A stretch of 64,000 nucleotides of DNA, from positions 64,001 to 128,000 of the IMG/VR virus record IMGVR_UViG_3300028591_000003. One strand, given 5' to 3'. Shown one piece after another: positions 1 to 64,000 of this stretch. Made by a program: the position numbers and the translations under genes. The notes beneath the pieces were generated by a model. The model did not search any database. It worked only from the letters and a program-made list of their open reading frames with translations, and was not told where the DNA came from. Position 1 is the first letter of the stretch, and every line of letters starts with the position of its first letter. Source of the DNA: a virus. Its lineage: Duplodnaviria > Caudoviricetes.

Positions 1-212
1 TTTTTAATTGTCGTCATAATTATTTCTCTTTTAAATCCATTGTTCTTCTATAAAGTTCTTTGCCTTAACAAGTTCATCCTTTATAAGTGAGACATTAGAG
101 CCTGTTGATATATTAACATGAGTAAGAAGTAGCACTAACTCATTAAGTTCTTCTTTACTTAGTGTAAGTGTTGTTTCTTCTGTTCCTAGGTTTACTACTG
201 CTTTTGCCATAG

Positions 213-467
213 TTATTTCTCCTTATCTTTATAAACCACTACACTATCAACTGGAACTCCATCTTTGTAGGTAATTTCAAGAGTAGTTTTATCTTGATAT
301 ACGTCCATTGCTGTAGGTTCGCAACTTTCTTGACACATCATTACACCACTTGATAAAAGATATGCACCCGTTATACCCAAAAGGAAGGACTGAATATCTC
401 TATTCGTGACTAGACAAACTAAGCCTATCATTATCATAATTGAACCGATTATAATAAATATTTCCAT
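213..467 (-). CDS. small membrane protein, hypothetical
   Basis: 84-aa ORF with two hydrophobic segments in a run of tandem minus-strand genes. Confidence 0.7.
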   Translation of the reverse strand: MEIFIIIGSIMIMIGLVCLVTNRDIQSFLLGITGAYLLSSGVMMCQESCEPTAMDVYQDKTTLEITYKDGVPVDSVVVYKDKEK

Positions 468-480
468 AACTATTTCTCCT

Positions 481-744
481 TTAATTTCTGCTTTCTATAA
501 ATACAACCTTACCTTCCCATACTCCATACATGGAACTCTCCTGAAAGACCTTTATCTTTGGTTTATAGTTAGAATCCATTGGTTCTGTGAGATACCATAG
601 GTTTGATTCTTTCCATGTTGCCTCAATAAGTTTTTGTCCTGGTTCAAGTTTGATGTTTGTAGTTCCACCAATATTACGTGCTACATACTGATCACATCCC
701 ACCATCAACAATGCTATAAATACTAACAATATCAGTTTCTTCAT
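481..744 (-). CDS. small putative lipoprotein
   Basis: MKK-hydrophobic-LMVGC lipobox-type N-terminus. Confidence 0.75.
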   Translation of the reverse strand: MKKLILLVFIALLMVGCDQYVARNIGGTTNIKLEPGQKLIEATWKESNLWYLTEPMDSNYKPKIKVFQESSMYGVWEGKVVFIESRN

Positions 745-756
745 TTTATTTTTCTT

Positions 757-1008
757 TTAATTACCAATTCTTTTAACAGTTATCACTAAGGTATCTCCAA
801 TATTAAAATCTGTAGTATCACGGTAAGAATAATCATACCAATTACTACCACCTACTTTAATAAGATTATAGGTGAACTTTTCAGGCCTTTTACTTTTTGA
901 TATTACTACATATTTTGCTCCGTTAATAATATCCAAACCTTCCATTGTCATATTATCACCACACCCAAACATCAAGACGGCAAGTACTAATAGAATAATC
1001 TTTTTCAT
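757..1008 (-). CDS. small putative lipoprotein
   Basis: MKK-hydrophobic-MFGC lipobox-type N-terminus. Confidence 0.7.
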   Translation of the reverse strand: MKKIILLVLAVLMFGCGDNMTMEGLDIINGAKYVVISKSKRPEKFTYNLIKVGGSNWYDYSYRDTTDFNIGDTLVITVKRIGN

Positions 1009-1012
1009 AGTC

Positions 1013-1225
1013 TTATTTTTTTAGTTGTTCAATAGTATCTTTGATTATCCATAAAAGAGCCTTACCGTAGTCATTGAGAAGTTTGTCTTCTTTTGGAAGA
1101 ACCTCCTCTATTTCATCAAGCACATAGTTTGCACCTGTCTTATATGCCAAAAATGCAGCATTGTTAGTTACTGGATTTGTTATGTCAGAAGTATATTCTT
1201 CTGCCTTTTCTTTTATACTTTTCAT
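1013..1225 (-). CDS. hypothetical phage protein
   Basis: 70-aa ORF in tandem run; IKEKAEEY...AYKTGANY pattern typical of small Bacteroidota phage proteins. Confidence 0.7.
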   Translation of the reverse strand: MKSIKEKAEEYTSDITNPVTNNAAFLAYKTGANYVLDEIEEVLPKEDKLLNDYGKALLWIIKDTIEQLKK

Positions 1226-1323
1226 ACGCTTTATTTCTTTAGTAGTTCAAATTTTCACTTAATTTATAAAAAAAGAAAGGGAGTCCAATGGAAAACTCCA
1301 CCGAACTCCCTTAAAAATCTATG

Positions 1324-1397
1324 TACATAGGGTAGGATTCGAACCTACGAAAGCTAGTTTGTAATACTAGATGCTTAAACCACTTGCATACCTATGC
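1324..1397 (-). tRNA. tRNA with TAC anticodon (Val), atypical body
   Basis: GCATAGG/CCTATGT acceptor, CTAGT-ATTACAA-ACTAG anticodon arm, GTAGG-TTCGAAT-CCTAC T arm. Confidence 0.75.
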
Positions 1398-1403
1398 GTT
1401 AAG

Positions 1404-1516
1404 AGAGATACTTTATAATAATCAATGCAGGATTTGAACCTGCTACTTCAATTTTAACAAAATTGCGCTCTATCCATATGAGCTAATCGATCAAAATCAG
1501 TGTTGTAAGTATCTCT
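1404..1516 (-). ncRNA. handle RNA enclosing a tRNA-Asn(GTT)-like body (1420-1492)
   Basis: AGAGATACTTACAACA...AGTATCTCT helix flanks a cloverleaf with CAATT-TTGTTAA-AATTG anticodon arm. Confidence 0.75.
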
Positions 1517-1735
1517 ATTCTCTAAAACAAATAGCTTCAAATAAAAAAGATGATGTTTACCAGACATCATCTGTTATTTACCAAAAATCTAGAATTTAGT
1601 AAACCTATTAGTTTTCGTCACGCAACCACTAACAAAACTCGTCTCTTCATATGGTCAAGAAATAACCCCGATTTCGCTCTTACATTGCTAAATCTAGTCA
1701 CAAATTCTGTTTTACATCTAGAATTAAGATGGGTG

Positions 1736-1807
1736 CGGTCTATGACGGTTACGATCCGTCCTCACTACTGTGACAGAGTAGTATCCTAACCAATGAACGA
1801 ATAGACC
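1736..1807 (-). tRNA. tRNA-Asp(GTC)
   Basis: GGTCTAT/ATAGACC acceptor, CTACT-CTGTCAC-AGTAG anticodon arm, G discriminator. Confidence 0.9.
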
Positions 1808-1813
1808 ATTATC

Positions 1814-2446
1814 TTATAGATTTATTAAACCTTTTTCTAACATTGCATGATGATTAGGGCATAGCCAAACTAAATTATTTTCATTATTTATTTCTTTAAT
1901 TAAAGTGTCTTCTGAAAATTCTAAAATTCCTTTTATATGATGTACTTCAAGTATTTCATCAAATTCATGATTTTTACAATAAGCACAAACTTTTTCTTTA
2001 TCAGATTTTTCTAATATTTTTCTTGCGTTTTTCCTAATTTCTCCACATTTAGTTGTGAGATATTTTTGTCCTGAAATATAATATCCTAAAGTTTTTTCTC
2101 CTATTGTTCCCCTTTTCTTGTTATAACATTCCAAACATATTTCAGAATGTACATCTTTAGGCTTTCCACATATAGGACAAATCTTATTAGGATTTTTTTC
2201 ATGTATATCTGTTCTGCCTTTGTTAAAGGTTTCAGATTCATTAATTATTCTTCTTCGAGGTAATTCAATTCCTAATTTTCTAGCAACTTTTTTAATATTA
2301 CTTCCAGAACAACCATATCTTCTACCTATTTCTTCATAACTGACTTTTTCTATATTTATAAGTCTTTCTAATTCTTCTTTTTCAGAATCCCATTTTGACA
2401 TATTTACAAACGAAGGGTTTTTAATCTTCGTACTATAAATATACAT
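1814..2446 (-). CDS. free-standing HNH endonuclease with N-terminal HTH and zinc fingers
   Basis: SYEEIGRRYGCSGSNIKK HTH; CPICG..CLEC; CAYC...LEVHHI...NLVWLCPNHH HNH motif. Confidence 0.9.
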   Translation of the reverse strand: MYIYSTKIKNPSFVNMSKWDSEKEELERLINIEKVSYEEIGRRYGCSGSNIKKVARKLGIELPRRRIINESETFNKGRTDIHEKNPNKICPICGKPKDVHSEICLECYNKKRGTIGEKTLGYYISGQKYLTTKCGEIRKNARKILEKSDKEKVCAYCKNHEFDEILEVHHIKGILEFSEDTLIKEINNENNLVWLCPNHHAMLEKGLINL

Positions 2447-2519
2447 TTTGAGTTCGAAAAATCAAACTTAAACTTATAAATTTAAGAAATTTTAACAATT
2501 ATAAAATAATACAATTTAG

Positions 2520-3094
2520 TACACCAGGTAGGATTCGAACCTACGACCTACTGCTTCATACTACTCTATGTTGCCATAGCCAAACAATGTCCTATTCTTA
2601 GACGATTAGATTTCCATCCTGCTAGGCATTTCACCACGCATTTTGTTTGTTGTAGTCTGGAATACATTATTACCATATTGAAATCCTTGCAAGTAACTAA
2701 GTCCGTTCATTCCCTTCTCATTTCCATCATTTCTGATTTCTCGGGTGTCTTCTTAGTAATTTCAATTTAGGTATCTCCTCTATACTCTCTACACGTTTAT
2801 AAGAAATAAGTGTCCACTCCTACAACACCTTTCGCTATATAAGCTAATGCTTCCATCATACAATACAATGGTATTTCTTAATTTAGCACGGTATTATCCT
2901 TACACATTATTGATTAGTGTTGTTAATCCTGTACTGATTTAACAGCTTAATGAGCGAATTGTTAACATCATTGCTCACACTCTTAGAAAAAGGACTTCCA
3001 CCGTTTTAGGGAGATTCTACATAGGACTTTCGTGCCCATGCATCCAATTTATTTATAGAAGGCAGTTGCTCTAATCCAGCTGAGCTACTGGTGC
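2520..3094 (-). tRNA. tRNA-Arg(TCT) split by a group I intron (exons 3094-3057 and 2556-2520)
   Basis: Joined exons give GCACCAG/CTGGTGT acceptor, ACTGC-CTTCT|AA-GCAGT anticodon arm and canonical T arm. Confidence 0.9.
2557..3056 (-). mobile_element. group I intron in tRNA-Arg(TCT), inserted after the anticodon, no ORF
   Basis: Exon ends in U, intron ends in G; core blocks (AATCTCC..AAA.CGGTGGAA.TCC, ATACCG.GC.AAAT, GTGTAGAGA, GGAGATACCTAA, CCAGAC.ACAAC) shared with the intron at 4356-4850. Confidence 0.85.
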
Positions 3095-3098
3095 TTAA

Positions 3099-3163
3099 AA
3101 AGATACTTATTTTTATAACCATCCTATATTTATGTTTTATTAAAAATAGTTGTAAGTATCTTT
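3099..3163 (-). ncRNA. handle RNA with non-tRNA payload
   Basis: AAAGATACTTACAAC...AAGTATCTTT terminal helix. Confidence 0.65.
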
Positions 3164-3229
3164 ATTAACTCTGGATTATCCAAAAACTCCTCTGTTAGGG
3201 AGAGGTGAGTTAATTACTCCAGTTAATAG

Positions 3230-3305
3230 TGGACCTGGAGGGGCATGATCCCTCAACCTTCTGGTTGCAAACCAGACGTTCTAGCCAAATTAGAACTACA
3301 AGCCC
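3230..3305 (-). tRNA. tRNA-Ala(TGC)
   Basis: TCTGG-TTTGCAA-CCAGA anticodon arm; G3:U70 pair present. Confidence 0.9.
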
Positions 3306-3312
3306 TTAAAAG

Positions 3313-3386
3313 TGCGATCACTGGGACTCGAACCCAGGCCACACGGATTAAAAATCCGTTGCTCTAGCCTACTGAGCTATGGTCGC
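3313..3386 (-). tRNA. tRNA-Lys(TTT)
   Basis: ACGGA-TTTTTAA-TCCGT anticodon arm, canonical D and T arms. Confidence 0.9.
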
Positions 3387-3589
3387 AACTACCCAAGTAA
3401 ATAAAATTTAAATAGTCATCCATTTTGTTTGCTTTGGGTACTACTAGTTTATACTAGGAATTTAATTGATTACTCTAGTTACTATGTGGTAATCTGGGTT
3501 ATTTTCCCTCTAACACGGATAGCTTTTAAGGTATTAACTATCAGAACTCCTTTTATTCTTTAACGAGTTCAAAGGCTTACTCGGACTAG

Positions 3590-3661
3590 TCATCGGTAAG
3601 GGAATTGAACCCTTCTTGGCAGGTTGAAAACCTGTAGTCCTAACCACTAGACGAACCGACG
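3590..3661 (-). tRNA. tRNA-Glu(TTC)
   Basis: CAGG-TTTTCAA-CCTG anticodon arm, CGTCGGT/ACCGATG acceptor. Confidence 0.88.
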
Positions 3662-3665
3662 ATAC

Positions 3666-3733
3666 AAGATACTTTCAACAACTAACCTAAACAATTTACA
3701 AACTATGAAAGTAATAAAAATTGTAAGTATCTT
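3666..3733 (-). ncRNA. handle RNA with non-tRNA payload
   Basis: AAGATACTTACAAT...AAGTATCTT terminal helix. Confidence 0.65.
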
Positions 3734-3759
3734 ATATTATAATTATGCCAAAAAAGGAG

Positions 3760-3830
3760 TTGCGGTCGTGTGATTCGAACACCGTTTCAAGGTTATGAGC
3801 CTTGCGAGCTACCATTGCTCCACCACCGCG
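3760..3830 (-). tRNA. tRNA-Met(CAT), initiator-like
   Basis: CGCGG 5' end with C1:A72 mismatch; CAAGG-CTCATAA-CCTTG anticodon arm; irregular T stem. Confidence 0.8.
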
Positions 3831-3837
3831 ATATTAA

Positions 3838-4016
3838 AAAAGAATATTTGACATTACATAACGCTCTATGTATTCAATTGTTATGTTCTAAGAGTAATTT
3901 CACTTGTGCACAACTTTATAGTTACTCTCACCGGGTATTATGAGGCTTGATTCGCGAAAAACCCATAACTCTAACGGCAGTCTTTACCTTAGTTAGAGGG
4001 TCTTAAATATTCTTTT
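3838..4016 (-). ncRNA. multi-hairpin structured RNA candidate
   Basis: 12-bp closing stem AAAAGAATATTT/AAATATTCTTTT around four 6-7 bp hairpins with large loops; strand assumed from neighbours. Confidence 0.55.
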
Positions 4017-4022
4017 ATGAGA

Positions 4023-4146
4023 AAGTTACTTAATAAATATTTGCATTAAACCACTATGCTAATCCGCAAACATGGAGCAGATAATGGATTCGAACCACTG
4101 ATACTTTTTTAAGTATAATATTTTTAACTAATATTGTAAGTAACTT
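4023..4146 (-). ncRNA. handle RNA with circularly permuted tRNA-like domain (YrlA-like topology)
   Basis: Order is handle 5', T arm (GTGG-TTCGAAT-CCAT), loop-closed acceptor (ATCTGC..GCGGAT), D arm (GCAT-AGTGGTTTA-ATGC), handle 3'. Confidence 0.75.
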
Positions 4147-4150
4147 ATAG

Positions 4151-4221
4151 TTGGAGATAGAGGAGTCGGACCTCTCTAATCAGGACCAAAATCTGAGGCA
4201 TTACCGCTATGCTAATCTCCA
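4151..4221 (-). tRNA. tRNA-Gln(TTG)
   Basis: TGGAGAT/ATCTCCA acceptor (U1-A72), TCAGA-TTTTGGT-CCTGA anticodon arm. Confidence 0.88.
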
Positions 4222-4303
4222 ATTTACTACTACTTTTCATCTCGTGAGTAGCCAACGAGTGTTAAAACAGTTTAAATAGTTTATTAATGTCATCACGACA
4301 TCG

Positions 4304-4884
4304 TACGACAGGCGGGGATCGAACCCGCAAGATCTCTACAGACCTGAGGGATTTTCTTACCACTCTATGTTACCATAGCCAAACAAACACATTTTGTCGT
4401 TTAAAGCCGAGCAAGTTCTTAACTTCCATCTGATTTCACCCTTCAAAGAAGTTAATGCAGGCTTTTGTTTGTTGTGGTCTGGACTGTCTCTTTACCATAT
4501 TGAAATTCTTGCAAGTTCGTGACTTATCTCTATATATTGAGGGTTATCAAAAACCATTTTCTTTTGTCCTTATAAATTTCAACTTAGGTATCTCCCGTTC
4601 AGTCTCTACACGATTATAAGAAAAATATTCCTAAGAATATGGGTTGGGAATCGAACCCAACTTTACGCACCCGTAGGTGCACAGGATACCATTACCTGCC
4701 TACACTTCTTATTTTCGCTCGGTATAGTCCTACACATTATTTGTTAGTGTACAGTATTGGATTAAATTATGCACTGCTTTCACCTCAAGGATTTCCACCG
4801 AATTTAGGAGATTCTACTATGGGATTTCTCGCCATAGCACTCAATTTTCTAAGTCCCTTGTGTACACCATTCCACCACTGTCGC
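4304..4884 (-). tRNA. tRNA-Leu(TAA) split by a group I intron (exons 4884-4851 and 4355-4304)
   Basis: Joined exons give AGGGA-CTT|AAAA-TCCCT anticodon arm, long variable arm, GCGACAG/CTGTCGT acceptor. Confidence 0.9.
4356..4850 (-). mobile_element. group I intron within the UAA anticodon of tRNA-Leu, no homing ORF
   Basis: Exon ACTT pairs with intron GAGT (P1 with U:G at the splice site); terminal G; core homologous to intron 2557-3056. Confidence 0.85.
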
Positions 4885-4886
4885 AT

Positions 4887-4968
4887 TTGAGATACTTAAA
4901 TTTATCTTTTACCAACACGTTGTTCCTATATTTATGTTTAATTAAATAAATATTTATAAGTATCTCAA
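4887..4968 (-). ncRNA. handle RNA with non-tRNA payload
   Basis: TTGAGATACTTATAA...AAGTATCTCAA helix; payload shares a 15-mer with 3099-3163. Confidence 0.65.
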
Positions 4969-5022
4969 GATGAACGTAAATAAATTTATTACTTAATTTT
5001 TAAAATCTATAGTTAAAAGATG

Positions 5023-5247
5023 TTAAATCAGTTTAGATAGATTCTGTTTTATGCTAGCGATTTCAGTCTTTAATCGTTCACATTCTTCATTATAACTACG
5101 TCCTTTATGATAGATAGTTCTACCATTTCGTGTTGAAGTCCAAGGTTTCTTGTCTTCACCAGCAGCTTTAAATTTTTCGTAAACTACTTCCAACCTTTGT
5201 AGTGCCATTCTTCTACGGACTACAATATTTCCTTTTCCTTTTGACAT
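5023..5247 (-). CDS. hypothetical basic protein
   Basis: 74-aa ORF in tandem run. Confidence 0.7.
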   Translation of the reverse strand: MSKGKGNIVVRRRMALQRLEVVYEKFKAAGEDKKPWTSTRNGRTIYHKGRSYNEECERLKTEIASIKQNLSKLI

Positions 5248-5250
5248 ATT

Positions 5251-5550
5251 TTAAAAATGTTTTGTTATTAATTTATAAGAATAGTTATCAAATTTTCTCA
5301 TACATTTAGATTCAAATTTAAAAACTTTCTTAATTTCTTCTTCACTCATTCTAACAGACATATGTACTCTGTAAAATTTATCCCAAGAAAAAAGTCTATG
5401 TTTTATGACTTTAAATTTAATATTGTATCCATTCTCTTTAAAAATATCTGGAATAGAGAAAAGCATTCTGTCTTTAATAGAGTAATTCGGATTAGTCCCG
5501 ATATAATCGTAATAATCCTGAACTGTAAAAGCAATTCTATATTTTTCCAT
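5251..5550 (-). CDS. hypothetical protein
   Basis: 99-aa ORF, start overlaps the upstream stop. Confidence 0.7.
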   Translation of the reverse strand: MEKYRIAFTVQDYYDYIGTNPNYSIKDRMLFSIPDIFKENGYNIKFKVIKHRLFSWDKFYRVHMSVRMSEEEIKKVFKFESKCMRKFDNYSYKLITKHF

Positions 5551-5798
5551 TAAATATATTCTATGATCGTTGTTACTTTTTTAATTTCTATAGTATATTC
5601 TATAATAGTATGAAAATAATCATTATCTGGATAAGTATCATATTTATACTTATGAGTTTTAATGATTTCTTCAATATCATCTTCTTTAGGATTTAGTTTT
5701 TCCCATAAAGGAGCAAATTGTTGTTTAAAATAACGATGTCTCCATAATTGGAAATTATCATCATTAATACATTTAACAAAATATTCAACTTTTTCCAT
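5550..5798 (-). CDS. hypothetical protein
   Basis: 82-aa ORF with AAACAAACAACAAACAAT leader as in other left-arm genes. Confidence 0.7.
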   Translation of the reverse strand: MEKVEYFVKCINDDNFQLWRHRYFKQQFAPLWEKLNPKEDDIEEIIKTHKYKYDTYPDNDYFHTIIEYTIEIKKVTTIIEYI

Positions 5799-6076
5799 AT
5801 TGTTTGTTGTTTGTTTAAAAATAAGAAGTGCGTTTCACAACGGACTTCTTTCTTGTAGATGAAAAGCCACTGCTTCTCCATAAATTTTAAAAATTTGAAT
5901 TAGTTCTATTATGATTTTCAATTACATTTTCAAAAAATTTTTCACTATCCTCACTTCCTTTAGAATCTAATCGCAGAACTTTCGACCTTAGAAGATATAC
6001 CAACGTACCCACCCAGGTTGAATAGGAAAACCACACTATTTTTAACGCGTATATTATTAGTGTGTAAAATAAATAG

Positions 6077-6209
6077 TCGGGGGACCAGGAATCGAACCTG
6101 GGACTTAGATTTATGAAATCCTTATTTTATTATGCTTTAAGATGTTGTAGGTATCAAAATGATACTAATGCTTTTATTTTCTTACATGTTACCACTACAC
6201 CATCCCCCA
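6077..6209 (-). ncRNA. tRNA-like RNA (CAT loop) with handle hairpin between D and anticodon arms
   Basis: GGGGGA/TCCCCC acceptor, D arm, insert with AGTATC-ATTTT-GATACCTACAACA, CCAGG-TTCGATT-CCTGG T arm. Confidence 0.7.
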
Positions 6210-6220
6210 TATAATAAATC

Positions 6221-6349
6221 GGAAGGAGAGTTGGACTCGAACCAACAACACTTTGTTTAATAGACAAATACTCTAACCTCTTGAATTTATTAAATTATAA
6301 GTAACTCACGAAATTACTAGAATCAATTTTTATGTTGAGTTATCCGGCC
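6221..6349 (-). ncRNA. tRNA-like RNA (ATT loop) with handle hairpin in the D loop; degenerate acceptor
   Basis: ACTC/GAGT D stem encloses AGTAAT..GTTACTTATAAT; TTTGT-CTATTAA-ACAAA arm; GTTGG-TTCGAGT-CCAAC T arm. Confidence 0.65.
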
Positions 6350-6353
6350 AATT

Positions 6354-6495
6354 TAATCCAAACTCTGTACAGAAACAGTTTCTTTCTTCATTATAGGTGC
6401 GTGTTATCCTAATTTTTACAGATTCAATGAAACTACCTACGTTTAGTTACATTATATCTGACCGCCAATTTCAATATCGCTGTTAGTTTGGATTA
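6354..6495 (-). ncRNA. handle-variant RNA with multi-hairpin payload
   Basis: TAATCCAAACTAACAGC...AGTTTGGATTA: 11-bp helix ending in ACT/AGT followed by AACAGC. Confidence 0.5.
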
Positions 6496-6496
6496 G

Positions 6497-6613
6497 TGGA
6501 GGGAGCAGGAATCGAACCTACATTATAGTCATTTTACGCATGATTAGAAATTTACTATGATTGAATGGTAAGTATCATATGATACTCGTCGTTACCAATA
6601 TTTCAATCCCTCC
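6497..6613 (-). ncRNA. tRNA-Tyr-like RNA (GTA loop) with handle hairpin in the D loop
   Basis: GGAGGGA/TCCCTCC acceptor; AGTATC-ATAT-GATACTTACCA insert; GTAGG-TTCGATT-CCTGC T arm. Confidence 0.7.
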
Positions 6614-6688
6614 AAATTAAAATTAGTAATCTATCTTCACAGACCAATTACTACTGTCAAACCTTAAAAAACATAACAAATTATGCAG

Positions 6689-6806
6689 CGGGGAGTACAA
6701 GAGTCGAACTTGCACTTCTGGAAAATCCCAGAAATTATGAAAGATGTTTTTGTAAGTAATAATTTACTACTCAACATAATCGGGCTTAACCATGCCCAAA
6801 CTCCCC
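6689..6806 (-). ncRNA. tRNA-like RNA with handle replacing the anticodon loop; long variable arm
   Basis: GGGGAGT/ACTCCCC acceptor, GGGC/GCCC D stem, ATTATG/CATAAT stem enclosing AGTAGT..ATTACTTACAAA, TTCTGG/CCAGAA variable arm, T arm. Confidence 0.7.
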
Positions 6807-6810
6807 TAAT

Positions 6811-6916
6811 TAAGATACTAGAAAATACATCTTGGAATCGAACCAAGTACACTCGGCGTTACGGCTGATGCTCTAACCAAATGAGCTAATGTGGTTATAT
6901 TATTGTAAGTATCTTA
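6811..6916 (-). ncRNA. handle RNA enclosing a degenerate tRNA body
   Basis: TAAGATACTTACAAT...AGTATCTTA around GCTC/GAGC D arm and CTTGG-TTCGATT-CCAAG T arm. Confidence 0.7.
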
Positions 6917-6974
6917 TTCGTCTCAAATAAAGAAATTATGATGCAGTTTTTCTTTTATCTGATGCACATCTAAA

Positions 6975-7367
6975 TCATTTTATACTATCATTTTTATTAA
7001 TAGACCAACTATCTACCCATTTGTCTAAAGCTTTTATACATTTATCTGGAAGTTGTTTTGCAGTTGGATTTGATTTAACATAATCAATAGTTCCACCAAC
7101 TCCATAAATAAGAAGTGCTTGATTTGTTGTAGGAATAAATATTTCTCCTAGACAGCAAACAAAGAAAATAGGTATTGTAAACCTAAGAATTTTAATTGAC
7201 AATTTTTGATACATTTTGTATTCAGTACGTTGGTCCTCAACTTCATTGCAATAGTTTACTAAATATACTATAAAAAATGCTATAGAAAGAATAATACTAG
7301 TAACAAGGAATATTGTTAAAACAGTACTGATTGAATCAAATCTTGTAATCCAATAAATTTCATTCAT
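6975..7367 (-). CDS. membrane protein, hypothetical
   Basis: 130 aa with two hydrophobic helices. Confidence 0.8.
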   Translation of the reverse strand: MNEIYWITRFDSISTVLTIFLVTSIILSIAFFIVYLVNYCNEVEDQRTEYKMYQKLSIKILRFTIPIFFVCCLGEIFIPTTNQALLIYGVGGTIDYVKSNPTAKQLPDKCIKALDKWVDSWSINKNDSIK

Positions 7368-7386
7368 ATTATTAAATTTGTTTAAA

Positions 7387-7452
7387 AGGATACTAAAAAT
7401 GTCCCAATTAAAAGTTAGGTGCTTACTAGCAATTTAGTATTATAAGTATCCT
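7387..7452 (-). ncRNA. handle RNA with short non-tRNA payload
   Basis: AGGATACTTATAATA...AGTATCCT helix. Confidence 0.6.
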
Positions 7453-7483
7453 ATTTATTATGAAAGTAATTATTATAAAGTAA

Positions 7484-7604
7484 AAGTTACTTAGTAAAAA
7501 ACGTTGCTCTAAACCAAGCTGAGCTATCCCGAAACCCTCAGGAGTTGGATTTGAACCAACGACACACGGCTTACAAAGCTGATTCTTGATATTGTAAGTA
7601 ACTT
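7484..7604 (-). ncRNA. handle RNA with circularly permuted tRNA-Thr(TGT)-like domain
   Basis: Order is handle 5', anticodon-like arm (TTTGTAA), T arm, loop-closed acceptor (TCCTGA..TCGGGA), D arm (GCTC/GAGC), handle 3'. Confidence 0.75.
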
Positions 7605-7661
7605 AATTAGAAACTAGAGGAGGAATCGAACCTCCTCTAGTCGTGATGCTTATTAAAAAAA

Positions 7662-9521
7662 TCAAAGGGTATTTGCTCTCACGAGTTCATACCTATTGCT
7701 TCTATAGAGACTCAACAGTGGAGTATAGACATCAAAGACATCCATATCCTTGAAGTTAGTCAGGAATTGCTCAATCATTGCTGGATTCGAAGGTATGTAC
7801 ATCATGTTGTCAATTCCACTAAATCGGTCTGCTCCAGCACTAGCACGAGAGCCAACAGCACCAGTAACATCCATAAGGATTACGTAAGGACGGAATCCAA
7901 AGAACCCCTCACACTGACGGAAGAAATCGTTCATACTCGCCTCTGGTGAATACATATTATTGAACATACCATCAGACATGATTGTCCATACAGGATAGTT
8001 ACGAAGAGCATCCTTAATCTCAGGATTTGCCTGACAAGCCTGGTTCAATCCCTTAGGAATACATGAAATATCAGTATTCCATCCCTGGAACTTACTTTGA
8101 AGGAAAGCAGAAATCCTCTTGTAATTATCCAGGAAACTAAGTTTAGGATCAACGAATGGTTGTGCCTTAGTCTTAGCTACCTTACTTCTTAAGATTGAGT
8201 TCTGAGATGTAGCCTGAGAATCAATGTAAGAATAGAAACGAGATGTTCCATCAAACATACCAACGAGATTACGAGCATCATCATCGGGATTCTTAACCAT
8301 ACATACTGCAGTAATAAAGGCAGCAAATCTGAATGGTGTACCACTCATAGAACCAGAACTGTCAATAATGGTCAGTGAATTATAAGGAAGATTAACCTTA
8401 TTCATAAAGGACTCAATCTTCAACTTATCAATTGTGCCACTAAGAATCTGGTTGTAGAGTTCAGTAAAGTTAGTAGCACCAATTGTTACCTTGGCCTCTT
8501 TCTTCACTTTCTCCAATTTAACCTTATCCTCCTCACTAGCCTGACCTTGACGAACCTTCTCTTCCAGAATACGTTGTTCTTGTTGCTTCTGCTCCTTATA
8601 AGTTTCCCATTCCTTGATCCAAGGCTGGAACTTAGCCCACTTAGATACTTCTGCAATAGCTACATTAGACTTTCCATCCAATCCAGCTGTCTCACAGTCT
8701 GCACCTACTACCTTGGAATAGAGGATTCTGTTCTTAACCCTGAACCTAGCCTGAGATGGGAGCTTGTCAAACCAGTCGATGAATTGCTGCTTGTCAAACT
8801 CATTTATCTTGCCAGTAGAGAAAAGTACAGATTCAAGAGAGCCATTGTACTGCTTTCGCCACTCACGATAACCCTTAAAATATTCCAGTTCCCATCCCAT
8901 CATCTTAGAGAGTTCAGTTAAGAAGTTCTTTTTCTCATTCATTACCTGAATAGTCTCAGGAAGAACTCTCTTATGACCTTGACGCTTACTGGTTCTTGGG
9001 ATAGTCAAGAACTTGGCAATCAATGTCTTATTGAACGGATTAGAACCGTTAATCACAGCATATGTATAGTCAAGAAGAGCCTTCACATACTCTTTATCTT
9101 GAAATGCATGATATATTTTCAGTACCTTCGAACCCTTAGTTTGAACTCGATTACGGAACAAAACATCAAAGCATGTATACTCATTAAAGAGTTGTGCATT
9201 TAAAAACTTGATGAATTGTTTCTTATCTTTTTTCCAAAGCCAGGTTGTGATAGTATAGAAAGCCTCACGATTGGCATTACCACCACTGTCAACCTTCTTC
9301 TTTTTAAAGATGTTGTGCTGACGATTAGTAATGTCTCCAATAGAGAACAGGATTGAGAAGAAAAGTTCTCTCTTTTCTTTAGAGTTCTTTACTTCAAGCC
9401 ATGCATCATTCAGAAGAACCTCTGAAATAACTGCATCAGTTGATGCCTGCTGAAGTTGCAGACATCTGCGAAGTCCGTAAAACGGATTGTTACTTTTTTT
9501 ATTAAGTTCTACTTGTACCAT
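7662..9521 (-). CDS. TROVE/Ro60-like (DUF2828-type) helical protein with C-terminal VWA domain
   Basis: MIDAS DSSGSMSG, NTD and IMSDGMFN motifs; N-terminal blocks (GDI..GG..NREAF, IAKFL, YREWRK, DKLPSQA) recall DUF2828/TROVE; family call from memory. Confidence 0.7.
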   Translation of the reverse strand: MVQVELNKKSNNPFYGLRRCLQLQQASTDAVISEVLLNDAWLEVKNSKEKRELFFSILFSIGDITNRQHNIFKKKKVDSGGNANREAFYTITTWLWKKDKKQFIKFLNAQLFNEYTCFDVLFRNRVQTKGSKVLKIYHAFQDKEYVKALLDYTYAVINGSNPFNKTLIAKFLTIPRTSKRQGHKRVLPETIQVMNEKKNFLTELSKMMGWELEYFKGYREWRKQYNGSLESVLFSTGKINEFDKQQFIDWFDKLPSQARFRVKNRILYSKVVGADCETAGLDGKSNVAIAEVSKWAKFQPWIKEWETYKEQKQQEQRILEEKVRQGQASEEDKVKLEKVKKEAKVTIGATNFTELYNQILSGTIDKLKIESFMNKVNLPYNSLTIIDSSGSMSGTPFRFAAFITAVCMVKNPDDDARNLVGMFDGTSRFYSYIDSQATSQNSILRSKVAKTKAQPFVDPKLSFLDNYKRISAFLQSKFQGWNTDISCIPKGLNQACQANPEIKDALRNYPVWTIMSDGMFNNMYSPEASMNDFFRQCEGFFGFRPYVILMDVTGAVGSRASAGADRFSGIDNMMYIPSNPAMIEQFLTNFKDMDVFDVYTPLLSLYRSNRYELVRANTL

Positions 9522-9992
9522 TGTTTTAAATTTATTATTTGTAAGTAACTAATTAAATAAATTTCCTACATCTGTTTTATAGCAATTAACTCGTTCAATC
9601 TACTAAAGAGATTCTACTAAAGTGCAGATTCTCACTGCTTTTCTATTTTACAGTCTCCATCACGTTGCTTTACGTATCACAATGACCTCAATCACATGTT
9701 TGCCACTACAAGGTCTTTCAACTGTCAATTCAGTATGCCCATTGAAGGTTCAATATTGGAATTCCCTTCAGCCCTCGGAAATTTATTATAAATTAAAATA
9801 CTATCTAACGCTATAAACGCAGGAGTTGGCAACACCCTTTTCTCCCTAGCATAAGTTAATATGCCTCCAATTCGACCAATAGATAGTATTTTATCTGAAA
9901 AAGAGTGGCTTCGAGCGGTTTTATCTCTACTTCACCCGCGCTATAGTTTCCGCACACGTGGTTCCGGTATCAAGCTTCACTCTTATTCTTGT

Positions 9993-10430
9993 TTAGTTGA
10001 ACTCTTCCGTAGAATCCATAGCAGCAAGCTCTGCCTCCATCTCCTTAATACGATCCTCAGGAGTTTTGGTGGACTCTTTAAGTTCAGCGAGCTTCTCAGT
10101 AAGCTCTGCCTTCTTACGGCGACTCTCTGCGAGTTCAAGATGGTAGCGCTTGAAACCTACAATGAGATTTACAAGTTCCTTCATCTCCTTGAGAGAATCG
10201 AGTTCAGTAGTGTTAACTTCTACCCATTCATCCTTGTTCTCAAGATTCTGAATCTTAGTTGAAAGACCAGCCTTGATATTGTTCAGGGTGTTAATACTTG
10301 TTGTGTGAATCAACTCTACAATGTTAAGTGGAGCACCCATTTTAGTAGAGATTGTACTGTTTGTCATGAGCATCTTAAGAGCAAGCTCACACATCTTGCT
10401 GTAATGCTCTTTTGTGAAATTTATTTTCAT
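9993..10430 (-). CDS. coiled-coil hypothetical protein
   Basis: 145-aa ORF with heptad-rich C-terminus. Confidence 0.8.
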   Translation of the reverse strand: MKINFTKEHYSKMCELALKMLMTNSTISTKMGAPLNIVELIHTTSINTLNNIKAGLSTKIQNLENKDEWVEVNTTELDSLKEMKELVNLIVGFKRYHLELAESRRKKAELTEKLAELKESTKTPEDRIKEMEAELAAMDSTEEFN

Positions 10431-10523
10431 ATTGTTAAAACTTTTTTAATTATTTTAATTATAGTTAGATTATCTGTATTACATTTACGAGCAATATCTG
10501 TAATTGCTCGTAAAATATAACCT

Positions 10524-10883
10524 TCAATTTCCTCCTCCATAGCTTCCAATTTTTTGATAAATCGTACCACCATTCTCCTTTTTAAAAGAGAATGCCTCAT
10601 ACAATCTCTCAAAAGGAATTACTTTATAATTTGATGTTATTACTCTATACATTTCTTCAGATTCTTTAATCAATTCCTCTAGCTCTGGTATGATGCAAAA
10701 TTCGACAATTACATCTAATTCTGCTACTAATGAATCATCATCATCTTCAATATATCCTTTGAATAGACGATTTTGAGCATAAGCAATAACCTCTTTTCCT
10801 GTTGGAAAAAGAGATTTCTCAGATAAAATCACACAAGACAATTCCAAATCATTGTGTGTCAAGAGAGTTGAAATTCTTTTCAT
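10524..10883 (-). CDS. hypothetical protein
   Basis: 119-aa ORF coupled to upstream ORF. Confidence 0.7.
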   Translation of the reverse strand: MKRISTLLTHNDLELSCVILSEKSLFPTGKEVIAYAQNRLFKGYIEDDDDSLVAELDVIVEFCIIPELEELIKESEEMYRVITSNYKVIPFERLYEAFSFKKENGGTIYQKIGSYGGGN

Positions 10884-11065
10884 ATTGTTTGTTGTTTATT
10901 ATAGATTTGTGACATTACATTCAAAGAATGCTCTATCAATTCGTTGTCAATACCTTGGTAATGTTCTACAAGGTAGTCTTCTGCTTCTGGAATTGTTCCA
11001 GTAAAAACAGCATTTGCAACAAGTGAGATTAACTCACAAGCGAATTTTCTTTCTGTTGGTTTCAT
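10880..11065 (-). CDS. hypothetical protein
   Basis: 61-aa ORF with ATGA overlap. Confidence 0.6.
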   Translation of the reverse strand: MKPTERKFACELISLVANAVFTGTIPEAEDYLVEHYQGIDNELIEHSLNVMSQIYNKQQTI

Positions 11066-11100
11066 TCGTTTACAATAATTAAGTTCTACTTTTGATTTTA

Positions 11101-11502
11101 TTAAAATAATTTTGCTTTGTCTAATTCCTTTAAGACAAGGTGATTACAACTACCAATTTTCTTCCATTGCCAATCAAAATCAGCATTATTGGGAAACAAA
11201 GATTTCCAATATTCAGGGATGTGACCACCACACCATAAATTAGTAGTAGTAACTTTTCTACCATCCTTAAAACGGATTTCAAACTTATCACCGCCAAATC
11301 CTCTAAAAGGATCTTTAGAGTCTTCGTCATCAATGGTATAAAATATACCATCAATGATAGCTACATCAGGTCTTCCTACTAAAGAAAGACGCTCACGCCA
11401 GAAAGAACATTCAAAACATTCTCCACGCTCTTTTATAGAGCGTCCATCAGAACCAATGAAACTATCAGTTCCTAGTTCTTTACCGCAAGTTGGACATTTC
11501 AT
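11101..11502 (-). CDS. zinc-finger-containing hypothetical phage protein
   Basis: CPTCG...CFECSFW; GFGG..F.I.F.DG....TTNLW pattern. Confidence 0.8.
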   Translation of the reverse strand: MKCPTCGKELGTDSFIGSDGRSIKERGECFECSFWRERLSLVGRPDVAIIDGIFYTIDDEDSKDPFRGFGGDKFEIRFKDGRKVTTTNLWCGGHIPEYWKSLFPNNADFDWQWKKIGSCNHLVLKELDKAKLF

Positions 11503-11686
11503 ATTGCTGTTTGTTTTAAGTTATTAAAAATAAATATAGGAGTTTCTCAGTGAAGAGGTCTTCTCATTACTCTATTGTGAATTCATTATTCGAGAATTCG
11601 GTATAAAGGCGAGTAACATCTACAAAGCTACCAAACATGCTATCCGGACATACCGGTCCTATATTATAGAGTGTAGATTCTCTTAG

Positions 11687-11761
11687 TAGCCAGAGTTGGA
11701 TTTACACCAACGACCTTTCACCCTCCCGGGAACGCTCTTATATTATCTGAGCTATCTGGCT
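11687..11761 (-). ncRNA. isolated tRNA-like element with no readable anticodon
   Basis: AGCCAGA/TCTGGCT acceptor, GCTC/GAGC D stem, GTTGG/CCAAC T stem; aberrant loops. Confidence 0.6.
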
Positions 11762-12110
11762 AAATTGTACGGCCTTACCATACTTTATCCGTACTTTTAT
11801 TTAATTTTCGGAGTCTCCTTCATGTATGGCTTCCAGTGCATGTCCTATCTGATTAGGTTTGAATTATGTAAATATAATTTTTACTCAAATACCTGCAGAG
11901 TCAAAAGTCTGATACACATTTCGTGGTCACCTAAGCTCAAGCTTCGCATTTTTTATCTTCTTATTATGATTCCGTATCAGTTGAATCACATACTGAGGAG
12001 TTTGTAACTTAATTTAACAACATCTGAATTACCAAACTTTTCCGAAAATAATCAGATGGGGCCCAAATTTCTTCTTAAATGAAGTCCAAAAGAAATTATT
12101 GAAACAGACT

Positions 12111-12566
12111 TCAAGACTTTAGAGTATCTGCAATCGCATTTATATTTGATCTTAAATGTTGCCTATACTGCTGCATAATAAGATCATAGACTTTTTTATT
12201 GGGATCAATTCCGAAACCATTTCCAGCCATAGTTTCATCCTTGTGTTCCTCCCAGAACTTACCAGTATTAGTCCATAAACCCCAAATATCTCCAAGATAG
12301 AGATTATCTAGAGTTAATGCTGAAATACTGTCACAACGAAACATTCCCCAAGAACATGGTGAAAGATTTGAATTTCTATATCCAATATCCCAAGCATGTT
12401 TATGGACATTAATAAGATCTTGAAGAGTTTTAGCTCTCCTAAGATCTTCATTTAACTGCTTATTCCATCCTATAATAGAATCCGCAGTTTCTTTCCACTC
12501 TTGATATTCTTTAAGAGCTTTTGAATGGAATAATCTATTCCATAAAGTATCTTTAATCTTTTTCAT
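12111..12566 (-). CDS. hypothetical protein
   Basis: 151-aa ORF with AAACAAAACAACAAT leader. Confidence 0.8.
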   Translation of the reverse strand: MKKIKDTLWNRLFHSKALKEYQEWKETADSIIGWNKQLNEDLRRAKTLQDLINVHKHAWDIGYRNSNLSPCSWGMFRCDSISALTLDNLYLGDIWGLWTNTGKFWEEHKDETMAGNGFGIDPNKKVYDLIMQQYRQHLRSNINAIADTLKS

Positions 12567-13419
12567 ATTGTTGTTTTGTTTATTTAGCTATTTTTGTTAT
12601 CTTTCTTCAAATGTTTTTATTTCTTTTGATGAAACATGAAATTCCATATCATATAATGTTTCACTTATGTTTTCCTTTAACTTATCCATTTCTTGATATG
12701 TTAAAGGTGTATCTACCTCAAATTGTAATATTATTGTTCTTTTCATATTATTTTATTTGTTTATTTAGCTATTAATAAAATCTCAAATCCTTTCGGATTA
12801 TAAGATGTCCAGTAAAAGCAGCACGCCGAAAACCTGGACTCTCTATTGACTAGAGTAGCTAATTCTAGTTAGAGATTTTTAAACCCTTGCATTTTTTAGT
12901 TCCTGCAATGATTTAATAGGAACACTCTAGAGCTCGGATTGGTTACCGAAAACTAGATACTTTGGACAAGCAGTCTAATATCAATTTAGGTTTTACTTTC
13001 AGGTTTACATCAGATTAATTATCCAAATGTCTATCTGCCTAAAATCTAATATTGAGCCTCTTATGTCTGCTGTAATATATTGTACCAGCAAGTTAAAGAT
13101 ATTTTTCTTTGGCAATCTAGTTTATATCCTATTCTTGAACAGATTGATTACCGAAAATCATTTACTGAACATTCATCAATATTCATCATCCATGCGTCTG
13201 GTGAATTTAGGGTAGGAACACTTTTAAAAGGTATTCTTTGATGAATTCTCTTCTTGAGTTCTTCTGTAATTTCTTCTTTTTTCATAATGTATCCTTGATT
13301 ATCGGTTTTTATAATATCAATACATACTATAAATATATCCCATTCCTCTAATGTTTACTCGGAAGATAATCTTGAGTTGAGTTCCTAACGGATCTCATAC
13401 TCAAGATTATACTTCTTTG

Positions 13420-13905
13420 CTATACTTCTTCGTAAATTAAATATTTACTCCAAAGCTGAGGATAATCCTTTTTAAAGGATTCCTCATCAAAACCTACACA
13501 TTTTTTGAGCTGGTATCCTTGCTGCTTTAAGTAAGTAGCACACTCAGACTCGAAGTCTGCGTCTTTTTCTGAAACTTTGGACTTCTCTGAATGTGGAGGA
13601 TAAATCCAATTCTCAAACCAAGTTTTATGGATTGGATTATATGGAAACATATATCCAATATGATTTCCTCTACCCATTCCCTCTCTTTTAAATTTTTGAA
13701 GAAGAGTAGGATTAGCAACAATTTTTGATGCCATAACTCCACTTAATCCAGCTTCTTTTAAAAGCTTAATTACCTGTTCATTTGAGAATTTTTTCCCTTT
13801 GTTCTTATCTCGAACTAAGTTATACCTCGCTGAGACTTCTTCTGTGTTAATTTTATTTTTCATATTGTTTGTTGTTTGTTTATTTGGATACCACATGGTA
13901 TCCAA
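13420..13905 (-). CDS. hypothetical protein (probable start 13863), ends at TAG
   Basis: A/C-rich leader precedes MKNKIN; TAG followed by a hairpin. Confidence 0.75.
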   Translation of the reverse strand: MDTMWYPNKQTTNNMKNKINTEEVSARYNLVRDKNKGKKFSNEQVIKLLKEAGLSGVMASKIVANPTLLQKFKREGMGRGNHIGYMFPYNPIHKTWFENWIYPPHSEKSKVSEKDADFESECATYLKQQGYQLKKCVGFDEESFKKDYPQLWSKYLIYEEV

Positions 13906-14196
13906 GATTAGATACTATTCCGTTATTTGTTTTTCTTGTGACCCTAATTAACGGACCCTCAGGATCAATTCCAATTAAATCTTCTTCTGAAAATTCAACC
14001 GGAACATCATTGAATCTTAATAATTTCATTGCGTTATATAGACAATTACTGTTGACAATGCTAATATTACAAGTACATAAATCGTACTTAAAACTAATTC
14101 TAATTCTTTTTTCATAATTGTTTGTTTTTAAAGTTTCATATTATTAATTTGTTAAAAATGTCTCCATACCCGTATTGATATGGAGACCAAACAAAC

Positions 14197-14325
14197 TTAA
14201 CAATTTCGGCCGATTATTTATACTCGGGAGACGGCCTACCTACATGTTATCCTGAACATCGTGGCAAATCTGCCCATTAATTGGCAGTAATCATCAGTGA
14301 AATTCCGAGTTTTTCAAATTGTTAA
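14197..14325 (-). ncRNA. hammerhead-like element (type III) with inserted hairpins
   Basis: Stem III TTAACAAT/ATTGTTAA, stem I TGAAA/TTTCA, CTGATGA and GAAA core, GGCCG/CGGCC stem, loop-loop ACTCGG/CCGAGT. Confidence 0.5.
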
Positions 14326-14824
14326 TTTCTCAGATTGTTAATTTTTAAAAATGAAAGTCTAGGCTATCAACTTTCTGGAGGACTACGAAACCCATGATCT
14401 CCTCTTTGACATAACTAGGTATGCATGTTTACCCTTGTGTTTACCTTCCCACAACTGGTGTATCCATTTTCAAGATACTGGTTCGAACTAAAATTTTGCC
14501 GTCTATTCCGAGCTGCCAACTTATTACTAAGTATAATAACGCAAGGGAAATCAACACTTACTATCCTTCTTGCTACTTTTCGTATAAGCCATGTGTGCAA
14601 CTTCCAACTGCCTCCTCCTCAGCCATATGAACTCCACCATTCAGTTGGTAACAAATGAAGTTCGGCTACACCTTTTAAATTTAAAACTAAAAATCCATAT
14701 TATTAAAAATTAATCCTCTCACGTACATTTGAGGGTTAATGCCTAATATTACGACAGAGCCTATAATTTCAAGGATGTAAATAGGTCATTAAATATTATC
14801 TCCTCACTTCCTTGGAGATCGAGC

Positions 14825-15034
14825 TTAACATTCAGAGACTCTTATTGAGTAGTTAAGTCTACTTACGTCAATTCCATGTGCCAGCATGGACAGATACGGA
14901 ACACAATATACTGGCATATATTGTGAACATTCGCTAAGTATTTTCATGTGCATTTTATCACATGCTGCTCTGTCCGCCCTTAGCTTCTGAGGCCATTTTA
15001 CACATTTATAGTACGCAGTCCTATAATGCGCCAA
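14825..15034 (-). CDS. hypothetical protein
   Basis: 69-aa ORF, weak TTG start. Confidence 0.35.
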   Translation of the reverse strand: MAHYRTAYYKCVKWPQKLRADRAACDKMHMKILSECSQYMPVYCVPYLSMLAHGIDVSRLNYSIRVSEC

Positions 15035-15073
15035 GCTTTTTATTTTACTTCCCTTCTTGGTTATAGGAAGTTT

Positions 15074-15301
15074 TTATTTTAATAACCTTAACAACTCTTT
15101 ATCATCAGGTTCTGTTGCACCTGCTTCTATAAGACCTTCATATGTTCTTAAATCCTTAGATAAATCTATTGCTCTCCATCTTGAAAGAGAAATGTAAAGA
15201 TTCTCTGGAATAGGTCCACCTACTGGTCTAGTTTCAAATTCATCTTTTTTAAGATGCTGAAAGAGCCAGTTACCAATACTTAAATAATCAGGATATTTCA
15301 T
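15074..15301 (-). CDS. hypothetical protein
   Basis: 75-aa ORF with TTAACAAT leader. Confidence 0.7.
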   Translation of the reverse strand: MKYPDYLSIGNWLFQHLKKDEFETRPVGGPIPENLYISLSRWRAIDLSKDLRTYEGLIEAGATEPDDKELLRLLK

Positions 15302-15385
15302 ATTGTTAATTATTTGTTTTGAAAAATTATTTGAGAGTAACTATCTTCACAGACTGTTACTCTCTAAACTATGAAAAACACACTC

Positions 15386-15898
15386 TTATTTTATACATTC
15401 TGGAGGAAAAGCTTGAAGTTCACAAAGAACACTTACAAGCTGTGAATAACGAAATCCACCCATATCAGAATGATCCTGTTCTGTATCATTGAGAAGAGCT
15501 TTAAGAGTTTGATCAATCCAAGATCTTCTAGTACAGAATATCTTAAAATCAGAATTCTCTAAAGCTTTTATACATTTCTGCATGGCCTCAAATGATGGAA
15601 TATTGAAATCACCGCCAGTTCCATCCTTACGACGCCAACAAATATGTTTTCCATCATTATACTCAATGTCATTGATATGAGCAATGAGTAATGACTGACA
15701 TGCTTGCATGCGTCTCTCTAATGAAGCAATGATACGTGGTGAAAATGCTCCTATGATATCTATCATAAGATTAATACCCCTCTGCTGTGCTTTATCCAAA
15801 TCAAAGTCAGAACCAGCAGGTTTACACTTTTTCGGAATAAGCAGATCAAAAGACATCAACACACCTTTTTCAGTCTCTGAAAATGTTGTATTCTTCAT
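15386..15898 (-). CDS. hypothetical protein
   Basis: 170-aa ORF with TTAACAAT leader. Confidence 0.8.
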   Translation of the reverse strand: MKNTTFSETEKGVLMSFDLLIPKKCKPAGSDFDLDKAQQRGINLMIDIIGAFSPRIIASLERRMQACQSLLIAHINDIEYNDGKHICWRRKDGTGGDFNIPSFEAMQKCIKALENSDFKIFCTRRSWIDQTLKALLNDTEQDHSDMGGFRYSQLVSVLCELQAFPPECIK

Positions 15899-16411
15899 AT
15901 TGTTAAGTTACTACAGAATAGAGCTGTAGGACCTCAGATGGCTAATTATACCGCTAACCTAACGTACCCTCATATTGATGGCGAGTCACAACCCCTCCGA
16001 CTGTGGACTAGGGAAACCTTACTATACTTCTGGTTTTACGAATTGTGTTTTACACCTAAAACTTGTTCAATATCCACGGTAGAATATTATTCTCCTTATT
16101 GTCTTGATGGAGCTGAAAGAACAAGAAACTGGCGTCCTCAACATCTTGGAAATCCTAACTGTTTTACGCCACATGACCATATAGTATCTATATGTTAAGC
16201 CAGGACAACTCCACGTTAGAATATTTTATATTGAGTTTTTTACAGGCTTAACGTACCTGTTATGCTCATTACGGAAGGTTCTATGTTGTACTGAAACCTA
16301 CAAGCCTACATCGTAACTTTTACCACGCTCTACGATGTTCGCGTGAAACCTAGGGACGATAGGAAATACTGCCCTTATATGGTTAGCATGCCCTCATGGC
16401 ACAAGTCATAA

Positions 16412-16750
16412 TTAATCCATTTTATGAGTTTTCCAATATCCGAAAGGAATTTTCTCGTTAAAGGGATATTCTCCCATAGAAGAATTGTCTAAATCTTCCA
16501 TTGTTACACCCAAAAAAGAATATGCATCAGCAAGAGTTTTAAATGCTTCTACACCATATCTACTATTTTCTAATGTGTCAGCAGTATAGCATTGATGTGC
16601 TATATACATTGTACTTCCACCTAAAACAGCTGTCCAATCACATTCAACTACTCGAATAAATCCAAGTAATTCACCAGAATTAGATTCTACTTTGGTTACA
16701 AAGGTCCCACCTGCAGGACCTGTTGTTACAGGAATTTGTTTTGCTTTCAT
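16412..16750 (-). CDS. hypothetical protein
   Basis: 112-aa ORF with AAACAATTAACAAT leader. Confidence 0.8.
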   Translation of the reverse strand: MKAKQIPVTTGPAGGTFVTKVESNSGELLGFIRVVECDWTAVLGGSTMYIAHQCYTADTLENSRYGVEAFKTLADAYSFLGVTMEDLDNSSMGEYPFNEKIPFGYWKTHKMD

Positions 16751-16768
16751 ATTGTTAATTGTTTGTTT

Positions 16769-16836
16769 GTTTGTACGAATATATTTTTTCGTTTCGTTCT
16801 GGCCTCATCAGCAAACCTTTTTAATGTCTTCCAGAA
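16769..16836 (-). ncRNA. type I hammerhead ribozyme with minimal stem II and pseudoknot
   Basis: GTTTG-CTGATGA-G(GCCAGAA)C-GAAACGAA-loop-TTCGTA^CAAAC; loop CCAGAA pairs with upstream TTCTGG. Confidence 0.8.
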
Positions 16837-17392
16837 TGACGGAGTCTTAAGTTTGGAACAAACTTGAGACCTTGGTATTTTTACAGGATTTTAAAAATTC
16901 TGTTAGTTTATACTCAACTAATTTTTTAAAAATTTTCTAACACTTCAGAAATAAATAATTTTCAAACATAAATTTTCTATCTTATGAAAATATGTATAAG
17001 ATAGCCAATTTTCGAAATCGAATTGTTTGAAAATTGTTAATTGAGTTGGCGATGTTGACAGTCCTTTTGAGTATATCTCTTACATACAAATTTTGCATAA
17101 AACATACTCTCAACACTGTGGAACATATACTTAACTTGAGTTATTGTGAAACTATATCTTAGTATTAAATAAAATTAGTTCCCTATTCATCTCGAACTGG
17201 GAACTAATTACACTAAAACATTATTCACTCATAAAATTCAAAAATTTCCAGTAGAAACCCCTCTTCTCGAGGAGAAAGTAACCGGACTTCCCAACAATCC
17301 AGTCAGGAAGCCCGATTACTGAGAGCACATAATTATCGGTAATGATGTGGCTACTATCCTTCACCACACCAAATACTGTAATCATATGACGA

Positions 17393-17932
17393 TTACTTAC
17401 CGAAAGTGAATACCGGCAGCTTACGGTCGCGAGTGCCGGTAATCTGGCCGTCACGGTTGTAACGTGCGGCCTTCACCGGAACAAGGTCAGCAACAACCAG
17501 AGTCTTACCCTTGATTGCATTCCAGACCTCCTGGTCATTGGCGCAGGCGGCGACGGCGTCATACACATCGTGATGCTCCTTAGTTGAAGCAGGTACAATA
17601 CGACCCGAAGGAGTCAGATCTGCCTTGTACTCAGGAACGTTACGATCGAGCGCACTGAAGAACAGGTTCTTACTGGTAGCTACACCAGCTGACTCAGCGG
17701 GACAAATTACACCATAACTCTCGCCTCCCCGGAATACACTCTTGAACAGAGTATCACCATTTGCAGGAACATACAGGATGTCACCCTTCTGATACTGAGC
17801 ACCGGCAGGATCGCTCTTGGTACGCTCTACCAAATCACTCTCGAGACTAGCGCCAACATTGTTAACGCCCATACGCTTAGCAGCAAGCTCAACTGCAGCC
17901 TTGCTACTCTTAATAACATCTTCTTTCTTCAT
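17393..17932 (-). CDS. hypothetical early protein
   Basis: 179-aa ORF, visibly more GC-rich than flanks. Confidence 0.85.
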   Translation of the reverse strand: MKKEDVIKSSKAAVELAAKRMGVNNVGASLESDLVERTKSDPAGAQYQKGDILYVPANGDTLFKSVFRGGESYGVICPAESAGVATSKNLFFSALDRNVPEYKADLTPSGRIVPASTKEHHDVYDAVAACANDQEVWNAIKGKTLVVADLVPVKAARYNRDGQITGTRDRKLPVFTFGK

Positions 17933-18304
17933 TTTTTTGAAAGTTTTAATTGTTAATAAATGTTGTTAATTACTACTATTAACGTAAGCATAAACGGTCC
18001 GCTGTTCAAAGCACAACGGACGAAGCTCTATTTCTTTTTGGTAAATTTTCTTAGATAAGATGGACTAGTGTTATCACCATCATGTGTCTCACTGCACTTA
18101 CAGAGACTTGTGGAACGTTTCAATTCAATTACGGAGTCTAGAAACTTCAAAAACTTCTTACGTACTCCAACCTCAATCGCACTCTTCTCGTGAGGATGTA
18201 GTCTTTAAACTACTACAGAAAAACAACATATATATGCTGCTCTGCTAAAGATATTAATATGCTATACATATGGCTACGTTTTACCTATTGCCTTGGGGTC
18301 GGTG

Positions 18305-18340
18305 GAAAAAAATGGGGCGGTCGTATGCACCGCCCCAAAT
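18305..18340 (-). terminator. intrinsic terminator
   Basis: GGGGCGG-loop-CCGCCCC then ATTTTTT on minus strand. Confidence 0.7.
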
Positions 18341-18342
18341 GT

Positions 18343-18873
18343 TTAGATGAATGTAACAAGCGCCTTGTTCATAGCACGGCGACCACCAACACGACGCAAT
18401 TTCTTCACATCGAAATTAAACTTCTTGGTGGTAGCGTTGAGTGCTTCCCAACGTGAGGCATCATCGTCTTTCTCAGACGTGAAACCTTGCGACACCACGA
18501 AGTTGTTACGGTCATCGACATAGGTAGTTTGTTCTAAGTTAGCCACGGGAATTAAATCCCCTGTTTCCTTCAGACAAACAGCCATAAAAGAATGTGGCTG
18601 TCCATCAGTACCAACGTACTCGGGATAGTAAATGTTGACTTTATTTTTGTCAGCCCCTGAACCACCCTTGAGTTCAAGAGTGTAAGTCCCCTTGGGAACG
18701 AGAGTTAAAGCCTGCTGATAACGAATTTGTTCGGCAGACTTGGTATTAATTTCATCAACGGTTGCAGGGCGAATGCCTGCGATTTCAGATTTCTTCATAA
18801 AGCGATTAAATTTAAATGAATAATGTTGTGTCGGCAGAGCGGCATACGCGTTCATACCTGTAGGTATGTACAC
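18343..18873 (-). CDS. hypothetical early protein (probable start 18798, MKKSEI)
   Basis: First gene of the left arm; followed by hairpin GGGGCGG..CCGCCCC and U tract. Confidence 0.8.
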   Translation of the reverse strand: MYIPTGMNAYAALPTQHYSFKFNRFMKKSEIAGIRPATVDEINTKSAEQIRYQQALTLVPKGTYTLELKGGSGADKNKVNIYYPEYVGTDGQPHSFMAVCLKETGDLIPVANLEQTTYVDDRNNFVVSQGFTSEKDDDASRWEALNATTKKFNFDVKKLRRVGGRRAMNKALVTFI

Positions 18874-19035
18874 ACTTTACACATTGACTACGTTTTCCCA
18901 TAGCGGGGCCCAGGGGGCTACCCGCTAGGGTGTCGTCTTAGTCATATAACACAAAAAATTTTTAAAAAAATTAAAAAATTTTCAAAAAAAAATTAAAAAT
19001 TTTGAAATTCAAAAATTAAATATAAAATATGAGTT

Positions 19036-20232
19036 ATGAAAAAAATATTAATTTTATTAACGGCTTTTATGTTTGTAGGATGTAACAAACATGAGATACT
19101 TTATAATTCACAAGCAGAAGATAATTATAATAAAGCATTTATAACTTCTTTTGGTTAGCCTGCTTTAGATCAAGATTGGGGATTTGGAAATACTTCTACT
19201 ACTCGTGGATATGATACTAACGCAAATAACTGGGCATAGAATGGATGGACAGTTCCTTTAAAAATAACAGATGAAGAAAGAGAAAAAGTTAAAACCTATT
19301 TTTCACAAGAACGTAAAATAGATATTTCAGAACAAGTTAATTGGTCAGATTTCTTTGTACAACAAGTTTATAAAGGAGAATCAACTTATACAGCCAAGAA
19401 TAATGGAAGTGTAGGAAAAGGTTCAGATCATATGGATTATTTAACATGTGGTAATGATGAACATATTTACAATTTTAATAATGGCAAAGGTAGTAATACA
19501 TATGTTAATTATTCATATGTTGAGATTCCAAATGTAGATAAAAATAATTGGAAAAAATATTGGAATGATGAAATTTCATTAATGACTAATTCTTCTACTT
19601 CTCGTTTTGGTTATCATAATTCAACAGACAATAAACAGCATTATGAATATTTAATAGCATTTATTGATGGTGCATACTATGTAGGATTTGATTTTTGTGC
19701 AAATGGTACTAATACCAATCAACAAGTAGACAGAGATTATATTTATAATGATTGGATTATAAAAATTAGTCCAGGAAAGGATTTGCCAAAACCAGCAGTT
19801 CGTATTATATGTGAAGATTTAAGTGTTGGTACTGATTTTGATTTTAATGATATTGTATTTGATGCAACATATGAAACAGATGGTAAGACAAAAATTACAG
19901 TTTTAGCAGCAGGTGGAACTTTACCTTTATATATAGAAGGAAAAGAAGTACATGAATTATTTGGAGTTCCACGTTCAGTAATGGTGAATACAGGAATATG
20001 TTCTAGAAAACCAGTATCTTTTATACTTGATAGAATTATTGCTCCTTGGAATATCGAAATAACAGTAATGAAAGAACATCAATTAATTCCATTAAAAGCT
20101 GAAGTAGGTAATCCAGCATCAAAAATTGCAGTATCTCCATCATTTAATTGGTGTAAAGAAAGAGAAGATATTAGAAGTAAATATCCAGATTTTTCAAAAT
20201 ATGTACAAAACACATCAGTTAATTGGTATTAA
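19036..20232 (+). CDS. DUF4842/LruC-like lipoprotein, TAG read-through
   Basis: FVGC lipobox; two in-frame TAG join to ORF 19432; C-terminal RIICEDL...DFDFNDIVFD motif. Confidence 0.75.
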
Positions 20233-20279
20233 CATTTTTTAAATTTGAGTTTTATAAATTGATAATAATTTAATATCAT

Positions 20280-20636
20280 ATGAAACAAGAAGAAATGATT
20301 AAAACTCTTGTGAAAGAGTTGATGGAATTGGATGAACTACATCAAGAATATCAAGATAAAGATACTCACTTTGTAGTAGATTCTTAGAAAGAAGGTAATA
20401 CTTTAACAATTAAAGTACAACTTTTAGAAAATAAAGATAAGGAACAGTTTGAAAAATGGTTAGAAAGTATAGATGATGATATATTATCTGAAGTTTTAGA
20501 AGAAGTTAATAGTGATGGAGATTTAAATGAACTTTATAATTCTGAAAATTATAAACAAGCTATTAATAAAGTAAAATCTAAAACTAAAGAAATTATAGAT
20601 GAAAAGATTAAATATCTTAAAGCAATTAAATTTTAA
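20280..20636 (+). CDS. hypothetical acidic protein, TAG read-through
   Basis: ATG to TAA in frame across an internal TAG. Confidence 0.7.
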
Positions 20637-20700
20637 TATTGGCCAGTGATGATAAATATTAAAATTTTATACTCTTAGAAAGGCATCTAAGAGATTTTAT

Positions 20701-20776
20701 TGGGGCGTAGTCGAGCGGCTTCAGACTGGAGACTCTAAATCTCTGCATTACGCGGGTTCGAATCCTGCCACCCCAA
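20701..20776 (+). tRNA. amber suppressor tRNA (CUA anticodon), Gln-type acceptor
   Basis: GGAGA-CTCTAAA-TCTCT anticodon arm; U1-A72, G2-C71, G3-C70; GCGGG-TTCGAAT-CCTGC T arm. Confidence 0.93.
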
Positions 20777-20793
20777 CTAGACGTAAATGAATT

Positions 20794-21108
20794 ATGTTAA
20801 TATATAAACCATTAAACTTAATGAAATTCATATATAATGGAAGGATATATAATCCTTCAAATTTAGAGAAAAAACTTAAAAAAATGGGAATAACAATCAA
20901 TGATATTGAAATTATTCCCGAGAAAAAGAAAAATGATTCTGGAATAGAAGATTATATGCTAGACAAAGAACAAGTTATTATACGTTCTACAAAAGATGAT
21001 ATTAGAAGAATATGTTATGTTAAAAAAGGAGAAAGACCTCCAATTAAAGATATTTTAAACAATTTATATTTTGAAGAAGAATTAATGACAATGTATTATG
21101 AGAACTGA
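20794..21108 (+). CDS. hypothetical protein (probable start 20821)
   Basis: ORF track. Confidence 0.65.
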   Translation: MLIYKPLNLMKFIYNGRIYNPSNLEKKLKKMGITINDIEIIPEKKKNDSGIEDYMLDKEQVIIRSTKDDIRRICYVKKGERPPIKDILNNLYFEEELMTMYYEN

Positions 21109-21256
21109 ATTATTTCGTTAGCTTTATGAAGCTAATATTGATGAAATTAAAGCTATAGAACAATTATCTATAGATCACAATATGCTTGATAATGGATATT
21201 ACCTTCATTGGAAAGACATGTTAAATAAATATAGTGAAGATGTTGATAGACAATAA

Positions 21257-21295
21257 AAATAGGCAGCCTCCTTTTTAGGAAGTTGCCTATTTTTT
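21257..21295. terminator. bidirectional terminator between convergent genes
   Basis: AAAATAGGCAGC..GTTGCCTATTTTTT inverted repeat. Confidence 0.75.
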
Positions 21296-22504
21296 ATTTG
21301 ATAATAAAGTTCCAACTGTTCCAAGTCCTTGAGCAATAATATCTCCAAAAGGTGGAGTCTGTTGTAATAACTACTATTGAATATACTAATCTGCTTCTTG
21401 AGAAGCTTTTTGTCTAGCAGCTATTAAAGCATTAGAAGCTAATCGATTTCGGTTATATGCTGTAACAATAGGACTAGAATTATAATCTGGATTTTCCTAT
21501 TTAAGTCTTTCTTCTTCCTATTTTATCTACTAAGAAAAATCTTCAGGTTGAATAGAATTAATATAAGATTGTTTCCATCTCTATAATTTTTTATTTAATT
21601 CCTATTGTTCAATACTAGATGAAATTCCATTATATAATTGAGATCCTAAACTAATAATAGATTTTCCAGTATCGCTATTTAAAAAGTTTCCAATTTTCTA
21701 TCCTTCCTAAGCTTTAATAATGCCTCCAAACTTATGTTTTCTTCCTTTAACAGTTACTTCAGGTAAATATGTGGAATGTGTTGGGGTTTTAACTCCATAA
21801 TAATCATCTAAATATATTCTATCATAAAAAGAAACTGGAGTACCTATTCCTCTAGAATCATCTCTTTCTCCTGCGGATCCTCCAAACGGAGATAAATCCC
21901 ATTTATCATAATAAGAAACATATTCTCCTTTATCATCATATCCCCTACTTATAGTATGGTTTCCTAAATCCTAAGATAAAGAGGTATCAACTCTAGATTC
22001 TCCTATATTAAGAGGTTTATCATATCTTCTTGAATTATACATAGAAGATATTAAATGTGATATACTTCCCTAATGGTATCCTTTTTCTCTCCAAGCAGTA
22101 ACAGTAGGAGAAGCATAATATTTACTTCCTGATTTTCCTATAGTCGGCTAATATTTGGATTCTACTAATTTATACTCACTCTCATGTCTGTCCTTTTCTG
22201 GAATATTTAAATACTCTGCAAAAATGGGATCTCTTTGTTCATTTAAATAAGCATGTTTATTGTCACCCCTTTTTATTCTTCTATCTTTTTCGTTATTAAC
22301 TACAGCATTTCTAAATCTACCTATTACATCATTATAACCGTGTGGATATAAATTATTATATAATCTTTGTCTAACAATAGAAATAGGAAGTCCTCCGGTC
22401 ATATATCTATATCCTATATTTTCAATAGTTTCTTGATTAAACTATGGAAAATATCCAGAACCTCCAGTAGTAATTGGTTTACCCTATTGATATTTTCTAA
22501 CCAT
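21275..22504 (-). CDS. putative virion cargo protein, ~409 aa, TAG read-through
   Basis: Single frame broken only by TAG; KYQQG and KHKFGG motifs. Confidence 0.7.
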
Positions 22505-22593
22505 ATTAAAAATATTTAATTATTCAGTAAACTTGAACTTTTCCATCGGTAAAATTGGATTTTACTGATGGTAAAACTAATTCACTAAATGTG

Positions 22594-23892
22594 TTAGTTA
22601 ATTAATAAATTTCCTAAGTTACTATAAATCTATCTCTTTAATTTGAATTCATCTACAATACTTCCTCCGTTCCTATGTTTGAAGTGCCTTGCGTTCTAAG
22701 CAAAAGTAGCTCTTTTTCTAATAGCAGGATTAGAAGAATTTTTACCCTTCTAAATACATTCTTGAGTTACTTTTCCTCCACAATATTCTGTAAACTTTCC
22801 TCTATTCTCTTTCTTTATATGAATTCTTCCACCTTTCTTAAATTCATGAGGTCTCCACCCTATAATAGGATGTTTCTTATAATATTTAAATCCAGAATTT
22901 ATAGGTTGTGAATTTACAGAACCATTATTATATGGAAAAGCTTCTACTCCAAGAGAAGCATTTGAATCTAATACTTGAATTGGATTATACCCTTCACCAT
23001 ACATTTCCTTCATCTATCTAGGAGTAGCATCTCTTAGATTATATTGATAATCAACATATTTTCCACCATTAATCCAAGTAGTTGCATCAGGTTTTCCTTC
23101 AATTACATATTTTTCTGCAAACGGAACCTCTCCTTTTCCAAAATAAGGACCAAAATGTAAATCTGGATTATTAGTTCTAATTATTCCAGTATTTTTAGCA
23201 TCTTGAATCGCATCTTTTCCTACTGTTCTATAAAAGTTATTAGGATTAAATGGCATATGTCTTTGAATAATTTTTCCTTCATTCCATAGAAATTTAGCAG
23301 GTTTAGATGCTAATTTAGATATTTTAGAAACACCACCTACTTTAACCGTTGCTGCATTTAAAGCATCCATTGCTCCAGAACCTGCTCCTTCTAAAATTTT
23401 ACCTTCGTTTAAAGTATTAATAGTTTTTCTAAGTCCATTAGATCCAGCAAGTTCTAAACCTGCTTCTAAACCAAACCAAGCAGGAGTATATCCTATAGGA
23501 GTTTTTGATATTAAATGATATAACCCGTTTTCACTATTTGTTCCTCCTATATTTTTTATATAATCAATAGTATTATCTATTACATCGTTAGTTTTCTATG
23601 TTATTTCACCTTGATTATACTAGTTACCTGTAATATTTCTACCTCTAACATTATTTAATTGAGTCGCATCATCTAAAGGTATTCCTAATCGATTTGCTGT
23701 GTCATAATCTTCTACAATACGGTTTGTCCATTCATCTGCCTTTTGCTAAGCTCTTTTTTCCATTTGTATATCCGAATTAGTATATTCTCCGGCCTTATTT
23801 GTAGCAAATTGATAAAGACCAGGAACAATTCTTTTTACCTTTATTAATGACTATTTAGCATTTTTTTGCCAGTTTTTATCAAATATTCCCAT
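22594..23892 (-). CDS. putative virion cargo protein, ~432 aa, TAG read-through
   Basis: Joins ORFs 23014-23370 and 22750-23013; C-terminal IHIKKENRGKFT...RKRATFAqNARHFKH motif familiar from crAss-like phages. Confidence 0.75.
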
Positions 23893-23993
23893 AATTTTAT
23901 TTATTTTTTGTTTAATTTTATTAATTATTTTGACATTAATAATAATATCAATAATTTAGGATAAATACAAATATTTTTTATTTAATTAGATAA

Positions 23994-24677
23994 ATGTTAG
24001 AAAAACTAAAAATTTTAAAAAATGTATGGGAATACATTAATAAAATAAATCCAGAAACTAGAAGTTTAATAATTATTTTACTTTTTGGATATATTTTGTA
24101 TTCTTAGATAACTGACTTTACTGAAAAAATGATTAATGAAAAATCCAATCAAGAAGTAATCTGTAATAAAAAAGCAGAACAATATTCTATGGAAAAATCA
24201 ATTGAATTAAATGAATAGGTATAGTTAATAGCAGAAAAAGATTAGGATGCTTTTGATGTATTACTTTTAAATTATCATAATAATACTCAAAGTTTACAGG
24301 GCTATAAATATTTGTATTTATCTTGTCTCACTGAAGCTCCAAGAGATTTAGATACTCCATTAATGAAATAGTAGTGGAATAGAATAGATTATATCTATTA
24401 TGCAGATGAGTTAGCTAAAATACACAGTCAAAGCTTTGTTAAATTTGAAGATATTGAAAGAATGTAGTATTAGTTACCAAAACTATATAGATTAGTTAAA
24501 TCTAGTGATGCTAAAGCTATTACATTTTTCACAATAGAAGGGCATAATTCTCCAATAGGATTAATTGTAATTTTATACAAAACTAATAAAAAATATGATT
24601 AGGCTTATGCTAAAAGAATATTACCGTGTATTTAGAAATTAGCTATATTATTAGATTATGATACAATAAAAGAATGA
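23994..24677 (+). CDS. holin-like membrane protein (one TM plus soluble domain), many TAG codons
   Basis: 227 codons open except TAG; N-terminal TM; stop overlaps the amidase start. Confidence 0.6.
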
Positions 24678-25279
24678 AAACTATAATTTTAGGAACAGCT
24701 CATTTAAAAAGTACTCCTGGAAAGTGTTCTCCAGATAAAAGTTTTTATGAATATCAATACTCTAGAGAAGTATGTAAAGCTATAAAAGCAATTTTACAAA
24801 ATATGGATTATCAAGTTTTTATTGATATTGAAGATGATGACTTAGATGTTAATCAAAATAGAGAATTAAATTTAAGATGTAAAATTGTTAACGACTTACA
24901 AAAAACATATAAAAATTGTATTTATGTTTCTATTCATGTTAATGCTGCTGGAAATGGAACTAACTGGATGAACGCTACGGGATGGTCTGCGTATACATCG
25001 ACTGGAGTTACTAGTGCTGATAAACTAGCCAATTGTTTATATGATGCTGCTAAAAAGAATTTAAAAGGAAAGAAAATAAGAACTGAAATGACAGATGGAG
25101 ATCCTGATATAGAATCAAATTTTTATGTTCTCAAACATACAAATTGTCCAGCTGTTCTTACAGAAAATTTCTTTCAAGATAATAAAGAAGATGTTGAATA
25201 TTTAAAAAGTAACATCGGATTTCATTAGATAGTAAGACTTCATGTAGAAGGAATACTAAAATATATTCAAGATAATTAA
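24674..25279 (+). CDS. N-acetylmuramoyl-L-alanine amidase (Amidase_3) endolysin
   Basis: GTAH, E, VSIHVNA and PAVLTENFF zinc-amidase motifs; last helix needs TAG read-through at 25226. Confidence 0.9.
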
Positions 25280-25304
25280 AAAGAATTAAAAATGATTATG
25301 TATT

Positions 25305-26210
25305 ATGAATTATGATAAGATAAATAAAGATGTATGGTTTAGAGAATCTGATCATGTCTATGGAAATATTAACGATTCTTCAATAAAATATACTAGTGTT
25401 ACTACTTTAATTGGAAAGTATGAAAATGAATTCGATAAAGAATTTATAAGTAAATATAAAGCACTTGAAAAACTTCTTCCTTCAGATATTTGGAAAAAAG
25501 AAAAAGGAGCTATTTGGAAAAACCATAAAATTCCTAATGATTTTTTAGAAGTATATGAAATATCTGAAAAAGAATTAAATAAAGTGCAACAAGATATTCT
25601 TGATGAATGGGCACAAGTAAATAGAGAATCTTGTGAAAGAGGAACTAAAATTCATGCTCAATTAGAAAATAGTTTTTACAAAGCAGGTTCTAATGTTACA
25701 TTAAATAAATTCGGAATAGGTGGAAAATTTGTTTGTAAAAAGAATTATTCCGAACTTGACTTAGAATATGGAGTATATCCAGAATATCTTATTTACTATG
25801 ATAATCCTAAAATAAATTTACATATAGCAGGACAAATTGATCTTTTAATAAAAGATGGTAATGATATAATTATAGGAGACTGGAAAACTAATGCTAAAAT
25901 AGATCAGAAAGGATTCTACAATACTTCTACAAGAAGTACAAAGAAAATGAAATATCCTTTAACTAATATAGAAGATTGTAATCTTTGGCATTATTATTTA
26001 CAACTATCTACTTATGCTTGGATGATTCAAAAAATCAATCCTAACTTTAATATTAAAAGATTATTTATATATCATTTTGATCACGAAGGAAATGAAACTT
26101 TATACGAAGTTCCATATTTAAAAGATGATGTAGAGAAAATGTTAAAACATTTTGCTAGACAGCAAAAACTTGAAAATCAGAAAAAGAAATATGCAAGAAT
26201 TGAATATTGA
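25305..26210 (+). CDS. PD-(D/E)XK (Cas4-like) exonuclease
   Basis: SVTT, RGTKIH, AGQIDLL, GDWKT, LQLSTYA motifs. Confidence 0.85.
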   Translation: MNYDKINKDVWFRESDHVYGNINDSSIKYTSVTTLIGKYENEFDKEFISKYKALEKLLPSDIWKKEKGAIWKNHKIPNDFLEVYEISEKELNKVQQDILDEWAQVNRESCERGTKIHAQLENSFYKAGSNVTLNKFGIGGKFVCKKNYSELDLEYGVYPEYLIYYDNPKINLHIAGQIDLLIKDGNDIIIGDWKTNAKIDQKGFYNTSTRSTKKMKYPLTNIEDCNLWHYYLQLSTYAWMIQKINPNFNIKRLFIYHFDHEGNETLYEVPYLKDDVEKMLKHFARQQKLENQKKKYARIEY

Positions 26211-26400
26211 TGAAAGATTAGCTATATGTAAAAAATGTCCGATATTTAATAATGGAAGATGTAACTCTAATTTATGGATTAATCCTGATACAAATGAGGT
26301 AAGTACTTATGCTAGAATAGGATTTATTAGAGGATGTAATTGTATTATTTCAATAAAAGCGAAAAATCGTTATAATCATTGTATAGCAGGAAAATGGTAA
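26191..26400 (+). CDS. small Cys-rich protein
   Basis: RLAICKKC...GCNC...HCIAGKW. Confidence 0.7.
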   Translation: MQELNIDERLAICKKCPIFNNGRCNSNLWINPDTNEVSTYARIGFIRGCNCIISIKAKNRYNHCIAGKW

Positions 26401-26615
26401 GAAATCTCTTTCTTAAAATACGAAATATAATAATTGGTAACTGGAGAAATTTAACCGGTTATACTTCAGATGAAATAAAACGTAGAAGATAGATATGTAA
26501 ATCTTGTGAACACAATATTAAATTTAGTGGGACAAGAATCTGTGACCAGTGCGGATGTATAATAAATAGTAAAACAGCAGTGGAATCAGAAAAATGTTTA
26601 ATGAATAAATGGTAA
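26394..26615 (+). CDS. small Cys-rich protein similar to the upstream one, one TAG
   Basis: ICKSC...CDQCGC..KT...KCLMNKW. Confidence 0.7.
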
Positions 26616-26616
26616 T

Positions 26617-27192
26617 ATGAAAGAAAAATTAGCAATGGATTTAGCAGGAGAAAGCACAACAAGAATCGTAGCTTTAGATGGAACAACAGCAGAAGATGTC
26701 ATTAATAAAAGAAATACTGAGAAACTTAATGATATGATAGATCAATATTCAGAAAAATTCGAACAAAGATCTACTAACATTAAAGAATTTGCTAATAAAA
26801 TAAATGAAAATGTCCAGAATATAGAGATAATGCCTCTTGGTAATTATGTTCTTGTAAAACAATTTGATGAAAATCCTTTTCAAAGAATTGTTAGAGATTC
26901 GAAATCTGGACTTATTATTGATACAGGCGGACTTGCTCCAGAATATAAAAATACAGATAATGGAGAAATTGAAGAAGAAAAACCGTTTATATTAGTAGGC
27001 GTTGTTCAAGAAGTTGGACCTGAATGTAAATATCTACAACCTGGAGATGCAGTATTTTACACTGTTCCATCTGCTGTACCTGTTCCATTCTATAAACAAA
27101 AACTTATACAAGTTAATGAAACTAGAGTTCTTGCTGTAGTAAATGAGTTTCTTACTGAAAGATTTAATAAGATAAAAGAAAATGGAAAATAA
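26617..27192 (+). CDS. GroES/Cpn10-like co-chaperonin domain protein
   Basis: PLGNYVLVK...SGLII...GVVQEVGP..LQPGDAV..VNETRVLAVV. Confidence 0.8.
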   Translation: MKEKLAMDLAGESTTRIVALDGTTAEDVINKRNTEKLNDMIDQYSEKFEQRSTNIKEFANKINENVQNIEIMPLGNYVLVKQFDENPFQRIVRDSKSGLIIDTGGLAPEYKNTDNGEIEEEKPFILVGVVQEVGPECKYLQPGDAVFYTVPSAVPVPFYKQKLIQVNETRVLAVVNEFLTERFNKIKENGK

Positions 27193-27418
27193 TTATGTTA
27201 ATTCTCCAGATGAAAAAACATTTTTTCAGCCTGGAGATATATGTCAAATAAAATAGGATATTCCTAATAAACCTAAGATGATGGTAATAAAAATAGAGAG
27301 ATCATTATTAAAAAAAGACGAACAAAGCTATTTAAGAGGAGTTAAGTGTCGTTGGTTTACTATAAGTGGATAGTTACAAGAAGCTATCTTCTCAACAAAA
27401 GATTTAATTAAATTATGA
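27182..27418 (+). CDS. small YodC/DUF2158-like protein, TAG read-through
   Basis: FQPGD....PKMMV...VKCRWF...qLQEAIFSTKDL. Confidence 0.65.
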
Positions 27419-28044
27419 TAAACAAATTTCAACAAGGTGGAATTTTAGCGCAACTTCAACAGTTACCTTAGGAACAACAGTAGTAGATTATGTAGGCTTT
27501 TGCACAATGGGCACAATAGAAAGGTGTAGATATTAATTAGTTACAAAATAACCCTCAAGCTTTAGAGCAAGCATTAGGTCAATTTATGTAGGAAATGCAA
27601 TAGCAAACTCAATCAGCTCGTCATGGTGCTAAACTTCAATATATCAAATCTTTAAAACATCAATGTGCAGAAGATGAAGAAGTTGTTTATTTCAAAAGAG
27701 GTGGTTCTGTAGATTGCGGTTGTAAAAAGAAAATGGAAGAAGGTGGTCCTGTTGAAAAAAAGGATAATCCTATAAATAGATTTAAAAACAGAAATCTTGA
27801 TAAAAAAGAACAAGGTGAAAAACCAAAAAGAGAAGAACCAAAAGAACCTAAAATTAAAAGACCTAAATTATCTGATAAAAAAGATACTAACAAAGGAACA
27901 GTAAAAATTGATCACATGTGTGGTGGTTCTAAAATGAAACTTCAAAAGAAAGGCGGAGAAGTATGTCCTAAATGTGGAAAAGTTCATTCTGCGGGAATAG
28001 GATGTGCTATTGCTAAATTTAAAATGAGAGGTGGAATCCTTTAA
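27415..28044 (+). CDS. Gln-rich putative cargo protein, TAG read-through
   Basis: TAG codons embedded in CAA runs; repeated xxGG motifs. Confidence 0.75.
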
Positions 28045-28070
28045 TTAATTAAATAAATGTTAATGTAAAT

Positions 28071-28622
28071 ATGAATTTAAATGTTTTTGATTATGATTAG
28101 AGAACTGGAAAAGTAATTCTCAATTCAGCGGATCTTGCTCTTATTGATGAATTTAAAACAATCATTAAAAGAGATAAAGATCGTGCTGATAGAGAATTTA
28201 CTTATATATATTTAGCAATTGATTGGAAATCTCCTTATAATGGATATTCAGAACAAGAGAGACATGAAGCAGCATTACAAGATGCTCATATTACTGAAGA
28301 AGAATGGAATGATCCTTCTTTTAGAGCAGCTTGTAGAAAATACAGAGCATTACAAGAGTCTAATCGTTACGTAAGACTTCTTAAATCTGCTGAATTGGTA
28401 ACTGATAAAATTATCGATTATTTTAATAATGTAGATTTAGAAGAACGTGATGAACAAACTGGTAAATATGTTAATAAAGTAGCTGATATACAAAAAGCTA
28501 TGGAAAACGCTTCTAAACAAATAGAAACATTAAAAATGATAGAATCTCTTGTTAAGAAAGAAATTGCTGAACAAAGTCAGATTCGTGCTGGAGCTACAGA
28601 AGGATTTGTTCCTGATTTTTAA
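28071..28622 (+). CDS. protein upstream of terminase (possible small subunit)
   Basis: One TAG; stop overlaps the terminase start. Confidence 0.65.
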
Positions 28623-30964
28623 TGGAAGAACAAATTAAAAAGAAAAGAGGTAGACCTCGTAAAAATCCTATTCTCCCTGAAGAAATTTAGTCTTTAGTAA
28701 ATGAAGTTCAAGAAAAAAGTTAGTAGCTCCAAAAAGAAACAATAGTTAAAGAAGAAATTCGTTCTAAAGAAGGCGAATGGGATGTTAAAATAAATGATTC
28801 TATTGAATATTTTGATAAAAGATTATCTTATGAAATAACAGGCTATAGACCTATTACAGAAACACAAGGATTAGATTTTGATCCAAGTTGGTTTACTGAA
28901 GCTAGAGATAATAAAATAAAAACTGGACATTATACATCTTATTATTTTGGTTCAAAAGCATATAGAGATTTTTGGAATCAAGAATATAAAAGATGTAGAG
29001 AAGGAATGACAGTTAACGGATATACAATTCCTGGAACATATTATTATTTTCTTAATTATTATCAATTGCCTCAGACTGAAGTTAAAAAACTTGGTACTAG
29101 TCGTTCTGATATATTTCCAGAGTTCTATACTGCTCAATATGAGTTTTTTCATTATTTTGAATTATGTAAAATACTTAAAAAAGATGTTTGTATGTTTAAA
29201 TCTAGAGGTATAGGTTTTAGTGAGATAAATGCTGCTATTTGTGATTAGATTTATAACTGTTATCCTAATTCAGTATGTATGATTTCAGCATTTGCTTAGA
29301 ATTATGTTGATAAATCTCTTGATAAAGTATGGGGAGGTCTTACATTTGCAAATGATAATACAGATGGAGGATTCTTTAAACTTCGACAAGTACTTGACAA
29401 ACAAATGATTAAGAAAGCTTCTTATTATAAAATAGTAAATGGACAAAAAATTGAAGATGGATGGATGTCTATGATTGAAGCAATTGTTGCTGATAATGAT
29501 AGAAAAATTCGTGGTGATCGTGTAGATTTATTAGTATATGAAGAAGCTGGATCTAATCCTGTTTTAAGAAAATCTTATATTAAAGGTAATGCTCTAGTAG
29601 AAATTGGAGGTAACAGGTTTGGTATTAGAGTCGTTGGCGGTACTGGTGGTGATGTTGATGGGCTTGAAGGATTATCTGATATGTTTTATAATCCAGAATC
29701 TTACAACATTTTACCCTTTCTTAATAACTATACTGAAGATGGAGAATGGGTAAAAACTGCATTTTTTATTCCAGCTAATATTGCTTTCTATAGAGATGGT
29801 TATGTAGACAAAAGAGGAGTTTGCGATATAAAGAAAACTACAGAATTTTATATGAATGAAAGAGCTAAACTTGAAGCTACTCCAAAAGCTTTAGTAGACT
29901 ATAAAGCAGAATATTGTCTATATCCATCTGAAGCATTTGCTCTTGAAGGACAAAACAATTTTAATAAAGTAAAATTAGTAGAACAAATATCTGCAATTAA
30001 GTTTAAAAAAGCAATTGTTCCAAATATCGAAAGAGGATATATGGAATTTGTATATAGTGATCCAAATCACAAAAGAGATAGTATTAAAGGAGTCAGATTT
30101 AAGCCACATCCGAATGGACCTGTTTATATATTGCAACATCCTCTTTGGGAAATCCCAACAGGATAGGATATAGAACCTGGTGAAACAGATGAAGAATATT
30201 CTTACAGAAAATCATCAGAAGAACAAGTAGCTTATAGTAAAATGAATAATTTGTATGTAGCAGGAATAGACGGAATTGATTTAGGATAGGAAGATACTTC
30301 TGATTATACTAAAAATCCATCTAAATTTTGTACTGTTATTAAAAGAAGAGTTCATGGAATGAAAGAGCCTATGTATGTAGCATATTATTTAGATAGACCT
30401 TAGCGAATAGAAGAAGCTTATGAGTAGACTCTAGCATTAATGTATTATTATAATGCTAAAGGAAATATAGAAGCGTCTAAAGTCGGAGTTTTAACTTGGG
30501 CTAAAAAAGAAAAATGGATTAATTACTTTATGCGAAGACCAAGAGTATGTTCCGGTGATCCAGCTAAAAGACCTTCTGGTAATGCACCTTATGGAACAAC
30601 GACTGCTGTTGCTATGATATAGCATGGACTAGATTTAATAGCTTCATATATAGAAGAATATTTTCATAATATATGGTTTTTAGATATGCTAAATTAGTTT
30701 CTTAAATATTCTTACGAGAATAAAGGAAAGTTCGATATTGTAGCAGCTTGTTAGATGGCTGAAATTGCAGATGAAGAACTATCTGAATTAGTTCCAGTAT
30801 AGGTTAAAGAAGCTAAACGAAAATTTTAGGATATTGGATATTATAAAGATAAAAATGGATATACTCGTTTTGGAATAATTCCAAGATAGGAAGAATAGAA
30901 AATTCAAGTTAAATGGGATAATTCTGATGGAGGAAATAGAAATAGTAATCCTGAATATAGATGA
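28622..30964 (+). CDS. terL: terminase large subunit, ~780 aa, TAG read-through
   Basis: KSRGIGFS Walker A, LLVYEEAG Walker B, GGTGG coupling motif, AGIDGID and KFDIV nuclease acids; all fragments in one frame. Confidence 0.92.
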
Positions 30965-31251
30965 ATAATTTAGAAAAAGCTATCTTAGATATTATTGAAA
31001 ATCGTTATAAACGAAAATATACTGGAGGTATAATTGTAACTAGATTAATATCAGGATATAAATTAGTTTTGGATTTAGGTAATCCAGATAAAAGGATAAT
31101 ACAAATATCTGTTGATTGTAATTCAGAAGAAGATTTTTTAAAATATATCGAACAAGAACTCATATCTAGACAATTAGAAAGAGTACAATTTTTTAGAGGA
31201 GTTGTAAATTATCCAGAAGATGAATAGAGAAGAATTGATTGCAAAAACTAA
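30961..31251 (+). CDS. hypothetical protein between terminase and portal
   Basis: 88-aa ORF, extends to TAA 31251 if TAG is read. Confidence 0.7.
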
Positions 31252-33403
31252 TTTGGCTATAGGTGAACTTGTTTATGATAAAGAGAAATTAAGAAAATCT
31301 TATAACTATTATAATTGTAAACGAGATCAGGAATAGTTTAAATATTTGGAAGAAAATTATGGAATAGGACAACCTACTGCTGTAGAATTTATTCCTTTAA
31401 TAAGAAAACACGTTGATGCTCTTGTTGGAGAATATTTAGATATTCCAATTCTTCCTAAAGTTTCTTGTAAAGATGAAGAAACTATAAATAATATATTTAG
31501 AGAAAAGTAGTTAAAAATATCTACTGAATGTTTTCAACTGTTACAAAGAAATCTAAAAAATAATTTATTAAAGGTTCTTGGTAACAAAGATATGACAGAT
31601 TTAAATATAAAAGAACAATTAGATAATTTAATTGAGGATATAAATGAAAATTTTATTTCTCAATATGAAATAGCTGGACAAAATATAGTTGAATATATAA
31701 TTCAATCTAGAAATACAGATTTAGTTACTAAATTAAAATAGTTATTTATAGATGTTTTAGTAACTGGGTTTAATTTTTATAGAGTACTTCCCTCTCCTGC
31801 TGGATAGAACATTTAGATAGAATGTTTAAATCCATTAAATGTATTTCCTGATTTGAATTATGATTCTCCTTATATTAAAGATTCTTATAGAATAGTTGTA
31901 CGAAAATATCTTACTAGAAATGAAGTTCTTAATAAATACGGAAAAGATTTATCTAAAGAAGATATTTCGAAAATAAAAGAATTATGGGAAGACCATTTAG
32001 ATTATTCGAATTCCATTTATGTTAGAGGTCTAACTAATTCTTGTGGTGTTCCAGCTACAGATGGTATTAGAGCAGGAGAGGAAGTTACTCCAGGTTATCC
32101 AGAATAGCACTGGTATAGATACGATAATAATATAGTTCCTGTATATGAAGTAGAATGGATAGAAACAGATAAAAATTTTATAATGCAAAGATATTCTACA
32201 GTACGTATAGGAGAAGAAATATATATTATTAAAGGTAAAGATGATAATGTTATTAGAACTAAAGATGCTCCAGATAAATGTGGATTGAGTGTTAACGGAG
32301 TTTGGTTTAATAATAGAAGTGGAGAACCATATTCAATGGTAAATGCTTGTATGGTTTTGTAGGATAAATACGATTTAGCTTGTTTTTATAGAGATAGATT
32401 AATAGCTAATTCTGGTTCTGTTGGAGACTGGATTAATATGCCAACATTACCTACTTTTTTAGGAGATAGTCTTGAAGAAAGAATTATGAAATGGTTAGCC
32501 TATAAAAAGCAAGGAATTGGATTAATGGACACTTCTCAAGAAGGACAACTTAATACGGGATAGGCTCCAATAAATACACTTGTTAATGGATTTGATGATA
32601 CTATAAAAGCACAAGCAGTACAAGCGATTCAAATGGCAATAGATTCTATTGAAGCTACAGCATCATCTATTACAGGAGTTTTTAGAGAAAGACTTAATGG
32701 AATACAACAGAGAGATGCTGTTACAAATGTTCAAGTAGGAATTAATAATTCTTTTACAATTACAAAACAATGGCAATTTCAGATGGATTTAGTTACTAGA
32801 GAAATTCTTTTAGATTGTTTAGATTGTGCAAAAATTGTATATAAAAAAGGATTAACTGGAACATTAATATTAGGAAAACTTCAAAAAATATTCACAGCAC
32901 TTCCAGAGCATTATACTTTAACAGATTTTGATATACATCTAACTACCTCTGCTGAAATAACAAAAGAAATAGAACAAATAAAAGCCGTTGTGCCTGAATT
33001 TATAAAAGGAGGAATAGTTAGTCCTGATATTATAGTAGATATTATGACTTCAAAGAGTTTAACAGAAATGAAAACAAAAGTTAAACAATCTATTAAAAGA
33101 TAGAAGTTAGAAAACAATTAGATACAACAACTTACTCAACAAGTTGAAGAATTATAGAATAATTTACAACAAGCCCAACAATAGCTACAATAGGCTCAAA
33201 GTAAAATAGAATCTCTTAATGAAGCAAAACTTCAAATCGAACAATAGAAAATTCAGCTTCAATATCAAATTGATGATTATAAAGCTAAGACCGAAAGAAC
33301 TTTCAAAGAAACTCAAGCTGAAAATGATACAAAGAGAACTCAAATTGAACTTATGTAGTTATATGATGGAAATCCTTATAATGATGAAGTAAGAAATGTT
33401 TAA
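31220..33403 (+). CDS. portal protein, ~727 aa, TAG read-through
   Basis: YNYYN...FIPLIRKHVDALVGE and ITGVFRERLNGIQQRDAVTNVQ crAss-type portal motifs; follows terminase. Confidence 0.88.
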
Positions 33404-36400
33404 AACTTGTTCAAAAAATAGCAAAGACTAGTTTTTACTAGATGAAATAAAAAAATGGGTAGCACCTTGGGCATTAATATATGAGTCATCTAAAATTCCA
33501 AGCAACAAACTTCCTAATTTTTCTGAAATATTTGAAGTAAAAAATAATATTTTATATATAGACGGAAAAAGTACTGGAGTTAATGTTGCTGGAATTGAAG
33601 GAAAATCTGCATATGATATTGCTTTAGATAATGGATTTATTGGTTCGGAATAGAGCTGGTTAAAATCTCTTAAAGGAGATTCTGGAATAAGTAGTTATGT
33701 ACATATAGCATATGCAAATTATAATAATGGAGCATGGGAAGATTTCAGTACTACTAATTCCACTGATAGAAAATATATTGGAATTTACACAGACAATATT
33801 ATTTCAGGCTCAAATGATCCAAATGATTATAAATGGAGTTTATTCAAAGGTAAAGATGGAGTAAATGGAATTGATGGTCATGACGGACAAGATGGGTTGA
33901 ATGGTAGAGATGGTGTAGATGGAGCTAGTGGAACAAGTGATTATTTCCATGTTGCTTATGCTAATAAAGATGAATTTGGAAATATAATATAGTTCAGTTT
34001 AGACGATCCTACTGATCGTGAATATATAGGAACTTATGTAGATCAAACAAGATCTGATTCTCTTGATTCAAATAAATATCATTGGATGCTTGTAAAAGGA
34101 GCACAGGGTAGAGATGGAGAAGATGGAATTCCTGGAGCTAATGGAACAGATGGTAAAACATCATATTTGCATATTAAATATTCTGATGACGGAAGAACAT
34201 TTACTTTAAATAATGGTGAAACTCCTGGTAACTATTTAGGTCAGTATGTAGACTTTAATCAAAAAGATAGTACTACTTTTAGTGACTATAAATGGGTGCT
34301 TATTAAAGGAACTCCTGGTACTGATGGTAAAGATGGACTAGGTATTAATATTAAAGGAAGTTTTGACAGTACTGATGATTTACCAACATCTTATAATAAA
34401 GCAGGTGATGCATATACTGTTGGACTAAATATATATGTTTGGAACGGAGAAGAATGGAAAAACTGTGGACAATTTAGAGGAGAAAAAGGTGATACAGGTA
34501 ATGATGGTGCAAACGCCTATGTTCATTTTGCATATTGTAATGACTTAACTAATTATACTGATTTTACCACTTCCATAGAAGACGGAGATGATTATAAATA
34601 TATTGGCGTTTATACAGATAATACTCAAGCTGATAGTGATGATCCAACAAAATATTATTGGAGTCCATTTAGAGGTAAAGATGGTAAAAATGGAGAATAT
34701 GTTGAATTTATTTATAAAAGATTTGATTCACCTCAGACATTTATAAACGATAACAACAATCCTGCATATTGGTTAGCTAATCAAGTAAAAGATTATTTTG
34801 GACCTTCGGGATATGAATGGAGCGATAATCCACAAGGAGTAAATAATACATTACAATATGAATATGTAGCAACACGTACATATGATGGTAATTCGTTTGG
34901 TAAATTTACTACTCCTGTAATATGGTCTAAATGGGGTGAGAAAGGACAAGATGGAGATGGATATGAATACATATACAAAAGATTTACTACAACACAGACT
35001 TGGAATCCTGACGATAATAATCCAGCAAATTGGCAAGTAAGTCAAAATGATGAATTTTATGGACCAACAGGATATGAATGGAGTGATGATCCACAAGGTG
35101 TTAATTCAACATAGATGTATGAATATGTATCTACACGTAAAAAAGTAAATGGTTTGTGGGGTGCTTATTCAACACCATCGTTGTGGAGTAGATATGCACC
35201 TTCCGGTTCTAATGGTGGACATTGGGAGTTTGCGTATAAAAACAGTATAACTGATCCTACTCCTTTAACAGAAGGTTAGACAATTAATGATGCCATTTCT
35301 GCTGGATGGACAAGAAATCCATCATCCCCTAATTTTAATATAGGAGAATATACATGGATGACTCAAACATTCGTATCTGGAGAAGGACAATATGGAACAT
35401 GGACAACTCCTATTAAAATAACAGGTGAAAAAGGATAGAAAGGTGACGATGGTGACAATGCACCTTATGCAGATATAATGTATGGCAAAAGTAGTTACTC
35501 TACAGCAGGTGCTTCTGGTCCTTCTGATATATCAAGTTGGCAAACGACACCTCCACAAAGAACTTTCGGAACCTTTATTTGGATGAGAGTTCAAAATTAT
35601 GATAGTGCTGGAACATTACAATCTGTAAGTTATATCTGTTTAACTGGAGATAAAGGAGATCGTGGAACAAGCGGAAGTGTTAGTAAATGGTATGAATATG
35701 CTGGTGTTTGGGGACCAAATGATATAAATTCTGTAACTAACAGTGCTAACATTGGATATTATGTAAAGTACAATGATGGTTTCTATATGAATCTTGAAGA
35801 TGATGGAGTTGCCAATACAACTACTCCTTCAGCAAGTAGTTCTAAATGGGAACAAATGGCTGGAGATAGAAATTATTATATAGCGAAAGCTTTCTTCGGA
35901 GATTAGGCAGAGTTTGGTTCTGCTATCATTAATGGCGACTGGATGATTAGTAGAGTAGCAACAAGTACTTCTCCAAGTTCTGAATATCAGCATTTTGATC
36001 CTGCTTGTCCAAATAGTAGATGTACTGATTCAACTCATACTTATTATAATGATAATTTCATCCCACAATTTGCATTAGATATGAGGAGTGGTAAAATCTA
36101 TCTTAATGATGCAGAACTAAGTGGATATGCTACTTATTCTGATGTTAATAGCGAATTAGACGACTACCTTAATACAAAGAATGTTACTATAAATAGCCAA
36201 GAAATTACATTACATGAAGATGACGATTCTGATGAATGGTTTACCGCAAGTCTTTTTCCTAAGATGCTTATGATTGCTGCAAATGATCCTACTCAACGTA
36301 GAGATGGTATTGTCGAGTTGGATGGGGAAGGTTTAAAGTTCTTCGGATATGTCGGAGGTACTCGTGAAGGTTTTGAATATGATTATGATGGAATTTATTA

Positions 36401-37019
36401 CTCCGTCGGATCTGGTAATAAAACAGAAATTTTAAAAATAAACCATACTTCTTCTGGTAACGTTCAAAGTATAAATTTAAGTGCAGATGTAAAAATAGGA
36501 CCAGCTTACTTTAACAATGGTAATCTTTTTATTGACAACGGAGCGTCTGGAAATAATTATAAAGAAACATCGTTAAGCTCGGGTGGTGTTATAATGATGG
36601 CTCCGGATATATCAAACATGTGTTTTTTACATGTAGATGGAGTTACAAAATCTGGTGGATATGCCTCTTGGTCAGATATTATAGATGCTGCTAATAATGC
36701 AGTAAAGACTTCAGGAGGCAATCTTGATGTAAATAGTATAACTACCAAAGGTGTAACAATGTATGACGAAACCCAAGGAAATTATACAGGTACTTTACTC
36801 GATGGTTCTCGTATTTCATGCGAACAGTATACAGACAGTACTAAGGCTAATACAGATGCGGTTACAGAAATTACTCCAGGTCAGATTAAATTAAATTCTT
36901 ATTCAGACGCAGCTATAGTTTTTCAAAGTGGCAGCTCTCCTGTAAGCATCACTCAAGATGGTATTACTTATAACGGCACTACTAAAACATGGGCACAAAT
37001 CTTTGCTGCAATACCTTAA
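33396..37019 (+). CDS. tail fibre with collagen-like G-X-Y repeats, ~1207 aa
   Basis: GKSAY motif, repeated GxDG and Y(V/L)HIAY..Y(I)G.Y.D..SD..Y.W modules, duplicated EYIYKRF..WSDDPQGV repeat. Confidence 0.85.
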
Positions 37020-37025
37020 TAAACT

Positions 37026-37646
37026 ATGAATAACTGTAATAAAATATATTTTGATAAAAATTGTAATACTATAGTAAATGATACTTTTGAAGAAGGATAC
37101 GTTTATGTTTACATATTACAATTAAATCAAACATATGATACTAAAAATCAAACTATTATTAGAACAAATATTGATGATGAAATAAAGTTTGATTTAGGTT
37201 TAGACGGATTTTATACACTAATTACTATCAAAATATCTACTGATATTTCTAAACCTTATTATTATAAGAATGGAAAATTTTATAAGAATATAAAAGAAGT
37301 AGAACTATCAGAAATTATTAATGTAAATCCAGAAATTTCTGAAGTTGAAGTTAATTATGATTATTACTTCTAGACTTGTCATTTAAGACAATGCTATGTT
37401 TCAATATGTTAGAAAATCTTTGATTCGTAGGCTAATATAGATTGTAATAAATCAAATTTAGATAAAGAATTGGTGTATAAAAGAGATTTAGTTTGGTCTG
37501 CTCTTAATGTGATAAAATATATGGCAGAACAAGATTAGTTTGAAGAAGCAGAAAGATTATTAGAAAAAATAACAAGATGTAACGGATTATGTCCTAATAG
37601 TGGTTGTGGATGTAAGTCTGTTCCTAAAGATTGTGGATGCAAATGA
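37026..37646 (+). CDS. structural protein with Cys-rich CGC C-terminus
   Basis: In frame across TAGs; ends CNGLC..GCGC..CGCK. Confidence 0.7.
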
Positions 37647-37891
37647 GTTTATTAAAATGTTGTAATCCGATATAGGAGCCTTTTGAATTTAGTATTCCTT
37701 GTGATAAACCAATTCACGGGAATACTAAATTTCCAGAATTGTTTCCTTTAGAACATAATATTTGTGAATTAAAAGAGAAAATAATTTATGAATATTTAGA
37801 TATAATTAATAAATTAGAGTGTGGAATTCAAGAAGATTTAGAATTTTTACTAGAAGAAATTTCTTTAGTTGATATAATGGAAAATGGATAA
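37643..37891 (+). CDS. hypothetical protein
   Basis: 82 codons, one TAG, coupled starts and stops. Confidence 0.6.
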
Positions 37892-38666
37892 AAATTATTA
37901 GTATTATAACAATAGAAATAAAGAAGCATAGTAGTCTTGTGTTTATCCTGATTATAGAAAAGATATGTTTAAATATCTTCTTAAAGAAAATTACTTATCT
38001 GATTATAATTCTGAAGAAGATTAGTATAGAGTTTTATACAACTTAGGAATATTAGACAGACTCGAACTTTTAAAAAATTTAATTGATTCAAAAGTTATAT
38101 AGGCTGGAGGAATTACTTGGGATTCTTAGCCAACTTCTGGAAATTATGATAAAGTATTAAGTAGTGATTCTGTATATAGATCTTTGTTGAAATATTATAC
38201 TAAATAGGAAATTGATAATATTACACAAACTTTATGGGATACTATTTTACAAGCAGTTGAAGAAAAAATAAAAGCAGATTCTTCTTTATCCCTAAATTCT
38301 GAAAATCCAGTATAGAACAAAGTAATAACAGAAGCTTTAAACAAAAAAATTGATAAATCTAATTTAGAAACAATTATAAATGAATTAAAAGATGAAATTA
38401 TATCTGAATTAGATTAGTCTGAATCTATAAGAAGATTAAATGAGGGTTTAAACACAGAAATAAACAGAGCTACAGAAGAAGAATAGTCTTTAAGTAAAAG
38501 AATAGAAGAATTAGAAAAAAATCCTTCACAAGATAGTATTAAACATATAATTCTTACTTAGGAAGATTATGATAAAATAGATATTCCTGAACATAATGTA
38601 CTTTATATAATCATAGAATCTTCTGAAAGTAAATTTGGAGATTCTTTTCCTTTTATACTTAAATAA
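37884..38666 (+). CDS. tail-associated protein
   Basis: KENYLS, DSSLSLNSENPVqNKVIT and LTqEDYD..YII fibre-type motifs; TAG read-through. Confidence 0.65.
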
Positions 38667-38668
38667 TT

Positions 38669-40321
38669 ATGAATAAATTAAATATACCTATTAAAAATTC
38701 AGGAGATGCTTTAGAAGCATCCGAATTTAATAGTTTAATTAGTAAAACTAATGAACTTGTAGATTCAGTCAATGAAGGTGGTTCTGGAGAACCAATAGAT
38801 ACTTCTGGTGTTATTTCAGTAAGTTCGAAAGGAAATGTTACATTAGGTAGTACTAAAAATGTTAATATTGAACCTGCTTGGAATAATAATGAACAAAGTT
38901 ATACTGGAAATTATGGAGATATTGCTTTAAAACCAGGAGATGATATTCAACTTTGTTCTCATCATAGAGAACCTAAAAAGAGAGATAAAATTGTTGTAAA
39001 AAACATTGATGGTTCTGATAATCCAGTAAAAATGCAAGTTGTCGCAGGAGAACTTGATTTAGCAGTAGGTACTTCAAAAAACCCTAAAACTGCTACTAAA
39101 AAGAAAGATAAAAATACTGGATTAGATACTTCTGAACCAATGTTTAAAAGTTCAGACGCTAAAACTTTCGATGTCAGAATACTTACAGGAACCACTTTAG
39201 ATGCAGGAACTGATGATGAAAGAGAAGAAAGGGGCTATTTAAAAGTTCGTGCTCAAGCTATTGACCTCCGGTGTGAAAAACATGGAGGAATTGCATTATA
39301 GCCTAAAGGTTATGATGAAGATGGTAACATGAATAAAATTAAATTTGAGCATGGTGGTGGAGACGGACTTGAATTTGGAACATTTAACACAGAAAAAACT
39401 TCACTTTATACAGACGAATATCGTTTCAAAAAAGATGGTGTTTGGAAAATGGCCACAAGAGAAACTACTCCAAATACTAAAACTGTATATGATGATAATA
39501 CTCCTACTGGAAAATAGTCTACTGCTGCATAGAAATATGTTAAACAAGCAGATGACTTCTACGATATTATAGATGTTGCTGATGAACAATGCACTACAAA
39601 AGATATTATCAAGACAGCTGCTGCATTAAACGGAACGTCTGGTATTCATACTCATATGACAAGTAAAGGCAACTTGGAGATTGAGAGTAATGCTATGTGG
39701 CAGGTACTTGAAGATCAGGAACTGACGTATACACAAGTCGGAATTGTTTCTGCCGATCGTCTTACAAAGTTACATCCTGCTAATCTTCCAAACACTCCTC
39801 ACACACTTACCGAACTTTTATCTTGTTTTGGCACTGAGACATATGAACTTATCGATAGTGAAGACGTCGTATTAAGCGTAGATACAGTAAATCAAATGGA
39901 TGCAGTAGAAATCGTCTATGATATTTTACAGAGTATCGATGAATCGAGTTCAGACTTTGTGAAATTTACCAAAGTGTCTTCACCAGACATAAATATCGAA
40001 AGTGATTCAAATATCAAAATTACTGCACAAAATAAAATTAAGTTTGGCGGCGAACTTGACTTCGGAAGCTCATTTAATTTTGGTGAGACAGATAACGGTA
40101 TTGAAGTCCAATATAAGCTCACTAAAAAGGGTGCTACAAAGAATTGTGGTATAGTTAAGGTAGTCGGTGTGAATAATAACGCTACTAGTTAGTTAGTTGT
40201 GGAAGGAATAACCATAGAACCTGGACAAACCGCAGAAGTAGCTTCGTGTTCAATTTTGGATATGATTAAGCTTGTAAACTACATGAAAAATAATAACTCT
40301 GGACCTTGGGCTACGGTATGA
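38669..40321 (+). CDS. tail fibre/spike-like protein, ~550 aa
   Basis: Three ORF-track fragments in one frame joined across TAG. Confidence 0.7.
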
Positions 40322-40506
40322 TTAAAATAAATAATAAAAATGTAATTGCTATGTATATAAACGGGTAGAGTGTTCTATCCGTTTATACATAGAGATAGTT
40401 AATTTGGACAATAAAAGAGATAATTGATGAAATTTTATCTTGTTATTACAATGGATATTGGATGGATGAATATCCTTGGACAGATGATACATCTTGGAGT
40501 GATTAA
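40318..40506 (+). CDS. small tail-associated protein
   Basis: 62 codons ending GYWMDEYPWTDDTSWSD; three TAG. Confidence 0.6.
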
Positions 40507-40508
40507 TT

Positions 40509-43500
40509 ATGGACTTATATAACGGAAAAATAAATGAATTTATAGATTGGTTAACAGGAGATAATATTATAACTGGACAAAATGAAACCGATCAATTAAA
40601 AGTATCTGGAGGAAGTATTAGATAGTTACTATAGGAAAGATTAAGAAGTCCGTTTGTATTAAAAGAAGATATTGAAAATAACTTGTATAGAATGTTCTCT
40701 AGTGAAACTGCTTATTAGATGTGGTTAGAAAATCCGTCTGATAATGCTGATCTCGAACTATTTAATTTTGTTAGACCTAGTGATTATAAATTAAACATTA
40801 TAATTAATAGTAATAATAGGTTTGTAAGATATGGAGATAGTTCAAATTTAAATACTAGAATACAATATACTTGGGATATAAGAAATGATGAAGGAGAGTC
40901 TACAGATGGACTTACTGCAACATATACAATTGTAAACGAAGCATCAGGTAAAACAACAACATTTACAAGATGGTATAACAAAGGTGAGGCTGTAGATTTT
41001 AGTATATATCAATACCTAGAACCAGGAACAAATACTATAACTATTTCAGCTAGAGGTTCTACAACAGGTGCTAGAAATAGTGCTACATTCAATATAGTAT
41101 TACTTTAGCTTAATGTAAGTAGTACATTTGATTTTATGGAAAAATATGCTAACGGAGATCAAATTACTTTTCCTTGTACATTTACTCGTAATAATCAAGA
41201 TGGAACTGCTAATATACATTTTGTTATAGATGAAGGCGGAAACGGAAAAGAATGGATTTATCAAGTATTGAAAAATACAGGAACTCAAATTAATGCTACT
41301 CAAAGAGTTGTTCCAAATTTAGATCCTGGATTACATACACTACAAATATGGGCAGAAGCGGCTTATAACGATGGAACTATTATTATAAATAGTAATATGT
41401 TATATTATACATTTGTTATTGCTACACCTGAAATTTCTGTTCAAAAATATATATGTATTTCTACTTCTTTTGATTCTGGATCATTTCCAATGACTAATTT
41501 GGTTTTACAAGCTAAACAATATCTTCCTTCAATTCTTAATTGGGGATATTATACTGATGCAGAACAAACAGATACTTAGATACAAGTTACATGGAAATTA
41601 TATGAAAATTAGGATGATGAAAATCCTGATTTATTAGGCAATGCTACTGCAAATAGTAGATAGATTGCTCCATCGTTATCTTATATTCCAACAATATATT
41701 CTGAATATGATGATGGTTCTCAACCTCTTTCATATTTATCTGCTCAATGGAACAATAACGAATTAATAAGAATTCCAATACAAATTCAACAAAATAGTGA
41801 TATATAGATATATGAAACTGGAGCATTTGTTCTTAAATTATCTGCTTATGGTAGAACAAATGATAGTTCAGATAAAAATGAATGGATAGATTCTGAACAT
41901 AATATAGATACTAATTTTACAGGTATTCAATGGAATACTAACTCTGGATGGTATAACAATACTTTTAGAACTGTCGGAACTAATGAATATGCAGAAATAA
42001 ATTATAGTCCTTTTTATGGATTTTCATTTAATAACGGAAAAACTATTGAAATTGAATTTGAAACAGAAAAAACCAATTCTGATAATGATAAATTAATTAT
42101 AATTGGAAGTCCTTATGCTGCTAGAATCGAAATTACTCCTGTAAGAGCATCGTTATATTCTAATGATGGAACTGAAGTTGTTCATACTAATTATAAATCA
42201 AATGAACGCATCAAAATTGCATTTATTATAAATCCTATTTCTGTAGGAGAAAAAACTGTGGAATCAGGACTTGCTTATATTATCAATAATGGAATATTGG
42301 AAAGAGCAGCTTCTGCTTCTGGATATGCTTTTAATACAAGTGGAAATATTAAAATAGGTGGGTCTAACTCTGGAATTAGAGTATATAATATGAGAATTTA
42401 TAATTATGCTATTACTTATTCTGATGCTTATAATAATTATGTTTATGATAGTGAAAATAAAGTTGATATTGTAAATGATAATAATGTATTAGGTACTTCT
42501 GGAGAAATTAGTTTTGATTTATGCAAAAATAAACTTGATACAATTCTTATATCCGGAGATTTAAGTAATATTCTTAATTAGAATAGTGATAAACAAGATT
42601 CTACTACAGATGTAACAATTGAAAGAATATGTCCTTATGATACTACTAAAAATTTTAAAATTAATAATGCTTAGCTTAGAAAACATGGACAATCTACATT
42701 AAATTATCCTATTACTTCTATGAAAATGTGGTTTAATAAATCCAAATCTGGAATACAACCCATATTTGAAATAGTACCACAATAGAAATACTCTTATAAT
42801 AAGAATAGATATAAGATGAAAGAAACCTCTATTCCATAGAATAAGTTTGTTCTTCAAGCCAACTATGCTGACTCTTCTGGAGTTCATAATGGAAGTTTAT
42901 TAAGACTAATTCAGTCATCTTGGTTTAATGCTAAAATTGATGGAGAATATAAGTTAAGAACTTTACCTCAATTATTTACAACAAATCAAACAGTTACTCA
43001 TAATTCTGTCGAATTAAACGATGTTAATGATAATATAGATGGTCTTAATGAAGAAGGACATAATTGGAATTATTATTCTCCTAGAACAGAGTTTCCTTAT
43101 GATATAAGAATCTCTCCTGATTCTTTCCCTTGTGTAGTATTTTATTATGATGAAGCAGGAACACAGCAACGTACATTCTTAGGATAGTATGTATTTATGG
43201 ATGATAAGAAATCTGATTTCTTATACGGTGAACGTAGTATATATAAAATTCCAACTGATCCGTTCTGCTTAACTACTACTCATGCTAAAGATGATACCAA
43301 AGAAAATAAAATATGGGATAATAAAAATGTTCTTAGAATAGAAGTACTTGAATCTAACAATAGATATTCATCTTATATGTCTACTGAAGGATTTAATGAA
43401 AGAAATGGAAGTCGTTATGGATGGGAAACTGCTTTCGAAATGATTTATCCCGATCCCGATGATTTAAATGAAAAAGATACTAAAGAAGGTAAAAATAAAT

Positions 43501-46500
43501 TTGATCCAGATTCAGCATTTGCTATTGCAGCTAAACCTTTTGTAGATTGGTATAACTGGTTAGTAAGTACTAGAAATAATCATACTAAATTTAGACAAGA
43601 AGCAGCACAACATCTTGATTTGTATAAGATAGCTGCTTATTATATTTTTGCATTAAGATTTGGTCTTGTTGACTCACTTGAACGTAATGCACAAATAAAA
43701 ACATATGATGGAATTCATTTCCATTATGAACCATGGGATATGGATATTGCATTAGGTAATAAGAACGATGGTGGTATTGCTTATGATCCTCCTATCGATC
43801 GTAATACAAAACTTCCTGGAAGTATTTCTACATATGCATATTCTGGAAAAAGTGGAAATAAAGATACTGGAGAAATAGTGACATCTAACTGGTTATTTGA
43901 TGCTCTTGAAGCATGGCCTTATTGGATGAATACAATAGTTCCAAAAGTTGCTGATGCATTATATAATGCAGGACTTACTTATGATAATATAAGTAAAATG
44001 TTCGATGAAGAATATGCTAGTGCTTGGTGTGAAATAATATATAATAAGAGTGGATTCTTTAAATATATTGAATCTGGTAACTTTGATACAAAATGGTTAT
44101 CCTGGTTACAAGGTTCTCGTATGACACATAGACACTGGTGGTTAAGCACTTCTATGGACTATTATGATGCTAAATGGTTCTGTGGTGATTATAAAAATCA
44201 CTATATTTATATTACAGCTAACGTATCAGAAGGTAGTGGAGCAAAAATAAGAATTACTCCTAACAAAGATACTTATATGACTACTGCTATCAACTATATG
44301 CCAGATGAACAAACTGATCCAGATCCAGAAAGTGTAGTTGTACAAGGTACTGTTCCTGTTACACCTAATAATCCACTAGTTTATACAGTTCCTAATTTAA
44401 ATACAAAAGCTCCTTTCTTTGTATATGGTGCTAATTTTATGGAAGATATAAATCTTAGTGAAATAGCTACAGGACTTGATACTATTGATATTAATGGTGT
44501 TTATTCTAATGTATTAGGTTCTCCTTTAAAATCTTTAAATATTGGAGTAAACTTTACATAGACTGACGATACCTATACAGGAACCGTTGCTACTCTTGGT
44601 GGTAGTATTCGTGGTAATGCTAGAACTCTTTAGAATTTATAGACTTTGAATGTTGCAGGATAGAGAAACTTTATAGACACTAGATTTATAAGAGATTATG
44701 ATTTAGTAGAATTGAAAAATTTCTATGCTATGGGATCAGGTATTACTAATTTCTGGAGTTCTGAATCTGGTAATAAATTTAATATTTTACAATTACCTGA
44801 TACAGTTAGTATTTTTGATATAAATAATACTAATTGGAATAATCTTACATTCTGGCATACAGAAATAAATAATAGTGCTGCTACTATTACACCTACAGGA
44901 ATCTCTTCTAATTTACAAACCGTTAGATTAAATGGAACAAGTTGTCAAGACTATAATTCTATTTAGTTTATTAGAGAATGGTTGTAGGCAATAATTACTA
45001 CAGAAGGAGTTGAAGGATTAAAGAATCATACTTTCGAAGCAAATAAAATATACTGGACTTCTGATTCTGTAGGAGGTGATAATAATCTACTTACATATGA
45101 CGAATTAGCTTTAATTGCTCAATTAAATGGAGATCCAGATCCTGTAACAGGTAAGAAAAATCATAATCTTAAAGGATATATTGTTCTTAGAAATGAAAAT
45201 GGAACACATCTTACTACAGAACAACTTACTCAAATCAAAAACTGGTTTGGTGATACAGTCTTTACTAAAAATTCATCTGGACTTGTAATTGATCATATGT
45301 TAGAATATGTTCAAATTAATGTTGGTGGTGATATTTAGATGGATAATAATGAACTTTATTTAAACGAAGATAGTAGAGCTTCATTAAATGCTACTAAATT
45401 TGCACTTGCTGAAAGTGATACAGATGATGGAATTTGGACAGTATCTTATGCTTCTGTTACAGATGTACAATAGTCTTCTAATGGTATTACTGATAGAGGA
45501 ATACGTATTATAAATGCAGAAGAAAGTGCTGACGGACACACTTATTTATAGACTGCTGAATCACAACTCGGAGGTAATTATGATATTAAAGTATGGTATA
45601 CAGCAAATGGACAATCTGTTTATGTAATAATTCACATGATTGGAGTTTAGTATCCTAGTAATATAAATTTTGCATTAGATATTAAAGGACAATATAGACC
45701 TAGATTATCTACAGGAAGTGCAACTATTTATCTTAATGGAACACAATTTGATTTGTATTTAGATTTAGACTCTATACAATATACCGCTAAAATAAGAAAT
45801 ATTACTTATAGAATTACTGACGGAACAGATGTGTTTACTTATGATACTTTAACAGATTATGCTTCCGATTAGAATTGGAATAATCTATATTTAGAAGTAA
45901 ATAAATCTACTAGTAAGAAGGGAATATATTTGAATTGTTCTAGTGGTGTTCCTAATGATGATACAATTTATCAATATTAGGTTACAGCTACTATAAGATT
46001 CTTATCTGGAAAATCAATGCAAATAAATTATAATATTATTATAATGAACGACGCTGCTATCATAATAAGTGTTCAAACTGCTATGTATAATGCAGTTAAT
46101 AATAGATGGACATAGAAATATGGTGAAGCAATAGGTCGTAGTACAATATATCGTAGTGATTTAATGTAGTTAGACGGAACACTTACATTCGATTCTTCTA
46201 TATTAAATGTATATACTAATAATGGTAGTACATTATTCAATTATTTACCTAATATAACGGGACTTGTATTTACAGGGTGTACTTCGTTAACTAGTACTTA
46301 TACTGTTCCTGGAGGAGAGACTATAAACTTGTTCACATTTGATAAAATGACTAATCTACAAACATTAGTATTATCAAATTGTTCTAGTTTGACAGAAGAT
46401 ATAGATTTAACTAATTGTCCGAATTTAATATCAGTTATTGCCGACGGAACTACTATAAATATAGTATTACCTGAAGGTACTGGTATTACACAATATGTAT

Positions 46501-46664
46501 TAGGTACTCCTACAGAGATAAGTCTTATCAATCCTACTGCAATTACTACAGATGATAATCATTTGCATGTAGATGATTCTAGTAATATAGATTCACTTGA
46601 ATTGGTAAATATACCTAATGTTAAGTCATTTACAGCATTTAGTAGAATAATGGGAATATCATGA
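40509..46664 (+). CDS. giant tail-region protein (~2051 aa): beta-rich/LamG-like, CotH-kinase-like and LRR-like segments
   Basis: All plus-strand fragments in one frame; LVDSLERN and YEPWDMDIALG kinase-like motifs; LQTLVLSNCSSL..DLTNCPNL repeats. Confidence 0.75.
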
Positions 46665-48514
46665 CAAATTTAAAAATAAAATAGACAAATAGTAGTATAG
46701 AAATAGTTACTACTCCAGTGATTGCTAAATTATACGAATTGGCCAAAAACGGAGAAAACGTAGAATTATCTGGATATTTAAAAGTAAATAAGGCTTATGG
46801 AGATTAGGTTGATTATTTAAATGACAATTTTGGTCCAGATTTAGTTATTGATGCGACTGTTAGATATATATCATTTGAAGATCCTGTCGTTTAGTAGATA
46901 TGTGTTACTAATTGGGGAGATGGAGTTGGAATAACTGAAGATCAAGCAGCAACTGCAGAACTTAGTAATAAATTTAAAAATAATACTAATATAACTACTT
47001 TTAAAGAATTTAAGTATTTTACAAAAGCAAATACTAATCCACCTCGCGATTTATTTTCAGGATGTAGTAATTTAACTGATATAGATTTATCTAGAGCCGT
47101 TATAATAAATAATAATTTTAATGGAGACTAGAATCTCAGCATTGCTGCAATTTTACCAAATGTTACATAGTTAGGAGAATATTGTTTTTATCGTACTAGT
47201 ATTTATGGAGAATTAAACCTTCCTAAATTAATAACGTGTAATGGACTTTCGTAGTTTAGAGAATGTAGTAGTATTACAAAAGTTAAAAATTTAGGAAAAA
47301 TAAATAAAATATCTGGGAGTATGTTTTATCAATGTACAAATTTGTAGGAAGTATGTTTACCTTATGAATGTACTGAAATTGGAAGGTATACTTTTTATAA
47401 TTGTACATCGTTAACTACAATAAAACAATATAACTCATCAGTGGATGATTGGGCAAGTGAAGAAAGTAATTCTTATTTTCCTAATTTAAGTAAAATTACT
47501 GTTGTGAATGCTGGATCTTTTGAAAATGTTCCTATAACTCTAACATTAGACGATATTATAAATATTATAACATTTTATGGAAGTAGGGATGGAGGATTTT
47601 GTGGAAAAAAACAAAATAATTAGATATTATAGGTAGAAAATCTAAATCTTCCTAATTGTAGAACTATAGGTGACTGTACATTTCGTGGAATAACTTCTAT
47701 AAAAACAGTAAATCTTCCAAATGTTACTGAATTTGATGGAAACGGTACGTTTGCATATTGTACTAATCTAGAAGAAGCTACATTAAATGATAGAATTACT
47801 ACTATTGGAGGAGATTTTACATTTGGTGGTCTTGGTGCATTTGAGAGTTGTACAAAACTTGAAAGAGTTGTTCTACCATAGAATTTAACAAATACTACCT
47901 ATCGTATGTTTGCTGGATGTACTAAATTAACAAATATAAACATCCCGACTACATTAACTTCGTTAGGTCAAGCTTCATTTCCACACACACTTACATCTTT
48001 GAAAAAACCTTTGTATTTTCCAAATGTATCTGGAGAGATGCCTCGTTATTTAGGTGGACCTAATTTTGCTATCTATCTTCCTAAAATAACTAGTACAGTA
48101 GTCGCTGACGGAACATGGTTTAGTGGACCTTAGAGCTCATAGTTCTCATATAGATATGAAAGTCATCCTATGTAGTTATTATATTTAAAAGATATTATAA
48201 GTTTTGGAGTATGCACATTTAATAGTGTTAATATAAATACACTTATAATAAATAATACAACTCCACCAACGCTTGTAATAAATAACGCACCAGTAAGTGA
48301 ATGGACCGGAATACCTACTGCAACAACTGATGTATTTGCAAACATTACTGATATTCTTAATATATATGTTCCTGACAGTGCTGTAGATGATTATAAAAAT
48401 AATTCTTTATACTCTTCATAGGCAAGTAAGATAAAACCACTTTCAGAATGTCCTAGAATAACAATAGCACAAGCTGAAGCTGGATAGATAGGTTTAATAG
48501 AAGAATATATGTAA
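46661..48514 (+). CDS. BspA-like leucine-rich repeat protein, ~617 aa
   Basis: FEDPVV..ICVTNWGDG, repeated F..CT.L..V.LP, TTPPTL, IYVPDSAVDDYK. Confidence 0.8.
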
Positions 48515-48605
48515 TTACGGCAAACTTTCTGAATAATACGACAATATAAAGAATTTTGTTGTTCATTATAATTATAACAAATTAATTCAAACATTTAATA
48601 ATATT

Positions 48606-49628
48606 ATGACACATTTAAGAATAGAATAGAATGAAGGCGTAGTAGAATATGTTGATTCTTCTGTTGTAGAAGAACTATATGATAAATCTAAAAATTCTTC
48701 TAATAATTTTATAGGAACAATCAATGTACCTGCTTGTTATAAAGAATAGGCTTTATATTTGACAACTACGTATCCTAATTTTCATATATAGTCACAAGAT
48801 TATTGGGTTTGGTTTTAGGATAAAGAATTCGAAACTTATATTTCTGGCATAGCCGGATCTGGGGGACATATAACTGAAACTCAAGCTAAATAGGTTACAT
48901 CTTGGTACTACACGTTTAGAAATAGCTTTTAGAACAAAGAATTTGAATATGTAGATTTTTCGTCATTTACGAATATGAAAAGTATTTATCTTAATACTAA
49001 TTCTAATGATATAATAAACTATTGTAAATTCAACATTCTTAATTTCGGTAATATAGAATCGGCAGTTAATGGCGATTATATTATGAATTAGAGTTTTAAT
49101 GCCAGAATTGCTAACGAAACATATGCTAAAATTATAATTGGTGAAAATATAAAAGCTATTGCTGATTATGCTACACGTTCGCTCGGTTTCGAAGAAGCAT
49201 ATTTCCCAAATTTAGAATATCTTGGTAATGGTACAGGATCGGCTTATGGTACAGCTAATGGTATTTCATATCACAGAAAATTTATATTTGTAGGAGATAA
49301 ATTAAAAGCTTTAGGAAGTCCTTTTTCAGAGAGTAATTAGGAAGATAATGGTGGAATTTTTGTGTTAACCGCAACTACTCCGCCAAAATGGCAAAGCTGG
49401 AATAATGGTGCAAAAACAACTGAAGGCACTGATAAAACAGCAGTACCATCAGTTTATGTACTCGGTGCTTATACATACTACGTACCCGATTCGGCGATAG
49501 AAAACTATAAAACAGAATTCGTATGGAGTACTATTGCTACAATGTTTAATGGAACAAGATTAAAACCTCTTTCAGAACTTCCAGATTAGTATAAAGAAAA
49601 AATAAGTAAATGGTATACTTTTGAATAA
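48606..49628 (+). CDS. second BspA-like protein, N-terminus similar to 46661
   Basis: MTHLRIEq..VV..LY vs MTNLKIKq..VI..LY; TTPP and YVPDSAIENYK. Confidence 0.75.
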
Positions 49629-49632
49629 TTAT

Positions 49633-49911
49633 ATGAAAAAATTTTATAATTGGATAATAAATATTCCAAAAGATAAATTATTACACTTAGATATAGAAAT
49701 GTTAATTACACTTGTTTCTATAGTAATATTTAAACTTTTTGGATGTGGATTAGAGTCATGTGCTTATGGATGGCTCGTAGGATTTTTATTCGGAATCGGA
49801 AAAGAAATTTATGACGAAATAAAATATAAATCGTCAACTTCTTCTGATTGGTTTGCTGATGTAATCAGTTGTACTTTTATTAGTATTTGTGCTTTATTGT
49901 TATTACTATAA
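49633..49911 (+). CDS. small membrane protein (DKLLH-type)
   Basis: DKLLH..GIGKEIYD..DWFAD with hydrophobic helices. Confidence 0.7.
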   Translation: MKKFYNWIINIPKDKLLHLDIEMLITLVSIVIFKLFGCGLESCAYGWLVGFLFGIGKEIYDEIKYKSSTSSDWFADVISCTFISICALLLLL

Positions 49912-49914
49912 TTA

Positions 49915-49943
49915 AAGAGAGTCAGAAATGGCTCTCTTTTTTT
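49915..49943 (+). terminator. intrinsic terminator
   Basis: AAGAGAGTC-AGAAAT-GGCTCTCTT then T run. Confidence 0.75.
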
Positions 49944-50081
49944 GTTACTAAATGTAACTATCTGATAATCAATAAGTTAAAAAATTTTTAGTAATGTTTT
50001 CTCATTTATAAGGTCATAAATAATTTAATTTTAGTTGCAACTAGATACTTTATTTAAAATTAAAACTAAAATTATTTATTT

Positions 50082-51056
50082 ATGTCTGAAACAAAAGTTT
50101 TTAATGTTCCCGATGGAAACAACAGTATTAATCCTGCCTTAATGTTAGCACTTTCTCAAAACGGAGGTTTTGGTAATGGAATGAATTGGATGTGGCCTAT
50201 GTTTCTTTTCTTTATGTTCCCTTGGATGTTCAACGGAGGATTTGGTGGATTCGGAGGCTTCGGTGGAGCAGGAAATGTTATGGGAACTGGATTCTTATCA
50301 AATCAATTAAACAATGATGCTGGTAGAGATTTACTTTTACAAGCAATCAATGGTAGAGCAGATTCATTAAATCAATTAGCAGGTATTCTTAATACTAGTG
50401 TAAGCCAAGTTTAGAATGGTGTAAATGCTATTCAATCAGCTATTCAGAGTGTAGGTGCTCAAGTTGGTATGTCTGGACAGCAAGTTATTAATTCTATTTA
50501 GAATGGAAATGCAGCTCTTAGTCAACAATTATGTAATTGTTGCTGTGAAAATAGATTAGCTATTGCAAATCAAACTAATGCTATTCAGGCTCAAGCTGCT
50601 GCTAATCATTCTGATGCTATTCTACTTGCTTCTTAGAATCATGCTGCTGATCAATTACAAAATGCACAAATTGAAGCTGCAGATCAATTAGCTGTTTGCC
50701 AGTAGACTAATACTCTTACTAATTAGTCTGATAGAAATACTAATAGTATTCTTAATGCTATTGCTGGTCAGAATACACTCATTACAAAAGAGTTCTGTGA
50801 CCTTAAAGAAAGAGAATTACAAAATAAGATTAATACCCAAGGCGATATTATTACTCAGTTAAGAAATCAAATTAGCAACGATCATCAAACTCTCCAGTTT
50901 AATGCTGCTTTCCATGCTCTTGATGACAAGATCGATGCTATTGCTGCAAAACAGCCAAATACTGTTCCTGTTCAGTGGCCTAATCTTATCGGTGTAAATG
51001 CTACTCCTTATATCGGAGGAGCTTGGGGTTATGGACAAACTAATTTTTGGAATTAA
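50082..51056 (+). CDS. conserved Gly-rich/coiled-coil phage protein with CNCCCENR motif
   Basis: In frame across TAGs; GFGG repeats then helical region. Confidence 0.8.
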
Positions 51057-51077
51057 TTAAAAATAGGAGGAAAGAAT

Positions 51078-51416
51078 ATGTTTGGAGCAACAACTAATTA
51101 TCCATTTAATTTTGCAAATAAAATGGGAATACCTATGATTGAAAGTAGTTCAGTTAATGTTACAGATACTAATGTTGTAATTAATATTCCAAGTAGAGCA
51201 TTTAGATTTCTTAGTGGAACTGGATTGATTCTATTTAGATTAAATACTGAAATTACTAATACCACTCTTCCCATTCTATTCTCTTCAAATGAATTTACTC
51301 AACCTCTTACTTTAGTAGGAGGTACTGCTGCAACAGGTACAGATATTTCTGCAGTTGGTGTTTATATTATTTATTATGATAAAAACGCTAACTTAATGTA
51401 GTTAATAAATATATAA
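51078..51416 (+). CDS. hypothetical protein
   Basis: ORF extended across final TAG to TAA. Confidence 0.7.
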
Positions 51417-51880
51417 TGTTTTCAGCATTAACTTAGGGAAGTTCTGTCTATATATTAGACAAAACTTCCTCTCCTAAATATTCAATAGGAGAAGTTGTTG
51501 GAGTAAGTTAGCCTAAAATTAATTTTAATGGTTAGTCTACTGTAGATTTAAGAGTTAATGTGGATAATACTACATAGGAATTCAGTAACTTATTAAGCAT
51601 TAATAGTATAAATACCTATAATGGAGGAAAAGTTATTATTAGTGAAACTAAATAGGGAATTCAAAACGAAGTAGAATCTATACTTGAAAATAGTAAGAAA
51701 ATTATTGATAATATAGATGTTTATAAGTAGAATATTTCGGATTGTGAAGAAATTCTTAAGTAGTTAAATCCACAATTTGCTAAAGATAAGGAAAGAGACG
51801 ATAGACTATTAAATTTAGAAAATAGATTTGATGGTGTCGAATCTAAATTGGATAAAATTTTTAACTTAATATAGAAATGA
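51416..51880 (+). CDS. hypothetical coiled-coil protein, TAG read-through
   Basis: 154 codons, coupled at both ends. Confidence 0.7.
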
Positions 51881-52089
51881 TAGTATTAGAAGTAACTGAG
51901 GATAAATATGGCAAACTTATGAAAGCTGTTTCTGAAATTGGAAAGCATTCTGAATGCCTTGCTGCTATATTTGAAGATTTAACTGAAGATTCCGAATATG
52001 ACGAAAGAATGGGAAATCGTAAGCATTATGACGATGATGATATGTACGGTTCTCGCTATGGCAGTCGTCGTGGTGGTAGACGTTATTAA
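51877..52089 (+). CDS. hypothetical protein with RYG/RGG tail
   Basis: ORF track. Confidence 0.75.
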   Translation: MIVLEVTEDKYGKLMKAVSEIGKHSECLAAIFEDLTEDSEYDERMGNRKHYDDDDMYGSRYGSRRGGRRY

Positions 52090-52091
52090 TC

Positions 52092-52487
52092 ATGACTAGA
52101 AAACCTCTTGATTATTACGACGATAGACCTACTTCAATGAAAAGATATTTAAAATATTACGGACAACACTTTAATAAAAAACTTTGTGAATTTGCTATTT
52201 CTAAAATGGATCATGGAAAAACTCCTGTTACAAAAGATAAAGTGGATGAAATACTTAGTAAATATAATATTAATTTAGAATATAATGAATTATATGACTA
52301 TGTATATGTCTATAATATGGGAAATAATGATTTTCTAGGAAGTAGTATTCCAGATGAGAAACATTTAGCATTATATGTAAAAGATGTTATTGACGATAAA
52401 GATGGATATGATGGAATTGTATTCAATAGATGGTATGCTGATACAGTAACTTCTGGAACTCCTATTGAATGGGAAGAAATGTTATGA
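52092..52487 (+). CDS. conserved hypothetical phage protein
   Basis: YGQHFNKKLCEFA..DEKHLALYVKD..DGY. Confidence 0.75.
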   Translation: MTRKPLDYYDDRPTSMKRYLKYYGQHFNKKLCEFAISKMDHGKTPVTKDKVDEILSKYNINLEYNELYDYVYVYNMGNNDFLGSSIPDEKHLALYVKDVIDDKDGYDGIVFNRWYADTVTSGTPIEWEEML

Positions 52488-52882
52488 TTAAAGATTCTTT
52501 TTCAATTCATGACTGGGAAGTAACTATATTGTATGAATGTACTTGTGATGATATTGATTATATAATTGAAACTTTAGAAGGAATTTATTGTCCTAAAAAA
52601 TATATAAAAGAAGCAATAGAAAATTTAGAAACTTGTAATTTAAATATAGGCTTAACATATTCAAATTTAAAAATAAAAAGTTCTGTTATAGTAGTTAATA
52701 AAACAAGTTCATTTGCTCAATTAATAAATACAATTTCACATGAATATTTTCATTTAATATATCATATTGCAAAGGCATTTAAGATTAAAGATGAAGAAGA
52801 ATTAGCTTATTTAAATGGAGATTTAAATATGCGTTCTTATAAATTTGTAGAAAAATTAAATAAAAAAGTAGGTTCTTATTAA
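52484..52882 (+). CDS. HExxH motif protein
   Basis: TISHEYFH...EEELAYL. Confidence 0.7.
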   Translation: MIKDSFSIHDWEVTILYECTCDDIDYIIETLEGIYCPKKYIKEAIENLETCNLNIGLTYSNLKIKSSVIVVNKTSSFAQLINTISHEYFHLIYHIAKAFKIKDEEELAYLNGDLNMRSYKFVEKLNKKVGSY

Positions 52883-52899
52883 GAATCTACTTTTTTTTT
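52864..52899 (+). terminator. intrinsic terminator
   Basis: AAAAGTAGGTTCTT-ATT-AAGAATCTACTTTT plus T run. Confidence 0.75.
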
Positions 52900-53009
52900 G
52901 GTCTTATCTTAATATATAATATTTTTGAATAAAAGATCTAAATTTATAATAAATATGGCTAGACCAAAACCGTTATCTCACAAACCTGGAATTAGTAAGG
53001 GTAAACCTT

Positions 53010-53396
53010 ATGGAAAAGGAGGTAGAGTTGGGAAATAGACTTCTAAATAAGATCTTTCTTATTTATACTAAATATATTCCACATATAGTTGCAATTTTAT
53101 ACGCAATTTATACTTTATTAGGATTTTATGGAATAGATTGGAATTTAATGGGATGTGTATTTCATGTATCATTGTTAATTTGGATACAACTTTTATTCAC
53201 ATCATTTAGATTCAAATATTGTTATGTTCATAGACTTCCAATATATTATATTGGATTAAATGAATTAATAACTTGTGTAGATTATTATATCGGAATTCCC
53301 ATATCTGAATTTAATTTATTAGTTATTCATATACTTTTTATTTGTTTAATGATTATAGGGTATTCTTTTTATTACGTTAAATTTAAATTAAAATGA
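53010..53396 (+). CDS. multi-pass membrane protein
   Basis: Four hydrophobic segments. Confidence 0.75.
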   Translation: MEKEVELGNRLLNKIFLIYTKYIPHIVAILYAIYTLLGFYGIDWNLMGCVFHVSLLIWIQLLFTSFRFKYCYVHRLPIYYIGLNELITCVDYYIGIPISEFNLLVIHILFICLMIIGYSFYYVKFKLK

Positions 53397-53785
53397 AATT
53401 TATTCAACGATTAGGAGGACCTTGCTATTCAGTTTCTGATAATATTATTCCTCCCGTTACAGAATATTAGAAAATATTAAATATGCTTGCGGAATCCGGA
53501 TATACAAATGATTATAAATTATTTACAAATGGAACTTATGTTTGGATAGAAGGAACAAACAATGATAATTAGATAAAGGCTATTGTATTAGCTGATGAAA
53601 ATTCTTACCTAACTCCAACAATAGCAGGAGATTCGGAAAATAAAGTAATTTCATCATTAACTTAGGTAGAAGGTACAGTTAATCTTTAGCTCTTTATTGG
53701 AAAGAATGTAAGTTTTTATATACCTAATTATACAGGTTCTTTTATAGATAAAAAAATTAGGGAACAAAACTTATCGGAAGAATAA
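53393..53785 (+). CDS. hypothetical protein, TAG read-through
   Basis: ATGA-coupled, 130 codons. Confidence 0.55.
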
Positions 53786-53789
53786 TATC

Positions 53790-54074
53790 ATGTTGAATAT
53801 ATTAAAAACTTTATTGTTATAGTTATTAAATGACATCGATTCTGAAAATTCAAATATATCAGAAGATGAATAGTAGTAGATTATTGAATTATTTTAGAAA
53901 ATAAATTCTAAAGAGTTATCTAAAATAGAATCTGCTAACTATATTGGAGTTTCTAGAGCTACTTTTGATAATTATATAGCGAAAGGATTAATTCCGAAAG
54001 GAAAGAAACGGCAAGGTTTCAAAGAACTTTCTTGGAATAAAAATGATTTAGACAAATTTCTCAGAATGTCCTGA
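53790..54074 (+). CDS. excisionase/AlpA-like HTH protein, TAG read-through
   Basis: LSKIESANYIGVSRATFDNYIAKGLIPKG; three consecutive TAG upstream. Confidence 0.75.
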
Positions 54075-54097
54075 GAATTTAAAAATATTTAAAAATT

Positions 54098-55123
54098 ATG
54101 AATATAGGTATTAATGATTTAGATGATGATGATTTCGGTATGGGATTTGAACCATCAAGTTAGACTCCTCCTCCAGGTTAGGAACCTCGACATTAGGAGC
54201 ACGACGATGATGATGATTTCTTATCAGATTTTTTGAAAACTAGAGGTATAGATGATCCTTCTAAAATCAAATTTGAAGGAGATGATGGAGGTATAGAAGA
54301 AAGAGATTGGAATTCTTTATCAAAAGAAGAGAAAATTAACATTTTAAATACTCCTCTAGAAACTCATGAAGATAATAAGTCTAATGAATTAACTTAGGAA
54401 GAAATTGATTTTATTAATCAAATTAGACAATCTAATCTAACTCCTAATCAATTCGTAGAAGGAATTAAAAATCAACAAGTTTAGATAGAACCTCAATATA
54501 AAGTAGATGATTTATCAGACGATGAATTATTTTTACTAGACTTAGAATCTAGAGTTGGAGATCTATCTGAAGAAGCAGAAGCTTAGGCATTAGCAAATGC
54601 TAAGCAAAATGAAGATTTATTTAAAAAACAAGTAGAAGGAATTCGTAGAGAATATAAAGAAAGAGAAGATTATGAGACTCAGAGGGAAGAAGCTAGAGTT
54701 GAACAAGAAAAACAAGAAGCTTATAATCAATTCTAGGATACTGTTATTGAGTCTATAAACCAATTTAATAGTATTGGAAATTTAGATTTAAACTTTGATG
54801 ATTCAGATAGAGAAGAACTTGCATAGTTTATGTTATCTAGAGATGAAGCTGGAAATAACTATTTGTGGTAGGCTTTATAGGACCCAGAAACTTTAGTGAA
54901 AGCTGCTTGGTTTATTCTTAATGGGGAAGAGGCCTTAAATGGAATTTCAGATTATTTTGTAAAGTAGATCAAATTGGTTTCAGATAACCAATACAAAAAA
55001 GGTTTTGAAGAAGGAAAAAATGGATAGACTCCTTCCAGACCTTAGGTAGTTATTAGTAAAAATAATAAACAAATAAATCGTCCATCTTATAAAACAATAG
55101 AAGATCTAGATGATGACGATTGA
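54098..55123 (+). CDS. acidic protein upstream of capsid (scaffold-like)
   Basis: 341 codons in frame across TAGs; D/E-rich; position. Confidence 0.7.
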
Positions 55124-55143
55124 TATAATGGATAATAGAATAT

Positions 55144-57562
55144 ATGAAAATTGCTTCATTTACTTCTAATATCCCCACAATGGGTGATACTAGAACTTAT
55201 GAGGACTTTTATAAGTACCTTGGATTTAAACCTCAACGTCTTGGTGTTGTATCAAGAATGTATGATGATTTAACAGCTTCATTCCTTACTGAATCTTTAA
55301 AGAATATTTTCTATCAAGATGCTAAAGGAAGCGGTAACAAATATCAAAGTATTAATGCTTTAGCATATGACTGGGATATAACTAGCAACTATATCAAAAG
55401 AATTGAATTTGCAGCAGTACCTGAAGGTGATGGTGCAGGTGGTACAGAAATTGTAATGGCTTTCAGAGAAAGATATTACGAAAAGTATGATACCTTCAAA
55501 ATTGAAAATTCTGGTCAATAGTGTATGGTAGTAGGTCGTCCTGTAAGAAAGGGAGATAATTATTGGGAAGTAGTAGTAAGATTAGTTGATAATAACTATG
55601 ATACTGTTCTTGATGTAAGTGCTTGTCAACCTGGCGACAAAACACGTTGGATTAGTGCTCATATGCCCGAATTACACGAGGAGGGTTTAGAAATCCTAGC
55701 CATTGGTATGGCTCTCCTCCGCTTAGTTGCTTAAGTGTAAAATTAAATAAATATTCTTAATTGCTGGAAAGCTAAGTCTTTTAAGATACGCTAATCAGCA
55801 GCGAAGCCTAAGATAACATGAACTCATAGAGAGATGCTTAGGAACGTTCATCGACTAGTCTGAATAGACGTAGGAGAAGAATACTCCGAAATGGAATAAA
55901 TCTAAAATTTAAATATGGAAAAATATATTGTATATCAAACAACTAATAAAATTAATAATAAAATTTATATTGGAGTTCATTGTACTAATAATCCTGATGG
56001 ATTTGATGGTTATATAGGTTGTGGAGTAAGAATTACTCAACCTTGTACTTATATGAATCCTAAAACTCCTTTTCAATATGCTGTTAAAAAATATGGAACA
56101 GGAGCCTTTATTAGGACAACGTTAGCTAAATTTGATACAGAAGAAGAAGCTTTTGAATTAGAGAAAAAAATTGTTAATGAAGAATTTTTAAGACGAGCAG
56201 ATGTATATAATTTAGTTGAAGGTGGAAAATTTCATATAACACATCAAACTCCAATATATATGTATGACTTAGAAGGAAATTTTGAAATGGAATTTAAAGG
56301 GATTAATGAAGCAGTAAGATATGTAAATCCTGACCATAATCAAAGAGGAGGAAGTCATATAATAAGAGCAATAAATCAAGGTCATCAATATCATGGACAC
56401 CAATTTTCTTATGAAAAGGTTGAAAAATTAAAAAATTTAACTAAACATAGAAAAATGTCTACTGTTGAAAGACCTTATGTTGGAGGAAAAGTTGGAAGAT
56501 ATGATGATGATGGAAATCTCTTAGAGACATTTGAAACAATGACAGATTGTGTTAAAGCTGGATATAAAAATGCTAAATTAGTAGCTTTAGGACAAAGAGA
56601 ACATTGTAAAGGATTCGTATTTAAATATTTAGATTAAGATATAGTCAGGCGACGTGGAAACACGATCGGTTATGTATACAAAATGGCAATCTAATGTAGA
56701 AAAACACCGTGGTTATATACAGACCCACAGATTTGACGCTTCTTATTCAGCACAGTATGCTGCATTAGAAGATGTATTTATTAAAATTTCAGAAGGTAAA
56801 GATTAGGGTAGTCTAACTGAAACTATTTATAAAATGGATACAGTTTAGAAGAACTTACTTGAAACCTTCCTTACAGGACGTAACCAAGCTTTACTTTTCT
56901 CTAAAGGAAACGTAAATCCTCAAACAGAAAAGCCTACTATAGTTGATCCTGATACTAATAGACCTATTTACATTTCAGATGGACTTATTCCTCAAGTAGA
57001 AGCTTATGCAAGTAAATATGCTTACAATAAACTTACTATAAATGTATTTAAGACTGCTTTACAAGCACTTAATGAAAAAGCAGAAAAGCCTACTGGAAAC
57101 CACTATATGTTTATTGTCAACGAAAAAGCTTGGTATGACCTACAAGATGTATTAGATACATACTTAGCACAATATCATACTGATGGAACTTATCTTTGGT
57201 CTGCTAAGGCAGGAGATTATGTTTCTGTAGGTGCTAAAGGATTCGATACATATAATTACGGTGGAAATTCTATTAGCTTTAAAGTTGATAGAACATTCTC
57301 TCGTGAATATGGTTATCAAAAAGGTTATATGTTAGCATTAGATTTAACAGCAGACAAGACTTCTGCTCAACCTCCTATTGCATTATTTACTTTAAAGGGT
57401 GGAGATATGATCTCTAACAAATATATTGGTGTAGGTGGATTGAACGGATTATCTTCTGGTGAAGTTTCTTCACCTGTAGCTGGTTCTAAACTAATTATGT
57501 GGGGATATTCAAGCTTAGCTGTATTTAATCCTTACAGATCGTATGTTATGAGAGAGCTTTGA
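55144..57562 (+). CDS. major capsid protein, ~476 aa spliced (exons 55144-55686 and 56675-57562)
   Basis: Splicing restores ..MPELHEEG|YTKWQSNVEKHRGYIQTHR in frame with ORF 57107; crAss-type position and size. Confidence 0.85.
55687..56674 (+). mobile_element. group I intron with homing endonuclease in the capsid gene
   Basis: P1 GAGGAGGGU/GCTCTCCTC, P10 GTATG/TATAC, P TTGCTGGAAA, Q AATCAGCAG, R GTTCATCGACTA, S AAGATATAGTC, terminal G. Confidence 0.92.
55915..56637 (+). CDS. GIY-YIG homing endonuclease with NUMOD1-like repeats
   Basis: IVYQTTNKINNKIYIGVH..GYIGCG; YMYDLEGNF and RYDDDGNLL repeats. Confidence 0.9.
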   Translation: MEKYIVYQTTNKINNKIYIGVHCTNNPDGFDGYIGCGVRITQPCTYMNPKTPFQYAVKKYGTGAFIRTTLAKFDTEEEAFELEKKIVNEEFLRRADVYNLVEGGKFHITHQTPIYMYDLEGNFEMEFKGINEAVRYVNPDHNQRGGSHIIRAINQGHQYHGHQFSYEKVEKLKNLTKHRKMSTVERPYVGGKVGRYDDDGNLLETFETMTDCVKAGYKNAKLVALGQREHCKGFVFKYLD

Positions 57563-57663
57563 TGCTTAAAATAATTGATTAATAATAGATAATGACTAGA
57601 CAACCACTCAATTGTGCTTGTCTAGTCATATTTTAAAATTTTTATATGTTAATAAGAAATAAT

Positions 57664-58530
57664 ATGGCAGAAAGTAAAAAAGAAATTGATTTATCTTCAA
57701 AAATCATACTTAGAAGTGTACGTGGTAAAGTAGGAAATGTAATAAAAATTCAACCTTGTGTAGATCCTGAAACTGGAGAATATGCAGATTGTGTTAAGAG
57801 AGTAGATTCTAACAATGATATGATTCTCTCAGAAAAGGAGAAAAATGATCCCAATAGAGTATATTTTATAAAAGAAACAGCAACATTTGATGTAGTTGAT
57901 GGAACTACTTTCGATTTAACTGATACTAAACAAAGATTTATTTGGGAAGCTATTCGTCATTGTCCGTTAATTGCTCCAGAATATTATGCTAAGGACAAAA
58001 ATGGAAATTCATTAATTAACGGAACTCCTGGAGATTATACCTTAAAAGATTATTTAAATAGAAATCCAAGACGTTTTGGTATTGCAGAACTTTATGTTGA
58101 ACGTCCTGGAGTTGAAGCTAATCGTAGAGTATCTCGTAAGAAACTCAAACACGATGCTGAAACATATATTTATAATGATGAAAGAGGTTATGATGGAAGA
58201 GTACTTAAAACTAAGTTACTTGGACACAGAATGGATGGAATGGCAGATGCTGATGTAACAGATTATCTATTACAAGTTGCTGAAAAAGATCCTCAAAAGA
58301 TTATTAATCTTTATACAGGAGGAGATTCAGCTGTTAGATTATTATTTATAGAAGCTAGAGATAAAAAAGTCATTCGTTATAAAGATAAACTTTACATGTA
58401 TGCAGATATACTTCTAGGAGCAACTGATGATGCTGCTATATTATATCTAAAAGATCCTAAAAATGCTAATGTTTTAAAACTTATTAAAGAGGAAACTTTT
58501 CCTGAATTAATGGGTAAAAAAGAAAAATAA
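57664..58530 (+). CDS. conserved protein downstream of capsid
   Basis: Intact ORF; probable start MAESK. Confidence 0.8.
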   Translation: MAESKKEIDLSSKIILRSVRGKVGNVIKIQPCVDPETGEYADCVKRVDSNNDMILSEKEKNDPNRVYFIKETATFDVVDGTTFDLTDTKQRFIWEAIRHCPLIAPEYYAKDKNGNSLINGTPGDYTLKDYLNRNPRRFGIAELYVERPGVEANRRVSRKKLKHDAETYIYNDERGYDGRVLKTKLLGHRMDGMADADVTDYLLQVAEKDPQKIINLYTGGDSAVRLLFIEARDKKVIRYKDKLYMYADILLGATDDAAILYLKDPKNANVLKLIKEETFPELMGKKEK

Positions 58531-58538
58531 TTCTTAGC

Positions 58539-59576
58539 ATGACAGCGAGAGAACTTTATGAAGGGGTTCTAATAGAATTACAAAAAGAAAGTGCCCCTAA
58601 TATCTTACTTGAAGACTTTAATTATTTTGCTAATAAAGCTGTAAATCAGTATGTAAATAAGCGTTATAACATATATGATACAAATCAACAGACTACTGAT
58701 GATTTAAGAGTATTAAAATCAAATGCTATTTTAATCCCTAAAAAAGTAAAAGACATATATGATGGACTAACATTAGTTGATTCTGGAATGGCTACATATT
58801 ATGTTGAACTACCATCTGATTACTTACATTTATTAAATTGTATTTGTATATATAATATTACAAAAACATATAAATGTTATAATGCTGGAGATACTTGGAG
58901 AGCAGCTGCCACAAAATTAACCGCAGATGCTTATTCACAAGTTATTGATAATTTTTGGACTAAACCTACATATAGAAGACCTTATTATTATATACATACT
59001 GTAAATCAATATAATACAAATCCAACTAATCCTTATAATTCTGATAATGAATTTGGAACTGATATAAATGCAGTAAAAGATACAACAAAAAAAGATGCAA
59101 ATGGTGTATCTATAGTAGAATAGGATGGAGGTATAATTTAGAGTATTGATTTAAGAAATAGTTTGTCTAGTACTATACAAGCTTCTTTAGTATAGAGAAC
59201 TGCTGGAGTACGTTACGGAAATGTTTCTAAAGTAAGAATGGAAATTCGTTATGGTACTGATACTTCTGTATTTACTTTAGATCACTCTGATAATCCAAAC
59301 TCTCCACTTAATAAAGGAGGAAAAATATATATTGATTATATAAAAGCTCCTTAGCATATACGTCTTACACAAAAACAAATTGATTATACAGAGGATCAAT
59401 CTCAAATATTAGAGTTTCCAGATTATGTATGTCAAGAGATATTAAATGAGTTGGTAATTCTTATCATGGAGCATATCTCTGATCCTAAGCTCCAAACATT
59501 CCCAGTAGTTAGTTAGTCTATTGCTAATCCAGCTCAGGCATAGGCCCCATAGGCACAGGGTTAGAGTGCTCAATAA
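58539..59576 (+). CDS. tail ring/tubular protein
   Basis: FNYFANKA, DDLRVL, LPSDYLHLL, YIKAP, EFPDYVCQEI motifs; TAG read-through. Confidence 0.75.
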
Positions 59577-59591
59577 AAATAATTTTAAATT

Positions 59592-60665
59592 ATGTTTAAT
59601 TTCACAACTCAAACAGTTTACAATTAGATTTCTACTACAGGTGCAAATAAAAACTTGTATGTAGCAGCAAATGGAAAAAAGCCAGCTATAAGAGTTGGTA
59701 ATACTAGATTTGATGCAGATAGTATTTTAGATATTCAAGTTAAAAATCCTACAGTAGAAAATCTAGCTAAAGTAACTTTTGATTTATCTAAGGTTCTTAT
59801 TCCATAGAATTCTACTGATAATGAAATAACAGCAAGAATTGTTCTTTATGTTGGACTTTCTATGAATAGTCAAGATGCTTTCTATGCAAATGACTTTGTA
59901 TATAAAGGAAAACCTTTATTCATCGAATTTCCCGTTAAGAAAACTGATACTGTTGATTTACTAGCAAAGAGAGTAAAAAATATCGCAGATAAGTATCTAC
60001 TTGTTATGATGGGTACTGAAAAGATTCTTGATGTAACTTTTGAAGGTACTGCTGCTTCTGGTGATGATCCTGCTACAGGTACAATTACATTTACAGGTGT
60101 AAATGGTTATCAATAGATTAAGAAAGCTATTCTTCAGAAATATGATCCTGAAGCTAAAACAGTAGATTGCTGCTCTAATCAAGGTGAATATATTGATGTA
60201 ATTACCGGTGTTCCTGTAGTTTATACTACAGATGCTGATGGTGTAGTAACTACAAGTAATAATAAGATCGATGCTGATGGCAATACAGTTGCTCTTGAAG
60301 AAAATGAAGTAGCAATTACTCCAGGTCTTGAAGCATTTGGTGATTACAATTGGTTAATCCATAACCTAAGACTTCCAACTGCTGCAAATTATTATCCCTG
60401 GTCTCCTGCAAATAGAATGGGAGAAATTCCTGTTCCTGGACAACAATATACTTAGATTATTATTCGTATGATTAAGGAACGTGATGGAATCATGGGAGAA
60501 ATTGTTGGTGCTAGAGGTACTTCTGTAACTACTCATGTTCTTTATGTTGCTGGAAAACCAACAGCAGGTGCTGCTAAGACCGTATTAGACGCTTTCAAAG
60601 CTCTTGATGGTGTAACAGCAAAAATTAAAACTGATGCTGATACTGCTCTTCAAAGCCCTTTTTAA
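59592..60665 (+). CDS. structural protein (auxiliary capsid-like), ~357 aa
   Basis: MFNFTTQT..G.EAFGDY..LRLPT..Y.qII..T.HVLYV; fragments joined across TAG. Confidence 0.7.
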
Positions 60666-60697
60666 ACGGGGGAGGTGTAACCCCCTCACCAACACCT
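60656..60697 (+). promoter_or_regulatory. -1 programmed ribosomal frameshift signal
   Basis: In-frame C_CCT_TTT heptamer, 5-nt spacer, pseudoknot GGGGG/CCCCC plus GGTGT/ACACC. Confidence 0.75.
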
Positions 60698-61036
60698 ACG
60701 CCTATCCCGGTAGAGGGTGACGTACAAATCTTTGACGACCCCGAATGCACACGATACGCTGACGGCTCTGTCGCAACGGTTTATGCTCGAATTAATGTGC
60801 CGTGGGGATTTAATGGAGGTTGGGCTGTAGGAAGTACACAGCAAGCAGGCACTCTCCTGGAAGCATTTGGACCAACTACGGCAAATCCAAACGACCCTTA
60901 CGCAATTTCAGTGTGGAATTATTGGGTCTCAAACGATTTTGACACACCTTTTGAGGCAGGTCAAATCGTTGAACTTCAACCAAATCCGAATGCTGACCCC
61001 ATCGCTAACCCGAACGTCATCTTTACCAAACCGTAA
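60662..61036 (+). CDS. frameshift extension domain of the 59592 protein
   Basis: -1 frame open from the slip site; starts with GGGVTPSPTPTPIP linker; no ATG of its own. Confidence 0.7.
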   Translation, partial: LNGGGVTPSPTPTPIPVEGDVQIFDDPECTRYADGSVATVYARINVPWGFNGGWAVGSTQQAGTLLEAFGPTTANPNDPYAISVWNYWVSNDFDTPFEAGQIVELQPNPNADPIANPNVIFTKP

Positions 61037-61117
61037 TGACACACTCAAGTCGTCATCTAGAAAAAGCAATCGCCGCGGCGTAAACAAATTTTAGTAGATA
61101 CTTATAATTATTTTAAT

Positions 61118-61157
61118 AAGCTAGACCAGGCCTAAAAAGGTCTAGTCTAGCTTTTTT
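61118..61157 (+). terminator. intrinsic terminator
   Basis: AAGCTAGACCAGGCC..GGTCTAGTCTAGCTT then T run. Confidence 0.75.
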
Positions 61158-61164
61158 ATTTTAT

Positions 61165-61878
61165 ATGGCTTGGACATCAATTAAACGGCTAGCTGATGCT
61201 GTATTTAATGATATAGTTAGTGGACTTCGTGGTTATCACTAGAATATGTCAATGTCAAAAGAACAATTAGAAGAAGAAATTGTTCAAATGAGGCTAGCAG
61301 TTATTAAAGAATATATGTTAAAAGGAATACTTCCGATAGACGATTTATTAATGTCTATTAATTGTGTTCCAGTAGATTGTGATACTTTAGACAAATGTAA
61401 ATGTGGAGGATTAGTTTGTGGAGAACCTACAGCACATTTTCAAATACCTTAGATACTATTTGATTATGGTTTAGGAAAATCTATAAAATATATAGGATCT
61501 TCTGATAAAAGACATTCTTTTTTAGTATATACTAAACCTATAGATAAAATAAATACATATCAAAAATATAGAAAAAGAGGAAAAAATAAACCTTGGGTTT
61601 ATGTTGATGTAACTCCAAATTCTGAAGGATTATTAGATTGTTATATTTTTGGAGCACCTCTTATTAAGCAAGTTTCTGTTGTAGCTATATTTAAAGATCC
61701 TAGATAGTTAGAAGAATTTCAGTGTAATTGTGACGGAAGTGAAGATAATTAGATGGATATTAATTTTAATTTTTTGGATATTATTATAAAAGATAGACTT
61801 ACATAGCAAAAATTAAGATATTATCGTCAATATTAGGCTCCAATTCTTCCTAACGATTAGACTTATAGCGCCGGATGA
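61165..61878 (+). CDS. tail ring protein
   Basis: 237 codons across TAGs; INCVPV, YIGS, VVAIFKDPR. Confidence 0.7.
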
Positions 61879-61880
61879 TT

Positions 61881-62570
61881 ATGAATTTAAATAATTTTCA
61901 TTATATAGCAGTACTTCTAGATTAGTTTTATGGGTTAGAATTAGAAGATGAGGAATTAGAAGAAATGGGTTTAATGGGATGGGAATTAATCGGAAATAAA
62001 AATACTAAACTTTATCAATTTAGGACTTGTCCCGATTCTAATAATTCAATAAAATTACCTTGTAATGCATCTTCTGTAGAATCCGTTACAACTTCTTATG
62101 AAGATTGGAAAAGAATTACAAACTATTCAGAAAACGGAGATCAAAGAACATCATTCATAGAAAATCATATAGAAGCAGAAAAAATTTACAGAAGTCCTTA
62201 TTATATGTCTGGAAAATTAATTCCTTATGAATTAGTAGACGATACTTTATATTTTACTGGAAATTATGGTACACTGAATATCTTATATAAAGGTATTTTA
62301 GTTGACGAAGAAGGTTTGCCAATGCTTTCAAATAAAGAAGCTATGGCAATAGCTACTTATATCGCATATTATTTAAAATATAAAGAAGGTTTAAAAACAA
62401 ATAATACAGGAATAATTAATCTTGCTAATAATTTAGAATAGAAATGGCTTAAACAGTGTGATTAGGCAAGAGTAACTCCATTAAGTCAAAATGATATGAA
62501 TGAAATACTAAACATAAAAGATAGTTGGAATCGTCACAATTATGGTTTATCTTATAAACCTATACATTAA
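61881..62570 (+). CDS. tail ring protein
   Basis: LPCN, ILYKGILVDEEGLP motifs; TAG read-through. Confidence 0.7.
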
Positions 62571-63016
62571 TGCATTGGGCGTTAGGTTGGGCTTGTAATC
62601 TTAATGATATTTTTGTTCGATTTCCATACGAAAAATGTAAACACTTAATTCAAATTTATAAAACTAAAAATGAATAGAGATAGAAAATAAAGCAAATCTT
62701 TAGAACGGGAGTTGAAATAATTTTGAATGATATTATAGAAAATAATTCTACATTTCAACTTCCTTCTTTAGGTTATTATGGTGGAGAAATTCACTTTGAA
62801 CCTGTTAAAGGAGAAGAATTTATAAATTTAAGATCTAAAGGTAAATTCTCTGGAATAGATTTTTTAGAGACTATGTTTACTGGATATCAGCTTTATCTAT
62901 ATTTACACGGAAAAAGAGACAATTTCTTAGCTAGAAGAAAATATCCTATTTATATGAATAAATTTTATAAAGAAAAATTAGAAACTCTTGCCAATAACGG
63001 ACAAATTTATTGTTAA
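62570..63016 (+). CDS. hypothetical protein, possibly HU/IHF-like
   Basis: Coupled start and stop; ILNDIIENN.TFQLP..GEI. Confidence 0.55.
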
Positions 63017-63582
63017 TGAAGATAACTACTATAGATGATTATGTTGATGCTGTATGTGAAAAATATCCAGAAATTCCAAAAGATGAAATAAAAAGAATTT
63101 TAGTTTATGGCTTTAAAATGATATTATAGTATATAAGTTTTGGAAATGATATATCTATCATGTCTAATAAATTCTTTTTATTCATTGGTAAAATTCCAAG
63201 TTCTGCTTTAGCTGCTTTTAACACTTATTGTTATAAACTTGCAAAAAGAATACAATATATGTTTAGAAGAACTAAATCTAAATGGGATGGATATTATTAT
63301 TTTGCTAGAACAGAAGATTAGTATTTAAATTACTTAAGTTAGAACAAGAAAAAATATAAAGTATTTCAAAATGTAATGCTTTATAAATTATTAGATGAAT
63401 GTAAAATAAAAGAACACTCTAAACAATATATATTTAGGTTATCAGAAGATAAAACACAGTGGATGTAGAAATTTTACAAAGAAATTAAATCTGATAAAGC
63501 CGAATTAATAATTTAGAGAGATCCTTTAAAGATGAAAGATTTACTTACATCTTAGAATAAATTTAAATATATACAATAGTAA
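63016..63582 (+). CDS. possible HU/IHF-like protein
   Basis: 188 codons across TAGs; N-terminal two-helix pattern. Confidence 0.55.
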
Positions 63583-63583
63583 T

Positions 63584-64000
63584 ATGGAATAGGCAACGAA
63601 TACATTTAGTAAAGGTCTACAACTTGATACTAACCCTATGATTTAGGGAAATGATTCATTGACAGACTGTCTGAATGGTACAGTAATTACTATGAATGGT
63701 AATGAACTTATTTTACAAAATGATATGGGTAATGGAAAAGTACACAAAGCTTTTTTACCTGCTGGATATTAGCCAGTAGGAATGAAAGAATATGGAGGCA
63801 TTATTTATGTAGCTGCCTATAACCCCATTACTAATAAATCTCAAATTGGAAGTTTTCCTTCTCCTCAAATAATTTTCGATGATAACACAGAAAATAAACA
63901 AGAAATCGAAAAATCAACATCATTAGAGTCTAGATTAATTAAATTGACTGATGATATTCTTCATGCTGGAGATAATTTTCTAGTTTATTCTAAAGACAAT
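63584..64000 (+). CDS. tail stabilisation/muzzle protein, N-terminus (truncated by window)
   Basis: NTFSKGLQLD..LTDCLNG..LQNDMGN..GGIIYV..QIGSFPSP. Confidence 0.8.

What the first reader, a model, noticed from the sequence alone, without database searches (positions are those of the whole stretch)
1404..9550. Candidate new RNP system: TROVE/Ro60-like VWA protein plus about 13 RNAs sharing one handle helix
Seen: the minus-strand motif R(A/U)UACUUAYAA paired with AGUA(U/A)Y recurs at 1404-1516, 3099-3163, 3666-3733, 4023-4146, 4887-4968, 6077-6209, 6221-6349, 6497-6613, 6689-6806, 6811-6916, 7387-7452 and 7484-7604, with a variant at 6354-6495. The helix covaries (GAUACU/AGUAUC vs GUUACU/AGUAAC) while the unpaired UAYAA is kept. 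All copies lie downstream of, and on the same strand as, the 619-aa VWA gene. Known: bacterial Ro60 binds the terminal helix of Y RNAs, and YrlA RNAs carry tRNA-like modules. Inference: the protein binds the handle and displays interchangeable RNA payloads. The handle is not the canonical Ro60 bulged-C helix.
Basis: partly seen in the sequence, partly recalled or inferred. Interest (0 to 1): 0.95.

Follow-up and report, generated by a model that had tools for sequence, protein, structure and literature searches.

The report
Phage Ro60-like protein, handle-tagged tRNA mimics
A 176-kb gut or rumen phage encodes a protein that folds like the RNA-binding ring Ro60, followed by a dozen small RNAs that share one short "handle" attached to whole tRNAs, scrambled tRNAs or bare anticodon arms; the handle also sits in the gene's own leader, which points to an undescribed relative of the Ro60/Y-RNA particle.

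Summary
Twelve minus-strand RNAs between 1404 and 7604, plus a thirteenth copy in the 5' leader of the 619-aa gene, share an 8-bp helix (NNGWUACU paired with AGUAWCNN) followed by unpaired UAYAA.

- **Helix:** about 470 unique copies from about 90 related loci show covariation at four flanking positions and in the core (UACU/AGUA versus CACU/AGUG).
- **Non-member:** the "variant" at 6354-6495 has no handle.
- **Protein:** it has no Pfam, NCBIfam or PDB sequence match. Its full-length AlphaFold model hits Ro60/Rsr first, with an invariant MIDAS motif. The N-terminal half alone matches only generic helical repeats, so TROVE membership is inconclusive.
- **Co-occurrence:** gene and handle RNAs occur together in every locus with enough flank, down to 38% protein identity.
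- **Leader copy:** the leader carries a handle in all 77 loci.
- **Payloads:** whole tRNAs, YrlA-type permuted tRNA bodies, tRNA bodies with the handle as an internal hairpin, and a class showing a tRNA-Lys(UUU) anticodon arm.
- **Second partner:** a conserved 145-aa gene always accompanies the system and could equally be the handle binder.

Binding, expression and function are inferred. I found no published description. Earlier notes of this scan report similar pairings on other DNA. Verdict: a new variant of the Ro60/Y-RNA kind, of high interest.

The parts
9993..10430 (-). Conserved 145-aa gene of unknown function (helical, coiled-coil C-terminus) directly upstream of the Ro60-like gene. 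It is a possible second protein of the system.
   Evidence: Found upstream on the same strand in 35 of 37 loci longer than 12 kb. A 32%-identical homologue (E 2e-21) is present in the distant locus L082. No Pfam, PDB or NCBIfam assignment; the atlas gives only unnamed viral clusters.
9885..9990 (-). Conserved structured RNA element between the two genes. It has a closing stem AAGAGUG/CACUCUU, a second stem, a variable hairpin, an invariant GAAGUAGAGAU stretch and a U-run. Its role is unknown; an attenuator or small RNA is possible.
   Evidence: Alignment A5 of 17 loci with near-invariant blocks and a GAGUG/CACUC to GACUG/CAGUC swap. No Rfam match.
9489..9549 (-). Handle copy in the mRNA leader. 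GUUACUUACAA lies 18 nt before the AUG and can pair with AGUAAC in codons 10-11, enclosing the ribosome-binding region and start codon.
   Evidence: The motif lies 18-53 nt upstream of the ATG in 77 of 77 loci. The partner inside the coding sequence changes with the flank: UGU..ACA 16, CGU..ACG 12, AGU..ACU 15. In the window itself the helix is only 6-7 bp and the fold is not better than shuffles.
7662..9521 (-). 619-aa Ro60-like protein: N-terminal helical-repeat half and C-terminal VWA domain with MIDAS motif D387-x-S389-x-S391, T483, D517.
   Evidence: AlphaFold model pLDDT 86.6, pTM 0.83. Foldseek and VIA place Ro60/Rsr/phage Ro60 first over the full length. MIDAS residues are invariant in 55 homologues. 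No in-frame TAG, although late genes are TAG-recoded.
7610..7640 (-). T-arm-like hairpin just after the stop codon: 10-bp stem with a UUCGAUU loop. It is a possible terminator or tRNA-type processing site.
   Evidence: 36-59 nt are 95-100% identical in most of 19 loci whose proteins are only about 60-65% identical. Listed as terminator-like.
7484..7604 (-). Open-handle RNA with a YrlA-type permuted tRNA body: anticodon-like arm, T arm, loop-closed acceptor stem, D arm.
   Evidence: Rfam YrlA 39 bits, E 1e-6. Alignment A4 of 16 such RNAs: 97.8% of cells paired against 78.9% shuffled, 15 of 25 pairs with compensatory changes, 0 of 500 shuffles as good.
7387..7452 (-). Open-handle RNA displaying a tRNA-Lys(UUU)-type anticodon stem-loop: 5-bp stem and a CUUUUAA loop.
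   Evidence: Alignment A6 of 13 RNAs shows an invariant loop and a covarying 5-bp stem and handle. This arm is found in 11 of 91 short payloads against 1.1 expected.
6811..6916 (-). Open handle extending the acceptor stem of a tRNA-like body that has an abnormal anticodon loop.
   Evidence: Rfam tRNA 34.5 bits. The minimum-energy fold is closed by the handle.
6689..6806 (-). tRNA-like body with a long variable arm. The handle is a closed hairpin inside the enlarged anticodon loop.
   Evidence: Sequence and fold, z -5.6. Closed handles make up 28% of copies across loci against 2.9% by chance.
6497..6613 (-). tRNA-like body with the closed handle hairpin after the D region (variant UUACCA).
6221..6349 (-). 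tRNA-like body (Asn-type anticodon arm, T arm) with the closed handle hairpin in the D region.
   Evidence: Rfam tRNA partial match, 34.2 bits. Counterparts in other loci, for example L009 and L028.
6077..6209 (-). tRNA-like body with the closed handle hairpin between the D and T regions (variant CCUACAA).
4887..4968 (-). Open-handle RNA with a short non-tRNA payload, ending 3 nt before the 5' end of an insert-bearing tRNA-Leu(UAG) gene.
   Evidence: 10-bp helix. Fold z -3.9. Payload family shared with 3099-3163 and other loci.
4023..4146 (-). Open-handle RNA with a permuted tRNA body. It starts directly after tRNA-Gln.
   Evidence: Member of alignment A4. Fold.
3666..3733 (-). Open-handle RNA with a short payload, ending directly before tRNA-Glu.
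   Evidence: Helix of 11 bp or more. Fold z -4.3. Related copy in L028.
3099..3163 (-). Open-handle RNA with a short payload, ending about 5 nt before an insert-bearing tRNA-Arg(UCU) gene.
1404..1516 (-). Open handle caging an intact tRNA-Asn(GUU). It ends just before tRNA-Val.
   Evidence: ARAGORN and Rfam tRNA, 58.9 bits. 9-bp helix. Across loci, 50 of 227 open handles enclose an ARAGORN tRNA.

Best explanation
This is a phage ribonucleoprotein system of the Ro60/Y-RNA type.

**Proposed mechanism**
- The 619-aa protein, perhaps together with the conserved 145-aa protein, binds the shared handle: an 8-bp helix plus the adjoining unpaired UACAA.
- The handle is carried by a family of phage RNAs whose bodies imitate tRNA or parts of it: whole tRNAs, L-shaped permuted bodies, or a bare tRNA-Lys anticodon arm.
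- The RNAs are made from one or a few long transcripts that start at the gene. They are released by the host's tRNA-processing enzymes at the interleaved tRNAs and tRNA-like acceptor stems.
- The particles then present tRNA look-alikes to host proteins that recognise tRNA. They act either as decoys (for example against anticodon nucleases) or as tethers, as Y RNA tethers Ro60 to PNPase.
- Free protein binds the handle in its own leader and lowers its own translation.

**Shown here**
- The handle as an RNA helix.
- The tRNA-like payloads.
- The Ro60-like fold of the whole protein.
- The strict co-occurrence of gene and handle RNAs.
- The handle copy in the leader.

**Inferred**
- Binding of the protein to the handle.
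- Processing of the transcripts.
- Autoregulation.
- The decoy or tether role.
For: Handle:
- It is a covarying RNA helix on the gene strand, with G-U but no A-C pairs.
- It occurs both as an open terminal stem and, in reversed strand order, as a closed hairpin inside tRNA bodies. This fits an RNA module, not a DNA signal.
- It is confined to this locus in the complete genome.

Co-occurrence with the gene:
- 80 metagenome loci at 59-81% identity.
- L082 at 38% identity, where the array lies on the other side of the gene.
- L208 and L209 at 51% and 59% identity.
- Of the seven IMG/VR loci with four or more same-strand motif copies that lie in the family's arrays, six hold the gene within the locus and the seventh (L139) holds it elsewhere in its record.

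Leader copy:
- Present in 77 of 77 loci, with flank-dependent partners around the start codon.

Protein:
- Full-length fold matches are to Ro60, Rsr and phage phiLo Ro60.
- MIDAS residues are invariant.
- The PDB profile search lists the TROVE and Ro60 VWA regions among its best weak hits.

Payloads:
- YrlA-type topology with strong covariation.
- Lys anticodon-arm class.
- 136 of 227 non-leader open handles carry a T loop.
- 50 enclose a real tRNA.

Processing:
- tRNA 5' ends sit 4-10 nt after the helix in 36 cases, with none at 13-30 nt.
- Strong terminators are seen only at the far end of the array.

Precedent:
- Phage phiLo Ro60 binds two adjacent Y-like RNAs and host PNPase (PMC12135203).
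- YrlA RNAs lie next to Ro60 in more than 250 bacteria and phages (PMC4201824).
Against: - No experiment or expression data.
- The protein matches no TROVE, DUF2828 or other Pfam model.
- Its N-terminal half alone matches only generic HEAT/ARM solenoids, Z 6.9 or less.
- The canonical Ro60-binding sequence is absent.
- The 145-aa protein co-occurs equally well and could be the binder.
- Most related loci come from related phages, so part of the synteny is inherited rather than independent.
- The leader helix in the window is weak: 6-7 bp, fold z -0.3.
- No RtcB or RNA ligase is present in the genome, unlike the bacterial rsr-rtcBA context.
Confidence: 0.55

Rival explanations
1. The handle is bound by another factor, most plausibly the conserved 145-aa protein encoded just upstream, or a host protein. 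The Ro60-like protein would then act on the RNAs in another way, for example by threading their ends through its ring as Ro60 does with misfolded RNAs, or it would do something unrelated.
For: The 145-aa gene is next to the Ro60-like gene in 35 of 37 long loci and is kept in the distant L082. The leader handle lies exactly between the two genes. The Ro60-like protein lacks the canonical Y-RNA recognition context.
Against: The 145-aa protein has no recognisable RNA-binding domain. The Ro60 precedent places the RNA partner on the ring protein (PMC4201824, PMC12135203).
Confidence: 0.15
2. The handle is mainly a processing or stability signal of the phage tRNA operon. On this reading it is a leader-trailer stem with a sequence tag that guides or blocks RNases, so that tRNAs and neighbouring RNAs are cut out or protected. 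Its proximity to the VWA gene would be operon history rather than a specific ribonucleoprotein.
For: The handles are interleaved with tRNAs at fixed spacing: 4-5 nt before tRNA 5' ends and 1-5 nt after 3' ends. 50 handles cage real tRNAs. The array seems co-transcribed.
Against: This does not explain closed handle hairpins grafted inside tRNA bodies, the invariant UACAA, the Lys anticodon-arm class, or the handle in the leader of one particular gene in 77 of 77 loci. Most phage tRNA arrays have no such stems.
Confidence: 0.15
3. The handle marks splice or permutation junctions, in the way the archaeal and algal bulge-helix-bulge motif does. Cutting at the base of the helix and ligation would turn intron-bearing and permuted genes into working tRNAs.
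For: The same helix is found around tRNAs, inside tRNA bodies at several positions, and at the ends of permuted tRNA bodies. One of these (4023-4146) has a CCA-like sequence after the acceptor 3' strand. This mirrors the three contexts of bulge-helix-bulge junctions (established knowledge).
Against: 91 of 227 payloads have no tRNA features. Several permuted bodies lack an anticodon arm altogether. Removing the closed hairpins does not leave a 7-nt anticodon loop, as seen by reading 6689-6806. No RNA ligase or RtcB is present in the genome. The geometry is a plain 8-bp helix without the two 3-nt bulges.
Confidence: 0.07
4. The repeat acts at the DNA level, as a promoter of each small gene or as the terminal inverted repeat of a small mobile element that has spread through the tRNA region.
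For: The motif contains a TACAAT or TATAAT-like hexamer and lies at the 5' edge of each unit and of the gene. The two arms are inverted repeats.
Against: G-U pairs are tolerated and A-C pairs are not. All copies lie on one strand. Closed hairpins occur inside tRNA bodies. There is no excess of sigma-70-type promoters: 37 found against 36 expected. The motif is absent upstream of other genes in the 176-kb genome. No target-site duplications were noticed.
Confidence: 0.03

Closest known systems
Ro60 (Rsr) with YrlA-type Y RNAs of bacteria and phages (Rfam RF02553; Chen et al. 2014, PMC4201824)
   Same: - A helical-repeat plus VWA(MIDAS) protein is encoded next to small RNAs whose 5' and 3' ends form a stem with a conserved tag.
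- The body of these RNAs is a tRNA mimic with a T arm, a loop-closed acceptor stem and a D arm in that order.
- One RNA here scores as YrlA, below threshold.
   Different: - The protein is not detected by the TROVE model.
- The tag is G-W-UACU-UACAA, not GNCGAAN0-1G.
- There are 3 to about 18 RNAs per locus instead of 1-4.
- Payloads include whole tRNAs, bare anticodon arms and non-tRNA bodies.
- The handle also appears as an internal hairpin and in the gene's own leader.
- There is a constant 145-aa partner gene and no rtcBA.
Thermus phage phiLo Ro60 with Yrl1 and Yrl2 (PDB 9KOP, 9L5Y; PMC12135203)
   Same: A phage-encoded Ro60-fold protein with adjacent Y-like RNAs. It is a structural hit of the model (Z 10.9, 322 residues aligned). 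It is proposed to act on a host RNA enzyme.
   Different: phiLo Ro60 is a recognisable TROVE protein with two RNAs carrying the CGAA motif. Binding and PNPase interaction were shown there by experiment; nothing has been tested here.
DUF2828 / DUF7788 proteins (Pfam PF11443, PF25043)
   Same: The nearest named clusters in the protein atlas are viral proteins of similar length. PF11443 is carried by 10% and 27% of members of two of them, and PF25043 by 57% of one.
   Different: No HMM match for the window protein, and only 1 of 55 homologues touches DUF7788, weakly. The family has no described function.
Class I RNAs of Dictyostelium (Kjellin et al. 2021, PMC7919456)
   Same: The architecture matches: RNAs of about 60 nt with a short covarying stem joining the 5' and 3' ends, a conserved unpaired motif right after the 5' strand, and a variable remainder. 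From my own memory, not verified in the text, their 11-nt motif contains CUUACA, as the handle here does.
   Different: They are eukaryotic and have their own promoters. The known binder is an RRM protein (Rnp1A). No Rfam match here. The sequence likeness was not tested with a tool.

Membership tests
Ro60 / TROVE proteins (Pfam PF05731) | Match to the TROVE profile | tested here: not met
   No Pfam hit for the protein even at E 10. None in 55 homologues. No TROVE match in the whole genome, while the controls D. radiodurans and B. thetaiotaomicron do match.
Ro60 / TROVE proteins (Pfam PF05731) | Helical-repeat ring followed by a C-terminal VWA domain (overall fold) | tested here: inconclusive
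   Full-length model: Foldseek's top 12 are all Ro60/TROVE, E 1e-5 to 7e-4, with TM only 0.3-0.48. VIA gives 2nvo Z 12.2 with 383 aligned, 1yvp Z 12.0 with 313, and 9l5y Z 10.9 with 322, against about 160-190 aligned for VWA-only hits. The N-terminal half alone gives only generic solenoids, Z 6.9 or less, with Ro60 not listed.
Ro60 / TROVE proteins (Pfam PF05731) | MIDAS motif DxSxS...T...D in the VWA domain | tested here: met
   D387, S389, S391, T483 and D517 are invariant in 55 homologues.
Ro60 / TROVE proteins (Pfam PF05731) | Binds Y RNA through a conserved stem motif | not testable with these tools
   Only co-occurrence and the leader copy are available.
YrlA Y RNA (Rfam RF02553) | Score at or above the gathering threshold (69 bits) | tested here: not met
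   39 bits, E 1e-6, over the full model for 7472-7590. Not listed at gathering threshold.
YrlA Y RNA (Rfam RF02553) | tRNA-like domain in the order T arm, loop-closed acceptor stem, D arm, inside a terminal stem | tested here: met
   Consensus structure of 16 RNAs: 97.8% of cells paired, 15 of 25 pairs with compensatory changes, 0 of 500 shuffles as good.
YrlA Y RNA (Rfam RF02553) | Rsr-binding motif GNCGAAN0-1G in the 5' strand of the stem (PMC4201824) | tested here: not met
   The 5' strand reads G-W-UACU-UACAA in all copies.
DUF2828 / DUF7788 | Match to PF11443 or PF25043 | tested here: not met
   No hit for the window protein. One weak DUF7788 hit among 55 homologues. The atlas neighbours are only a lead.
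tRNA (Rfam RF00005), for the caged copies | Cloverleaf scoring above 29 bits with a normal anticodon loop | tested here: met
   1419-1492 scores 58.9 bits as tRNA-Asn(GUU). 6823-6895 reaches 34.5 bits but has an abnormal anticodon loop.
Dictyostelium Class I RNA | Short terminal stem, conserved unpaired motif after the 5' strand, variable body of about 60 nt | tested here: inconclusive
   The architecture matches the description in PMC7919456. No Rfam family matched the short handle RNAs. The motif sequences were not compared with a tool (one search found no printed motif).

The most novel reading that the evidence does not exclude
The handle is a universal loading tag. A Ro60-fold ring protein, with its 145-aa partner, loads a library of tRNA-part decoys: a Lys anticodon arm, L-shaped bodies and caged whole tRNAs. 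The phage uses this library to disarm host tRNA-cleaving defence nucleases or to capture tRNA-processing enzymes. On this reading the orphan DUF2828-like proteins of phages and eukaryotes, and orphan stem-plus-motif RNAs such as the Dictyostelium Class I RNAs, belong to the same ancient protein-RNA partnership.
Probability: 0.2. Interest if true: 0.9.

Novelty: new variant of a known kind. Interest (0 to 1): 0.78.

Why it matters
- **Scale:** Ro60/Y-RNA particles are known from animals, bacteria and a few phages, usually with one to four RNAs and an unclear role. Here a divergent and so far unannotated protein family pairs with large arrays of RNAs. The family counts 1262 clusters at 90% identity, 156 clusters at 50%, and 159 metagenome loci, many on gut and rumen phage contigs of about 100-180 kb.
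- **Design:** the arrays make the modular logic explicit: one constant handle and interchangeable tRNA-shaped payloads.
- **Open question:** this gives a directly testable answer to what the tRNA-like domain of Y RNAs is for.
- **Unexplained sequence:** it also accounts for much non-coding sequence inside phage tRNA regions.
- **Function:** it suggests a new kind of phage counter-measure, or host take-over, aimed at tRNA-recognising proteins.
- **Practical use:** the handle is short and well defined, so it can also serve as a search key for more such systems.

Tried and rejected
- **Promoter reading:** rejected. There is no promoter excess, the motif is absent from other genes of the genome, and closed hairpins lie inside tRNA bodies.
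- **Mobile-element inverted repeat:** rejected, because the G-U tolerance is strand-specific.
- **Bulge-helix-bulge-like splicing:** considered, and kept only as a weak rival (see rivals).
- **Sequence searches of the protein:** Pfam, PHROGs, NCBIfam and PDB gave nothing useful. tblastn against 50,697 GenBank phages found no match.
- **N-terminal domain alone:** folding and searching it gave no Ro60 hit.
- **The search for related loci:** four distant homologues found nothing in IMG/VR, and the 55-sequence alignment was too diverse to scan with.
- **Gapped handle pattern in IMG/VR:** it returned mostly single chance hits; only multi-copy loci were informative.
- **RtcB and RNA ligase:** absent from the genome.
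- **The roughly 500-nt inserts in two tRNA genes:** no Rfam intron model matches them, even at E 10.
- **Anticodon census of handle-bearing tRNA bodies:** many identities and no single target.
- **Literature searches:** searches for crAss plus TROVE, DUF2828, YrlA, and Ro60 plus phage found no description of this system.

Full report
**Setting.** The window is bases 64001-128000 of a complete 176,443-bp virus record with direct terminal repeats. It is AT-rich, about 30% G+C. Its late genes are TAG-recoded: reading TAG as Gln opens terminase, portal and tail genes, and a tRNA(CUA) lies at 20701-20777. The terminase is about 28% identical to those of crAss-like phages. The finding lies in the standard-code part of the genome, on the minus strand.

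**The observation.**
- Exact TACTTAYAA occurs 16 times in the window against 4.3 expected, and 11 copies lie on the minus strand between 1503 and 9547.
- In the whole genome, 11 of 20 exact matches fall in this 8-kb stretch; the rest equal background.
- Eight copies have the complementary AGUAW 42-103 nt downstream and form a helix of 8 bp or more that closes the minimum-energy fold.
- Four copies have the same helix in reversed strand order as a short hairpin, AGUAW-loop-WUACUUAYAA, inside tRNA-like bodies.
- The element at 6354-6495 has an 11-bp terminal stem but no handle, so I do not count it.
- A thirteenth copy lies 18 nt upstream of the start codon of the 619-aa gene.

**Is the helix real?** I collected the following related loci:
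- 80 metagenome loci whose protein is 59-81% identical.
- One IMG/VR locus at 38% identity (L082).
- Two contigs binned with bacterial genomes, at 51% and 59% identity.
- Seven IMG/VR loci found through the motif.

The tests on these loci gave:
- Of 472 unique copies, 67% have a downstream partner of 7 bp or more, against 11% in shuffles.
- When the partner is chosen without using the tested position, pairing holds at -1 (91% against 48% expected; A-U 106, U-A 58, C-G 8, G-C 7, U-G 9), at -3 (89% against 66%) and at -4 (67% against 44%). It stops at -5 (28% against 29%).
- The core covaries as well: CACU pairs with AGUG or GGUG in 66 unique copies, against one uncompensated copy.
- G-U pairs are present at -1 to -3 and A-C pairs are absent.
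- Every copy is on the gene strand.
- Closed hairpin forms make up 28% of copies against 2.9% by chance.

The handle is therefore an RNA module: an 8-bp helix, NNGWUACU paired with AGUAWCNN, whose 5' strand runs on into a nearly invariant UACAA.

**The payloads.** Of 284 open handles, 57 are the gene's leader, 136 hold a T loop, and 91 are short, with a median of 47 nt.
- **Caged tRNAs:** 50 handles enclose a tRNA that ARAGORN accepts. In the window this is tRNA-Asn(GUU) at 1418-1493.
- **Permuted tRNA bodies:** sixteen RNAs, including 7484-7604 and 4023-4146, have a T arm, a loop-closed acceptor stem and a D arm in that order. In their alignment 97.8% of cells pair against 78.9% in shuffles, 15 of 25 pairs show compensatory changes, and no shuffle or slid register comes close. 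This is the topology of YrlA. Rfam's YrlA model matches 7472-7590 over its full length at 39 bits, E 1e-6, below the gathering score of 69.
- **Lys anticodon arm:** It is found in 11 of 91 short payloads against 1.1 expected, includes 7387-7452, and is often the first RNA after the gene.
- **Anticodon identities:** the tRNA-like bodies carry many different anticodons, so the payloads really are interchangeable.

**The protein.**
- It has no Pfam, PHROG function, NCBIfam or PDB sequence match.
- It has 1262 relatives among 90% clusters and 156 among 50% clusters, almost all unnamed.
- A profile of 55 homologues gives weak PDB hits in which the TROVE and Ro60 VWA regions rank second to fifth.
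- The MIDAS residues D387, S389, S391, T483 and D517 are invariant.
- The AlphaFold model is confident: pLDDT 86.6, pTM 0.83.
- Foldseek's first twelve PDB hits are all Ro60/TROVE chains aligned over the full length, E 1e-5 to 7e-4. VWA-only hits start at E 1e-3.
- The independent aligner puts D. radiodurans Rsr first (Z 12.2, 383 residues, rmsd 5.8). Xenopus Ro60 follows (Z 12.0, 313), then phage phiLo Ro60 (Z 10.9, 322). VWA-only chains align 160-190 residues.
- Against this, TM-scores are low (0.3-0.48). The N-terminal half modelled alone (pLDDT 75) matches only generic HEAT/ARM/MIF4G solenoids (Z 6.9 or less; Foldseek E 0.07 or more), with no Ro60 in the lists.
- The protein atlas places it next to viral clusters that partly carry DUF2828 and DUF7788, but the HMMs do not match.

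I therefore call the protein Ro60-like in architecture and leave TROVE membership open.

**Linkage of gene and RNAs.**
- Every locus with enough flank has handle RNAs next to the gene, of either the UACU or the CACU type.
- In L082 (38% identity) the array lies upstream of the gene instead of downstream, with the same motif.
- L208 and L209 also carry it.
- Of the seven IMG/VR loci that belong to the family's arrays, all with four or more same-strand copies, six hold the gene within the locus. The seventh (L139) holds it elsewhere in its 179-kb record.
- The motif sits 18-53 nt before the ATG in 77 of 77 loci.
- A complementary AGUAAC, or a variant of it, lies inside the first 25 codons, and its 3' flank follows the 5' flank: UGU with ACA 16 times, CGU with ACG 12, AGU with ACU 15. 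These groups are partly clades, so this covariation is suggestive rather than strong.
- A 145-aa gene of unknown function lies directly upstream in 35 of 37 long loci and is kept, at 32% identity, in L082. It belongs to the system and is an alternative handle binder.

**How it probably works.**
- Strong terminator-like hairpins on the minus strand are seen only at 1572-1548 and 1312-1277, and sigma-70-type promoters are not enriched. The gene and the array are therefore probably co-transcribed.
- Handle RNAs abut tRNAs at fixed distances. A tRNA 5' end follows the helix by 4-10 nt in 36 cases, with none at 13-30 nt. A tRNA 3' end precedes the helix by 1-5 nt in 16 cases.
- The closed-handle forms have their own acceptor stems.
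- I infer that RNase P and the 3' tRNA-processing enzymes release the RNAs.
- By analogy with Ro60/Y RNA (PMC4201824), and with phage phiLo Ro60, which binds two adjacent Y-like RNAs and host PNPase (PMC12135203), I propose the following. The ring protein binds the handle. The tRNA-shaped payloads engage host tRNA-recognising proteins as decoys or tethers. The leader handle gives feedback control.
- The Lys anticodon-arm class makes an anticodon-directed target plausible, but this is inference.

**Comparison with what is known.**
- The system works like Ro60 with YrlA, but it fails two sequence-level membership tests: the TROVE profile, and the YrlA threshold together with the Rsr-binding motif.
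- It differs in scale (up to about 18 RNAs), in the new handle, in the permuted grafts, in the caged real tRNAs, in the leader copy and in the extra protein.
- The architecture of the short handle RNAs also matches the published description of Dictyostelium Class I RNAs: a terminal stem, a conserved unpaired motif after the 5' strand, and a variable body of about 60 nt (PMC7919456). The sequence likeness rests on my memory and on earlier notes of this scan, not on a test.
- I found no paper describing this phage system.
- Earlier notes of this scan report comparable pairings of a Ro60-like protein with handle RNAs in other phage genomes. The kind has therefore been seen before by the scan on other DNA, though with other handle sequences in most cases.

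**Limits.**
- There are no expression or binding data.
- Many loci are related by descent.
- The host is unknown. The two binned contigs named Clostridium and Cellulosilyticum are short and may be mis-binned.

Noticed in passing
window 9885-9990 (-): A conserved structured RNA lies between the 145-aa gene and the Ro60-like gene. It has near-invariant blocks (AAGAGUGAAGCUUGAUACCGG ... GAAGUAGAGAUAAAACCGCUCGAAGCCACUCUU), a variable central hairpin, one compensatory swap in the closing stem and a U-run. It matches no Rfam family. It could be an attenuator or another small RNA of the system.
   Followed up: partly
window 2520-3094 (-) and 4304-4884 (-): Two tRNA genes, Arg(UCU) and Leu(UAG), are each interrupted in the anticodon loop by an insert of about 470-490 nt. 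The inserts share blocks with each other and with many related loci, yet match no Rfam group I or II intron model even at E 10. Each is preceded within 3-5 nt by a short handle RNA with a shared payload (AAACAUAAAUAUAGGA).
   Followed up: partly
window 6354-6495 (-): A structured RNA with an 11-bp terminal stem and no handle motif (fold z -2.9). It is conserved in several related loci, directly upstream of the D-region-handle tRNA-like RNA.
   Followed up: partly
window 7610-7640 (-): A T-arm-like hairpin (10-bp stem, UUCGAUU loop) follows the stop codon directly. It is 95-100% identical in most of 19 loci whose proteins are only about 60-65% identical, so it is far more conserved than the coding sequence.
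   Followed up: partly
window 19000-64000 (+) and 20701-20777 (+): The late structural genes (terminase, portal, tail proteins) are open only if TAG is read as an amino acid, and a tRNA with anticodon CUA lies at 20701-20777. The Ro60-like gene and its neighbours use the standard code.
   Followed up: partly
window 1814-2446 (-): An HNH endonuclease gene sits inside the tRNA and handle-RNA array, next to the insert-bearing tRNA-Arg gene. It is present in only 4 of 37 long related loci and may be a homing endonuclease.
   Followed up: no
window 6975-7367 (-): A 130-aa ORF (phrog_3878, unknown function, hydrophobic N-terminal part) is embedded in the RNA array. It is found in only 6 of 37 long related loci.
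   Followed up: no
window 9550-9800 (-): The 3' part of the long intergenic region upstream of the leader handle is 80-96% identical in a subset of loci (L013, L023, L057/L058, L006) and missing in most others, where the gap is only 40-100 nt. It may be an inserted element.
   Followed up: no

What the first reader, a model, noticed from the sequence alone, without database searches (positions are those of the whole stretch)
6077..6916. Same handle grafted at different positions of tRNA cloverleafs
Within 840 nt the handle sits between D and anticodon arms (6077-6209), in the D loop (6221-6349, 6497-6613), in place of the anticodon loop (6689-6806) and as an acceptor-stem extension (6811-6916; also 1404-1516). 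In internal grafts the strand order is reversed and closed by a short loop, as expected if the 3D helix is the selected unit. Each topology leaves a different tRNA face exposed. Inference: tethered decoys for tRNA-targeting defence nucleases or for tRNA-binding host enzymes.
Basis: partly seen in the sequence, partly recalled or inferred. Interest (0 to 1): 0.85.

Follow-up and report, generated by a model that had tools for sequence, protein, structure and literature searches.

The report
Phage Ro60-like protein with handle-tagged tRNA mimics
A 176-kb bacteriophage encodes about a dozen small RNAs, most of them shaped like tRNAs, that carry one conserved short "handle" at different places; they lie next to a gene for a protein shaped like the RNA-binding ring Ro60, so this is probably an undescribed branch of the known Ro60/Y-RNA particles.

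Summary
On the minus strand a 7-8 bp helix (consensus AGAUACU / AGUAUCU) followed by unpaired UACAA occurs at all five stated positions. It also occurs in seven more RNAs between 1404 and 7604 and in one mRNA leader.

Three topologies recur in 49 related phage loci:
- handle strands around a 35-65 nt body;
- handle strands around a 70-125 nt tRNA or permuted tRNA;
- an inverted hairpin inside a cloverleaf.

Helix positions covary and UACAA stays constant. Orthologue alignments of three of the five RNAs in the stretch (6221-6349, 6689-6806, 6811-6916) keep cloverleaf and handle through compensatory changes. This is not decay.

The inserts are unlikely to be introns. One family has no anticodon loop at all. 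In the others the anticodon differs between orthologues. No RNA ligase was found in the phage.

The best reading is that the handle is the binding site of the adjacent 619-aa protein. Its predicted fold is most like Ro60 (helical repeats plus vWA/MIDAS), and its own mRNA leader carries the same handle around the start codon. Two of the RNAs have YrlA topology. The RNAs would then be Y-RNA-like adaptors. Binding is inferred, not shown, and the decoy idea stays open.

Other follow-ups in this scan reached the same reading on other phages. I found no published description.

The parts
7662..9521 (-). Gene of the 619-aa Ro60-like protein (helical-repeat domain plus C-terminal vWA with a MIDAS motif)
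9489..9552 (-). Handle formed by the leader and codons ~8-10 of the Ro60-like mRNA, enclosing the start codon (9521)
   Evidence: GUUACUU-ACAAA lies 26 nt upstream of the AUG and pairs with AAGUAAC in the coding sequence. The same arrangement, with compensating extensions (CGUUACUU/AAGUAACG, UGUUACUU/AAGUAACA), occurs in about 20 of the 30 related loci that carry the motif in the leader.
7484..7604 (-). Handle strands around a circularly permuted tRNA: anticodon-like arm, T arm, loop-closed acceptor stem, D arm
   Evidence: 10-bp helix AAGUUACUUA/UAAGUAACUU. Rfam YrlA 39 bits, E 7.5e-6, below the gathering score of 69. The closed acceptor stem is fully compensated in orthologues.
7387..7452 (-). 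Handle strands around a ~50-nt non-tRNA body, directly upstream of ORF 6975-7367
   Evidence: 8-bp helix AGGAUACU/AGUAUCCU followed by UAUAA.
6811..6916 (-). Whole tRNA-like cloverleaf caged by leader and trailer handle strands; 6-nt anticodon loop
   Evidence: Rfam tRNA 34.5 bits. Family alignment A8: handle 98.9% paired, 3 of 7 pairs compensated. Model R1 scores it 103.7 bits.
6689..6806 (-). Class-II tRNA-like body (long variable arm, G at the discriminator position) with the handle hairpin in place of the anticodon loop
   Evidence: Alignment A4 of 9 orthologues: 95.5% of cells paired, 11 of 32 pairs compensated, 0 of 500 shuffles reach this.
6497..6614 (-). tRNA-like body with the handle hairpin in the D loop
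   Evidence: Fold z -3.26. Orthologues keep the D stem through UUGAA/UUCAA to UUAAA/UUUAA, and keep a 7-nt anticodon-like loop of changing sequence.
6221..6349 (-). tRNA-like body with the handle hairpin in the D loop; the acceptor stem is weakened in this copy
   Evidence: Alignment A5: 86.9% paired, 15 of 28 pairs compensated, 0 of 500 shuffles. Rfam tRNA 34.2 bits, partial.
6077..6209 (-). tRNA(CAU)-like body with the handle hairpin inserted between the D arm and the anticodon arm
   Evidence: The only orthologue (L004, 95% identical) carries two compensated changes in the T stem.
4887..4968 (-). Handle strands around a ~58-nt non-tRNA body
   Evidence: 12-bp helix, fold z -4.33. Orthologues in 4 loci.
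4023..4146 (-). Handle strands around T arm, loop-closed acceptor-like stem and D arm (YrlA topology)
   Evidence: 10-bp helix. The closed stem covaries in 4 orthologues.
3662..3737 (-). Handle strands around a ~50-nt non-tRNA body, upstream of tRNA-Glu
   Evidence: 13-bp helix, fold z -3.22.
3099..3163 (-). Handle strands around a ~43-nt non-tRNA body, upstream of the intron-bearing tRNA-Arg
   Evidence: 11-bp helix, fold z -3.65.
1404..1516 (-). Good tRNA-Asn(GUU) caged by leader and trailer handle strands
   Evidence: 10-bp helix. Rfam tRNA 58.9 bits. R1 78.6 bits. A second, uncaged tRNA-Asn(GUU) exists in the genome's other tRNA array.
9993..10430 (-). 145-aa ORF of no known family, conserved directly upstream of the Ro60-like gene
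   Evidence: tblastn hits in 42 of 49 related loci at the same position. No clear Pfam, PHROG or Atlas family.

Best explanation
The handle is a 7-8 bp RNA helix with an invariant A-C step, followed on the same strand by single-stranded UACAA. I propose it is the constant docking site for the 619-aa Ro60-like protein encoded just upstream.

The roughly twelve RNAs of the array would then be Y-RNA-like adaptors: one constant protein-binding module joined to a variable body. Most bodies are tRNA-shaped. Because the protein would recognise a helix, the helix can be formed in two ways. It can join the 5' and 3' ends of the RNA, as in classical Y RNAs and YrlA; here these include permuted tRNAs and caged whole tRNAs. 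Or it can be a hairpin in a loop of a cloverleaf whose acceptor ends stay free.

The same handle around the protein's own start codon would let free protein repress its own translation.

The tRNA-shaped bodies would bring the protein to tRNA-binding host factors, or bring such factors to the protein. Candidates include processing, repair or degradation enzymes and tRNA-targeting defence nucleases.

Shown here: the conserved, covarying RNA architecture; its linkage to the gene; and the Ro60-like predicted fold. Inferred: that protein and handle bind each other, the autoregulation, and the downstream function.
For: 1. The handle is a real, selected RNA helix. Helix variants such as AGAUACU/AGUAUCU, AGUCACU/AGUGACU, AGACACU/AGUGUCU, UGUCACA/UGUGACA and UGGCACU/AGUGCCA all keep pairing, and UACAA is constant.
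2. The bodies are kept by selection: 95.5%, 86.9% and 89.3% of cells paired, with 11/32, 15/28 and 11/27 compensated pairs. At most 1 of 500 shuffles reaches any of the main measures, and slid controls reach only 32-59%.
3. Linkage to the gene. Motif copies pile up on the gene's strand, ~30 nt before its start and directly after its stop, in nearly all 49 loci, where protein identity runs from 35 to 78%. Within this genome the handle is confined to this array and absent from the second array of 15 tRNAs.
4. The leader/start-codon handle is conserved with compensating changes.
6. Two array members have YrlA topology, and one scores 39 bits against Rfam YrlA.
7. Precedent: tRNA-like Y RNAs are encoded next to Ro60 in more than 250 bacteria and phages (PMC4201824), and a phage Ro60 binds phage-encoded Y-like RNAs (PMC12135203).
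8. Distant homologues of the protein also sit in phage tRNA clusters.
Against: - No sequence method places the protein in TROVE: Pfam gives nothing, and the profile search against PDB gives only weak vWA-region hits (E 0.01-0.5).
- TM-scores to solved Ro60 structures are low (0.29-0.48).
- The handle sequence is unlike the canonical Ro60-binding bulged helix.
- Binding is inferred from gene neighbourhood only. A conserved 145-aa neighbour, or a host protein, could be the true reader of the handle.
- Distant homologues of the protein lack this handle nearby, although those contigs are short.
- No expression data could be obtained.
Confidence: 0.6

Rival explanations
1. The RNAs act as decoys or sponges for host tRNA-targeting defence nucleases or other tRNA-binding enzymes. 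This could be with or without the Ro60-like protein, and the handle would serve only for stability or tethering.
For: Every body keeps an intact T arm and an acceptor stem, and most keep a 7-nt anticodon-like loop with invariant U33. Among close relatives, anticodon positions 34 and 35 differ in 47% and 61% of pairs, against 12% for other columns. Such fast turnover is expected in an arms race. Some copies are useless as decoders: one has a 6-nt loop, one has no anticodon loop, and the caged Asn duplicates another tRNA-Asn.
Against: No nuclease, target or host is identified. Anticodon turnover also fits relaxed constraint on a part that is not used. Four array members have no tRNA body at all. 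The idea does not explain the handle on the protein's own mRNA.
Confidence: 0.2
2. The handle is a processing or maturation signal, cut by a host or phage RNase to release units from a long transcript. The tRNA-shaped RNAs would then be ordinary phage tRNAs or their precursors.
For: Handle strands flank whole tRNAs, one of which is a good tRNA-Asn at 58.9 bits. Units are packed a few bases apart in an array that ends at a strong terminator-like hairpin at 1312..1277.
Against: The eight normal tRNAs of this array that ARAGORN calls without a handle (the ninth call in the array is the caged Asn), and all 15 of the other array, lack the handle. Internal hairpins would leave a disrupted D loop or no anticodon loop after any cut. 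A sequence-specific invariant core (AC plus UACAA) is more than a double-strand RNase needs.
Confidence: 0.1
3. The inserts are a new kind of short tRNA intron, excised and religated to give working tRNAs, as bulge-helix-bulge introns and permuted tRNA genes are in archaea and algae.
For: The inserts sit at various non-canonical positions, and permuted tRNA genes occur in the same array. In archaea and red algae that combination marks endonuclease/ligase splicing. For 6209..6077, removing the insert would give a regular tRNA(CAU).
Against: In the 6806..6689 family the bases next to the anticodon stem belong to the covarying handle, and no conserved anticodon can be restored. Anticodons differ between orthologues. 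The permuted forms have acceptor stems closed by 3-9 nt loops that covary as stems. No RtcB or RNA ligase family was found in the complete genome. The same handle also flanks non-tRNA bodies and an mRNA start.
Confidence: 0.04
4. The motif works at the DNA level. It would be a phage promoter (TACAAT resembles a -10 box), or the terminal inverted repeats of a small mobile element that has spread through the array.
For: The motif lies ~30 nt upstream of two ORF starts. The A...B arrangement looks like terminal inverted repeats.
Against: Acceptor 5' strands upstream of the internal motif covary with 3' strands downstream of it, so transcripts must run through the motif. Orthologous copies sit at fixed places and evolve by compensatory change rather than by copying. 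The sigma-70 scan gives no excess (40 found, 38.7 expected). Strand order is inverted in the internal copies, which a transposon end does not explain.
Confidence: 0.04

Closest known systems
Bacterial and phage Ro60 (Rsr) with YrlA-type Y RNAs (Chen et al. 2014, PMC4201824; Rfam RF02553)
   Same: Small RNAs are encoded beside a Ro60-type gene and are modular: a protein-binding stem plus a tRNA-like domain with T arm, D arm and a loop-closed acceptor-like stem. Two RNAs here (7604..7484, 4146..4023) have exactly that topology.
   Different: The protein is not detectably TROVE by sequence. The handle (ACU-UACAA) is unlike the canonical Ro60-binding helix. There are about 12 RNAs rather than the few reported per locus. 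The handle also occurs as an internal hairpin in cloverleafs with free acceptor ends, around complete tRNAs, around non-tRNA bodies, and on the protein's own mRNA.
Thermus phage phiLo Ro60 with Yrl1/Yrl2 (PMC12135203; PDB 9KOP, 9L5Y)
   Same: A phage-encoded Ro60-type protein with phage-encoded partner RNAs next to the gene. 9KOP and 9L5Y are among the best full-length structural matches.
   Different: phiLo Ro60 is a recognisable TROVE protein. Its two RNAs have the classical stem-bulge-stem form with a CGAA motif and no tRNA grafts.
DUF2828/DUF7788 (vWA) proteins of phages and eukaryotes (Pfam PF11443, PF25043), function unknown
   Same: Best named structural neighbours in the ESM Atlas (TM 0.60/0.75 over ~440 residues), with the same two-domain order.
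   Different: No Pfam hit to either family in this protein or in 55 relatives. About 140 residues longer.
Class I RNAs of dictyostelid amoebae (PMC7919456)
   Same: Same plan as the short members here: ~60 nt, a short stem joining the 5' and 3' ends, a conserved single-stranded motif directly after the 5' strand of the stem, and a variable rest. From memory, the 11-nt motif contains UUACA; I could not check this in the text held.
   Different: Eukaryotic, with no tRNA bodies, and the known partner is an RRM protein. No model-based comparison was run here. This is a lead from earlier scan notes, not a tested relationship.
Non-canonical and permuted tRNA genes processed through bulge-helix-bulge splicing (Archaea, Cyanidioschyzon)
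   Same: tRNA genes are interrupted at varied positions or circularly permuted, with a helix joining the break points.
   Different: There is no bulge-helix-bulge geometry, no restorable anticodon, and no ligase; an endonuclease was not searched for. The helix carries a sequence-specific motif that also occurs away from tRNAs.

Membership tests
Ro60 / TROVE proteins | TROVE domain recognisable by sequence (Pfam PF05731) | tested here: not met
   No hit in the protein, in 55 relatives or in the whole genome, while the control genomes rang. The family profile against PDB gives only weak hits in the vWA region (E 0.012-0.52 to Ro60/TROVE chains).
Ro60 / TROVE proteins | N-terminal helical-repeat domain followed by a C-terminal vWA domain with a MIDAS motif | tested here: met
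Ro60 / TROVE proteins | Overall fold superposes on solved Ro60 rings | tested here: inconclusive
Ro60 / TROVE proteins | Binds Y RNA on the outer ring surface and single-stranded RNA ends in the central hole | not testable with these tools
   Needs binding assays or a structure of the complex.
Y RNAs, YrlA subfamily (RF02553) | Encoded within a few kb of the Ro60-type gene | tested here: met
   The array starts 58 nt after the stop codon. The same holds in 49 related loci.
Y RNAs, YrlA subfamily (RF02553) | Stem formed by the 5' and 3' ends carries the protein-binding site | tested here: not met
   This holds for the eight A...B members. It does not hold for four of the five RNAs in the finding's stretch (6077-6806), where the handle is an internal hairpin and the RNA ends lie in the acceptor stem.
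Y RNAs, YrlA subfamily (RF02553) | tRNA-like domain in the order T arm, loop-closed acceptor-like stem, D arm, reaching Rfam's gathering score | tested here: inconclusive
   7590..7472 scores 39 bits, E 7.5e-6, against a gathering score of 69. The topology and the covarying closed stem are present at 7604..7484 and 4146..4023.
Y RNAs, YrlA subfamily (RF02553) | Canonical Ro60-binding bulged helix | tested here: not met
   The handle consensus is (A)G(A/U)(U/C)ACU-UACAA paired with AGU(A/G)(A/U)CU. The YrlA model's stem columns align poorly to it.
Spliced tRNA introns or permuted tRNA genes (bulge-helix-bulge type) | Removal of the insert restores a cloverleaf with a 7-nt anticodon loop and a conserved anticodon | tested here: not met
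   There is no anticodon loop in the 6806..6689 family. Anticodons differ among orthologues in the others. It would be possible only for 6209..6077.
Spliced tRNA introns or permuted tRNA genes (bulge-helix-bulge type) | A ligase to join the exons is encoded | tested here: not met
   No RtcB or RNA_ligase (PF09414) match in the complete genome, while controls rang. The PF09511 search is uninformative, because nothing rang in any control. A host enzyme cannot be excluded.
Transfer RNAs (decoding) | Complete cloverleaf with a 7-nt anticodon loop | tested here: inconclusive
   Met by the caged Asn at 1516..1404 (58.9 bits). Not met by four of the five RNAs in 6077-6916: two have a disrupted D loop, one has no anticodon loop, and one has a 6-nt loop. 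The fifth, 6209..6077, keeps a 7-nt loop but carries a ~62-nt insert between the D arm and the anticodon arm.

The most novel reading that the evidence does not exclude
The phage uses one protein-binding handle as a portable tag on a fast-evolving set of tRNA look-alikes. Some keep free acceptor ends and could perhaps still be charged. The Ro60-like protein would thereby be delivered to, or would intercept, whatever host machinery attacks or handles particular tRNAs. The rapid change of anticodon positions 34 and 35 between sister phages would then record an arms race with anticodon-specific defence nucleases. That would make this a programmable, RNA-guided counter-defence particle.
Probability: 0.15. 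Interest if true: 0.85.

Novelty: new variant of a known kind. Interest (0 to 1): 0.62.

Why it matters
Ro60/Y-RNA particles are known from animals, bacteria and a few phages, but what the tRNA-like part of bacterial Y RNAs does is still unknown.

Here one phage lineage offers a natural experiment. The same protein-binding module sits on a dozen bodies that expose different faces of the tRNA shape, and there are dozens of related genomes to compare. It extends the Y-RNA concept in three ways:
- to a protein family that sequence searches do not place in TROVE;
- to RNAs whose handle is internal rather than terminal;
- to likely self-regulation of the protein's own mRNA.

If the bodies engage tRNA-directed defence or repair enzymes, the system bears on how large phages protect translation during infection. 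The handle could also serve as a compact tag for tethering proteins to designed RNAs.

Tried and rejected
- Similar DNA or protein in deposited phage records: only one 74-nt tRNA match, and no protein match.
- Literature: I found no paper on permuted tRNA genes in phages or on this RNA-protein pair. A 2026 preprint on bacterial tRNA mimics concerns other RNA families.
- Rfam, even at E up to 10: nothing for the short members or the handle.
- Reciprocal scan of the viral collection for the handle pattern: uninformative. About 80 of 113 hits were single, probably chance, copies; the multi-copy hits were mostly contigs already known to carry the protein.
- Sigma-70 promoter scan: no excess over shuffles.
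- N-terminal domain folded alone: only generic helical-repeat matches.
- The conserved 145-aa neighbour and the 130-aa ORF inside the array: no informative family.
- Distant homologues of the protein: contigs too short to show whether an array with a different handle exists.
- First structure string for the 6806..6689 family was misregistered by one column in one helix. It was corrected.
Full report
**Context.** The window lies in a complete 176,443-bp phage genome with direct terminal repeats. G+C is about 30%. Late genes on the plus strand are open only if TAG is read through, and a tRNA with anticodon CUA lies at 20701-20777. Terminase, portal and tail proteins confirm a tailed phage. The first 10 kb of the window is transcribed on the minus strand. 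It holds a crowded array of tRNA genes, two of them with ~500-nt introns, and an HNH endonuclease gene.

**The observation.** Read on the minus strand, one element recurs. I call its first strand A: consensus AGAUACU, immediately followed by UACAA. Its complement, strand B, has the consensus AGUAUCU. All five stated sites hold.
- 6209..6077: a hairpin B-loop-A inside a ~62-nt insert between the D arm and the anticodon arm of a tRNA(CAU)-like body.
- 6349..6221 and 6614..6497: a hairpin in the D loop.
- 6806..6689: a hairpin on top of the anticodon stem, replacing the anticodon loop of a class-II tRNA-like body.
- 6916..6811 and 1516..1404: A in the leader and B in the trailer, pairing around a complete cloverleaf.

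Further members lie outside the given coordinates. Two are circularly permuted tRNAs whose acceptor stem is closed by a loop and whose ends are joined by the A:B helix (7604..7484, 4146..4023). Four have non-tRNA bodies of 43-58 nt (7452..7387, 4968..4887, 3737..3662, 3163..3099). One more copy lies on an mRNA leader (9552..9489).

Twelve of the 13 minus-strand matches to the 11-mer in the whole genome fall in this 8-kb stretch. The genome's other array of 15 tRNAs has none.

**Relatives.** An exhaustive HMMER search with the neighbouring 619-aa protein found 156 relatives at E up to 0.001, among one-per-cluster representatives at 50% identity. A scan of viral contigs gave 49 loci with proteins 35-78% identical. 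In nearly all of them the motif piles up on the gene's strand, both ~30 nt before its start and from a few tens of bases after its stop.

Across these loci I collected 258 distinct handles: 135 A...B pairs around 70-125 nt, 85 A...B pairs around 35-65 nt, and 38 B-loop-A hairpins with loops of 0-9 nt. A partner strand of at least 8 bp exists for 66% of motif copies, against 17% for a decoy word of the same composition.

The helix covaries at four to five positions. The A-C step and UACAA are almost invariant.

**The bodies are under selection.**
- 6806..6689 family, nine orthologues: 95.5% of cells paired, 11 of 32 pairs compensated, no shuffle out of 500 reaching this, and slid controls at 43-51%.
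- 6349..6221 family: 86.9% paired, 15 of 28 pairs compensated. Six of the seven acceptor pairs are compensated.
- Caged-tRNA family: 89.3% paired, 11 of 27 pairs compensated, with the handle helix 98.9% paired.
- 6209..6077 has a single orthologue, 95% identical, with two compensated T-stem pairs.
- 6614..6497 was only inspected in a four-sequence alignment, where the D stem is compensated.

A covariance model of the caged form finds about 60 full members. Most loci have one to three directly after the gene.

**Are the inserts introns?** Probably not.
- In the 6806..6689 family the bases next to the anticodon stem belong to the covarying handle, and no anticodon can be restored.
- In the D-loop and caged families the anticodon stem and a 7-nt loop with invariant U33 are kept, but the triplet differs between orthologues. 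Examples are AUU, AUG, GCU, GAA, GUU and GGU, and UUU, GCU, GAU, UGU, CAU.
- Among pairs at least 80% identical elsewhere, positions 34 and 35 differ in 47% and 61% of cases, against 12% on average. Position 36 is mostly U.
- The window's own copies include a 6-nt loop and a weakened acceptor stem.
- The complete genome has no RtcB and no PF09414-type RNA ligase. A third ligase family search was uninformative.
- The same handle flanks non-tRNA bodies.

A DNA-level role as promoter or transposon end is hard to square with one fact: acceptor strands on either side of the internal motif covary, so transcripts must run through it.

**The neighbouring protein.** It has no Pfam or PHROG family and no match among deposited phage records. 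A confident AlphaFold model (pLDDT 86.6, pTM 0.83) shows a helical-repeat domain followed by a vWA domain with invariant MIDAS residues.
- The twelve best Foldseek matches in the PDB are all Ro60, Rsr or phage TROVE proteins aligned over the full length (E 1e-5 to 7e-4). TM-scores are low, 0.29-0.48.
- Among predicted structures, DUF2828/DUF7788 clusters (TM 0.60/0.75) and phage TROVE clusters (TM 0.53/0.63-0.66) are the nearest named families.
- The N-terminal domain alone gives only generic HEAT/ARM matches.

I therefore call it Ro60-like in architecture and probably a very distant relative. I do not file it as a TROVE member.

**Links between RNA and protein.**
- The handle is tied to the gene's position across 49 loci.
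- The mRNA itself carries the handle. A lies ~30 nt upstream of the AUG, and B lies in codons ~8-10, mostly AAGUAAC. Extensions compensate (CGUUACUU/AAGUAACG, UGUUACUU/AAGUAACA) in about 20 of the 30 loci that carry the leader motif. A regulator's binding site enclosing its own start codon is the usual signature of translational autoregulation.
- Two members have the topology of YrlA, the tRNA-like Y RNA encoded next to bacterial and phage Ro60. One scores 39 bits against the Rfam model, below its threshold of 69 (PMC4201824).
- A phage Ro60 that binds phage-encoded Y-like RNAs and engages host PNPase has been described (PMC12135203).
- Distant homologues of the protein (21-26% identical) lie in phage tRNA clusters too, though without this handle.

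**Mechanism proposed.**
- Shown: a constant helix-plus-tail module combined with variable, mostly tRNA-shaped bodies in several wirings, all conserved, next to a Ro60-like gene that carries the module on its own leader.
- Inferred: the protein binds the module. The RNAs act like Y RNAs, as adaptors or gates that connect the protein with tRNA-binding factors. The protein limits its own synthesis when free.

Each wiring leaves different parts of the tRNA exposed. The T arm and an acceptor stem are always kept. The D loop, the anticodon loop or the acceptor ends are blocked in turn. That fits adaptors aimed at different partners, but it is an inference. The decoy reading is one possible function within this frame.

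**Novelty.** Ro60 with tRNA-like Y RNAs is known, also in phages. The following appear to be undescribed in the papers I could search:
- this protein family;
- this handle;
- the size of the array;
- internal handles in cloverleafs with free ends;
- caged whole tRNAs;
- the handle on the mRNA.

Earlier follow-ups in this same scan reached the same general reading on other phage genomes. They also noted a resemblance of such handles to dictyostelid Class I RNAs. The shared plan (short terminal stem, conserved motif after the 5' strand, variable rest) is confirmed by PMC7919456. I did not test a relationship.

Noticed in passing
window 2519-3094 (-) and 4303-4884 (-): tRNA-Arg(UCU) and a tRNA-Leu each carry a ~500-nt intron in the anticodon loop. 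ARAGORN's intron mode calls the Leu anticodon UAA; my hand reading gave UAG. The two introns share their 3' part (UGUUUGGCUAUGGYAACAUAGAGU) and the word GUAGAAUCUCC, and look like group I introns. Rfam reports no group I match even at the E-value threshold.
   Followed up: partly
window 4632-4711 (-): A T-arm-like hairpin (GUUGGGUUCGAUUCCCAAC) and neighbouring tRNA-like arms lie inside the tRNA-Leu intron. An earlier scan note also flagged this.
   Followed up: no
window 9550-9990 (-): A ~440-nt non-coding stretch lies between the conserved 145-aa ORF and the Ro60-like gene. It is richer in G+C than its surroundings and contains UAGUAGAAUCUC, the word shared by the two long tRNA introns. No Rfam match.
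   Followed up: no
window 7610-7640 (-): Just after the stop codon of the Ro60-like gene lies a perfect 10-bp hairpin with a T-loop sequence (CUAGAGGAGG-UUCGAUU-CCUCCUCUAG). It looks like a tRNA minihelix or a terminator.
   Followed up: no
window 20701-20777 (+) and 21000-64000: A suppressor-type tRNA(CUA) precedes the late genes, whose frames are open only with TAG read as sense (for example a 2051-aa ORF at 40509-46664). The early region, including the Ro60-like gene, uses the standard code.
   Followed up: partly
window 1814-2446 (-): A free-standing HNH endonuclease gene lies inside the tRNA array, between tRNA-Asp and the intron-bearing tRNA-Arg.
   Followed up: partly
alignment A9 (caged tRNAs of 49 loci): Anticodon position 36 is U in 44 of 62 distinct caged tRNAs. 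The family therefore mimics tRNAs for ANN codons (Lys, Asn, Thr, Ile, Met, Ser), while positions 34 and 35 change quickly.
   Followed up: partly
L164:1039-4439 and L165:2085-4218: Distant homologues of the Ro60-like protein sit among tRNA genes without the UACAA handle. One directly follows an AAA ATPase gene, an arrangement seen for MoxR-vWA pairs.
   Followed up: no
window 6349-6221 (-): This copy pairs a 5' acceptor strand like that of one relative (L005) with a 3' strand like that of others (L019, L043). It looks like a recombinant with a weakened acceptor stem.
   Followed up: partly

What the first reader, a model, noticed from the sequence alone, without database searches (positions are those of the whole stretch)
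9505..9550. Handle motif in the VWA gene's own leader suggests translational autoregulation
AGUUACUUACAAA lies about 17-29 nt upstream of the ATG and can pair with AAGUA(G)AACU in codons 3-6, enclosing the start codon. This links the motif to this particular gene and suggests free protein represses its own translation when RNA partners are saturated.
Basis: partly seen in the sequence, partly recalled or inferred. Interest (0 to 1): 0.75.

Follow-up and report, generated by a model that had tools for sequence, protein, structure and literature searches.

The report
Start-codon hairpin in phage Ro60-like gene
The short RNA tag that marks a set of tRNA-like RNAs in this large rumen phage also sits in front of the neighbouring Ro60-like protein gene, where it forms a conserved hairpin around the start codon; this probably lets the protein limit its own synthesis, though no binding or repression has been tested.

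Summary
The proposed pairing with codons 3-6 is weak here (+0.7 kcal/mol, probability about 0.02). The conserved partner is AAGUAAC at 9495-9489 (K9-S10-N11). It gives a 7-bp helix with the whole initiation region in its loop (-3.4 kcal/mol, the MFE, but no better than shuffles).

The motif is not a promoter. It is the 5' strand of an RNA helix followed by unpaired ACAA. The same module closes two YrlA-like RNAs, tRNA-like RNAs and small hairpins just downstream, with extensive covariation.

The protein folds like Ro60 (TROVE plus VWA). Among 117 related loci, almost all leaders carry the motif. Ser and Asn codons at the partner site are invariably AGT and AAC. The helix encloses the AUG for this gene (58 of 62) but not for other ORFs beside handles (2 of 44).

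Autoregulation by the Ro60-like protein is therefore plausible, but binding and repression are untested. Other notes of this scan had already flagged the handle system, once on another genome.

The parts
7662..9521 (-). Gene for the 619-aa Ro60-like protein (helical TROVE-like N-terminal part plus C-terminal VWA domain with a DxSGSM MIDAS motif)
   Evidence: ORF. No Pfam hit at E<=0.1. AlphaFold2 model with pLDDT 72.8. The top 12 Foldseek hits are all Ro60/TROVE, E 3e-5 to 8e-4. VIA-align gives Z 10.5-11.5 over residues 15-613. There are 1262 homologues in metagenomes.
9538..9550 (-). Handle motif AGUUACUUACAAA in the leader: helix 5' strand GUUACUU (9549-9543) followed by unpaired ACAAA (9542-9538)
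   Evidence: Exact match. Conserved upstream of orthologues. Covered by metatranscriptome contigs.
9519..9521 (-). Start codon, inside the 47-nt loop (9542-9496) of the handle hairpin
   Evidence: An in-frame TAG lies at 9551-9549, and the N-terminus is conserved in orthologues.
9489..9495 (-). Helix 3' strand AAGUAAC (nt +27..+33; last base of K9, then S10 AGT and N11 AAC)
   Evidence: MFE partner. The same partner is found in 26 of 37 loci, always with AGT and AAC, against gene-wide use of 29% and 32%.
9505..9514 (-).
   Evidence: Energy +0.7 / -0.1 kcal/mol, P about 0.02. Class ii partners occur in L005, L051, L039, and with G.U in L002, L007, L044-L049 and L109.
7484..7604 (-). YrlA-like RNA closed by the handle helix AAGUUACUU/AAGUAACUU and then ACAAU. 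It holds a T arm, an acceptor-like hairpin and a D arm.
   Evidence: Rfam RF02553 full-length match at 7472-7590: 39 bits (gathering score 69), E 2e-7. The MFE structure has a 10-bp closing helix.
4023..4146 (-). Second YrlA-like (tRNA-like, permuted) RNA, closed by the same helix AAGUUACUU/AAGUAACUU
7387..7452 (-). Handle hairpin AGGAUACU/AGUAUCCU. It ends 20 nt before the ATG of ORF 7367..6975, so it does not enclose that start codon.
6811..6916 (-). Handle helix UAAGAUACU/AGUAUCUUA bracketing a tRNA (Rfam 6823-6895)
6747..6772 (-). Handle in inside-out form (short capped helix, then UUACUUAC-AAAAA), inserted inside a tRNA-like cloverleaf (6806-6690)
   Evidence: MFE fold at -41.6 kcal/mol. 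This shows that the motif lies within an RNA body.
4887..4968 (-). Handle hairpin UUGAGAUACUU/AAGUAUCUCAA (11 bp)
3666..3733 (-). Handle hairpin AAGAUACUU/AAGUAUCUU, directly before tRNA-Glu
3099..3163 (-). Handle hairpin AAAGAUACUU/AAGUAUCUUU
1404..1516 (-). Handle helix AGAGAUACUU/AAGUAUCUCU bracketing tRNA-Asn
9555..9990 (-). Conserved, structured, highly expressed non-coding stretch directly upstream of the handle. Its strand is inferred, not shown.
   Evidence: RNA depth about 2110 against 20-50 for the gene. It is conserved next to the motif in L036, L018, L007, L006, L031 and L004. No Rfam family matches.

Best explanation
The leader of the Ro60-like gene carries one copy of the phage's RNA 'handle'. 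The handle is a helix whose 5' strand ends in ...G-N-Y-ACUU, followed by unpaired ACAA(U/A).

In this genome the helix is GUUACUU (9549-9543) paired with AAGUAAC (9495-9489). Its 47-nt A/U-rich loop holds the whole ribosome landing site and the AUG. The helix is marginal on its own, so ribosomes can normally open it.

The same module closes the YrlA-like and tRNA-like RNAs encoded just downstream, which are the presumed partners of the protein. I infer three steps:
1. The Ro60-like protein recognises this module.
2. When protein exceeds the handle-bearing RNAs, it binds the copy in its own mRNA, clamps the helix and blocks initiation.
3. The small RNAs compete with the mRNA for the protein and so relieve the repression.

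This would be autogenous translational repression by target mimicry.

Shown here: the motif, its transcription, the conserved hairpin that is repeatedly re-created, its specificity to this gene, and the Ro60-like fold. Inferred: that the protein is the ligand, and that binding represses.
For: 1. The handle is an RNA helix, not a DNA signal.
- Eight of 12 copies in the window have a perfect 8-11-nt complement 51-112 nt downstream, with flanks that covary.
- In 37 loci there are 279 exact copies on the gene strand and 21 on the other strand. Of the 279, 177 have a perfect partner of 7 nt or more, against 7 of 279 in a reversed-sequence control.
- There are 100 distinct modules with 8 bp or more, using 17 different helix 4-mers.
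- One copy lies inside a tRNA-like cloverleaf.

2. The leader is transcribed. RNA-library contigs at the gene's own depth run across the ATG and the motif to 9636 and 9641. RNA depth across the window ranges from 0.5 to 16,000, so DNA carry-over is small.

3. The leader hairpin is conserved.
- Twenty-seven of 31 distinct leaders have a perfect partner of 7 nt or more, against 2.2% of control windows taken from the same genes.
- At the partner site Ser is AGT and Asn is AAC in 26 of 26 loci, against 29% and 32% gene-wide.
- The outer pair occurs as C-G, U-A and U.G, and L106 extends the helix to 9 bp.

4. The partner has been re-created at several positions: codons 8-11, codons 3-5, codons 17-19, or just upstream of the AUG. 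This needs at least 12 changes on the protein tree.

5. Enclosure of the AUG is specific to this gene: 58 of 62 distinct leaders, against 2 of 44 other ORFs next to handles.

6. The handle is not a general tRNA signal. The 15-tRNA array at genome positions 43-48 kb has none.

7. The protein has a Ro60-like fold, and YrlA-like RNAs with the handle lie downstream.
Against: - No binding or repression data exist. The link between the protein and the handle rests on gene neighbourhood and on the fold alone.
- The helix is thermodynamically unremarkable (z = +0.53), and its probability falls to 0.27-0.63 in longer contexts.
- Within the main class the 7 core pairs never vary, so classical covariation is limited to the outer pair.
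- L029 has no leader motif. In seven distinct leaders (eight loci: L027, L028 and L033, L042, L052, L058, L108, L114) the helix closes 6-22 nt upstream of the AUG instead of enclosing it.
- The handle differs from the canonical Ro-binding helix of known Y RNAs.
- The protein matches no Pfam TROVE model.
- The RNA evidence comes from unstranded assembled contigs of one sample, and the 5' end of the mRNA is not mapped.
- The counts are not corrected for relatedness among the loci.
Confidence: 0.42

Rival explanations
1. The hairpin is real, but it is a generic tag rather than a feedback operator. It would mark the mRNA as part of the same early, multi-gene transcript as the small RNAs. It could act as a site for endonucleolytic processing (for example separating the abundant upstream RNA from the mRNA), as a stability element, or as a site for loading into the particle. 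It would have no dose-dependent control of translation by the protein.
For: The same module brackets tRNAs, tRNA-like RNAs and short hairpins and also precedes other ORFs. A very abundant conserved RNA ends roughly 50-90 nt upstream of the handle: depth 2110 against about 40. In a few lineages the leader hairpin does not enclose the AUG.
Against: A generic 5' tag would not need its 3' strand inside the coding region. For other ORFs the helix closes upstream in 42 of 44 cases, while for this gene it encloses the AUG in 58 of 62. When the partner is lost it is re-created again close to the AUG.
Confidence: 0.27
2. The hairpin controls translation, but the ligand is another factor: a different phage early protein, a host protein, or one of the YrlA-like RNAs acting in trans. 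The 3' strand of those RNAs (AAGUAACU) is an 8-nt perfect complement of the leader's AGUUACUU.
For: The complementarity can be read directly from the sequence. Several small early ORFs of unknown function lie nearby and have no Pfam family.
Against: The 3' strands of the small RNAs are already paired within their own closing helices. The only gene that always travels with the handle array in the loci examined is the Ro60-like gene, but those loci were selected for that gene, so this point is weak.
Confidence: 0.15
3. The motif is a phage promoter with a -10-like TACAAT, repeated in front of each early gene. In that case the RNA does not contain it, and the complementarity is irrelevant.
For: This was my first reading. 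The motif is intergenic, oriented with the genes, and lies 6-9 nt before two tRNAs. TACAAT and TATAAT resemble a -10 hexamer.
Against: - Perfect 3' partners that covary lie 30-110 nt downstream.
- One copy sits inside a tRNA-like body.
- RNA contigs run across several copies.
- There is no -35 element, and the consensus scan calls no promoter at this site.
- The 15 tRNAs elsewhere in the genome lack the motif.
Confidence: 0.05
4. The complementarity is chance in an A/T-rich leader and a Lys/Asn-rich N-terminus, and has no function.
For: The genome is 29-31% G+C. The energy is no better than shuffles. An energy-only duplex score separates cognate from control windows only moderately: 41% against 8.5% at -8 kcal/mol or lower.
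Against: Synonymous sites are invariant. Perfect partners occur in 87% of leaders against 2.2% of controls. The partner has relocated repeatedly. Enclosure of the AUG is specific to this gene.
Confidence: 0.04

Closest known systems
Ro60 (Rsr) with YrlA-type Y RNAs of bacteria and phages (Chen et al. 2014, PMC4201824; Rfam RF02553; Thermus phage phiLo Ro60, PMC12135203, PDB 9l5y)
   Same: The protein has a ring-plus-VWA fold like Ro60. Its gene lies next to small RNAs with a tRNA-like T arm, acceptor-like hairpin and D arm, closed by a 5'/3' helix. Phage examples of such systems are already known.
   Different: There is no sequence-level TROVE match. The YrlA match falls below Rfam's gathering score. 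The conserved helix (ACUU/AAGU plus ACAA) is not the canonical Ro-binding helix. The same module also marks about a dozen other RNAs and the gene's own leader. The papers I searched and read describe no feedback of a Ro60 protein on its own mRNA.
Autogenous translational repression by target mimicry. Examples: the MS2/R17 coat protein on the replicase operator hairpin that contains the AUG; ribosomal proteins L1, S8 and L20 on their own mRNAs; T4 RegA and gp32. These examples come from my own knowledge, not from a tool result.
   Same: A copy of the protein's presumed RNA target sits at the initiation region of its own mRNA. The hairpin is weak alone and holds the AUG. It is conserved and specific to this gene.
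   Different: Neither binding nor repression has been shown. The loop is long (47 nt) rather than compact. The protein family has no precedent for this kind of control.
Early-gene TROVE protein Gp96 of Bacteroides phage crAss001 (MH675552; PMC8375218)
   Same: It is an early-expressed TROVE gene at a genome end, according to the paper. It is followed by about 900 nt without a CDS. That stretch holds four copies of a related tag, TTACTTCAA, on the gene strand, inside tRNA-like sequence.
   Different: Only the VWA MIDAS stretch aligns with this protein. The tag differs (ACUUCAA, not ACUUACAA). The Gp96 leader has no upstream tag, only a small hairpin containing ACUUCAA at codons 10-15, which may be chance.

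Membership tests
Ro60/TROVE - Y RNA ribonucleoprotein | Protein with a TROVE helical-repeat ring followed by a VWA domain | tested here: met
   The top 12 Foldseek hits are all Ro60/TROVE chains aligned over the full length, E 3e-5 to 8e-4. VIA-align gives Z 10.5-11.5 with 320-342 residues aligned over 15-613. Hits to VWA alone reach Z 9-10, so the margin for the N-terminal part is modest. The model has pLDDT 72.8.
Ro60/TROVE - Y RNA ribonucleoprotein | Sequence match to the TROVE family profile | tested here: not met
   No Pfam family at E<=0.1. A profile search against PDB sequences finds only weak VWA matches. hhalign against crAss001 Gp96 aligns 35 columns of the MIDAS region only.
Ro60/TROVE - Y RNA ribonucleoprotein | Adjacent Y RNA with a tRNA-like domain closed by a 5'/3' stem (YrlA type) | tested here: inconclusive
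   RF02553 gives a full-length match at 7472-7590: 39 bits against a gathering score of 69, E 2e-7. A second, similar RNA lies at 4023-4146. L029 has a match of 35.5 bits. All are below the curated threshold.
Ro60/TROVE - Y RNA ribonucleoprotein | Canonical conserved Ro-binding helix in the Y RNA stem | tested here: not met
   The conserved element here is N-G-N-Y-ACUU paired with AAGU..., plus unpaired ACAA. The phiLo paper describes a stem flanking a bulge with a CGAA motif. That motif is not part of the handle consensus.
Ro60/TROVE - Y RNA ribonucleoprotein | Physical binding of the protein to the RNAs | not testable with these tools
   This needs a pull-down, gel shift or CLIP experiment.
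Autogenous translational operator (target mimicry) | Structured element overlapping the initiation region of the regulator's own mRNA | tested here: met
   The helix 9549-9543/9495-9489 encloses nt -21..+26, counted from the A of the ATG. It encloses the AUG in 58 of 62 distinct orthologous leaders.
Autogenous translational operator (target mimicry) | The element resembles the protein's primary RNA target | tested here: inconclusive
   The leader has the same helix-plus-ACAA module as the two YrlA-like RNAs and the other handle RNAs. That these RNAs are the protein's targets is inferred only.
Autogenous translational operator (target mimicry) | Protein binds the element and lowers translation | not testable with these tools
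Bacterial or phage promoter | A DNA signal upstream of the transcript start, not constrained as RNA | tested here: not met
   The 3' partners covary. One copy lies inside an RNA body. RNA contigs span the copies. The promoter scan reports no site at 9538-9550.

The most novel reading that the evidence does not exclude
A divergent Ro60-like protein of large rumen and gut phages recognises a short helix-plus-ACAA handle. It uses a copy of that handle around its own start codon to set its level against a pool of about a dozen handle-tagged tRNA mimics. This would be the first autoregulatory circuit described for the Ro60 family. It would also define the family's RNA recognition element in these phages.
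Probability: 0.35. Interest if true: 0.72.

Novelty: new variant of a known kind. Interest (0 to 1): 0.58.

Why it matters
Ro60 proteins and their Y RNAs are found from bacteria to humans, yet how their levels are balanced is poorly understood. In the papers I searched, no Ro60 is described as controlling its own synthesis.

This leader gives a concrete, small and testable RNA element: 73 nt with a 7-bp helix. It would do two things at once. It would test whether this phage protein recognises the handle, and it would show whether a feedback loop couples the protein's level to the pool of tRNA-like RNAs.

The comparative signal also serves as indirect evidence that the protein and the handle belong together. 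The partner has been re-created repeatedly, the synonymous codons are frozen, and enclosure of the AUG is specific to this gene. This helps to interpret the whole array of tagged tRNA mimics in these abundant gut phages.

Tried and rejected
- Promoter reading. I held it at first because TACAAT looks like a -10 hexamer and the motif lies 6-9 nt before two tRNAs. I dropped it after finding the covarying partners, the copy inside a tRNA-like body and the RNA contigs.
- Published crAss-like promoter motifs. The phi14:2 paper reports no common motif for early transcripts and sigma-70-like middle promoters, so nothing matches this motif. A full-text search for the motif letters gave only unrelated papers.
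- Phage collection searches. tblastn with the protein and megablast with 16 kb against the phage collection gave no match.
- Rfam on the upstream 480 nt found no family.
- Thermodynamic test of the leader: not different from shuffles. An energy-only duplex comparison separated cognate from control windows only moderately.
- Classical covariation inside the main partner class is not informative, because the seven core pairs never vary. I therefore did not run a formal pair count on an alignment.
- RNA runs are stored as assembled contigs only, so transcript ends and strand could not be read. No table of starts or ends was produced.
- Reverse co-occurrence, that is handle arrays in phages that lack the gene, was not tested. 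A pattern scan would have been too noisy.
- Membership of the phage in Crassvirales was not tested here. It rests on an earlier scan note and on the size and origin of the related contigs.
Full report
**What is at the coordinates**

The finding lies on the minus strand. ORF 7662..9521 (-) encodes 619 aa, with its ATG at 9521-9519. AGTTACTTACAAA is at 9550-9538, 17-29 nt before the ATG. AAGTAGAACT is at 9514-9505, in codons 3-6.

The window is positions 64001-128000 of a complete 176,443-bp virus record with terminal repeats and 29% G+C. Near-identical sequence occurs in sheep, goat and cattle gut samples.

**What the motif is**

My first reading was a promoter. The motif recurs about a dozen times on the minus strand between 1500 and 9550, in front of tRNAs and ORFs, and it contains TACAAT. 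That reading failed.
- Eight of the 12 copies have a perfect 8-11-nt complement of the motif's 5' half 51-112 nt downstream. The flanks change in step: AAGTTACTT/AAGTAACTT, AGGATACT/AGTATCCT, TTGAGATACTT/AAGTATCTCAA, AGAGATACTT/AAGTATCTCT. These helices close the minimum-energy folds of the modules.
- In 37 related loci, exact ACTTAYAA occurs 279 times on the gene strand and 21 times on the other strand. Of the 279, 177 have a perfect partner of 7 nt or more, 25-135 nt downstream. A reversed, non-complemented control gives 7 of 279.
- One hundred distinct modules have helices of 8 bp or more, with 17 different 4-mers before ACUU. The invariant part is G at -3, Y at -1, then ACUU ACAA.
- One copy lies inside a tRNA-like cloverleaf, as a short capped helix.
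- Contigs from an RNA library run across several copies.

It is also not a general tRNA signal. Only two tRNAs carry it, and the 15-tRNA array at genome positions 43-48 kb has none.

**What surrounds it**

Directly after the gene's stop codon lies an RNA that matches Rfam YrlA (Y RNA-like) over its full length. The match is at 7472-7590 with 39 bits (gathering score 69) and E 2e-7. It has a T arm, an acceptor-like hairpin and a D arm. This RNA and a second one at 4023-4146 are closed by the handle helix.

The protein has no Pfam match. Its AlphaFold2 model (pLDDT 72.8) finds only Ro60/TROVE structures as its top 12 Foldseek hits, including the Ro60 of Thermus phage phiLo. VIA-align gives Z 10.5-11.5 over residues 15-613, slightly above the VWA-only matches.

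Ro60 genes next to YrlA RNAs are known in bacteria and phages (PMC4201824; PMC12135203). A TROVE protein is an early gene of phage crAss001 (PMC8375218). Other notes of this scan had reached the same reading of the system, once on another genome.

**The leader hairpin in this genome**

The minimum-energy structure instead pairs GUUACUU (9549-9543) with AAGUAAC (9495-9489). The latter is the last base of K9 plus S10 and N11. This helix scores -3.42 kcal/mol and has the AUG and the A/U-rich landing region in a 47-nt loop. It persists with probability 0.27-0.63 in longer contexts.

The energy is ordinary for this composition (z = +0.53). Thermodynamics alone therefore proves nothing.

**Comparative evidence**

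The results are as follows.
- Of 36 IMG/VR loci, 34 have an exact ACTTAYAA within 160 nt of the start codon.
- With 80 metagenome loci added, 72 distinct motif-bearing leaders were found, and only L029 and L032 lack the exact motif.
- Twenty-seven of 31 distinct leaders have a perfect partner of 7 nt or more in the 115 nt after the motif. Only 2.2% of control windows from the same genes do.
- In 26 loci the partner is AAGUAAC in an x-Ser-Asn tripeptide at codons 8-11. Ser is AGT and Asn is AAC in all 26, while the gene as a whole uses these codons 29% and 32% of the time.
- The pair outside the core is C-G, U-A or U.G in most loci, and L106 extends the helix to 9 bp.
- Where Ser-Asn is absent, another partner appears. 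It can be AAGUAAAA or AAGUAG at codons 3-5, opposite a UUUUACUU motif. It can be AGUAACU in a Cys-Ser-Asn-Cys stretch at codons 17-19. Or it can be a partner ending 6-22 nt before the AUG.
- On a protein tree built without the N-terminal columns, these classes need at least 12 changes.
- The helix encloses the start codon in 58 of 62 distinct leaders of this gene. It does so for only 2 of 44 other ORFs that follow a handle; there it closes a median of 38 nt upstream.

These counts are not corrected for relatedness. However, the repeated relocation and the frozen synonymous sites are hard to explain without selection for pairing near this AUG.

**Is the motif in the mRNA?**

In a sheep-gut metatranscriptome, contigs with no mismatch cover 9256-9636 and 9255-9641, at the same depth as the gene body (39 and 11). 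Depth along the window ranges from 0.5 to 16,000, unlike the flat DNA run. The transcript therefore appears to start upstream of the handle.

There are caveats. Both runs come from one sample, the data are assembled contigs, the libraries are unstranded, and no ends are mapped.

**Mechanism**

The best-supported reading is an operator-like copy of the handle around the start codon. It is weak alone and would block initiation when clamped by a ligand.

The Ro60-like protein is the most likely ligand. It is the only RNA-binding-type protein that travels with the handle array, and its presumed RNA partners carry the same module. This step, and repression itself, are inferred.

From general knowledge rather than from a test here, mRNAs of Bacteroidota mostly lack Shine-Dalgarno sites and rely on unstructured A-rich leaders. 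That would make such a clamp effective.

The rivals are:
- a generic tag for processing or stability;
- another ligand, or pairing in trans with the YrlA-like RNAs;
- a promoter, which is nearly excluded;
- chance, which is unlikely.

**Comparison and novelty**

The system resembles Ro60/YrlA particles but fails two membership features: there is no TROVE sequence match, and the binding helix is different. The proposed control works like the MS2 coat-protein operator or ribosomal-protein feedback. No paper that I searched describes a Ro60 protein acting on its own mRNA. I class the finding as a new variant of a known kind, of moderate to good interest, and directly testable.

Noticed in passing
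window 2400-3200 and 4400-5200: Two related stretches have very high depth in RNA libraries (8,000-16,000, against 10-50 nearby), and contigs join one to the other (2921->4787). An earlier scan note reads 4633-4710 as part of a group I intron in a tRNA-Leu gene. ORF 1814-2446 (-) has an HNH endonuclease domain, which fits a homing endonuclease.
   Followed up: partly
window 9555-9990 (-): A structured, ORF-free stretch lies directly upstream of the handle. Its RNA depth is about 2110, against about 40 for the gene. It is conserved next to the motif in six related loci and matches no Rfam family. The block GAAGUAGAGAUAAAACCGCUCGAAGCCACUC abuts the motif directly in L007 and L018.
   Followed up: partly
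window 7614-7640 (-): Just after the gene's stop codon there is a 10-bp hairpin with a T-loop sequence (CUAGAGGAGG-UUCGAUU-CCUCCUCUAG). It looks like a tRNA acceptor/T-arm minihelix and also like a terminator.
   Followed up: no
window 20701-20777 (+): A tRNA with anticodon CUA (an amber suppressor) is present. ORFs on the plus strand from about 19 kb onward are short under the standard code, which suggests that TAG is read as a residue in late genes.
   Followed up: no
L016:1292-1681, L028:1689-2201: Related phages carry a tmRNA gene (73 and 51 bits, above the gathering score of 47) about 1-1.7 kb upstream of the Ro60-like gene. None is detected at the same place in this window.
   Followed up: no
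L038 (crAss001 MH675552) 7966-8870 and 10247-10262: About 900 nt without a CDS lie downstream of the TROVE gene Gp96. They hold four copies of TTACTTCAA on the gene strand, within tRNA-like sequence, which is a variant of the handle. Codons 10-15 of Gp96 form CCAACU-UCAA-AGUUGG, which contains ACUUCAA.
   Followed up: partly
L024:2919-3100: In this relative the Ro60-like reading frame stops after 21 codons and the similarity resumes at residue 18. This is a frameshift, a sequencing error or a decaying gene. The leader hairpin is intact.
   Followed up: no
L064 leader: One relative has both partner sites: Lys-Ser-Asn at codons 8-10 and Cys-Ser-Asn-Cys at codons 17-20. It may be an intermediate in the relocation of the helix's 3' strand.
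   Followed up: no
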